Shown here: positions 1 to 32,124 of the stretch, in pieces
Numbering within the stretch: position 1 is the stretch's first letter
How the letters are laid out: each line of letters opens with the position of its first letter
Assembly: GCA_963692865.2 (NCBI GenBank)
Contig: CAXXHI010000002.1
Span: 1 to 32,124, forward strand
Reading direction: 5' to 3'
Origin: a bacterium
Lineage (GTDB): Bacteria > UBA8248
DNA length: 32,124 nucleotides
Notes under the pieces: model-generated
What the model was told of the DNA's origin: nothing
The model's database searches: none
What the model saw: the letters and a program-made list of their open reading frames with translations, nothing else
Translations under genes and position numbers: made by a program

Positions 1-1
1 G

Positions 2-974
2 GAACACGGCGGTCTCGAATGGACGACCGACCTGGATGCAGCACTTTCGAATTCGGAATATCCCGTCTTCTTCGATGCGGCGGCCACGCATCTAAGGGTG
101 GACGTGCTACAGCGCGCCATCGCCGCGGGAAAGCACATCTATACCGAAAAGCCCGTCGCGCCCAGCGTTCAGGAAGGGATGAGCCTCCTGCACGCGGCGC
201 AGGCCAAAGGCCTCAAGCACGGCGCGGTGGAGGACAAGCTCTTCCTGCCGGGGTTTCTGAAACTCAGGCGAGTCGTTGAGAGTGGTTTTCTGGGCCGGAT
301 CATCGGTTTTCAGATCAACTTCGGCTGGTGGGTGTTCGACGGGGTCGAGGCGGAATGCCAGCGTCCGAGCTGGAACTACCGGAAAGCGGGCGGCGGCGGC
401 CTTATATCGGACATGCACCCCCACTGGCGCTACGTCGTCGAGGGAACCTTGGGACCGATTGCGCGCGTGGCCGCGCTCTCATGGACGGGCCAGACCGAGC
501 GCGCCGACGAGGCGGGCGAGCGCTTCCGCGTCGACGTAGAGGACAACGCACACACGCTTTTGGAACTCGAAAGCGGGGCGCGCGGGGCGATTCTGAGTTC
601 CTGGTCCACCCGTGTGAGGCGCGAGGACTCTGGTGACCTTCCAGGTGGATGGAACCGATGGCTCAGCAGTTGCGGGTTTGAGACGCTGCTGGAAGCAGGC
701 GGCTGTCGATACGCCTTTGGTGCGCGGCTTTCTGATGGGGCGCGACGCGGACACAATGGACGTTTCGGTGGATTACCAAGAGAACTGGGAAGAATACCCC
801 GATTCTGAGCCTTACAAGAATCCCTATCGCTATGGCTGGGAGCGCTTCATCCGCCACGTGGCGGGCGATGAGCCCTTCTACGCCGATCTCTCCGCAGGCA
901 TCCGCGACGTAAGGCTCGCCGAAGCATGTCTCCAAAGCGCGCAGGAGGGCGGTTGGGTGGATATGACGCGATGA
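2..974 (+). CDS. Gfo/Idh/MocA family oxidoreductase (5'-truncated by window; +1 frameshift at ~629)
   Basis: Frame open from base 2 (EHGGLEWTTDLDAAL...). Contains the GKHIYTEKP motif and GGGGLISDMHPH. ORFs 98..808 and 633..974 join as RRED-LVTFQVDG if the extra T at 629 is removed. Confidence 0.85.
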
Positions 975-993
975 CGGGTGGCTGTTTTAAGTC

Positions 994-1485
994 TCAGCCG
1001 ATAGGGTCCCGCCCTCCGCCGTGGTTCGTCACTTCCGCGTCATTCAGTTGCACGTAGGCCTGCGCGAGGACGACCGCGGCGGTGTTGGCGAGGTTGTAGG
1101 AGCGGATCGGCCCCGGCATGGGCACGTAAATCCGCCGCTCGGGCCAGCGCGCGTGCCACGCATCGGGCAGCCCGGTGTTTTCGTTCCCGAGGAGCAGTAC
1201 GTCTTCGTCTTTATATGAAACTTTATCGAAGCGCGATGCGCCGAACTTCGTGATGAGCCAGGGCGTTCTCCCGCCCAGCCATTCGAGGAAGAGCGCTTCG
1301 TTCTCGTGGACCGTGAGCTTCACGGCGGGCCAGTAATCGAGCCCTGCTCTTTTGAGAGAACTGTCCGAAAAATCGAATTTCGCAGGCTCGATGATGTGCA
1401 GATGCGCATCCATCCCCACGCACAGGCGGCCGATGTTCCCGGTGTTCTGCGGAATCGCGGGATGATAGAGAGCGACGTGGAGCAT
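994..1485 (-). CDS. trmL: tRNA (cytidine(34)-2'-O)-methyltransferase, SPOUT family
   Basis: PAIPQNTGNIGRLC, LKRAGLDYW, LLGNENTGLP and IRSYNLAN motifs; 163 aa. Confidence 0.9.
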   Translation of the reverse strand: MLHVALYHPAIPQNTGNIGRLCVGMDAHLHIIEPAKFDFSDSSLKRAGLDYWPAVKLTVHENEALFLEWLGGRTPWLITKFGASRFDKVSYKDEDVLLLGNENTGLPDAWHARWPERRIYVPMPGPIRSYNLANTAAVVLAQAYVQLNDAEVTNHGGGRDPIG

Positions 1486-1526
1486 TTGATACTATTCGTA
1501 AGCCCAGGAGCCTAAACCGATCATGC

Positions 1527-2840
1527 TCACGAAACGGCGCCGCGAACGCTCGCCTTGTCTACCGCGTCGGTGAGGATGTCCATCGCCTGATCCATCTGGC
1601 CTTCCGTCGTCGTGGCCGGCGGCACGAAGCGAAGGACGCTCCCCCCGCGCCGCTGGCTGAAGATGAGTCCGTTCTCCAGGCACCTGCGGTTGATCTCGCT
1701 ACCCTGTCTGGTGGCGGGCGTTTTCGTGCGCCTGTCCTCCACCAGTTCGATCCCCTGCAGAAGGCCCCGGCCCCTGATGTCGCCCACCATTTCATACTGT
1801 TCGCCCAGCCAGGTGAGGCGCTCTCTCAGGTGAGCGCCGATTCTTCTCGCCTTGGCGGGCACGTCTTCCTGTTCGATGACGTCGAGGCTAGCCACGCCTG
1901 CGGCGCAGGCGAGCGGGTCGTTGGTGTGGGAGTGGGTGACGACGAACTCGGTGGACGCTATCTTCTCCTCCACCTCGGCGCTCGTCGAGACCGAAGAGAT
2001 GCTCACGCCTCCGCCGAAGTGTTTCGCCAGCGTCACGACGTCGGGCACCACCTCGTCCTTCTCGAAGCCGAACATCGCGCCCAGCTTGCCGAGCCCCGTC
2101 TGTTCGTCGTCCACGATGAGGAGCATGTCGCGCTCCTCGCAGTTTTGTTTCAGCTTCTTGAGCCATCCGGGCGGCGGCTCCACCACCCCGCCCGCGCTGA
2201 ACAGGGGTTCGGTGATGACGGCGGCGGGCTTGCTCGTCGTTTGCGCGTCGATGAGCTCGAAGCTCGTGTCGAGACAGGCGATCTCGCAATCCGGGAATTT
2301 CTGGGCGAGCGGGCAGCGGTAGCAGTAGGGCGCGACCATGGCCATGCTGCCGGGCGAGAGCGGCCCGTGTCCGCTGTGCCAGCCCGCGAAGGTGAGCGAG
2401 CGCGCCGTGTCGGAGAGTCCGTGGAAGCTGATGTGGGGGCTCGCCACCTCGAAGCCGTCGGTGAATTTGCGGGCGATCGTCACCGCCGCCTCGTTGGCGT
2501 CTGCGCCCGAACCCAGAAACAGGCTCTTCTCGAGTGGGGGCGGAAGCAGCGCGCCCAGGCGCTCGGCGAGTATGATTTCCTGATCGTTGAAGAAACTGCT
2601 GTGCGCGTGGATCAGCTCATCGCAGCTTTTCTTGATGGCGTCCGTGACGGTGGGGTGGTTGTGCCCGAGGGCGGAGCACATCTGGCCCGAGTTGAAATCG
2701 AGGTATTGCTTGCCGTTCACGTCCTCGACGGTGGAACCCTCGCCGCGCACGAAGACGGGGCCCGAGAAAACCGACTTGTCCACCCGCCCGCGAAAGCTGT
2801 ATTTCTTGGCCGAATCGAGCAGGTCTTTTTCGCTTCGCAT
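1527..2840 (-). CDS. Class III PLP aminotransferase, 2,2-dialkylglycine decarboxylase-like
   Basis: YLDFNSGQMCSALGHNHP, SFHG, LIVDDEQTGLG and TLAKHFGGG (PLP lysine); GGAGG RBS upstream. Confidence 0.85.
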   Translation of the reverse strand: MRSEKDLLDSAKKYSFRGRVDKSVFSGPVFVRGEGSTVEDVNGKQYLDFNSGQMCSALGHNHPTVTDAIKKSCDELIHAHSSFFNDQEIILAERLGALLPPPLEKSLFLGSGADANEAAVTIARKFTDGFEVASPHISFHGLSDTARSLTFAGWHSGHGPLSPGSMAMVAPYCYRCPLAQKFPDCEIACLDTSFELIDAQTTSKPAAVITEPLFSAGGVVEPPPGWLKKLKQNCEERDMLLIVDDEQTGLGKLGAMFGFEKDEVVPDVVTLAKHFGGGVSISSVSTSAEVEEKIASTEFVVTHSHTNDPLACAAGVASLDVIEQEDVPAKARRIGAHLRERLTWLGEQYEMVGDIRGRGLLQGIELVEDRRTKTPATRQGSEINRRCLENGLIFSQRRGGSVLRFVPPATTTEGQMDQAMDILTDAVDKASVRGAVS

Positions 2841-3083
2841 GGGAATGCCTCCATGGATCGGCTCAGGAGCCGCTCGTTGCGCTCCGCCCGCCGATGCGGT
2901 TTTCCCGGCCGGAGCCGCGCTCCATGAAACGATGAGATATGCTTTAATACTAGCGCATATTCATGGATTCGGATATGGCTTATCATCAAGCCATGAGGCG
3001 AAAAGTCTTCCACCGATGCTTCGCCCGTGAACGCACGTGATTGCGCGAGTCATGGGGCGTGACTTCCGGGAGGGTGGTTTCGA

Positions 3084-4632
3084 ATGAACATGGCGGAGTT
3101 TTTGGCCCGGGCGGCCAGTGCTTGTGGAGAGCGTCCAGCCATATCTTTGGGCGAGGCGGTTTATTGCACGTATGAGACGCTCGCCTGCAGGGCGGCCTCC
3201 ATGGCGGGTTATCTAAGGAACGAACTTGGAATGAAGCCCGGGGACCGAGCCGCCATCACCATGAAGAACTGCCCGGCGTTTCTGGAGGTCCTCTACGCCA
3301 TCTGGCATGCGGGCTGCTGCGCATTGCCCATCAACGCCAAACTTCACCCCAAGGAGATGGCCTTCATCCTCGAAAATGCGGGCGCGCGCTGCTGTTTCGC
3401 CACCTCCGATCTCTTGGAAACGGTCGCGCCGCTCGTCGCTGAAATCGAGATGCTCGAAAGCGTGATGGAGGTCGATACCCCCGAATACCGGGCGATTCAG
3501 TCCCGAGAAGCCGTTCCCATCGAACCTCAAGCGCCGGATGATTTGGCCTGGCTCTTCTATACGAGCGGCACGACGGGCAGGCCGAAGGGCGCCATGCTCA
3601 CGCACCGGAACCTCCACAACATGTCCCTGAGCTATTTCGCCGACGTCGATCCGGTTTCAGAGAACGATTGCATCCTGCACGCCGCGCCCTTGTCTCACGG
3701 CTCGGGCCTGTACGCGATACCACACGTCTACAAGGGCGCGAACAACGTCGTTCCCGAGAGCGGGGGGTTCGAGCCCCCGGAGATTTTTCGGCTCATCGAG
3801 GCCTACCCGGGCCTCGCCATGTTCGCCGCGCCCACGATGGTGACGCGCTCTGGTTCAGAGCGAGGCGATCAAGAACGCGGATACGCGGAACCTCAAGACC
3901 ATCGCCTATGGCGGCGGGCCGATGTACCTGGAAGACCTTAAAATGGCGATGGAGGCGCTGGGGAACAAGCTCGTTCAGGTATACGGGCAGGGGGAAAGCC
4001 CGATGACCATCACGGTCGTCTCCAGAGAGCGGCACGTCGATACGCAGCACCCCCGCTTCGAGGAGCGGCTCGCCTCCGTCGGAGTGCCGCATACCGTGGT
4101 CGAGGTGCGCGTTGTGGATGCCGAGGACAACACACTGCCGCCGGGAGAGACCGGCGAGGTGCTCGTGCGCGGCGACGTCGTCATGAAGGGTTACTGGAAC
4201 AACCCCGAGGCCACGGCGAGTGCGCTCAAGGGCGGGTGGCTTCACACGGGCGACGTGGGCGTAATGGACGAGGACGGATTCCTCACCCTCAAGGATCGCT
4301 CCAAGGACCTCATCATCAGCGGCGGCAGCAACATCTATCCCCGCGAGGTGGAGGAAGTGTTGCTCCGCCACGAGGGCGTTCTGGAGGTTTCCGTCATCGG
4401 GCGTCCCCACCCTGACTGGGGAGAGGAGGTCATGGCGTTCGTGGTGCGCAAGGATGGGCCAGAGGTGAGCGAGGAAGAGCTCGACGGCTTGTGTCTCGAA
4501 CACATTGCGCGCTTCAAGCGTCCCCGGGCGTATCGTTTCATTGAGGCCTTGCCCAAGAACAACTACGGGAAAGTTCTCAAGACGGCGCTTCGGGAGATGG
4601 TGGAAGGCGATTCCCGCGAGAGCGATGAATGA
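3084..4632 (+). CDS. AMP-binding acyl-CoA synthetase (+1 frameshift at ~3849)
   Basis: YTSGTTGRPKG, YGQGE, WLHTGD, DRSKDLIISGGSNIYPREVE and PKNNYGK motifs. The halves join as VTR-LVQSEAIK if the extra T at 3849 is removed. Confidence 0.9.
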
Positions 4633-6008
4633 TGAAGCCGGGCGCAGGGCCGGGCGTGGATGAGATGAGATTTTCATGCCTCCGCCGAGCATATACATCG
4701 GGCGAGCAGGCGCCTGTGGGCTTGGTTCGTAAGGTTTGTGCTCGAATCGCCACGCGCGGCGAGGACGGCGTATGGATTCACTTGGAGCCCGAAGATCAAT
4801 TACTCGCGCGCGCGCAAGAGCTGGAGGCCCGCAGTGCGGATAAGGATGAACTTCCGCTATTCGGCGTTCCCTTTGCGGTGAAGGACAACATCGACGTCGC
4901 GGGCGTTCCGACGACGGCGGCGTGCCCCGAATACGCCTATACGCCGGATGAGAGCGCTCCCTGCGTGGCGCTTCTGATCGACGCAGGGGCGATTTTCATC
5001 GGAAAGACGAACCTGGATCAGTTCGCGCTGGGTCTCGTCGGCGTACGCACGCCCTATGGCGTGGCCCGGAATCCGTTTCACGCGGACTACGTTCCGGGTG
5101 GTTCGAGTTCGGGCTCGGCCGTGGCCGTCGCGGCGGGCCTGGTGAGTTTCGCCCTCGGCACGGATACGGCCGGCTCGGGCCGGGTGCCCGCGGGGTTCAA
5201 CAACATCGTGGGTCTCAAGCCCTCCCGGGGACTGGTGAGCGCGCGGGGCGTGGTTCCCGCCTGCCGCACGCTCGATTGCGTATCGGTCTTCGCTCTCGAG
5301 GCTGCGGACGCGCTCTGCGCGCTCGATGCGATGGCCGCGCCCGATGAGGACCCGTACAGCCGCGCGCTTCCGGCGGGAGCTTCCCTGGCGATGACCGACT
5401 TGCCGAGGGGACTTCAGGCCGGGGTTCCTCTCCCCGGACAAAGGGATTTCCTGAAAGACGTTGAGGCGCAAATCGCCTATGAGAAAGGGATCGAGCGGGT
5501 CGCACAGATGGGCGCTGTTGTACGGGAGGTCGATTTTTCGCCTTTTTTTGAGGCGGCGAAACTCCTCTACGGCGGCCCCTGGATGGCGGAGCGGCTGGCG
5601 GCGATTGAGGAATTTATCGGGGCGAAGCCCGAAGCCCTCCATCCCGTAACGAGGGAGTTGATCGCGGGCGCCGCCCGCTACTCGGCGGTCGATGCCTTCC
5701 GGGCCTTCTATCGACTGGAGGAATTAAAGCGCGATGTCAGGCAAGCCTGGGAAGGCATTGATTTTATGTTCGTTCCAACGACGCCCACGTCCTACAAGAT
5801 TGAGGAGGTGAATGCCGACCCTGTGGCTTTGAACGCGAACCTGGGGATGTATACGAATTTTGTGAATTTGCTGGATTTATGCGCCATCGCCGTCCCGAAC
5901 GGTTTTTATGCGAACGGGCTGCCCATCGGGATGACCCTGCTTGCGCCCGCTTTCAGGGAGGGATTCCTCTGCGCGGTGGCGGAGGAATTTTTATCGGGGG
6001 AAGGTTAA
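4629..6008 (+). CDS. atzF: Allophanate hydrolase-like amidase (amidase domain only)
   Basis: FAVKDNIDVAG, GKTNLDQFALGLVGVRTPYG, PGGSSSGSAVAV, GTDTAGSGRVPAGFNNIVGLKP, LLYGGPW and LGMYTNFVNLLD are typical of AtzF. Exact start is uncertain. Confidence 0.8.
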   Translation: MMKPGAGPGVDEMRFSCLRRAYTSGEQAPVGLVRKVCARIATRGEDGVWIHLEPEDQLLARAQELEARSADKDELPLFGVPFAVKDNIDVAGVPTTAACPEYAYTPDESAPCVALLIDAGAIFIGKTNLDQFALGLVGVRTPYGVARNPFHADYVPGGSSSGSAVAVAAGLVSFALGTDTAGSGRVPAGFNNIVGLKPSRGLVSARGVVPACRTLDCVSVFALEAADALCALDAMAAPDEDPYSRALPAGASLAMTDLPRGLQAGVPLPGQRDFLKDVEAQIAYEKGIERVAQMGAVVREVDFSPFFEAAKLLYGGPWMAERLAAIEEFIGAKPEALHPVTRELIAGAARYSAVDAFRAFYRLEELKRDVRQAWEGIDFMFVPTTPTSYKIEEVNADPVALNANLGMYTNFVNLLDLCAIAVPNGFYANGLPIGMTLLAPAFREGFLCAVAEEFLSGEG

Positions 6009-6054
6009 GATCGATGAGAATGAAAATGAGAAAATTTTTCGTGGAGGATATCCG

Positions 6055-6954
6055 ATGAAGCGACTGGGTTTTGTAGGCGTGGGAGCGATGGGCGGCCGCA
6101 TGGTGCCGCATCTCATCAAGGCGGGCCATGAAGTGGGCGTGGTGGACGTCGTCCCGGAATCTGTGGAGCGCGCCGTTTCGCATGGCGCCTTCGAGGCATC
6201 CGGCCCTGCGGAACTCGCCTCTACGTGCGAAATCGTACTCACCTCCCTTCCTACGGGAGCCGAGGTGGAAGAGGTATTCATGGGCGAGGGCGGCCTCATG
6301 GAAGCAGTCGGTGAGGGCGGCTTGCTGGTCGACCTCTCCACCATCGAGCCCGATCAGAGCCGCAAACTCGCCGCCGAAGCGGAAGAACGCGGCGCCGTGG
6401 CGCTCGATGCGCCCGTCTCGGGCGGGGTGATGGGTGCTGAGGCGGCGAGCCTCACCATCATGGTAGGCGGCCCGAAAGAGGCGTTCCAGACGGCGCGGCC
6501 CGTTCTGGCGCTGCTGGGGCAAAACATCATCCACGTCGGGGGATACGGCGCGGGGCAGGTAGCGAAACTCTGCAACAACCTCATCGCGGGCGTCACCATG
6601 GTGGCGGCGGCGGAGGCGTTCGCCATGGGCAAGGCGTCGGGCGTGGACACCAAGATTCTCCACGAGGTGATCCGCACGAGCAGCGGGGGAAGCTGGGTGA
6701 TGGAGAAAGACCCGCCGTGCGCCGGCCTCATTGAGGGCGCGCCTTCGAGCAAGGATTTCGAAGCGGGCTTCACGGTGGATTTGATGCTCAAGGATATGTC
6801 CCTGGCCGTTTCCGCCCTGATGTCCCTGGGAATTCCGTGCCCTGCCGGCGCGGCGGCGAACCAGGTCTACCGCATGGCTTCGCGCGATGGCCTGGGGGAT
6901 CTGGATTTCGCCGCTGTGGCGATGCTGACGGGAGCGGCGGAGCGTCCCCGATGA
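6055..6954 (+). CDS. NAD(P)-dependent beta-hydroxyacid dehydrogenase (3-hydroxyisobutyrate dehydrogenase-like)
   Basis: GFVGVGAMGG, DAPVSGG, AKLCNN and GFTVDLMLKD motifs; GGAGG RBS before ATG 6055. Confidence 0.85.
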   Translation: MKRLGFVGVGAMGGRMVPHLIKAGHEVGVVDVVPESVERAVSHGAFEASGPAELASTCEIVLTSLPTGAEVEEVFMGEGGLMEAVGEGGLLVDLSTIEPDQSRKLAAEAEERGAVALDAPVSGGVMGAEAASLTIMVGGPKEAFQTARPVLALLGQNIIHVGGYGAGQVAKLCNNLIAGVTMVAAAEAFAMGKASGVDTKILHEVIRTSSGGSWVMEKDPPCAGLIEGAPSSKDFEAGFTVDLMLKDMSLAVSALMSLGIPCPAGAAANQVYRMASRDGLGDLDFAAVAMLTGAAERPR

Positions 6955-7022
6955 GCGGCGTATTGCAGGAATATGCCTGACGGCGCGAAGCGCGCTGATT
7001 GGCTGATCGAAGGAGTAATCTG

Positions 7023-8360
7023 ATGGAAGAGAGCAATCCAGCCCAACTGAGCGCCTTTCGCGCGGCGCAGGCGATACGCGAAGGCGAATTGACATCGGAG
7101 GAACTCGTAGGGGCTTGCTTGGCCCGCATTGCGGAATGCGAGGAGCAAATCGGCGCCTGGGAGCACCTGGATGAGGAATTCGCCCTGAGGCAAGCCAGAG
7201 AGGCCGACCAAGCCAGAGGGAAAGGGGAGACCCTCGGTCCTCTGCACGGGGTTCCCGTCGGGATCAAGGACATCATCGACACCGCCGATCTTCCGACCGA
7301 GAACGGTTCCATACTTCACGCGGGCCGCCGGCCCACCGAGGACGCCGCCGTCGTATCCCTGCTGAAAAGCGCGGGCGCCGTCATCATGGGCAAGACGGTA
7401 ACGACGGAGTTCGCCGTCTATCACCCCGGCAAAACGAAGAACCCCCACGATCCGAACCGCACGCCCGGCGGTTCGTCGAGCGGTTCCGCCGCCGCCGTCG
7501 CCTCCCACATGGTTCCCGTGGCGGTGGGGAGCCAGACGAACGGGTCGACCATCAGGCCCGCCTCGTTCTGCGGGATATGCGGGTTCAAGCCCACGCACGG
7601 CTCGATTTCGCGCTACGGCATGCTGCCGCAGTCGAGGCCGATAGACCACGTGGGCCTTTTTGCGCGCACGGTCGAGGATCTCGCCTTCCTGGGGGATCAG
7701 GTGATGGTATTCGATGCGCACGACCCCGATATGCGGCCGCACGCGGCTCCGAGACTGCTGGAAGTCGCCGCCTCCGAGCCTCCGGTCGCACCGCGTTTCG
7801 CGTTCGTGAAAACGCCCGTCTGGGATCAGGCCGAAGAGGACGCGCATGCGGCCTTCGAAGGATTGGCCGAGCGGCTGGGCGAAGAGGTCGTGGAGGAGGT
7901 TGAACTCCCCGACCCCTTTAACAGCGCGATCGAGTGGCACCAGGTCATCCTGGAATCGAACCTCGCGCGGAACTTCGAGACGGAATACGAGCGCGGAAAA
8001 GACCAGTTGAGCGACCTTTTGCGCCTGATGATGGAGCGCGGCAAGAAGTTTCTCGCGGTAGACTACACCCGGGCGGTGGAGAAGGTGCCCGTACTGAACG
8101 GTTTGCTGGGAGAGATGTTCGCACGCTACGACGCCCTGCTCACACCACCTGCGCCGGGCCAGGCGCCGCTCGGGCTGGGCGCGACGGGCAATCCCGTTTT
8201 CTGCACCATCTGGACCTTGTGCGGAACGCCGGCCGTCACGCTTCCCCTGCTGGAGGGCGCGGACGGGATGCCGCTCGGCGTGCAACTCGTAGGCTCCAAG
8301 GGAGACGACGCCAGGCTGCTCCGGACGGCGAGGTGGCTCGAATCCCGTCTCGGCGGGTAA
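7023..8360 (+). CDS. Amidase signature family protein
   Basis: GVPVGIKD, GKTVTTEFA, PGGSSSGSAAAV and GSQTNGSTIRPASFCG; AGGAG RBS before ATG 7023. Confidence 0.9.
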   Translation: MEESNPAQLSAFRAAQAIREGELTSEELVGACLARIAECEEQIGAWEHLDEEFALRQAREADQARGKGETLGPLHGVPVGIKDIIDTADLPTENGSILHAGRRPTEDAAVVSLLKSAGAVIMGKTVTTEFAVYHPGKTKNPHDPNRTPGGSSSGSAAAVASHMVPVAVGSQTNGSTIRPASFCGICGFKPTHGSISRYGMLPQSRPIDHVGLFARTVEDLAFLGDQVMVFDAHDPDMRPHAAPRLLEVAASEPPVAPRFAFVKTPVWDQAEEDAHAAFEGLAERLGEEVVEEVELPDPFNSAIEWHQVILESNLARNFETEYERGKDQLSDLLRLMMERGKKFLAVDYTRAVEKVPVLNGLLGEMFARYDALLTPPAPGQAPLGLGATGNPVFCTIWTLCGTPAVTLPLLEGADGMPLGVQLVGSKGDDARLLRTARWLESRLGG

Positions 8361-8474
8361 TCTGCGAGGATGCAAACAGCATCAGGAGTCCATGCAGGCT
8401 TTCGCGATTGCGCCGGAGACTCCGGCCCGCGTCTTGTTTCGTATCCATCAATTACCAATAGGGAGGCTTAGACG

Positions 8475-9374
8475 ATGAGCCGATCCGTCGCCTTTATCGG
8501 AACCGGCATCATGGGCAAGCCCATGGTGTTGAACTTGCTGAAAGCAGGGCATTCGGTGGCCGTCCACAACCGCAGCAGGCCACCTCTGGAAGAATTGGGA
8601 GAGGCGGGCGCCGTCGTTTGCGGGTCCGCATCGGAAACGGCTTCCAGGGCCGAAGTCATCATCACCTGCCTCCCCGATTCCCCCGACGTCGAGCTTGTCG
8701 CCCTGGGCGAGGGAGGCGTCATCGAAGGAGCCAGTGAAGGCTCTCTCTACATCGACATGAGCACCATCGCTCCGGGCGTCTCCAAGAAGGTGGCGGGGGT
8801 TTTGGGGGATAAGGGCGTGCGCATGCTCGACGCTCCCGTGAGCGGGGGCGACGTGGGCGCCAGGGAGGGCACGCTCTCCATCATGGTGGGCGGTGCTGCG
8901 GCGGATTTCGAGGATGCGCTCCCCGTCTTCGAAGCGATGGGGAAGACCATCGTCCACGTGGGCGAGAACGTGGGCGACGGCGGGTACGTGAAGATCGCGA
9001 ATCAGATCATGGTGGGTCTGCACATCGCCGCGATGAGCGAGGCCCTGGTGCTGGGCTCGAAAGCGGGAGTGAATCCCGAAAAAATGATTGCAGCCCTATC
9101 AGGCGGCCTTGCGCAATCCCGTGTGCTGGAGTTGCGCGGGCCGAACCTGGTGAAGGGCGAATACCCGCCGGGCTTCCGGATTCGCCTGCACCGGAAAGAC
9201 TTGCGACTCGCGATGGAGGCGGGAGCGGAACTGGGCGTGGCGATACCAGCGGCCGGGCAGCTCTATCAGATGTTCACGGCGCTTCTGGCGGCGGACCGCG
9301 GGGAGTTGGACCACAGCGGCTTCGCCACCCTCATCGAGGACCTCGCCGGACATAGGGTCTGCGATACGGACTAG
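8475..9374 (+). CDS. 2-hydroxy-3-oxopropionate (tartronate semialdehyde) reductase-like dehydrogenase
   Basis: FIGTGIMGKPM, LPDSPDV, DAPVSGG, KIANQ and PGFRIRLHRKDL (GarR/GlxR-like); GGAGG RBS. Confidence 0.8.
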   Translation: MSRSVAFIGTGIMGKPMVLNLLKAGHSVAVHNRSRPPLEELGEAGAVVCGSASETASRAEVIITCLPDSPDVELVALGEGGVIEGASEGSLYIDMSTIAPGVSKKVAGVLGDKGVRMLDAPVSGGDVGAREGTLSIMVGGAAADFEDALPVFEAMGKTIVHVGENVGDGGYVKIANQIMVGLHIAAMSEALVLGSKAGVNPEKMIAALSGGLAQSRVLELRGPNLVKGEYPPGFRIRLHRKDLRLAMEAGAELGVAIPAAGQLYQMFTALLAADRGELDHSGFATLIEDLAGHRVCDTD

Positions 9375-9380
9375 CTTTAC

Positions 9381-9661
9381 GGGACTGTTGGAAAAGCTCT
9401 TGTGGATAGGTCGGGATTCTATCGTAGGGGCGGCCCCCCGTGGCCGCCCGATTTCACGGAGGCCTCCTCCACGTGGGAGAATACGCAGGTTCTACCCTGC
9501 ACCATGAATAGTGACCGTAGGAGTTGTTCGAGAACGGCCCCTACAAGATTGGCAGACCGGCGCGGGTGTCGGACAGGCACGGGGGCCTGTCCCTACGGAC
9601 CTCCCACCCCTGTTGGTTCCATTCGCAAAATCTCGAAATCAGGGCCTTTTCCAACAATCCC
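9381..9661. mobile_element. Putative MITE-like element containing GTAG-type REP hairpins (copy 1)
   Basis: 16-bp terminal inverted repeats matching 15/16 (gggactgttggaaaag at 9381; cttttccaacaatccc at 9646-9661). Internal gtaggggcggccccccgtggccgccc and ggacaggcacgggggcctgtccctac hairpins. Confidence 0.65.
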
Positions 9662-9662
9662 T

Positions 9663-11054
9663 TTAAGCGACGATCTCCGGATCGCCGTCGCCTATCCAGC
9701 CGATGGCCGTCATCGAGACTTCCGTGCCCGCTACGGGCGAGGTCTCGGGAATCTGAATGGCGGTGAAGGCCGGCCTCCGTTTCGGGAAGTATTTCCTGAA
9801 CAAGGGCTCGAGCGCCGAGAGGTGGGAGATGTTCTTGAGGAACAGCGTCAGGTGCGTCACCCGGCTCATGTCCGAGTCTGCGGCCTTCATCGCGCTTTCC
9901 ATGCGATCCAGAATCGCAAGCCCCTGTAAAACGGCGTTTCTCGTGGCCGGAGAAGACGCTTTCGGCAGTTTCCGGCGGAGCGCTCCCTTGAGCTCGCTCC
10001 TTTTGCTGATCGGCTCGCCGTCCCCGTTCAGGCCGACCAGGTTCGAGAGGAACAACACGCCGCCCGCCGCGACGCCCAGGCTCATCTGGGCGCCTGCTCC
10101 ATCCTCACCGCGTATCACCTCGCGCTTGATCTTGCTTTTATCCATCAGCGCCGTCGGTTCGATTTCGATCTTCTCCCCCTTGTGGCCGACTTCCGCCACC
10201 TGCATCACCGTGAGGGCGGGCGGGTCTTTCGGGAAGAACCGCTCGTGAACCCGGTGGAAGGTGGGGAAATCGCGCATGTCCCCGAGATAGACGGTCAGGT
10301 TCAGGATGTTTTCGAGAGACGACCCCGAGCCTTCCAGATGTTTGCGGATCAGATCGTAGACGAACCATGTCTGCGCGGCGATGGGGCCGTTCCTGCTGTC
10401 CTCATGGCTCTGGCCGACGGAGAGGAATCTCCCCCTCTTGGGGATGTCGGGATAGTTGCGGATTAGGGGGGAGCCGGGTTTCGAGGTATCCGTCGGAATC
10501 TGCCCGGCGACGAAAAGGTACGGCCCCGCGCCCACGACGTGGGAGAAATGGGCCGCGGCCGAATGCGCCTTCGAGCCTTCGTGCGCCATTCTTTTCCCCA
10601 GCGTTTTCGCGGCTTCGGGATTAAGAGCGATGGCGTCGATGTTGAAGCGCACGGTACGCTCCGGATCGAACGCGCCCATGCCTACGGCGGTGCTCGGCGT
10701 CGGGTCTTTCGGTTCATAGTGGCGCCGGATGCTGTCGAATACCGGGAAAAAGCGCTTGTCGAGTTGATAGAGATGGAATCTGAGCAGGTTCTCCAGCCCT
10801 CCGCCATGCGCTTCGAGCGTTTCTCCCACGCCTTCGTAGGTGGCGATGGCTTGCGCGCCGATGGGCGCTTCTATCCTGTCGACCCAGGGGTAGTTCTTCG
10901 TCCGCGCAGGCCCCTTTTCTCCGATTTCGGCGTACCTGGTGCAGATGTTCCCCGTACCCGGGCGCATCCCCATCCGCCCGCTGAAGAACAGGAAAGGCCC
11001 ACCCGAAACGCACCGGGGCCACTTCGCGTGGTCTGAGAAGAATTTTCTGGACAT
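9663..11054 (-). CDS. Multidomain RidA/YjgF/UK114-like protein (three Rid-like repeats)
   Basis: Three repeats of GPFLFFSG/GPYLFVAGQ/GGVLFLS, then LENLL/LENIL/MSRVT, then FFPKDPPALT-like segments. Confidence 0.75.
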   Translation of the reverse strand: MSRKFFSDHAKWPRCVSGGPFLFFSGRMGMRPGTGNICTRYAEIGEKGPARTKNYPWVDRIEAPIGAQAIATYEGVGETLEAHGGGLENLLRFHLYQLDKRFFPVFDSIRRHYEPKDPTPSTAVGMGAFDPERTVRFNIDAIALNPEAAKTLGKRMAHEGSKAHSAAAHFSHVVGAGPYLFVAGQIPTDTSKPGSPLIRNYPDIPKRGRFLSVGQSHEDSRNGPIAAQTWFVYDLIRKHLEGSGSSLENILNLTVYLGDMRDFPTFHRVHERFFPKDPPALTVMQVAEVGHKGEKIEIEPTALMDKSKIKREVIRGEDGAGAQMSLGVAAGGVLFLSNLVGLNGDGEPISKRSELKGALRRKLPKASSPATRNAVLQGLAILDRMESAMKAADSDMSRVTHLTLFLKNISHLSALEPLFRKYFPKRRPAFTAIQIPETSPVAGTEVSMTAIGWIGDGDPEIVA

Positions 11055-13381
11055 TTACGCCTCGATGAAGGATGGGGGTTGAAACGCCGTGATTTCGGGA
11101 AGCTCTTCCTCGTAGCGCTCCATCTCCACCAGCGCGCTGTGCGCGCTGGGGCCCTGGCCGAGGCTCGAGGTTCCCTTGTCGGGCGTCAGGACGTTGGGGT
11201 TTCCGTGCTTGTCGAGCGCGCCGATTCTCCCCGGTTCCTGCGGGTCGTACCACGCGCCCGTTGAGAGCTGGATGACGCCCGGGAGCAGCCCCTCGGTGAT
11301 GACGGCGCCCGCGAGAATCGCGCCGCGCTCGTTGAAGATTCGGACGACGTCTCCGCCTGCGATTCCTCTGGCTGCGGCGTCATCGGGGTGGATCCACACC
11401 GGCTCCCTGCCTTGAATCTTGCTCTTGACGCTGGTGGCTCCGCTGTCCATCTGGCCGTGGAGCCTCGTGCGCGGCTGGTTCGAGATCAGGTGCAGCGGGA
11501 ATTTCTCCGCCAGTCCGCTCCCAGCCACTCTACGGGTTCGAGCCAGGCGGGGTGGGGCGGGCAATCGGCGTACCCGAAGCTCTCGATGCGCTCGGAGAAT
11601 ATCTCGATTTTCCCCGAGGGCGTCTTGAGAGGATTTTTCTCCGGGTCTTCCCTGTAATCGGCCAGGTAGACGTGCGGCGTCTCCGGCGGGGCGACTTCGG
11701 TGTGGCCCGTTTCCCAGAAATGCTCGAACGTGTCGAGAACCACGCCCTGGGCGGCGGCCTTCTGGCGCGCCTCTTCGTAGATGTGTCTCAGCCATTCCAT
11801 TTCTTCGCGGTCTTCGGTGAATGCGCTCTTAAAGCCGAGGCGTTCGGCCAAGTCGGCGAAAATGACGAAATCGTGCCGGGCATCGCCCACCGGCTCGATC
11901 ACCTTGTGCATGGCGAGGATGAAGCGATCCCTCGAACTCGATCCGATGTCGTTGCGCTCGAGCGTCGTGGTGGCGGGCAGCACGATGTCCGCATGGCGCG
12001 CGGTGGACGTCCACCAGGGGTCGTGGACGACGATGGTTTCCGGACGCCGCCATGCCTTCACCAGCCGGTTCAAATCCTGGTGGTGGTGGAAGGGATTGCC
12101 GCCGCACCAGTACACCATGCGGATGTCCGGGTAGGTGCGGCGCTCGCCGTTGAAGTCGTATTCCTCGCCCGGTGAGAGCAACATGTCCGCGATGCGGGCG
12201 ACGGGAATGAAGCTGCCGGTCGGGTTTTTCCCGAACCCCATTCTGACGGAAGGGATGTTCTCGCGCGGCTCGCCGCGTCCGCCCATGCTCCCGTAGCCGA
12301 AGCCGAAGCCGCCGCCGGGCAGGCCGATTTGACCGAGCATGGCGGCGAGCGTGATGGTCATCCAGAACGTCTGCTCGCCGTGGTCCCCGCGCTGGAGCGA
12401 CCAGTTCGTGTTGAGCATGGTTCGCGCGCCCGCCATGCGCCGGGCGAGGGTTCGGATGACGTCCGCCCCGATTCCCGTGATGGGGGCCGCCCAGTCCGCG
12501 TTCCTGGGCCGGCCGTCGGTTTCGCCCGTCAGATAGGCTTCGAACTTCTCGAAACCCACGCAATAGCGCGCGAGGAAATCCGTATCGTGCAGGTTCTCCT
12601 CCCGAAGCGTATGGGCGAGGCCGAGCATGAGCGCCACGTCCGTATTCGGGCGCACGGCGAGCCACTGCGCGTCCAGGAAATCTGGCGCATCGTCTTTCAG
12701 GGGGCTTACGTTCACGAATTCCACCCCGTTCGCCTTCGCCCTTTCGAGCCATAGCTCCAGGGAGTGTTCTCCCGCGCCGCCGGCGGCCACCTGCGCGTTC
12801 TTGACAGGAACGCCGCCGAACATGACGAACAGCCCTGAGTCTTGCGCGATGCTGTCCCACGTCGTGATGTGGCCCGAGCAGGCGACGTAGTCTCCCAGGA
12901 CGTGTGGAAGGATGACGTACCCGGCGGCGATGCTGTAGGTGGTCACCTGATCCGTGAAGCCGCCGTAGCAGTTGAAGAATCTCTTCAGCAGCGTGTTCGC
13001 ATGGTGGAAGCGGCCCGCGCTCGCCCAGCCGTATGAGCCCGCGAAGATGGACTCGTTGCCGTATTCGGTTTTGACGCGCATGACTTCGTCGGCGACCATT
13101 CCGAGGGCCGTCTCCCAGGAGACGGGCACGAAGGGTTCGCCGCCGCGTCCTTCGGAGTTATTTCCGGGGCCGCCTTCGAGCCAGCCCGCTCGGATCATGG
13201 GTTGGGAGATGCGTGTTTCGTCGTATATGGCGTCCTGGATCGATTCCAGGATGGGCGAGGGCGCCGGGTCCTTGGCGAACGGCTCGAAACCCACCATGCG
13301 GCCATCGCGCACGTGCGCCCGGAACGCCCCCCAATGTGAGCTGTGGTGACGTTTTTCGATTCCTTCTTGCCCGCCGGGCAT
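11055..13381 (-). CDS. Molybdopterin guanine dinucleotide S/N-oxide reductase, BisC-like (-1 frameshift at ~11513)
   Basis: SSHWGAF, AGSYGWASAGRFHHA, TYS (Ser Mo ligand), WCGGNPFHHHQD, ADIVLPATT and RLHGQ...GAWYDP...GNPNVLT. No twin-arginine leader. GGAGGA RBS before ATG 13381. Confidence 0.88.
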
Positions 13382-13575
13382 CAGATGACTTCCTCCACGT
13401 ATCCGGGTCGGACTCATGATTTGGCGTGCATTCTGCGCAGTATATCACGTGTGGGAACCAAGTCCCCCCGTCCCGGCGTTTCGCGCGCCATAAAGCGGTG
13501 ACGGGGTGATTTTAAGGCGAGAATATGCCATTGTTCCACCTTCCGGGTTCAATTTTTTCTCATCTGGAGAACCTC

Positions 13576-14050
13576 ATGGATCTGCTCACGCGAATGGCCG
13601 GTGAAATCGGGCAATTGCTGAAGGATAGGGAACAAACGGTCGCCGTTGCGGAAACCTCCGCAGGCGGCCTGGTCTCCTCCGCTCTTCTCGCCGTTCCGGG
13701 GGCTTCGGCCTACTACATGGGCGGCGGCGTGCTCTACACGTATGATTCGAGAAGCATCCTGCTCGGGCTGCCCGAAAGCGCCTTCGAGGGAATGCGTCCG
13801 AGCACGGAGCCCTACGCGGCGAAGCTGGCAGCGGCGATAAAGGAGAGACTGGGGGCCACATGGGGCCTCTCCGAAACGGGGGCGGCGGGCCCTTCGGGGA
13901 ACAGATACGGGGATGCGCCCGGGCATTCGTGCATGGCCGTATCCGGCCCGGCGGATAAGGTGATGACGCCGAGACGGGCAGCGCCGTAAAGCGAAGTATG
14001 TGGGCCTTCACGGAAGCGACGCTTGGCCTGGAGGCAACGAGAAAAACGGA
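13576..14050 (+). CDS. CinA C-terminal domain protein (NMN deamidase PncC-like); C-terminus frameshifted, end uncertain
   Basis: VAVAETSAGGLVSSALLAVPGASAYYMGG and LSETGAAGP motifs. The expected tail ETGSA...MWAFTEA lies in another frame from 13971. Confidence 0.75.
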
Positions 14051-14512
14051 ACAAATCAAAGTTCGGGGAGTGACCCTCCGTTACGTTCGGTTATTGGGGC
14101 GAAACACGTCAAGTCCTGTGCAATCTAGGCCGGGATCGATCGTAATCTGGGTTCGGACCTTCTCCGATCCTTCTTTCGCGGTTTTTCAAGCGTGTCATGA
14201 CGTTGACGAGCTCTGATGTTGAGACACGGCGATGCCGAACACGATTACAACGATCCAGCTAACCATGAGGCCGATAGCAATGCCAATGAAGCCGCGTAAT
14301 TCTGATCTTGACCGATACGGAAGCCAACTAAACCGAAACGGAAATGCTCAAAATTGGTTTGCACCGAGGGATCTGGCAAGAAATTCATTCATCTTCCGCC
14401 CTTTCATTCATTGACTAACTCTCTTGTGATTTTTGTGGGGGTTCGTATATTAAATATTATGCTTAGTCAAGAAGTGATTCCCCCAAAACTAACCATATGG
14501 AGATGATGCGAT

Positions 14513-15499
14513 ATGTTTCGTGCTCTGGTTTTAGAAGAAGCGGACGGGAAGGTCAGCTCGTCGATTCAGGAGCTTGACGAGGCGAGCCTGCCGGACGGCG
14601 ACGTGACGGTTGCGATCGATTATTCGACGCTCAACTACAAGGACGGGATGATCCTGGGCGGCATCGGGCGGCTGGTGCGGAATTATCCCCACGTCGGCGG
14701 CATCGACTTCGCGGGGACTGTCGAGGAGAGCGCGCACCCCGATTACCGCGCAGGCGACAAGGTGATTCTCACCGGCTGGCGGGTCGGCGAGGCGCACTGG
14801 GGGGGATATTCCCAAAAGGCGCGCGTGAAGGGGGACTGGCTGGTGCATCTGCCATCAACTCTCTCCACGAGACAGGCGATGGCGCTCGGCACGGCCGGCT
14901 TCACGGCCATGCTCTCCGTTCAGGCGCTGGAAGACCACGACATGGGCGTGGATGACGGGGAAGTGCTCGTCACGGGCGCCGCCGGTGGAGTAGGTTCCGT
15001 CGCCGTGGCCGTTCTCGCGAACCTGGGTTATTCCGTCGCCGCGTCGACGGGAAGGGAGGAGACCCACGAGTATCTCGGCTCACTCGGCGCTTCGAATATC
15101 ATCGCCCGCAGCGAACTGGCCGAGCCCACCAAGCGGCCGCTCGATAGCGAGCGCTGGGCGGGGTGCATCGACTCGGTGGGCGGCACGACGCTTGCGCGCC
15201 TGCTCACGCAGATGAAACACCAAAGCTCGGTGGCGGCGGTGGGTCTGGCCGGCGGGAGCGCGCTAGAGACGACGGTGATTCCTTTTCTCCTGCGGGGCGT
15301 GAATCTGCTGGGCATCGATTCCGTCATGTGCCCCCATGAGCCTCGCAAGAAGGCGTGGGCGCGGCTCGCGGAGGAGATGCCGCAGGAGAAACTCGAATCC
15401 ATGATCACCGAAGCGGCGTTGTCCGATCTGCCCGGTCTGGGCGGCGATATCCTGAAAGGGCGGGTGCGTGGCCGCGTGGTCGTGGACGTGAACGCCTAG
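14513..15499 (+). CDS. acuI: Acryloyl-CoA reductase AcuI/YhdH, MDR family
   Basis: YSTLNYKDG, GIDFAG, GTAGFTAML, VTGAAGGVGS, PFLLRGVNLLGIDSV and GRVVVDV motifs. Confidence 0.85.
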   Translation: MFRALVLEEADGKVSSSIQELDEASLPDGDVTVAIDYSTLNYKDGMILGGIGRLVRNYPHVGGIDFAGTVEESAHPDYRAGDKVILTGWRVGEAHWGGYSQKARVKGDWLVHLPSTLSTRQAMALGTAGFTAMLSVQALEDHDMGVDDGEVLVTGAAGGVGSVAVAVLANLGYSVAASTGREETHEYLGSLGASNIIARSELAEPTKRPLDSERWAGCIDSVGGTTLARLLTQMKHQSSVAAVGLAGGSALETTVIPFLLRGVNLLGIDSVMCPHEPRKKAWARLAEEMPQEKLESMITEAALSDLPGLGGDILKGRVRGRVVVDVNA

Positions 15500-15948
15500 G
15501 CGTTTCTTTTTTTCGTCAACTCGCGGTCTAAGGCCGCAGCGAATTTTTTGCGATCCGCAGTGGCCATGGGCGGCGGGCCGCCCTGGACGAGGCCGCCCGA
15601 GCGCATCTCCATCATGAAGTTTCTTAAAGACAGTCGCTCGCCCACGTTTTCCTCGGTGTAGACCTCGCCACGCGGGTCGATGGCCAGCGCGCCTTTCTCC
15701 ACCGCCTTCGCCGCGAAGGGAACGTCCGCCGTGATGACGAAATCGCCCGCGCTCAGGTTCTCGACGATGTACTCATCGGCAACGTCCGCCCCGCCTGGAA
15801 CCTGAATCATCGAGACGCATGGGATGTCCGGCGTCCTGAGCTTCATGTTCGCCACCAGCACGGTGGGTATGTCGAGGCGCTCGGCGGTCTTGTAAAGAAT
15901 CTCCTTGACCTCTTGCGGACATGCGTCCGCATCCACCCAGATTTTCAT
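15496..15948 (-). CDS. YaiI/YqxD (UPF0178) family protein
   Basis: MKIWVDADACP, ADEYI, VITADVP, PRGEVY and F..ALDR motifs. Confidence 0.9.
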   Translation of the reverse strand: MKIWVDADACPQEVKEILYKTAERLDIPTVLVANMKLRTPDIPCVSMIQVPGGADVADEYIVENLSAGDFVITADVPFAAKAVEKGALAIDPRGEVYTEENVGERLSLRNFMMEMRSGGLVQGGPPPMATADRKKFAAALDRELTKKRNA

Positions 15949-16068
15949 GCGCTTTCCCCTTCACCGCCCTTAAGTCCGGCGGCTCCTTTATAGTATGATG
16001 CTTTTCATTCGAGATGCCCAATATGCGATGCGCAAGAGGCGAACGTTCGCGTGACGAGGGGAGGGGAG

Positions 16069-16284
16069 ATGGCGGAACCGCGAGAGGCTCAAGAGAAAAC
16101 GGCGGCGCGGATCGGCGAGATGGCTCTGACCATCTTCGGCGTGCCTCAGGATGAACTGGGCCTCAGGACGGCGGATGACTGCGCGCGGATGATGCAGATT
16201 CTCTCCGACACGCCCGTGGAGTCTACGAATGAGCCGTTTATTCCTAAGCTGAAAGAACAAGATGCCGATGAGGGCGTGGTATGA
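16069..16284 (+). CDS. Small protein, possible AtzG/GatC-like amidase partner
   Basis: 71 aa with a GGGGAG RBS and a C-terminal EP motif; its stop overlaps the amidase start (ATGA). Confidence 0.55.
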   Translation: MAEPREAQEKTAARIGEMALTIFGVPQDELGLRTADDCARMMQILSDTPVESTNEPFIPKLKEQDADEGVV

Positions 16285-17624
16285 GCGAGCACTGGCGGCT
16301 CTCTTTGAGCGAGGGCTTGAGCAGGATGGAGGAGGACGCCCTTACGGCGGAGGAGTGGGTGCGTTCCTTGCTGTCGCGCATCGACGCTTGCGAAGAGCAG
16401 GTGAAGGCCTGGGTGCAGGTGGACGCGCAGGGCGCTCTCAAGGCGGCGAAGGCGGTGGACGACGCCAGAAGCGCGGGGGAGGAACTGGGTCCTCTGGCGG
16501 GCGCGCCGTATGCCGCCAAGGATATTTTCGCCATACGAGGTCTCAAGCTCGAAGCCGGAGCGCATATCTTCGAGGGACGAACCGCCTCCGAGGACGCCGC
16601 CTGCGTGGCGCGTCTTCGGAGTGCGGGCGCAATCGCCCTCGGCAAGACGGTGACGACGCCCTTCGCGCAGGGGGACCCCTCCATCGCCCGCAATCCCTGG
16701 AACGTCGAGCGAAGCCCGGGCGGGTCGAGCAGCGGTTCGGCCGCCGCCGTGGGGGCGGGCATGGTTCCCGCCGCGTTCGGCAGCCAGACGACGGGCTCCA
16801 CGCTTCGCCCCGCCGCGTATTGCGGCGTGCCGGGTCTCAAGCCTACTTATGGGCGCATTCCCAGGACGGGCGTCATCGACGTATCGTGGAACTTCGATCA
16901 CGCAGGCGTCATCGCGCGCACGGTCGAGGACATCGCGAGGGTGCTGGCGGTGGCGGCGGGTCCCGACGGCGCGGATCACGGCGCCGTGGACGCCCCGCCT
17001 CCAAGCGCGTACGTTACGCCCCGGAAACCGGAGAAAATCGCGTACTTCAAGCACCTGCTCGCGCTGGCCGGCGAGGAAGTCGCCGAGTGGACCGAGGGGG
17101 CGGTGGAACGGATAAGAGCGAAAGGGGTCGCCGTCCACGAAATAGAGCTTCCGATGAGCATGGATGAGATAAACGCGGCGCATTTCATCGCCCGCTGCGT
17201 GGATTCCGCCGCTTGCCACCAGGAATTGTACGATGCCCACAAGGACGAACTCCCGCCTTACGTGCGCAGGAGCATGACGATCGGATTCATGGCGCCCGCG
17301 GTCCATTACGTGAAGGCGTTGCGCGTGCGTACCGCATTCATGCGGAAGATGGACGATCTGATGGAGCGCTACGATCTGTTCGCCCTGCCGAGTTTCGACT
17401 CGGGGCCGCCGCCGTGGGAGGAGTCCACGGGCTCGCCCGCCTTTTTGCAGCCGCTCACTTTTTCGGGACAGCCGGCGATTACACTTCCCCTGGGGCGCGG
17501 GGATATGAATCTCCCCTTGGGCATCCAGTTCGGCGCGATGCGCTTGGGCGAGGAAAAGCTGCTGGCGGCGGCGAGGTGGTTCGAGGAGGAGATGGACTGG
17601 CGGGCGGCGTTTCCCGAATTTTAG
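16281..17624 (+). CDS. Amidase signature family protein
   Basis: YAAKD, GKTVTT, PGGSSSGSAAAV and GSQTTGSTLRPAAYCG motifs. Confidence 0.9.
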   Translation: MSEHWRLSLSEGLSRMEEDALTAEEWVRSLLSRIDACEEQVKAWVQVDAQGALKAAKAVDDARSAGEELGPLAGAPYAAKDIFAIRGLKLEAGAHIFEGRTASEDAACVARLRSAGAIALGKTVTTPFAQGDPSIARNPWNVERSPGGSSSGSAAAVGAGMVPAAFGSQTTGSTLRPAAYCGVPGLKPTYGRIPRTGVIDVSWNFDHAGVIARTVEDIARVLAVAAGPDGADHGAVDAPPPSAYVTPRKPEKIAYFKHLLALAGEEVAEWTEGAVERIRAKGVAVHEIELPMSMDEINAAHFIARCVDSAACHQELYDAHKDELPPYVRRSMTIGFMAPAVHYVKALRVRTAFMRKMDDLMERYDLFALPSFDSGPPPWEESTGSPAFLQPLTFSGQPAITLPLGRGDMNLPLGIQFGAMRLGEEKLLAAARWFEEEMDWRAAFPEF

Positions 17625-17667
17625 GACGGCATACGTTTTCGAGTTCTTGACATAGAGGGGCCTTGAA

Positions 17668-18813
17668 ATGAACGAGACGGGACTTGAAACTGCGGTGGAA
17701 GAAACTACGGATGAGGTGAAGCTCAAGATCATCGACGCGGACATCCACCCGCGCATGAACGGTATGCACCAGCTTCATCCGTATCTCTCGGAATCGTGGC
17801 GCAAGCGCATGGGCGTGGCGCCGCTCAGTTCCGCCAAGGACCCGAACACCGCGCGAAACGTCTTTTCGATACCCAAGCGCTGGTATTACCACCCCCACGG
17901 CGCCGAGCGCCCCGACGCCCTGCCGCCCGACGGCGGGAGACCGGGTTCCAACCTCGACATGCTGCGCTCCCACCATCTGGACAAATACGGGGTCGACGCC
18001 GGCGTTCTCATCGCGGGCGACCTGTTCGGCATCGGCGGGCTGCCGGACGCCGACATGGCGGCCGCCTTCATCGCGGCGAACAACGACTGGCTGCTGCACG
18101 AGTGGTGCGAGCCGGAACCCCGCCTCAAGCTCGCCATGCACGTCGGCCCGCGAGACCCCGTGCTCGCCGCTAAGGAAATCGAGCGGGTCGGCGCGCATCC
18201 CGCCGTGGTGCAGGTGCAGATACCGCAGATGGACGTTCTGATGGGGAACCGCCATTACTATCCCATCTACGAAGCCGCCGAGGCCTTGGGCCTGCCCATC
18301 GGGATGCACGGCGCGGGCGAGGCGGCGGGCGTGAACACGCCCATGAACCCCACGGGAATACCCGCCTACTACATCGAGGTGCACACGGGCGCGGTGACCA
18401 TCGCGCAGGCCCAGGTCATCAGCCTGGTGTGCGAGGGCGTGTTCGTTCGTTTCCCGAAACTCAAGGTCGTCTTTCAGGAGATGGGCTACGCCTGGCTGCC
18501 GAGCATCATGTGGCGCTTCGATCAGGAATGGCGCTCACTTCGCGCGGAAGTCCCCTGGCTGGAGCGTCCGCCGAGCGAATACATCGTCGACCACGTCCGG
18601 CTGACCACGCAGCCCATCGCCGAGCCGCCCACGAACGAGGATCACCGCCAGATTCTGAGGATGGCCAAGGCGGAGAAGACGCTGCTGTTCGCCTCCGATT
18701 ATCCGCATTGGGATTTCGACAACCCCCGGCAGGTTTTTCAGGAAGTCTCCGACGAGATGAGACGCCGCATCTACCATGAAAGCGCCGAGGAACTCTACGG
18801 CCACAAGCTCTGA
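17668..18813 (+). CDS. Amidohydrolase_2 fold protein, candidate amidohydrolase-related dinuclear oxygenase
   Basis: IIDADIHP, NNDWL, PIYEAAE, MHG, FPKLKVVFQE and LFASDYPHWD motifs. Confidence 0.85.
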   Translation: MNETGLETAVEETTDEVKLKIIDADIHPRMNGMHQLHPYLSESWRKRMGVAPLSSAKDPNTARNVFSIPKRWYYHPHGAERPDALPPDGGRPGSNLDMLRSHHLDKYGVDAGVLIAGDLFGIGGLPDADMAAAFIAANNDWLLHEWCEPEPRLKLAMHVGPRDPVLAAKEIERVGAHPAVVQVQIPQMDVLMGNRHYYPIYEAAEALGLPIGMHGAGEAAGVNTPMNPTGIPAYYIEVHTGAVTIAQAQVISLVCEGVFVRFPKLKVVFQEMGYAWLPSIMWRFDQEWRSLRAEVPWLERPPSEYIVDHVRLTTQPIAEPPTNEDHRQILRMAKAEKTLLFASDYPHWDFDNPRQVFQEVSDEMRRRIYHESAEELYGHKL

Positions 18814-18892
18814 GCGGGAGATCGTAATAGGGCAGTTGATAAGGTCCTGATTCCGTGATTTGGCAAATGGAACCAACCGGGGAGGAAGGTCC

Positions 18893-18920
18893 GTAGGGAC
18901 AGGTCGCGACCTGTCCCTAC
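18893..18920. repeat. Perfect 28-bp GTAG-type REP palindrome
   Basis: gtagggacaggtcgcgacctgtccctac equals its own reverse complement. Confidence 0.85.
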
Positions 18921-18941
18921 AAGAGGCGGTTCGATTTTGTT

Positions 18942-19077
18942 CGTCATTCCGGCGAAAGCCGGAATCCATTTGTCTTGCCTTTGTTTTTTGTCAGATTCTC
19001 GCCAATGACGGGGAGATGAGCAGCCCGCGTATTGTCATTCTGCTTTAGAATGGATTCCGGCTTTCGCCGGAATGACG
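18942..19077. repeat. Inverted pair of 29-bp palindromic repeats
   Basis: cgtcattccggcgaaagccggaatccatt (18942-18970) and its exact reverse complement (19049-19077). Confidence 0.85.
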
Positions 19078-19140
19078 GCGGTGGTGAAAACCGAGCGGGA
19101 AAGGGTTTTCAACAGTTCCTATGGGCGAGGACAGCCCGCA

Positions 19141-20238
19141 TCAAACATCGATGCGGAATTTCTGGACGGCCTCCTCGTTCACTTCCACGCCCAGACCGGG
19201 GCCTTCGGGCACCTTGACGACCCCGCCTTCGGCCTCGAAGCCGGTAACGATATCCTCATCATGCCAGGCGGGAGCTTTTCCTGATTCGTTGTAGACGATA
19301 GCGGGAGTCGAGGCGAAAAGGTGCGCGCAGGCGGCGTCGTTCAGCGCGCTGTGGATCACGCTGCCGCAGATGCCCTCGATGCCGTGAATCTCGATGAGGG
19401 CGGCGGCCTTTTTCGCATGAAGCAGCCCGCCCTCGCGGTTGACTTTGAGGTTCACGATGTCGGCGGCGCGCCTGCGGGCGATTTCGGCCAGGTAATCGGG
19501 CCGGAACGACTCGTCCGCGCAGATGGGAATGCGCGTGTTCTTGTTGACGAACTCCAGGCCGTCCAGGTCGTTGCCGGGCACGGGCTGCTCGACCATGGTG
19601 ACCCCGAACTCCTCGATGCGCGCGCACATCTGCACGGCGAGCTTGGGCGTCCAGCTCATGTTCGCGTCGACGACGATGTGCGCCGCATCCCCGGCCGCCT
19701 CCCGGGCCGCCGCCACGCGGGCGACGCTCGTCTTCGTGTCGCGGTTCATCTTCACCTTGAACGAGGTGATTCCCAGGGTCATGGATTCCGCCGCGAGCTC
19801 TGCGGTTCTTTCGGGCGATTCGAGCGGCAGGATGTCGAAGGCGGGCATCTCGTCCCTGATTTTTCCGCCCAGCAGGTCGTAGACCGGGCAGCCCAGCATG
19901 CGCCCCAATAGATCGTGAACGGCGCAGTCGATAGCCGCTTTGGGCGAATAGTGGAACGGGATGGCCTTTTCCATCCTGTGGACGATGAGTTCCCTGTCGA
20001 AGGGGCTGCAGTCGGCGACCGCGGGAACGAGGTATTCATTGAGTATCTGGTAGGCGCTCTTGAGCGTCTCCCCGGTCGGAAACGAACGCAGCGGGGCCCC
20101 TCCCCACCCGGAGACGCCCTCGCAGGTGATTTTGACGACGATGTCTTCTGAGTGCGTCGCGGTGCGCGTGGCGCTCTTGTAGGGATGGTTGAGCGGGATG
20201 GCGACGGGGAAGAGTTCTATTCTCTCGATTTTTCTCAT
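19141..20238 (-). CDS. Enolase superfamily protein (muconate lactonizing enzyme / dipeptide epimerase-like)
   Basis: KAAIDCAVHDLLG, FKVK, VDAN, EQP, ADES, NLK and PEGPGLGV motifs. Confidence 0.88.
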   Translation of the reverse strand: MRKIERIELFPVAIPLNHPYKSATRTATHSEDIVVKITCEGVSGWGGAPLRSFPTGETLKSAYQILNEYLVPAVADCSPFDRELIVHRMEKAIPFHYSPKAAIDCAVHDLLGRMLGCPVYDLLGGKIRDEMPAFDILPLESPERTAELAAESMTLGITSFKVKMNRDTKTSVARVAAAREAAGDAAHIVVDANMSWTPKLAVQMCARIEEFGVTMVEQPVPGNDLDGLEFVNKNTRIPICADESFRPDYLAEIARRRAADIVNLKVNREGGLLHAKKAAALIEIHGIEGICGSVIHSALNDAACAHLFASTPAIVYNESGKAPAWHDEDIVTGFEAEGGVVKVPEGPGLGVEVNEEAVQKFRIDV

Positions 20239-20266
20239 TCGTTCTCTCGGCTCCTGTGGCGGGGAA

Positions 20267-20665
20267 TCACACGTGCAGCATCACCAGGTCTTTTTCGAGC
20301 GTTACCTCATACGTCTCGATGGAGGGGTCTTCTTCCGCCTCGAGCGTGACCTCGTAGGTCTTGACGCGCATCCTGTGGGGGTTGAATACGGAACGCCCGT
20401 TCGTGATGTCGAATTCCCAGCAATGCCAGGGGCACACGAGAACCTGCTCGTCCATCACGTATTCATACGAATGCGGCCTGGAGGACTTCATCGTCCCCTT
20501 GACCTTGCCGAGACAAAGCGGCGCGCCCTGGTGCGGGCAGGAATTCCTGACCGCATACAGGGAATTCTTGATGTTGAACACGCCGATGGAGCGGCCTTCG
20601 ACATCGACTATCTTCCGCGCGCCGGGGGGCAGTTCCGATATCTTGCACACCAGGTGTTTCGCCAT
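20267..20665 (-). CDS. Rieske [2Fe-2S] ferredoxin
   Basis: CPHQGAPL and CPWHCWEFD ligands. Real start is MAKHLVC at 20665; the upstream part of the listed ORF overlaps the bicupin gene. Confidence 0.9.
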   Translation of the reverse strand: MAKHLVCKISELPPGARKIVDVEGRSIGVFNIKNSLYAVRNSCPHQGAPLCLGKVKGTMKSSRPHSYEYVMDEQVLVCPWHCWEFDITNGRSVFNPHRMRVKTYEVTLEAEEDPSIETYEVTLEKDLVMLHV

Positions 20666-20682
20666 GCGCGATTCGCCCCGCC

Positions 20683-21510
20683 CTAGTTTTCCGCCGCCGC
20701 GGCCGCCGCTTTTTCCCTCAACATCTCCTCTAGCTTCGGCATGGCCCGCACCGACGCGTAGCGCGCGTGCTGGCCGCTCTGCGTGGAGAGGCTCCGCTTC
20801 GAACCTTTCGGGACGTGGATGATGGAGCCGGGACCCGCCTGTTGCCGCTCGTCGTCCACCTGGGCGTCGATGATTCCCTTGATGACGTAGACGAATTGTT
20901 CGTGCGCGTTCTCGGTGGTCTGATCCTCGAAACCCTCGGGGATCTCGCCATACCCGAACGCGAGGCGCTCGCCCTCGATCCACACGGTATGGCGTCCCGA
21001 GCATGCGGGAGCGTCCAGGGAGGGGAGTATCGGGTAATAGGAGTTGTTCAGGCCCTCGACGATGATCTGCGCCTTGGCGGCGTCTTTTTCGAAGCTTTCG
21101 GTGGAGCCGTCCTCGTACATTTCGTTGATCTCATCGACGCTGGGCGCCTTGTCCGGCACGACCTGGTCTCTATCGAGGCCCACGACCGTCCAGGAGCGGT
21201 CCTTCACGTAGAGATATTCCATGTCGCCGTCTTCGGTGGCGATCATCTGGTGCTGGGCGAAAGCGGGCACGTGAACGAAGGTGCCCGGCGTGACGACCCG
21301 CCTGTCCTGTCCGACGAGCGCATTGATTTTCCCGCTGACCGGGAAAATCATGAGTTCGTTGGGGTGGTAATGAATCTGGGAACCCGTGCCGGCCACCTTG
21401 CTGACCCGGCAGAAATACATGTATTCCCCCTCCACGATGGCGCCCTGGCCGGAGGAGAGGTGAGGTGAGAGGGCTTTTTTCTCGATTCCTTCGAAACGAT
21501 GAAACGGCAT
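20683..21510 (-). CDS. Bicupin protein
   Basis: N-domain HYHPNE...VHVPAFAQH retains the metal ligands; C-domain NAHEQF...IHVPKGSKR is degenerate. Confidence 0.8.
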   Translation of the reverse strand: MPFHRFEGIEKKALSPHLSSGQGAIVEGEYMYFCRVSKVAGTGSQIHYHPNELMIFPVSGKINALVGQDRRVVTPGTFVHVPAFAQHQMIATEDGDMEYLYVKDRSWTVVGLDRDQVVPDKAPSVDEINEMYEDGSTESFEKDAAKAQIIVEGLNNSYYPILPSLDAPACSGRHTVWIEGERLAFGYGEIPEGFEDQTTENAHEQFVYVIKGIIDAQVDDERQQAGPGSIIHVPKGSKRSLSTQSGQHARYASVRAMPKLEEMLREKAAAAAAEN

Positions 21511-21744
21511 CCGATGAACTCCTTATTTTGACGGAATTACCCGTACCGAAATTTTGGTGAATCACCACGATTCGAAAAATTTTGTTATCAGGTTTGTTGA
21601 ACCCAAGGCGCGAATGTTACCCTTTCCCGTCGCATCTGACAATTTATGTTCGACAAAAAAAAAGAGGCGCTCTCCAGCATTTCATTGGCGATGAGTGTAA
21701 ACGAGGATTTTGCACGGCATACATCTAACTGAATGGGGGTTGTT

Positions 21745-22746
21745 ATGGCGGATGAAAAGGTTCGGTTGGCGTCCATCGGCCTGGCCAACTGGGGAACCAC
21801 CCTGGCGAACGCCGCGAAAAGGGCGGGAAACGTGGAGATTACCCGGTGTTTCACGAGAACCGAATCGGCGCGCGAGGAGTTTGCGGAGAAATTCGGGTGC
21901 CGCCCGGCGGCGTCTTACGATGAAGTGCTGAAGGACAGCGAGGTGGAGGGGATTCTCATCGCCACGCCCCATTCCACGCATACGGACCTGATCACGCAGG
22001 CCGCATCGGCCGGCAAGCACGTCTTCGTCGAAAAACCGCTCACCCTGACGGTGGCGGATGCGGACAAGTGCATCGAAGCTACGGAAAAGGCGGGCGTCAC
22101 GCTCCTTATCGGACACCACAGGAGGCGGCAGGGCGCGAACCGAAAGATTCGCGGGATGATAGACGAGGGCGCACTCGGGATGATCCACGCCCTGGAGGCG
22201 AACCTCTCCAACCCCAACGGCCAGAACCCGAGAAGCGGCTGGCGAAACGACCCGGCGGAATGCCCGGCGGGGGGAATGACGGGACTCGGCGTCCACATGG
22301 TGGACAACCTCCAGTACCTCGCAGGCCCGGCGAAGCGGGTGAGCGCGTTCAGTAAACAACTGTACGCCGCGGGCAACCTCGATGACGTGACGAACATCGT
22401 CCTCGAATACGAAAGCGGCCCGCTCGGCTACATCACCACCTGCTACGTCACGCCCAAGCAATGCACGACATCGGCCCACGGCACCGAAGCCTCCGCATGG
22501 AGCGAGGACGAGGGAGAGCGGCTCTATCTCCAGAAAAAAGACGAAACCCAAAGGAGCGAGCTTTCCGTGGACGGCGGCGATGCGCTCGCCGAAGAAATAC
22601 AGGAATTCGGCAAGTGCATCCGGGGCGAGGCCGCGCCCGAAACGGACGGAAGAGCGGCGCGTGAAGTCGTGGCCGTTCTGGAGTCGATCGTCGAGAGTGC
22701 GAAGAGCGGGCGCGTGGTCGAGGTTTCGGAGATCAGGGGGCATTGA
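21745..22746 (+). CDS. Gfo/Idh/MocA family oxidoreductase
   Basis: IGLANWG, IATPHSTH, GKHVFVEKP and LGVHMVD motifs. Confidence 0.9.
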   Translation: MADEKVRLASIGLANWGTTLANAAKRAGNVEITRCFTRTESAREEFAEKFGCRPAASYDEVLKDSEVEGILIATPHSTHTDLITQAASAGKHVFVEKPLTLTVADADKCIEATEKAGVTLLIGHHRRRQGANRKIRGMIDEGALGMIHALEANLSNPNGQNPRSGWRNDPAECPAGGMTGLGVHMVDNLQYLAGPAKRVSAFSKQLYAAGNLDDVTNIVLEYESGPLGYITTCYVTPKQCTTSAHGTEASAWSEDEGERLYLQKKDETQRSELSVDGGDALAEEIQEFGKCIRGEAAPETDGRAAREVVAVLESIVESAKSGRVVEVSEIRGH

Positions 22747-23771
22747 GCGTGAGTGGAGCGGACGTCCGGGAAATCGGGGGCTTGGGAGTAGCCCCCGGCG
22801 CGTATGAATACATGAGAATTCCGGTGGCGCGGATGCTCACCGGCGCCGAGACGGGTCTGCCCCTTCACTGCGTGATAGGGGCGAAGGCCGGCCCCACCCT
22901 CTCCGTTCTCGCATGCGTCCACGGGGACGAGCCGCAGCCGATTCGCGCGTTTCAGAACGTCCTGGCGCAAATCGACCGCGCGCAGTTGAGCGGCGCTCTT
23001 CTTCTCGTTCCGGTGGCGAATCCTTTCGCCTTTTCGAATTTCTCGCGTCAATCCCCGGATCAGCACGAGCAGACGAACCTCTGGGGGGCGTTTCCGGGTT
23101 CCGCCAGGGGGACGCTCACGCAGCGCTATGCGCACAAGATTCGTGAAACCCTGATCGAGCGCGCGGATTATCTCGTGGAGTTCCACTCGGGCGGCGCGGC
23201 CGGGAGAATCCAGAGGCGCGTCGATACGGACCCGGGCATAGATGGCGCGGTCGGCGAGAAATCGCGCGGGATGGCTATCGCCTTCGCGAGCGGGGGCGCA
23301 GGCTTGGTGCATGGCGTGCCTTTCAGCAAATCGAGCGCTTCGGGCCATGCGCTCACGCAGGGGATACCCGCCGTGAGCGTGGAGATAGGCGGCGCTTATC
23401 TGCCCGAATGCGAGGAGAACCTCTACCGCGCTGACATGGAGAAAGGTTTTTTGAACCTCCTCGTTCACCTCGGGATGCTGCCGGGAGAGGAGAAGAGATT
23501 GAGGGTCACCTATTTCGATTTCGCCCACCGCGCCGAGGCCAACCCGTCGAACGGCGGGTACCTCGTCTCGCGCAAAACGCACTTCGCGGACCTGGGCGCG
23601 AAGGTGAGCGAAGGGGAGCTTCTGGGGGAAATGCTGGACCCGTACAGTCTCGAAGTGGTGGAGGAGCTCCGCAGTCCGGCCGATGGCGTGCTCTTCTTCA
23701 GCAGGTGCAGCGGGCCGTTCGAGGTGGGCAACAAGGGGTTCGCCGTCGCCACCGAATATCGCGAAATATAA
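22743..23771 (+). CDS. Succinylglutamate desuccinylase/aspartoacylase (M14) family protein
   Basis: HGDE, VPVANP, EFHSG and VEIGG motifs; C-terminal barrel-sandwich segment (SPADGVL). Confidence 0.85.
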   Translation: MSVSGADVREIGGLGVAPGAYEYMRIPVARMLTGAETGLPLHCVIGAKAGPTLSVLACVHGDEPQPIRAFQNVLAQIDRAQLSGALLLVPVANPFAFSNFSRQSPDQHEQTNLWGAFPGSARGTLTQRYAHKIRETLIERADYLVEFHSGGAAGRIQRRVDTDPGIDGAVGEKSRGMAIAFASGGAGLVHGVPFSKSSASGHALTQGIPAVSVEIGGAYLPECEENLYRADMEKGFLNLLVHLGMLPGEEKRLRVTYFDFAHRAEANPSNGGYLVSRKTHFADLGAKVSEGELLGEMLDPYSLEVVEELRSPADGVLFFSRCSGPFEVGNKGFAVATEYREI

Positions 23772-23837
23772 TAACGCGTGGAAGCGTAGAATGAATCCAT
23801 GAATCCTTGAACAATCGATTGGAGGAAACGAAAGACA

Positions 23838-24272
23838 ATGCCTTTTTACGATCCCAAGACGATGGAGCAGAAACTGGCGGGGGCGAGCTACAGCACCTCC
23901 GAGGGCGTGTGGGTGGACGGCGATCGCGTCATCTTCGGCGTCATCAACAAGCCCGCGGGCACGGGCAGCAGGCCGCACCGCCACCCCAACGAGCAGTTCA
24001 TCTTCGTGCAGCAGGGCAGCCTGCAGGCGATGATCGACGGCGAGCGCAAGACGGTCGGCAAGGGGGGCATCATCCACATACCGGCCAATTCGCTCCACAG
24101 CATGGTGGCCACCGACGATGAGGACGTCGTCTTCATCGTGGCGAAGGATACGACCTGGCAGATCGAGGGGGTCGCCGAGGATGATACGACCTACGGCGCC
24201 TATATCGGCGAAGGGGCGGACGAGAGCGTGGCCGCGCGGTTTCGGGATATTGCCGATCAAGGCCCTGAATAA
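23838..24272 (+). CDS. Cupin domain protein
   Basis: PHRHPNEQFIFVQQG and IHIPANSLH motifs; GGAGG upstream. Confidence 0.85.
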   Translation: MPFYDPKTMEQKLAGASYSTSEGVWVDGDRVIFGVINKPAGTGSRPHRHPNEQFIFVQQGSLQAMIDGERKTVGKGGIIHIPANSLHSMVATDDEDVVFIVAKDTTWQIEGVAEDDTTYGAYIGEGADESVAARFRDIADQGPE

Positions 24273-24368
24273 AGCGGTAATCGGCCCGGGTGGACGAAAG
24301 CGTCGTGAAGTGATGATCGCGGGTGAAATTCCATGATCCGAAAACGAGAAAATCTTTGCCCGATGATT

Positions 24369-24397
24369 TTGACTTGGGAAAGCAATTTTGCAAGAAT
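24369..24397 (+). promoter_or_regulatory. Possible sigma70 promoter for the permease gene
   Basis: TTGACT-N17-AAGAAT with TG just upstream of the -10. Confidence 0.3.
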
Positions 24398-24519
24398 GGC
24401 CGCAAATCGGAATGCACCCGCAATGAATCATCCAGAGTAGATGGATAATTCCACGGCTTCGGCCGTGGACGCATTGCATACGAAATGATTTGAAAATCGC
24501 ATGATTTGGGAGGCTGTTG

Positions 24520-25389
24520 ATGGCGACGGCGACGGATGAAGTCAGAAGAGATGACGTAAAACTGCCTGACGAATACACGAAGCAGGAAAGAGTCTGGATG
24601 TGGCTCAAGGACAACGTCCCGAGCTTCATCGCGGTGCTCGTGATATGGGAGTGCATCGCCTGGTACGTGAGCGAGCCCGCGCTGTTTCCGCGCGTATTCC
24701 CCATTCTGCACCGCTTCTACGAGGTCACCTTCCTGAAGTCCGGTGAGACCACATGCGTTTTGTGCGTACACTCCTATCACACCGCATGGCGGATTATGGT
24801 GGGAATGATCATCGCGGGCTTCGTGGGGATAGGCATCGGGATCGCGATGGGGCGAATCGGCTGGTTCGAGAAGTTCATGATCCCCATCCTGAGCATGCTC
24901 CTGCCCATTCCGGCCCTGGCGTGGAGTCCGATTCTCGTCCTGTGGTTCGGCCTCGGCAACACGACGATGATCTTCATTACCGCGTTCGCCGCGGCGCTTC
25001 CGGCCATCTCCTCCACCTGGACGGGCGTGAAGACCATCAATCCGATCTGGATACGGGCGGCGCAGTCGATGAACGCCGAGGGAATGACCCTGTTCTGGAA
25101 GGTCATTTTCCCCGGCTCGCTGCCCTTCATCCTCTCGGGCATCCGCATCGGCCTCGCGCGCGCCTGGCGCGCCGGCATCGCGGGCGAGATGGTGGCCGCG
25201 AGCGACTGGGGTCTCGGCTACGCCATCTTCGACAGCCGCGAGGACCTGGACACCGCCTTCATGCTGGTGGGCATCGCGGCCATCGCCCTGGTCGGCTTCG
25301 TGATGGAGAAGTTCATCTTCGAGAAGTTCGAGAAGGTGACCGTCGTCAAGTGGGGCATGATGGAAGAGGTCGGCGGACAGCGCCAATAG
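24520..25389 (+). CDS. ABC transporter permease, NitT/TauT (SsuC/TauC-like)
   Basis: Hydrophobic helices, PIPALAWSP, EAA-like AAQSMNA loop and AGEMVAASDWGLG; GGAGG RBS. Confidence 0.88.
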   Translation: MATATDEVRRDDVKLPDEYTKQERVWMWLKDNVPSFIAVLVIWECIAWYVSEPALFPRVFPILHRFYEVTFLKSGETTCVLCVHSYHTAWRIMVGMIIAGFVGIGIGIAMGRIGWFEKFMIPILSMLLPIPALAWSPILVLWFGLGNTTMIFITAFAAALPAISSTWTGVKTINPIWIRAAQSMNAEGMTLFWKVIFPGSLPFILSGIRIGLARAWRAGIAGEMVAASDWGLGYAIFDSREDLDTAFMLVGIAAIALVGFVMEKFIFEKFEKVTVVKWGMMEEVGGQRQ

Positions 25390-25406
25390 CCGATAACACC
25401 GACAGG

Positions 25407-25449
25407 AACAAGAAAGGCCGGCTCCCGAGTGGGGCCGGCCTTTCTTGTT
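25407..25449. terminator. Bidirectional intrinsic terminator
   Basis: aacaagaaaggccggctcc...ggggccggcctttcttgtt hairpin between convergent genes, with T-rich tails on both strands. Confidence 0.8.
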
Positions 25450-25472
25450 GTGATTCCGAAGAGGAAGTGACG

Positions 25473-26225
25473 CTAGTTGCCGCGCACGGCTTCGGTCGCC
25501 ATGTGTTCGAGTTCGATAACCCTCGGGTCGAAGGGGTCGCGGGGACGCGGGACGTCCACGACGATCTCCTTGTGAATCTGCCCCGGCTGGCCCGCGAGAA
25601 CGATGATCCTGTCCGCGAGGTAGACCGCCTCGCTCAGGTTGTGCGTGACGTAGAAGATGGTCTTCTTCGTTTTCTCCCATACCTCGACCGTAAGCGACTG
25701 GAGGTTCTCGCGCGTCTGCGCGTCGAGCGCGCCGAAGGGTTCGTCCATGAGCATGAACTGCGGCTCGTAGGCGTACGCCCGCGCCACGGCGACGCGCTGC
25801 TTCATGCCGCCCGAGAGGTTGTGGGGGTAGAGATGGGTGAATTTTTCGAGGTGGACGAGCTCGAGAAATTCCTGCGCCTTTTGACTGCGCTCCTCCTTGC
25901 CGAGGCCTTTCATCTCCAGGCCGAACTCGACGTTCCTGAGCGCCGTGCGCCAGGGGAAAAGCGCGTATTCCTGAAAAACGACGCCCCGGTTCATGCGGCC
26001 CGCGGCGGAAATGGGGTTGCCGTCCAAAAGAATGGAGCCCGCCGTGTGGTTCAGGAAGCCCGCGAGAATGTTCAGCAGCGTGGTTTTCCCGCAACCGGAC
26101 AGTCCCACGACGCAGAGGAATTCCCCGTCCTGGATGTCTAGGTTGATGTCCTGTAGGGCGTACACCTTTCTGTCCTTCAGGTAGTATTCCATGTGCAGAT
26201 TCTTGATGCTTACTTTCGCCGGCAT
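25473..26225 (-). CDS. ABC transporter ATP-binding protein, NitT/TauT (SsuB/TauB-like)
   Basis: Walker A GLSGCGKT, VFQEYALFPW, LSGGMKQR, LMDEPFGALD and VTH motifs. Confidence 0.92.
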   Translation of the reverse strand: MPAKVSIKNLHMEYYLKDRKVYALQDINLDIQDGEFLCVVGLSGCGKTTLLNILAGFLNHTAGSILLDGNPISAAGRMNRGVVFQEYALFPWRTALRNVEFGLEMKGLGKEERSQKAQEFLELVHLEKFTHLYPHNLSGGMKQRVAVARAYAYEPQFMLMDEPFGALDAQTRENLQSLTVEVWEKTKKTIFYVTHNLSEAVYLADRIIVLAGQPGQIHKEIVVDVPRPRDPFDPRVIELEHMATEAVRGN

Positions 26226-26357
26226 GTTGTTCGGTCCTTATGAGATATCTGATGGAGCGTGATTTCGCTTTTTCGTTTTTCGCGATGAATCCGAAAAATA
26301 GCGCAGATGCTCCGCCTTCGTCAATTCCGTCGGGCTACTCGATTCTTTTCTGAAAAA

Positions 26358-27116
26358 TCAGAAAATTACGGCGACTCCCTCGTAGTTCATGACGAGGAGG
26401 ATGGCGCCCATGAGGAACAGAACAGCCGTGACGATACGGAAGAACGCCTGATCCGAGAAGATGTTGTATATCTTCGTGCCCACGAAAAAGCCGAGCAGCA
26501 CGGGCGTCGAGAGGATGAGGATGAGCCACAGGGCCGTCTCGCCGATGTAGCCCGCCGCCGCGATGGAGGCGATGGCGGCGACGCGGAGCACCACCTGGCT
26601 TGCGCTCAGCACGAAGAGGTAGCGCTCCTTGGAGATTTTCATCCCCGTGAGATAGGAGGCGATGACGTGGGATGGGATGTTGATGGTGCCCAGCATCAGT
26701 CCCGCGACCGCGCCCATGCCCAGTGAGCGCTTCAGCGAATCCTCGGGATCAGGCTTTTCGGGCCGGCTCCATTGCCAGACGATCTGACAGATCAGGAAGG
26801 CGCCCAGGATGAATTTCATCAGGCGCGGATCCGTGTTCAGGAGAATCGTGAGGCCGGCGGCCAGACCCACGAGGCTCATCGAAAAGAAGGGAACAAAGGG
26901 CCGCAAGCCTTCGTGGACGGCGGCGCGCGTTCGCCAGGCGTTCATGAGGCTCGTGCACAGGGTGGGAATGGAGATGACGGCGATGGCCGTGGGCAAATCC
27001 CAGAAAATGGCCACGGTGGGCGTCGTCAAGGTGGCGAAGCCGAATCCGCCCACGGCTTTGAGGCCCGAGCCGACGAAGGCGGCGCAAAAGGCGAGTATCA
27101 ATGCGAGTGGGTTCAA
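26358..27116 (-). CDS. Sulfite exporter TauE/SafE family membrane protein
   Basis: GSGLKAVGGFGF N-terminal motif and about 8 hydrophobic segments; GGAGG RBS before TTG 27116. Confidence 0.8.
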   Translation of the reverse strand: MNPLALILAFCAAFVGSGLKAVGGFGFATLTTPTVAIFWDLPTAIAVISIPTLCTSLMNAWRTRAAVHEGLRPFVPFFSMSLVGLAAGLTILLNTDPRLMKFILGAFLICQIVWQWSRPEKPDPEDSLKRSLGMGAVAGLMLGTINIPSHVIASYLTGMKISKERYLFVLSASQVVLRVAAIASIAAAGYIGETALWLILILSTPVLLGFFVGTKIYNIFSDQAFFRIVTAVLFLMGAILLVMNYEGVAVIF

Positions 27117-27217
27117 GGCGCCTCCGCTTGGAAAACCTGCGATACATCGTCCTGAATGGCTCGAAGAGCGGCCAAGCATATTTCATAAACGGAAATCTGT
27201 AAATTAAGCGGGCAACC

Positions 27218-27247
27218 TTGACGCGCCCGCGCCGGTATCGGCATTAT
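27218..27247 (+). promoter_or_regulatory. Possible sigma70 promoter for the LLM operon
   Basis: TTGACG-N18-CATTAT in the divergent intergenic region. Confidence 0.3.
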
Positions 27248-27371
27248 GCTCCCCGATTCCTGATGCGGGAAACCCGAGAGTCGCGTTTTTTTCGTCTTGA
27301 GAATCGCCTTGCGGGCCGCCCGAGAGGAATTCACCCAAGCGAGTTTCGCGCAACGAAGCCGGGGATTTTTT

Positions 27372-28442
27372 ATGGACTTTTCGCTTTTTTACATTCTGTA
27401 CCGTCCCGAAGATATGACCGAGGCCCGGGTTCATGAGGATATGCTCACGGAAAGTATACTGGCGGACGAGTTGGGCTATTCGTGCGTATGGTACGCCGAG
27501 CATCACTTCTCCCGCGTCGGGATGATTCCCGATCCCCTCCTGATTTGCGCCGCCGTGGCCCAGAAGACGAAAAAGATACACGTGGGCACGGCCATTTCCA
27601 TCATGTCGTTCCACGATCCCATCCGGCTGGCCGAGCAGGCCGCCATGGTCGATCTCCTGAGCGGCGGCAGGCTGGAGTTGGGCGTGGGGCGCGGCTCCCA
27701 GCCCAAGGAGTTCCAGGGATTCGGCGCCAAGCCGTCCGAGAGCCGCGAGCGCTTAAAAGAGGGGCTCCATGTTCTCTCCCGCCTTCTCGAAGGGGAGAAA
27801 GTGACGTTCCAGGGGCGGTATCACAGTTGCGAGGACGTGGAAATCTTCCCCAAGCCCCTGCAAAAGCCGAGACCCCCCATCTGGCTGGCGGGCACGAGCC
27901 CCGAAACCTACACCTATGCGGGCGAGAACGGCTTCAAGGTGATGGCCTCGGCGGGCTTCACGGGGCCCGAAGTGTACAAGCAAAAGTTCGGGCTGTATGA
28001 GGACGCCATCCGAAAATCGGGCGGCGACCCCGCCGGAATCGAGAGGCCGCTCGTTCACCACATCCACGTGTGCGACGCGGCGGATGCGGAAGAATACTTC
28101 AACCTGACTGTAGAAGGCGAGGGCGAATACCTGCGCTACCGGGCGAAGATGAACGAGGTGGAGATGCCCGAGGACGAGGCGAAGCACCTGAAGCGCAACT
28201 GGAGCTATGAGCTGAACGTCGAGGAGATCGTCAGGGGCGGCGGCATCATCGCCGATCCGGGAGCCGTCGCGGAGGATATCTGCAGGCTGCGCGATGACTA
28301 CGGGGTCAATCACGTCATCCTGGCGCCCTGGCGCGGGCCGGACCACGCCTCGGTGATGCGCTCGATAGAGAGCTTCGCGAACGACGTCATGCCGCTGGTG
28401 AACGCCGCCGCGCCCGCCGCTTCGAACGGCAGCAACGCTTGA
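27372..28442 (+). CDS. LLM class (luciferase-like) flavin-dependent oxidoreductase, paralogue A
   Basis: WYAEHHF, HDPIRLAEQAAMVDLLSGGRLELGVGRG and PKPLQKPRPPIW motifs. Confidence 0.9.
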   Translation: MDFSLFYILYRPEDMTEARVHEDMLTESILADELGYSCVWYAEHHFSRVGMIPDPLLICAAVAQKTKKIHVGTAISIMSFHDPIRLAEQAAMVDLLSGGRLELGVGRGSQPKEFQGFGAKPSESRERLKEGLHVLSRLLEGEKVTFQGRYHSCEDVEIFPKPLQKPRPPIWLAGTSPETYTYAGENGFKVMASAGFTGPEVYKQKFGLYEDAIRKSGGDPAGIERPLVHHIHVCDAADAEEYFNLTVEGEGEYLRYRAKMNEVEMPEDEAKHLKRNWSYELNVEEIVRGGGIIADPGAVAEDICRLRDDYGVNHVILAPWRGPDHASVMRSIESFANDVMPLVNAAAPAASNGSNA

Positions 28443-28482
28443 TGTCATCTTCTTTTCCTGAACATTCTGGAGGCGCTTTTTC

Positions 28483-29463
28483 GTGGGTATGAGTTTTAGT
28501 CTTCACTTGGTGCCGGACGACATCCGGCTCGTGGCGCAGCGTTCGAAATACGCGGAGGACAACGGTTTCGAACAGGTCTGGATAGCGGAGAGCCACCTCA
28601 CCTGCCGGGATCACAACGTCGCGCTCGCCCTGGCGATAGAGAACACCTCGCACGTGAAAATCGGCCCCGGCGTGACGAACCCGGTGCTGCACGACGACAG
28701 CGTGGCGGCGAGCGCCATCGCCACGCTCGACGAACTCTCGGGCGGCCGCGTGCTGTTCGGCATCGGCTCGGGAGACACGCCCGTCTACACGCTGGGAAAG
28801 AAGATGGCCAGACTCGCCCGGATGCGCGAGTCCATCGCGGCCGTTCGCGCGTTCACGCGCGGCGAGACGGTGGAATACGCCGAAGGCGTGAACGTGAAGA
28901 TGTGGTGTGAGCGCGATATCCCCATCTACACCTCCGCCGAAGGCCCGAGGACGCTCGCCATGTCGGCGGAGGTCGCCGACGGCGTCATCGTCGGTTCGGG
29001 CGTCTACCAGGAGACGGTGGACTGGGTGATGAAGTACCTGAACGAGGGGATGGCGAATCGCGACGCCTCTCTCGGGGAGATGGACGTCATATTCGGCGCG
29101 GTCGTCTCGGTGGACACAGACGGCGTGCGCGCGCGCGAGAAGGTGCGGGCGCGGGTGGCGAACCGCGCGCACCACAACTTCCGCATGACGCTCGACTCGG
29201 TGCCCGACCCGTTCAAGCCAGAGATTCAGAACCTCCTCGACAACTTCGACGTGAGCAACTGGCGGGATCCCAAGCACGTGCCCCTCATCACCGACTACAT
29301 TCTGGACCGTTTCACCATCACGGGAACGCCCGAGCAGTGCGTCGAGCGCATCCAGGAAATCGAGTCCTACGGCGTCAAGAGCATCATGATCGACCCGCCG
29401 GTCCAGGATTTCGACGAATCGCTCAGAATGTTCACCGAAGAGGTTTTGCCCAGGTGCGTATGA
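28483..29463 (+). CDS. LLM class oxidoreductase, Mer-like (possibly F420-dependent)
   Basis: WIAESH, IGPGVTNP, ATLDELSGGRVLFGIGSGD and GPRTLAMSAEVADG resemble methylene-H4MPT reductase-like LLMs. Confidence 0.8.
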   Translation: MGMSFSLHLVPDDIRLVAQRSKYAEDNGFEQVWIAESHLTCRDHNVALALAIENTSHVKIGPGVTNPVLHDDSVAASAIATLDELSGGRVLFGIGSGDTPVYTLGKKMARLARMRESIAAVRAFTRGETVEYAEGVNVKMWCERDIPIYTSAEGPRTLAMSAEVADGVIVGSGVYQETVDWVMKYLNEGMANRDASLGEMDVIFGAVVSVDTDGVRAREKVRARVANRAHHNFRMTLDSVPDPFKPEIQNLLDNFDVSNWRDPKHVPLITDYILDRFTITGTPEQCVERIQEIESYGVKSIMIDPPVQDFDESLRMFTEEVLPRCV

Positions 29464-29511
29464 TCGCATCCGGGGCGCAATCGAAAGTCTTTTTCTTATG
29501 AGGAACCAAAA

Positions 29512-29910
29512 ATGGCGCTGATACCCGAATCTCATGCAGGCATTCTCGACACCAAGGCCCTCCTGTATCTGGGAACCCAGAACAAGGACGGCTCTCCCCA
29601 GGTCTCTCCCGTGTGGTTCGGGACCAACGGGGACATCATCGAGGTCAATTCGGCCAAGGGGCGTCTCAAGGACCTGAACATGCGCGCGCGTCCCAAGGTG
29701 TCGATGGCCATCGTCGACCCCGAAAACGCCTACAGGTGGGTGGGGTTGCAGGGCACGGTGGTCGAGATAACCGAGAACGGGGCGGAAGAGCACATCGACG
29801 CCCTGGCGAATAAGTACCTGGGCGTGGACAGCTACCCGAACCGTCAGGCGGGGCAGGTGCGCGTCATCTACCGCATCCGGGCGGACAAGGTGTTCACGAT
29901 GGGCGCGTAA
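29512..29910 (+). CDS. PPOX class (split beta-barrel) putative F420-dependent oxidoreductase
   Basis: DGSPQVSPVWF, GRLKDLNMRARPKV, DPENAYRWVGLQG and HIDALANKYLG match the Rv1155-like pattern. Confidence 0.85.
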   Translation: MALIPESHAGILDTKALLYLGTQNKDGSPQVSPVWFGTNGDIIEVNSAKGRLKDLNMRARPKVSMAIVDPENAYRWVGLQGTVVEITENGAEEHIDALANKYLGVDSYPNRQAGQVRVIYRIRADKVFTMGA

Positions 29911-29955
29911 GCCGCCACGCGCACACGATTTTTGCAAGGGATGGAGACCTGAAAG

Positions 29956-31011
29956 ATGAAATTCTCGCTTTTCTATATTCCTGCCTGTCAGGAAGGGGAG
30001 ACCTATCAGCGCGAGTTCGATCTGCTGATCGAACAGTGCGAGGTGGCCGACGAGCTCGGCTACGATACCGTGTTCCTGGCCGAGCACCACTTCTCCCGCG
30101 TGGGCATGTGCCCCGACGCCCTGATGGTCGCGCTCGCCATCGCGCAAAGAACGAAGAAGATACGGATCGGCACCGCCATCTGCATCATGCCCTTCCACAA
30201 TCCGGTGCGCCTGGCCGAACAGGCCGCTCTGGTCGACGTGCTGAGCGGCGGTCGCCTGGAGTTGGGCGTGGGCCGAGGCTCCCAGCCCAAGGAGTTTCAG
30301 GGCTTCAACATCTCACCGTCTGAGAGCAGGGAGAAGATGCAGGAGGGCCTCGAGGTGATGACCCGCCTGCTGGAGGGGGAATGCCTCACCTTCCACGGGA
30401 AGCACTACAGTTGCATCGACGCGGAGATTTTCCCGAAACCCGTCCAGAAGCCGCGCCCTCCCATCTGGCTGGCCGGCACGAGTCCCGAAACCTACGTCTT
30501 TGCCGGAGAGAAGGGATTCAACATCATGGCGTCGGGCACCTTCAAGGGTCCTGACGTGTATCTGGAGAAGATGACGCTCTTCCAGGAAACCGTGCGGAAG
30601 CGAGGCGGCGACCCGAGCAATTATCCCTCACTCATGGCGCACCACGTCCACGTGTGCGACGACCCCGAGCACGCCTGGAAGCAGATCGAACCCTCCGAAT
30701 CGTGGTATCTCTCCTACCGCAGCGCGGTGAACGCCATCGAGATGCCGCTGGAGGAGAAAGAGGCGCTCAAGCGCAACTGGAGCTACGACGTCGACATCCG
30801 CCAAGTCATCGAGGGCGGCGGCGTCATCGGCTCGCCGGATAAGGTGATCGCCGACCTCAAGCGGCTCCAGAAGGAGTTCAAGGTGAACCACATCATGATC
30901 TTCGTGCTGCGCGGCATCGCCCAGGACGAGGCGATTCAGTCGATAGAGCGGTTTGCGGAAGAAGTGATGCCCGCGTTCGCAGAAGAGCGCGCGGCAAGTT
31001 CAAGCGAATAA
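29956..31011 (+). CDS. LLM class (luciferase-like) flavin-dependent oxidoreductase, paralogue B
   Basis: FLAEHHF, HNPVRLAEQAALVDVLSGGRLELGVGRG and PKPVQKPRPPIW motifs. Confidence 0.9.
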   Translation: MKFSLFYIPACQEGETYQREFDLLIEQCEVADELGYDTVFLAEHHFSRVGMCPDALMVALAIAQRTKKIRIGTAICIMPFHNPVRLAEQAALVDVLSGGRLELGVGRGSQPKEFQGFNISPSESREKMQEGLEVMTRLLEGECLTFHGKHYSCIDAEIFPKPVQKPRPPIWLAGTSPETYVFAGEKGFNIMASGTFKGPDVYLEKMTLFQETVRKRGGDPSNYPSLMAHHVHVCDDPEHAWKQIEPSESWYLSYRSAVNAIEMPLEEKEALKRNWSYDVDIRQVIEGGGVIGSPDKVIADLKRLQKEFKVNHIMIFVLRGIAQDEAIQSIERFAEEVMPAFAEERAASSSE

Positions 31012-31035
31012 CGTTTGTTTCAAGGAGAACGGAGA

Positions 31036-31635
31036 ATGTGGATATCCCCATTAAGGCTGAATGACGCCCAGGAACCCGCGCGCGGGATTCTCGAGGGCAT
31101 CCGGGCGAAAAGAGGCGCGGTGCCCAAACTGCTGCTCACGATGGCGCGCAGGCCCCAGGTCCTGAACGGGCGCCAGACGATGAACATGGCCGTCCACGGC
31201 GGCAATTCGACGCTGGGCCAAAGGCGCGAGGAGTTGATCTCCTACTACGTCGCCACCATCGGCGGGTGCTATGGCTGAACGATGAACCATGGCCAGGCTT
31301 TCCGTGCTGAAAGCGGCGACGACGTAACGCTGGCCGACGTGGCCACCGTGGTGACGGACAGGGACGATTCTCCGGCTCTCGACGATGCGGACAAGGCGAT
31401 GCTCGCCTTCGCCGAAAAACTCACGTTCGACCACTACGCCATGAGCGAGGCGGACCTGGACGCGCTGCGCGAGGCGGGGTTCTCAGATGAGAACATATTG
31501 GACATCATCGGCTCCGTCTCGTACCGGAACATGAGCAACCGGCTGAATCTGGCGCTCGGCCTCGACGCGGTCGAACCCGAAGGCCCCGATGAGCTGATGG
31601 AGGTGGTGCGCTTTTCGAGAACCGCGCGGGCTTAA
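31036..31635 (+). CDS. AhpD/carboxymuconolactone decarboxylase family peroxidase-related protein, probable selenoprotein (CxxU; TGA at 31276-31278, codon 81)
   Basis: ORFs 31015..31278 and 31282..31635 share a frame and are separated only by TGA. The joined 199-aa protein reads REELISYYVATIGGCYG-U-TMNHG...AMLAFAEKLT...LREAGFSDENILDII...NMSNRLNLALG. Confidence 0.8.
31297..31314 (+). promoter_or_regulatory. Candidate bacterial SECIS hairpin
   Basis: GCTTTC-cgtgct-GAAAGC stem-loop starts 18 nt after the TGA, with G at loop position 2. ggccag/ctggcc could form a lower stem. Confidence 0.45.
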
Positions 31636-31753
31636 AAACGTATTTCCGCTCGCCGGCCCCACAACGCCCGGCCGGTGATTAACAGGCAAATTCGCCATCG
31701 TTCATTTGCGCCCCCTTGCGGGCCGCGAAACAACCCAGAAAGGAAGGGTTTCC

Positions 31754-32124
31754 ATGCCAGACCTCACCATCCGTCCGCTGAACTGCGGCACCATCCATAC
31801 GGATTATTCCAATATGGTGTATTGGACGAATTTCGGGACGAAACTCGAGATTCCCTCGTTCATCTACATGATCGAGGGGGCGAAGGACCACGACGGGAAA
31901 GACGTGAAAATCGTCGTCGACACCAGTTTTCTGGACCCCGAGCGCGGCGGCGCTCCCTGGCCCGCGAGCCGGGAGCCCGGCCAGGGCGTGCGCGAACAGT
32001 TGGAAGGCGCGGGCTGGAAGCCCGAGGAAGTGGACATTCTCATCCTCACTCACTTGCACTGGGATCATTCCCAGAACTGCGATCTGTTCACCAACGCGAT
32101 CAAATACGTGTGGGCGGAGGAGCT
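31754..32124 (+). CDS. MBL-fold metallohydrolase, N-acyl homoserine lactonase-like (3'-truncated by window; absent from ORF track)
   Basis: Translated manually: MPDLTIRPLNCG...IVVDTS...ILILTHLHWDHSQN (HxHxDH); AGGAAGG upstream. Confidence 0.85.
   Translation, partial: MPDLTIRPLNCGTIHTDYSNMVYWTNFGTKLEIPSFIYMIEGAKDHDGKDVKIVVDTSFLDPERGGAPWPASREPGQGVREQLEGAGWKPEEVDILILTHLHWDHSQNCDLFTNAIKYVWAEE

Follow-up and report, generated by a model that had tools for sequence, protein, structure and literature searches.

A mosaic, lineage-restricted operon of luciferase-like, F420-type and selenoprotein genes in a marine Nitrospinota bacterium, a candidate oxidative catabolic module

Gene order at the locus

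The window, which is the whole stretch of DNA that was analysed (32,124 nucleotides), is a complete 32-kb contig of an uncultured marine Nitrospinota bacterium and the strain-variant counterpart of C1:3327982-3360185 (hereafter the chromosomal copy), a region of the same MAG to which it is 90-97.5% identical. Much of this stretch is present in sponge-metagenome runs. The contig is a catabolic island that carries MR/MLE, Rieske, cupin, amidase and amidohydrolase genes. In a preliminary description, six co-oriented genes with short gaps had been placed at its end, and this agrees with our analysis of ORFs, Pfam and NCBIfam: all six lie on the plus strand between 27372 and 32124, with gaps of 40, 48, 45, 24 and about 70-118 bp from g1 to g6. 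The families assigned there were also correct, including the selenocysteine reading. The features are as follows.

24517..25389, plus strand: ABC permease of the NitT/TauT type, a context gene (Pfam BPD_transp_1, E 1.4e-18)
25473..26225, minus strand: ABC ATPase (Pfam ABC_tran, E 1.7e-32)
26358..27179, minus strand: TauE/SafE-family membrane permease (Pfam PF01925, E 1e-21, 78 bits)
27180..27371, no strand: divergent intergenic region, likely operon promoter (sigma-70-like site in the equivalent gap of the chromosomal copy)
27372..28442, plus strand: g1, luciferase-like monooxygenase (LLM; PF00296, E 1.7e-58)
28483..29463, plus strand: g2, Mer-like LLM oxidoreductase of an F420-type clade (best matches NF002619 and TIGR03555, below cut-offs)
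29512..29910, plus strand: g3, F420-type small reductase of the PPOX/FDOR-B class (TIGR03618; PF01243, E 1.9e-12)
29956..31011, plus strand: g4, LLM, first gene of the conserved core (PF00296, E 1.1e-63)
31036..31635, plus strand: g5, AhpD-like selenoprotein, 199 codons in a single frame through TGA (TIGR01926)
31276..31278, plus strand: UGA read as selenocysteine, the in-frame TGA of g5 (CxxU)
31297..31314, plus strand: candidate bacterial SECIS hairpin GCUUUC-CGUGCU-GAAAGC, 18 nt after the UGA
31754..32124, plus strand: g6, lactonase-like MBL-fold hydrolase, N-terminal part (PF00753, E 2.3e-7; alternative TTG start at 31706)

Only the N-terminal part of g6 is in the window because the contig ends there. 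In the chromosomal copy, the lactonase-like MBL gene (g6) is complete and is followed by a small CMD gene (g7) and, right after g7, a strong terminator with a 14-bp stem, and there is no terminator-like site within the cluster on the operon strand. RNA-library contigs that are 95-99% alike run across the UGA and across three gene junctions (g2-g3, g3-g4, g4-g5); these are assembled contigs in which DNA carry-over is possible and which carry no strand or transcript ends. Genes g1 to g7 are a real seven-gene operon, of which g1 to g5 are complete in the window and g6 is represented by its first part. That the genes stand together is not accidental, as their order is kept in related loci and the terminator comes only after g7. 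We found no paper describing this gene set in a literature search, in line with the earlier statement that it was not recognised as a characterised pathway.

Upstream, the divergent TauE gene that had been claimed is present. It gave no match in the NCBIfam profile search, and it adjoins the cluster in genera g1 and g8 (genus g1 is the genus of the window; genus labels are distinct from the gene names g1-g7). The claimed sulfonate/taurine-type ABC pair is there insofar as both genes are present and of the NitT/TauT type; however, in the window the two genes are convergent and both fall below every NCBIfam cut-off. The permease matches SaoP (136 bits) and TauC (135 bits) best, and the ATPase reaches 255 bits on SaoA (cut-off 360) and 247 bits on TauB (cut-off 357). 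In both genus g1 and genus g8 the permease gene is a conserved neighbour on the upstream side of the cluster, and the ATPase gene is convergent with it in genus g1 and on the same strand in genus g8. The operon strand of the chromosomal copy (L092) has a sigma-70-like site in the TauE-g1 gap, TTGACG-18-CATTAT. The region 27180..27371 likely holds the operon promoter, for which the evidence is weak because the number of sites in the promoter scan (3) does not exceed that in shuffles (mean 2.2).

Conservation and mosaic history of the operon

Conservation of the gene neighbourhood, which the preliminary description had proposed as a check, held for part of the cluster. Among 33 related loci we found 12 with all six genes, 4 without g1 and 3 more that are cut by contig ends but consistent. 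The core g4-g5-g6-g7 (LLM, Sec-AhpD, MBL, CMD) recurs in the same order in three genera of one Nitrospinota family at 52-91% protein identity, with g7 directly after g6 in 17/17 loci. In contrast, g2 is joined to the core only in the genus of the window, although its orthologs are present in 38/51 genomes; g3 is joined to it in two of the three genera; and g1 is dispensable, being missing in 4/16 complete loci (L036, L037, L038 and L045) and from genera g8 and g5. The gene order is g3-g4-g5-g6-g7 in genus g8, where g3 is beside g4, and g4-g5-g6-g7 in genome G039, while g3 is beside g2 in 4/14 distant loci. Among metagenome loci of at least 5 kb with more distant relatives of g5, only 1/43 links the AhpD-like gene to LLM, MBL and CMD genes, so the linkage is not general.

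The gene set is only partially conserved because the cluster is a mosaic. These comparisons indicate that g3, g2 and the duplicate LLM g1 were added stepwise to the core g4-g5-g6-g7. The claim of one module went too far: the six genes join separately conserved units in a combination specific to one genus, and with such a history they need not act on one substrate.

Cofactors and families of the encoded enzymes

The chromosome has 35 LLM matches. Genes g1 and g4 are paralogs (54% identity) that form a 100/100 triad with the paralog at C1:2392645 in a tree of the genome's LLMs, outside the clade holding all eight F420-passing paralogs. On TIGR04020 (MupA/Atu3671, FMN type; cut-off 244), g1 scores 145 bits, its best NCBIfam match, and g4 168 bits; on TIGR03619 (F420 type) they score 127-132 bits, under the cut-off. 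The PDB entries nearest to g4 are 7bip (8e-34), 6ket and LuxA, and both the nearest solved structures and the best NCBIfam model of g1 and g4 are of the FMN type. The solved Baeyer-Villiger LLM 4uwm aligns with the N-terminal third of g4 only (1.5e-10), with no special closeness. Orthologs of g4 at 55% identity or more are all unnamed or Nitrospinae-labelled metagenome proteins, and its nearest non-orthologous relatives (33-39% identity) include SAR202/Dehalococcoidia LLMs. No flavin reductase is in or beside the cluster, as all four PF01613 matches lie elsewhere.

The ten best NCBIfam matches of g2 are all F420 families, and g2 falls in a 99/99 clade with F420-type paralogs in the same tree. 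It aligns over its full length with solved Mer structures (8qq8 at 2e-41). Its scores are 202 bits on NF002619 (cut-off 276), 175 bits on TIGR03555 (cut-off 349) and 150 bits on TIGR03842 (cut-off 295), and we therefore rejected the assignment of g2 as Mer itself. In the F420-PPOX profile check, g3 passes TIGR03618 (Rv1155_F420) with 98.3 bits (cut-off 79.05), as one of four TIGR03618-type loci on the chromosome; its sole PDB match is 3f7e (6.6e-16), which we take to be a mycobacterial F420H2-dependent reductase acting on aflatoxin-type lactones. Lack of F420 biosynthesis had been named as an argument against the proposal, and we found cofD (317 bits), cofH (396 bits) and cofE (281 bits) in the genome, all over cut-offs; in the phylum set, cofE scores over its cut-off in 46/51 genomes and cofH in 49/51. 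Fno was not found in the genome with TIGR01915 (20.6 bits). Use of F420 is plausible for g2 and g3, as had been proposed for the Mer-like LLM and PPOX families, and is not supported for g1 and g4.

In g5, the motif E66-x11-C78-x2-U81-x3-H85 lies in the context GGCYG-U-TMNHG, and in an alignment with Cys homologs U stands opposite the second Cys of their CxxC. The protein passes TIGR01926 with 112.8 bits (cut-off 81.8), and its close database relatives are 116-117-aa fragments that begin just past the TGA. We found exactly one TGA in the g5 ortholog in 27/27 genomes having one; the TGA is kept in 17/17 orthologous loci and in genera g8 and g5. The stem of the candidate SECIS hairpin, which has no Rfam family match, is invariant across 17 loci, the single nearby change being in the loop, and a similar hairpin follows the UGA in genus g8 and in G039. 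Synonymous change just after the UGA affects 3/12 codons compared with 77/107 elsewhere, with a p of 0.002 that is approximate, as are the locus counts non-independent, because all relatives are MAGs of one family. Together with selA, selB, selD and tRNA-Sec in the genome, these data indicate that g5 is a selenoprotein of the AhpD-like CxxU family, which has been known since 2005. The gene content further indicates that the genome can make both F420 and selenocysteine.

The HxHxDH motif of g6 is present as THLHWDH. A full g6 ortholog has 269 aa, and among solved structures its closest match is the AiiA AHL lactonase 4j5f (4e-15); on NCBIfam lactonase models it scores 70-76 bits, far under cut-offs. 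The CMD protein g7 (125 aa) is PcaC-like, with the putative gamma-carboxymuconolactone decarboxylase 2q0t as nearest structure (6e-19). None of g1, g2, g4, g6 and g7 reaches an equivalog or subfamily cut-off.

Proposed function and comparison with known systems

We consider it likely, with a probability of roughly 0.6, that this mosaic, lineage-restricted operon encodes an uncharacterised module of oxidative catabolism built of known enzyme families. It probably acts on a lactone or cyclic ketone. An LLM, with reduced flavin and O2, would oxygenate a small compound that is a cyclic ketone or bears a lactone, either hydroxylating it or inserting oxygen in a Baeyer-Villiger-type reaction; g6 would open the lactone or ester formed, and g7 would decarboxylate or isomerise the product. 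Hydride steps on this scaffold may fall to the F420 enzymes, with g2 acting on an alcohol or ketone and g3 on an activated double bond; alternatively, g3 may supply reduced flavin. The selenoprotein g5 would reduce the peroxide or peracid by-product of the oxygenase or a disulfide-type intermediate.

A stress or detoxification module instead of a pathway for a growth substrate, in which toxic quinones, unsaturated lactones or xenobiotics are reduced or oxygenated by F420H2-dependent reductases and LLMs while peroxides are left to the selenoprotein and hydrolysis of the products to the MBL enzyme, would fit the structures nearest to g5 (AhpD and the 'antioxidant defence' entries 6k40 and 3c1l), the 3f7e match of g3 and the relatives of g6, which besides AiiA lactonases include dihydrocoumarin and methyl-parathion (organophosphate) hydrolases. 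In relatives, genes for a globin-like protein and for an Rrf2 regulator (NsrR/RirA-like) also lie about 0.9 kb downstream of the operon; however, the Rrf2 gene is set apart from the operon by the strong terminator and a non-coding stretch of about 900 bp. Around the operon, the contig encodes mainly catabolic enzymes and a transporter, and three LLM oxygenases are unusual in a pure antioxidant unit. We regard this explanation as unlikely.

The preliminary description had suggested, as a possibility, an organosulfur substrate with sulfite export, a claim for which we found little support, as it rests only on the generic TauE-family permease and the NitT/TauT-type ABC pair. The TauBC-like ABC genes would import a sulfonate or related compound, the LLMs would desulfonate it, sulfite would exit via TauE and the selenoprotein would handle a sulfur intermediate. 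The permease and ABC genes are conserved upstream neighbours in two genera, the LLM fold is common to SsuD-type enzymes, and passages of the review PMC10821248 tie E. coli YciW, a COG2128 relative, to CysB and cysteine tolerance. In contrast, g1 and g4 reach just 65-83 bits on SsuD models (cut-offs 510-518) and fall outside the 100/99 clade formed by the nine SsuD/SfnG-like paralogs of the genome; those paralogs have scores of 243-331 bits against SsuD or SfnG models, and one of them is adjoined by a flavin reductase of its own. The transporter genes lack NCBIfam assignments, no ABC binding-protein gene is among the scanned ORFs of the window, G039 keeps the core with no TauE match in the 19.9 kb fetched around it, and known desulfonation involves neither lactonase-like nor CMD genes. 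This makes an organosulfur module quite improbable. That the operon has no single function, its co-orientation reflecting genome organisation and repeated rearrangement in an LLM-rich genome and its one transcript carrying two or more unrelated activities, would fit the scattered g2 orthologs, the presence or absence of g1 within genus g1, the varying partner of g3, which is g2 or g4 depending on the lineage, and the 35 LLM matches, which make LLM neighbours less surprising, but is the most doubtful explanation given the core order kept across three genera, the short gaps with the sole terminator-like site on the operon strand after g7, and the three junctions bridged by RNA-library contigs.

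Several known or proposed systems resemble the operon in part. For marine SAR202, passages of PMC5395668 propose an LLM to lactone to lactonase route ('FMNO -> lactone -> lactonase') and place type II Baeyer-Villiger enzymes in the LLM fold. As in that proposal and for camphor diketocamphane monooxygenases, LLM-fold oxygenases here adjoin a lactonase-like hydrolase, and the genome of this marine bacterium is rich in LLM paralogs. However, 7bip, 6ket and LuxA are all nearer to g4 than the solved diketocamphane enzyme is, and in contrast to two-component LLM lactone pathways the cluster, known here from genes alone, has F420-type enzymes and a selenoprotein and no flavin reductase. AhpD-like 1 (COG2128, TIGR01926) is described in passages of PMC2398784 as the fourth most abundant selenoprotein family in GOS data. 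Like that family, g5 has a downstream His and a CxxU motif in which U takes the place of the second Cys, whereas its fixed place beside LLM, MBL hydrolase and small CMD genes in one operon is absent from those passages. The end-to-end alignment of g2 with Mer structures likens it to Mer and bacterial Mer-like LLMs (TIGR03842, TIGR04024), although it stays below the Mer and TIGR03842 cut-offs. In the E. coli Rut pathway, the LLM RutA makes a peracid that is then reduced and hydrolysed by later enzymes; an LLM peroxy product needing a dedicated reductase and hydrolase would be a likeness by analogy and not by sequence, as the cluster has no RutB-F homologs. Members of the Rv1155-type PPOX/FDOR-B family (TIGR03618) studied so far are mainly from actinobacteria, whereas g3, which passes the family cut-off in a genome with F420 biosynthesis genes, is a predicted F420 binder from Nitrospinota.

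Gene content, assembly context and transcription of the cluster

We found that the cluster consists of six co-oriented genes separated by intergenic gaps of 24-118 bp, as the preliminary description had stated, and its six gene-family calls were upheld by both Pfam and NCBIfam. The genes are as follows.

27372-28442: g1, luciferase-like monooxygenase (LLM); best NCBIfam model TIGR04020, 145 bits against a cut-off of 244
28483-29463: g2, Mer-like LLM; NF002619, 202 bits against a cut-off of 276
29512-29910: g3, F420-class PPOX; passes TIGR03618
29956-31011: g4, LLM; best NCBIfam model TIGR04020, 168 bits against a cut-off of 244
31036-31635: g5, AhpD-like, a single frame broken by a TGA at 31276-31278; passes TIGR01926
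from 31706 or 31754, truncated at the contig end: g6, MBL hydrolase with the motif THLHWDH

The two LLMs g1 and g4 are 54% identical, and the top NCBIfam model for both, TIGR04020, is the MupA/Atu3671 family, which is of FMN type. The full g6 protein has 269 residues in relatives and on C1, the main contig of the same MAG. Its nearest solved structures are AiiA-type lactonases (4j5f at 4e-15), and against lactonase models (AiiA, AttM, 4-pyridoxolactonase) its best equivalog scores are 70-76 bits, with cut-offs of 325-390. Outside the window, 3' of g6, lies g7, a 125-residue protein of the CMD family (Pfam PF02627, 37.1 bits against a cut-off of 23), whose sequence has no CxxC-x3-H redox motif, whose nearest structure is 2q0t (6e-19) and for which an Atlas look-up returned CMD-family clusters only. 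These matches point to a small PcaC-like form of the family and a putative decarboxylase. Of all proteins in the set g7 is the best conserved, with 90-92% identity to its counterparts in genus g8 (a second genus of the phylum set, not a gene) and 75% to that in genome G039. The parts of the operon are known kinds of protein.

The MAG comprises 4.15 Mb at 61% G+C, with a completeness of 97.4% and a contamination of 6.7%. The window is the complete 32,124-bp contig C3, which aligns in reverse orientation with C1:3327982-3360185 (90-97.5% identity), and all seven small contigs (C2-C8) are near-duplicate stretches of the 3.94-Mb C1, mostly 90-99% identical. Judged from these alignments, the window is a strain variant that was co-assembled, and the chromosome has a complete cluster as well; the small contigs as a group look like co-assembled strain variants, which would explain the contamination figure. 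Two window genes are each split into two overlapping ORFs in different frames, an AMP-binding enzyme (3084-3941/3922-4632, + strand) and a molybdopterin oxidoreductase (11055-11795/11486-13417, - strand); frameshifts, errors of assembly and genuine breaks could each account for this. Runs in public archives that carry the label 'sponge metagenome' contain up to 0.42 of the stretch's sampled words.

On the chromosomal copy, a hairpin with a 14-bp stem and a T-run lies immediately 3' of g7, and from the TauE-g1 gap to the end of g7 the operon strand shows no other site resembling a terminator. The TauE-g1 gap holds a sigma-70-like site, which is weak evidence, since the number of such sites in the scan does not exceed that in shuffled sequence. 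RNA-library contigs from two libraries of one study, 95-99% alike to the cluster, extend over parts of g2 to g6 and span three junctions (g2-g3, g3-g4 and g4-g5), UGA included; being assembled contigs, they give no information on strand or transcript ends, and DNA may have been carried over. No RNA-library contig covers TauE or most of g1, which is not evidence of silence. Beyond the terminator, a non-coding stretch of about 900 bp carries repeated G+C-rich hairpins, e.g. ACTCCCCCTCAAGGGGGGAGT on both strands (related loci L029 14500-15350; L092 7179-7337 and 8990-9139), with recurring 'GLLKK'-like peptides in several frames, and these elements resemble intergenic repeats of the REP type. In relatives, the region 3' of the operon (L029 15364-16250) has an Rrf2-family regulator (RirA/NsrR-like, under equivalog cut-offs) and a bacterial-globin-like ORF, possibly a unit of their own for nitrosative or iron stress.

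The selenoprotein g5 and its candidate SECIS

The g5 protein scores 112.8 bits on TIGR01926 (cut-off 81.8) and 28.2 on Pfam CMD (cut-off 23), and reading through the TGA gives the motif C78-Y-G-U81-T-M-N-H85. The column of U81 is Cys in all 11 aligned full-length homologs, where it is the second Cys of CxxC-x3-H. The closest database relatives of g5 (63-93% identity) are fragments of 116-117 residues that start directly after the TGA, which is the product expected from a gene caller faced with a Sec gene. The genome holds the Sec machinery, with selA (567 bits), selB (392) and selD (335) all over their cut-offs and a tRNA-Sec detected by ARAGORN. A second tRNA-Sec lies on C4, in a duplicate of a C1 stretch. 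The selD gene (C1:65915-66877) itself has one in-frame TGA and is therefore the selenoprotein form of selenophosphate synthetase. Orthologs of g5 (at least 60% identity) are present in 27 of the 51 phylum genomes, namely 22 of the 23 genomes of the window's genus, all four of genus g8, and G039, and every one of the 27 has exactly one TGA. These features mark g5 as a selenoprotein of the AhpD-like CxxU family; its activity would be that of a peroxidase or disulfide reductase. The family is already well known: 'AhpD-like 1' (COG2128, CxxU) is credited with 299 genes in GOS data (PMC2398784), and 'AhpD-like protein, TIGR01926, CxxU' is tabulated in a 2026 review (PMC13188914).

A hairpin with a 6-bp stem, GCUUUC-CGUGCU-GAAAGC, begins 18 nt 3' of the UGA, and this candidate SECIS stem is identical across 17 loci. 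The counterpart in genus g8 shows one compensatory pair and one pair that is broken; that in G039 has 7 bp. Among the 15 codons after the UGA, three of 12 eligible codons show synonymous change, as compared to 77 of 107 elsewhere (Fisher p = 0.002, an approximate value given that the 17 distinct sequences are related to one another). Searched against Rfam with E values allowed up to 10, positions 31150-31450 matched neither a SECIS nor any other family. Taken whole, the 71 nt at 31270-31340 fold no better than shuffled sequence (z = -0.19), and it is conservation that speaks for a SECIS here.

The same genome encodes an AhpD-like paralog, 47% identical to g5 (C1 at about 249.2-249.8 kb; L089 8717-9292), with TGAs at both Cys positions, giving GG-U-YG-U-AMNHG, i.e. 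UxxU. Of the 51 genomes scanned, 24 have matches with two TGAs. The table of the 2026 review has the AhpD-like family as CxxU with one Sec only (PMC13188914), and the UxxU paralog may be an undescribed di-selenocysteine form.

Predicted F420 use and conservation of the gene set

The genome carries F420 biosynthesis genes, as the preliminary reading requires: one locus (C1:3859-3866 kb) holds cofD, cofH and cofE, each scoring above its cut-off. Of the 51 genomes in the phylum set, 46 have cofE and 49 have cofH above the cut-off, in agreement with a 2021 review, which states that Nitrospinae genomes encode the F420 pathway (PMC8498797). Since these genes are near-universal in the set, the presence of F420 cannot single out which cluster genes need it. 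The PPOX g3 scores 98.3 bits on TIGR03618 (97.8 in the genome scan) against a cut-off of 79.05. Along its whole length, the LLM g2 can be aligned with solved Mer structures (8qq8, 2e-41), and its ten best NCBIfam matches are all F420 families, none past its family cut-off. On the Mer equivalog models it stays under the cut-offs, with 202 bits on NF002619 (cut-off 276) and 175 on TIGR03555 (cut-off 349), and its likeness to Mer is one of fold and length only.

The 3.9-Mb C1 has 35 LLM matches, including eight SsuD-like, one SfnG-like and eight past F420-LLM family cut-offs. We placed g1, g2 and g4 in a tree with the 32 C1 LLMs that lie outside the cluster, which were also scored on NCBIfam. In this tree, the companions of g2 in its 99/99 clade are two Mer-like and two TIGR04024-like paralogs, plus one that scores past TIGR03617. 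The genes g1 and g4 form a 100/100 triad with the paralog at C1:2392645, inside a 12-row clade in which no paralog passes an F420 family; a 99/99 split divides their clade from the one that holds all eight F420-passing and all nine SsuD/SfnG-like paralogs. No second copy of the cluster was found near C1:2392645. Taken together, the family scores and the tree give F420 use a sound basis in g3, make it likely in g2 and lend it no support in g1 and g4, which lie outside the F420-passing clade and match an FMN-type model best. The genome has four Flavin_Reduct genes, all away from the cluster. A search with TIGR01915 did not find Fno, although one model and one 97%-complete MAG do not prove absence.

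We found 33 related loci with g2, among them loci from Nitrospinota/Nitrospinaceae MAGs and two Candidatus Tectomicrobia MAGs. All six genes are kept in 12 loci, together with the upstream GFO, AstE, cupin, permease, ATPase and TauE genes. Four loci (L036, L037, L038 and L045) lack g1, and three are cut by contig ends, yet consistent. The remaining 14 have a g2 ortholog (68-81% identity) without g4-g6; PPOX still adjoins g2 in four of these, and the two Tectomicrobia loci among them have a cupin upstream. In the roughly 2-Mb genomes of genus g8, PPOX-g4-g5-g6-g7 follow the same upstream genes, g1 is missing and the g2 ortholog is on a different contig. In G039, we found g4-g5-g6-g7 only. Orthologs of g2 occur in 38 of the 51 genomes, all belonging to one family, and g7 lies 3' of g6 in all 17 loci that extend that far, at 95-100% identity. 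From the locus census and the arrangements in genus g8 and G039, the stable unit is LLM, Sec-AhpD, MBL and CMD, and the six-gene form is genus-specific. The expectation that the six genes are conserved together is borne out in the 12 loci; genus g8 keeps the core with PPOX, and G039 the core only. When we scanned metagenomes with the AhpD-like alignment, we recovered 80 loci, 43 of them at least 5 kb long, and LLM, MBL and CMD neighbours were seen in one of these 43 (L093, a genus-g8-type ortholog), so that the linkage is not a rule of the whole AhpD-like family.

Possible function and comparison with known systems

We interpret the operon as probably an uncharacterised oxidative catabolic module. 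A lactone theme recurs: the LLM fold (to which type II Baeyer-Villiger enzymes belong), an AiiA-like hydrolase and a carboxymuconolactone-decarboxylase-like protein occur together, and we count the nearby MR/MLE, Rieske and cupin genes in the theme. This suggests that a cyclic ketone, or a compound bearing a lactone, is oxygenated and its ring then opened. In such a scheme, an LLM would oxygenate the compound, the F420 enzymes of the cluster would carry out hydride steps, the selenoprotein g5 would reduce a peroxy by-product, and ring opening would come next; no enzyme of the scheme is at an equivalog cut-off. A similar route, from LLM to lactone to lactonase, has been proposed for the LLM-rich SAR202 (PMC5395668).

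Two other, less likely explanations stand beside a catabolic module: the genes may serve detoxification, or they may have no common function. An organosulfur module with sulfite export, as first proposed, is a weaker reading than the catabolic one, because g1 and g4 are far from SsuD (65-83 bits against cut-offs of 510-518) and outside the 100/99 clade of nine paralogs that are better SsuD/SfnG-like candidates elsewhere in the genome, and because the TauE and ABC assignments are generic. The TauE protein, a putative sulfite exporter, scores 78 bits on Pfam TauE/SafE (cut-off 32.6) with no NCBIfam match. No gene for a substrate-binding protein was seen among the scanned ORFs. The ABC ATPase (25473-26225, - strand) is inverted with respect to the permease, and convergent, in the window's genus and co-oriented in genus g8 (L086 5865, + strand). 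The preliminary interpretation is partly supported: its families and the presence of F420 genes are upheld, and its organosulfur part is weaker.

Going beyond a catabolic module of this general kind, the core could be a new type of self-contained oxygenase system dependent on selenium and deazaflavin, a reading that we regard as a long shot. The F420H2-dependent g3 would replace the missing NAD(P)H:flavin reductase and pass hydride to the LLM, the AhpD-like selenoprotein would be the dedicated reductase of the peroxy or peracid product, and the lactonase-like enzyme and the highly conserved small CMD protein would complete ring opening. If true, this would give the abundant marine AhpD-like selenoprotein family its first assigned function, and it would be the first coupling of F420 to an LLM oxygenase. 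To our knowledge, AhpD-like CxxU proteins are among the commonest marine selenoproteins, and we know of no substrate for them and of no physiological role of F420 shown in Nitrospinota. According to the 2021 review, no F420 experiments exist outside the studied groups (PMC8498797). The conserved operon offers a concrete set of proteins to co-express and screen, which could assign a function to the selenoprotein and to the F420-type enzymes.

In the open-access literature searched, we found no description of a gene cluster that joins LLM, CMD and MBL, and nothing relevant on Nitrospinota, sponge, LLM, selenocysteine and F420 among the papers listed. Within that literature the combination of genes is undescribed and its parts are known, and the operon is currently one more uncharacterised catabolic cluster of familiar parts from an uncultured lineage.

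Follow-up and report, generated by a model that had tools for sequence, protein, structure and literature searches.

The window, a DNA stretch of 32,124 nucleotides that makes up the whole of contig C3, was found to carry an AhpD-like gene close to its 3′ end. The coding sequence (31036..31635, forward strand) is a single frame of 199 codons, UGA-81 included, followed by TAA. The one internal TGA of this frame is located at 31276-31278, where the surrounding residues read G-C-Y-G-[TGA]-T-M-N-H. Using translation table 11, the same region is listed as two open reading frames on the forward strand that are in frame with one another, at 31015/31036..31278 and 31282..31635. A Shine-Dalgarno-like AAGGAG (31022..31027, forward strand) can be seen in the sequence 8 nt 5′ of the ATG at 31036, and the start Met is kept among the orthologues of the gene. 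An earlier note on this DNA had described two in-frame open reading frames parted by one TGA, and its coordinates, codon number, and protein length of 199 amino acids were all found to be correct.

The gene is preceded by a flavin-dependent oxidoreductase of the luciferase-like (LLM) family (29956..31011, forward strand; PF00296, E value of 1.1e-63), which ends 24 nt before the start of the AhpD-like coding sequence. Three LLM genes (PF00296) are found in tandem directly upstream, at 27297-31011 on the forward strand. The middle LLM protein is most similar to models for F420-dependent methylene-H4MPT reductase and the outer two to the MupA/Atu3671-type FMN monooxygenase, all with scores below the model cut-offs. 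A gene for a TauE/SafE exporter lies on the reverse strand at 26358-27179. Downstream, a gene for a lactonase-like protein of the metallo-β-lactamase (MBL) fold (31754..32124, forward strand; PF00753) is truncated by the end of the window.

The read-through protein was matched by the NCBIfam model TIGR01926 (“peroxidase-related enzyme”, AhpD-like) with a score of 112.8 bits, relative to a curated cut-off of 81.8, over residues 2-177 of 199. The Pfam model for the CMD domain (PF02627) also matches the read-through protein, with an E value of 1.9e-6. Five AhpD/peroxidase-related proteins of solved structure (PDB 6k40, 3c1l, 2pfx, 2prr, and 2oyo) were matched with E values from 2.8e-19 to 1.1e-13, and the alignments run unbroken over the TGA. 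The best of these is 6k40 (E value of 2.8e-19), for which residues 11-176 are aligned. The similarity to these five proteins is of full length and includes a common C-x-x-[C/U]-x-x-x-H helix, in which the proteins of known structure carry Cys instead of the UGA/Sec of the window protein; in the alignments to 6k40 and 3c1l, the TGA falls on the second Cys of the C-x-x-C-x-x-x-H helix. The redox motif of the window protein can be written as C78-Y-G-U81-T-M-N-H85 (C-x-x-U-x-x-x-H; 31267..31290, forward strand) from the translation and from the alignments with homologues and PDB entries. The earlier note had placed the TGA at the second Cys of the CxxC..H motif, and this position was borne out in an alignment of 13 of the 36 full-length database matches, where Cys occupies the TGA column in 13/13 homologues and His85 is invariant. 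Two existing models, NF041238 (“AhpD_rel_CFYUT (seleno)protein”) and NF053654 (“YciW-related (seleno)protein”), describe CMD-fold (seleno)proteins with a CxxU-type site and are similar to the window protein in these respects. The scores of 28.1 bits against NF041238 (cut-off of 175) and 43.7 bits against NF053654 (cut-off of 310) are far below the respective cut-offs, and the window protein therefore belongs to neither model.

The database proteins that are most similar to the window protein are, with one exception, fragments. Of the 17 closest entries (E ≤ 1.9e-36, 49-93% identity), 15 are C-terminal pieces of 109-117 amino acids that start just past the TGA. The remaining two are a C-terminal piece of 154 amino acids and a full-length protein that is 49% identical and contains CxxC. 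Fragments of this kind are expected from gene callers where the genes of relatives also contain the stop. The statement of the earlier note that members of this family are often called as fragments thus holds here for 15/17 of the closest proteins. It could be argued that the gene is truly split: an 80-residue piece would end at the TGA, translation would restart at 31282 (ATG) to give a 117-residue piece, and the two would together form an AhpD-like fold that lacks the second redox residue. These are exactly the two frames of table 11, the second of which has its ATG 4 nt past the TGA, and a piece of 116-117 amino acids is reported by public gene calls. However, the stop would fall exactly on the column of the catalytic Cys and would delete a residue that is central to the family. 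Moreover, there is no Shine-Dalgarno motif within 10 nt before 31282, and Met83 is replaced by I, L, or V in 6/27 sequences, which leaves no restart codon at this position in those orthologues. The synonymous constraint downstream of the TGA and the complete Sec system, both described below, would then be coincidences without explanation. We therefore consider a split gene to be very improbable relative to the translation of one continuous frame.

The conservation of the TGA was determined by a six-frame search of 44 genomes of the same order for loci with at least 60% identity to the window protein and exactly one TGA inside. Such loci were found in 27 genomes from three genera: the genome of the window itself (G000, with two loci), 21/22 of the other members of its genus, 4/4 genomes of the genus g8, and 1/2 genomes of the genus g5. 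The one member of the genus without such a locus (G013) is 79% complete, and only a paralogue was found there. At codon 81, C-Y-G-[TGA]-T-[M/I/L/V]-N-H is present in 28/28 orthologous loci, and the predicted Sec codon (31276..31278, forward strand) is TGA in 27/27 of the distinct orthologous coding sequences. The retention of the TGA in close relatives, which the earlier note had proposed as a check on its reading, is thus established for the 28 loci. One of these loci (L041, G023:C1:340642-341214) has lost 8 codons in frame, among them the otherwise invariant L144/R145 region, and retains the TGA and the downstream hairpin; this copy is perhaps in decay, or else the deletion is an artefact of assembly. 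L041 was excluded from the codon analysis on account of the deletion, and 27 distinct sequences were analyzed.

The sequences on the two sides of the TGA were compared separately. The g8 proteins are 79-82.5% identical to the window protein in the N-terminal half and 69-72% identical in the C-terminal half. In a comparison of the window gene with locus L048, different codons were found to encode 47/61 of the identical residues in the N-terminal half and 52/70 of those in the C-terminal half. The many synonymous and few amino acid changes in both halves demonstrate that they are coding in one frame and are under purifying selection.

The window contig is collinear over its entire length with C1:3327982-3360185 of the same assembly at 90-97.5% identity; the identity is 90% over positions 1-9395 and 97.5% over positions 9642-32124. 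A second copy of the AhpD-like gene is located at C1:3328474-3329070, where it is 96% identical and carries the same TGA. A true duplication was considered as the origin of this copy and was rejected since the entire 32-kb contig is collinear with C1. Contig C3 is most simply understood, from the sequence comparison, as a co-assembled strain variant of the C1 region.

The location of the gene on a small side contig, in an assembly with an estimated contamination of 6.7%, raises the question of whether the stop was made by an assembly or sequencing error or marks a pseudogene. The earlier note had recommended that the TGA be confirmed in reads, and the contigs of three public runs (X1, X2, and X4) all carry it. 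The Logan contigs of the DNA runs X1 and X2 cover 31276-31278 and do not differ from the window at the TGA or the hairpin. A contig of the RNA-library run X4 (30992-31429) also spans the TGA without a difference at either element. X4 was counted as no more than a further, third independent observation of the TGA, because expression cannot be read from contigs and RNA libraries may contain DNA. The differences listed nearest to the TGA in the run contigs are at 31258 and 31366. The coverage of the RNA run X17 is limited to 30700-30844, which is outside of the gene. With the TGA present in 28/28 loci of independent assemblies and in the contigs of three runs, it is not a read error; together with the purifying selection on both halves, this makes an error or a pseudogene exceedingly unlikely as the source of the stop.

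The genome was searched for the components required for selenocysteine incorporation, as the earlier note had suggested, and selA, selB, selD, and tRNA-Sec were all found. The genes for selA (567 bits) and selB (392 bits) adjoin one another on contig C1, and selD (335 bits), which has an in-frame TGA of its own, is found on the same contig; the window is on C3, and thus the machinery is strictly that of the sister strain. The TGA of selD (G000:C1:65915-66877; L011) lies within K-A-G-G-U-G-S-K, and a strong hairpin (GGGUCC / GGA / GGACC) follows from 14 nt past the start of the TGA. Two copies of tRNA-Sec with the anticodon UCA were identified, each with a score of 76.7 bits. These are located at G000:C1:1207504-1207596 and G000:C4:29719-29811 (L017 and L018) and have identical scores. 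Contig C4 is a side contig of 50 kb and may be another strain-variant contig. Three metagenome-assembled genomes that are labelled Nitrospinota/Nitrospinaceae and belong to the GTDB phylum UBA8248 are placed by the BSepDB paper of 2026 in the top ten of bacteria by number of selenoprotein genes, with 48-54 each (PMC13326102).

TGA terminates 941/1863 of the long non-overlapping open reading frames on C1 and is the commonest ordinary stop codon. A global reassignment of TGA is ruled out by this count. It follows that the recoding at codon 81 is local and site-specific.

The mRNA directly downstream of codon 81 was examined for a candidate bacterial SECIS element. The hairpin given in the earlier note, of 6 base pairs with a G in its loop and a start 18 nt downstream of the TGA, is present as stated. 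The core of this hairpin (H2) consists of GCTTTC (31297-31302), the loop CGTGCT (31303-31308), and GAAAGC (31309-31314), and it is lengthened by the pairing of GCC (31292-31294) with GGC (31315-31317). The complete element, GCC + GCUUUC / loop CGUGCU / GAAAGC + GGC (31292..31317, forward strand), has a predicted energy of -10.6 kcal/mol and is a candidate SECIS element in view of covariation and synonymous constraint. The folding energy near H2 is ordinary: the value for an 81-nt stretch corresponds to z = -0.29, and 73/200 shuffled sequences fold equally well or better. The significance of H2 was therefore drawn from conservation rather than energy, since the constraint falls exactly where a bacterial SECIS element must lie. 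Among all 9-codon windows of the 27 sequences, synonymous diversity is lowest over codons 86-94, where it is 0.178 relative to a gene mean of 0.518, and a value this low was reached by 0/20000 sets of 9 codons drawn at random. Within this region, F89, R90, and E92 are each encoded by a single codon in 27/27 sequences (TTC, CGT, and GAA, respectively), whereas 3-5 different codons occur at other invariant Arg positions.

The pairing of H2 was assessed in an alignment of 21 distinct sequences, of which 17 are orthologous and 4 are paralogous. Pairing is retained in 87.8% of 189 cells, and the 12.2% of cells that are unpaired come mostly from the paralogues. Changes on both sides of the stem were found at 2 pairs (7 cells): one is G-C to A-U, in the four rows from g8, and the other is U-A to G-U, in three rows from paralogues. 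The rows of this alignment are related, and the shuffle statistics consequently overstate the support. An alternative hairpin (H1; CAUGG / 9-nt loop / CCGUG; 31288..31306, forward strand) was obtained as the alifold consensus of orthologues and paralogues. The 5 base pairs of H1 (CAYGG...CCGUG) are formed in 105/105 cells with no change on both sides, and the predicted energy is -3.0 kcal/mol. H1 and H2 overlap and are mutually exclusive; the target of SelB would be either one or the other, and both fit the data.

The heptamer UUCCGUG (31300-31306) is invariant in 21/21 distinct orthologous and paralogous sequences (alignment A2), and the paralogue at L096 has CCAUG. The heptamer is found at an equal distance from the UGA in the window gene and in the paralogue, and it may be a SelB-contact determinant of this lineage. 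A scan of 30900-31800 against Rfam (E ≤ 10) returned no SECIS family; the sole match was an irrelevant L31 leader-like element with an E value of 3.8.

The computed data do not separate the possible inserted residues chemically, and the earlier note had itself allowed for “Sec (or Cys)” at this position. Codon 81 might be decoded in a selenium-independent way, with a near-cognate tRNA or a Cys-charged tRNA-Sec supplying Trp, Cys, or Arg. However, Cys would simply be encoded by TGC or TGT, yet TGA is found in 27/27 sequences. In addition, the conserved structured element at the distance expected for a SECIS and the Sec-dependent selD point to active SelB-dependent decoding. It is thus very improbable that the codon is read through without selenium. 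The conservation of the Cys column and of the TGA, the Sec machinery, the run contigs, and the constraint on the hairpin collectively support the earlier proposal that the UGA is recoded to give one redox enzyme of 199 amino acids. In our assessment the window gene very probably encodes a Sec-containing AhpD-like protein (TIGR01926/COG2128), a CMD-fold thiol/selenol oxidoreductase of 199 residues.

The proposed sequence of events is as follows. SelB, together with Sec-tRNA-Sec, would bind an mRNA stem-loop located 13-40 nt past the UGA, and Sec would be inserted at codon 81. Sec81 is predicted to substitute for the second Cys of the C-x-x-C-x-x-x-H site of the family. The selenolate of Sec81 would then attack the oxidized substrate, which may be either a hydroperoxide or an oxidized partner protein, and a selenenylsulfide would be formed with Cys78 prior to re-reduction by a cellular thiol reductant. 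The AhpD from Mycobacterium tuberculosis has a CxxC...H site on a CMD fold that is comparable to that of the window protein, and its second Cys is the nucleophile. The placement of Sec at the position of the attacking residue would fit with this chemistry.

Canonical AhpD is encoded beside ahpC and recycles AhpC. Unlike canonical AhpD, the window gene adjoins genes for LLM, lactonase-like MBL, CMD, and Rrf2 proteins. No match to AhpC was found among the neighbors in the window from 24.7 to 32.1 kb or in the L055 region from 3.7 to 6.4 kb. An LLM gene is found upstream of the selenoprotein gene in 27/27 orthologous loci, and a lactonase-like gene is found downstream in 27/27; the order LLM / AhpD-like / lactonase-like is thus present in 27/27 orthologous loci and in 0/3 paralogue loci. 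The full-length copy of the MBL gene in L055 is matched by models for AHL-lactonase and pyridoxolactonase with scores below the cut-offs. In this relative, which is 97% identical, the region L055:3723-6353 contains genes for the lactonase-like MBL protein of 256 amino acids, a second CMD protein of 133 amino acids, an Rrf2 regulator, and a DUF1971 protein. The gene content downstream in L055 suggests a redox or lactone-metabolism cluster. Our guess from this gene order is that the role of the protein may be tied to the LLM/lactonase-like cluster rather than to the recycling of AhpC.

The AhpD-like family (COG2128, CXXU) was reported in 2005 as a new selenoprotein family, with 27 sequences from the Sargasso Sea metagenome (PMC1088965), and later ranked fourth by abundance among the prokaryotic selenoprotein families of the GOS data, with 299 sequences (PMC2398784). 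It is included in a 2022 review (PMC9312934) and in a 2026 review, where it is given as CxxU with one Sec (PMC13188914). The description of CxxU AhpD-like proteins as a known selenoprotein class, from which the earlier note had proceeded, is thus in agreement with PMC1088965, PMC2398784, and PMC13188914. The window gene shares with the known family the match to TIGR01926 above the cut-off, a CxxU motif that has its single Sec at the second position, and, after the UGA, a hairpin whose apical loop contains a G. The orthologue group of the window gene does not differ from the known family in kind; it has an LLM/AhpD-like/lactonase-like gene order of its own. The only novelty for the window gene is that public gene calls store the orthologue as fragments of 109-117 amino acids. 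The family, with its motif and mechanism, is already textbook knowledge, and no concept is altered by the result.

A paralogue was found at G000:C1:249201-249767 (L076:1196-1795), where the predicted protein is 48% identical to the window protein and is matched by TIGR01926 with 89.4 bits. The paralogue gene contains two in-frame TGAs 9 nt apart, within G-G-U-Y-G-U-A-M-N-H in G000 and the consensus G-G-U-Y-G-U-A-[MVI]-N-H. Both TGAs are kept in 24/24 loci from three genera (relatives L052-L054 and L077-L096). The folding of the paralogue hairpin relative to shuffled sequences corresponds to z = +1.24 and is, as in the window gene, unremarkable. The family tables of PMC2398784, PMC13188914, and PMC9312934 list UxxU for Prx-like proteins, a mercuric-reductase-like metal-binding protein, and FmdB; an AhpD-like UxxU is absent from these tables, in which the AhpD-like family is given only as CxxU with one Sec. 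Our literature search returned nothing that connects AhpD with UxxU or with a diselenide, and BSepDB and the supplements of selenoproteome papers may hold this form or the orthologue encoded in the window. It is possible, and we propose it tentatively from sequence comparisons, that the CxxU protein of the window is one of a pair, in which the UxxU paralogue would have a potential diselenide version of the AhpD site, and that the LLM/AhpD-like/lactonase order around the window gene reflects a function in one particular pathway and not a general defense against peroxides.

The result for the window gene is, in practical terms, an annotation correction. The stored fragment is without the active site, and therefore family assignment, domain statistics, and metaproteomic searches miss the gene. 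The orthologue group also adds a well-supported case of Cys-to-Sec substitution at the second position of CxxC, with 27 distinct sequences and constraint at the level of the RNA. The UxxU paralogue is the lead that is most worth pursuit. Should a single stem-loop act on both UGAs, the pair of paralogues would constitute a natural experiment on the spacing of the SECIS element and on the reasons for which Sec takes the place of one Cys or of two.
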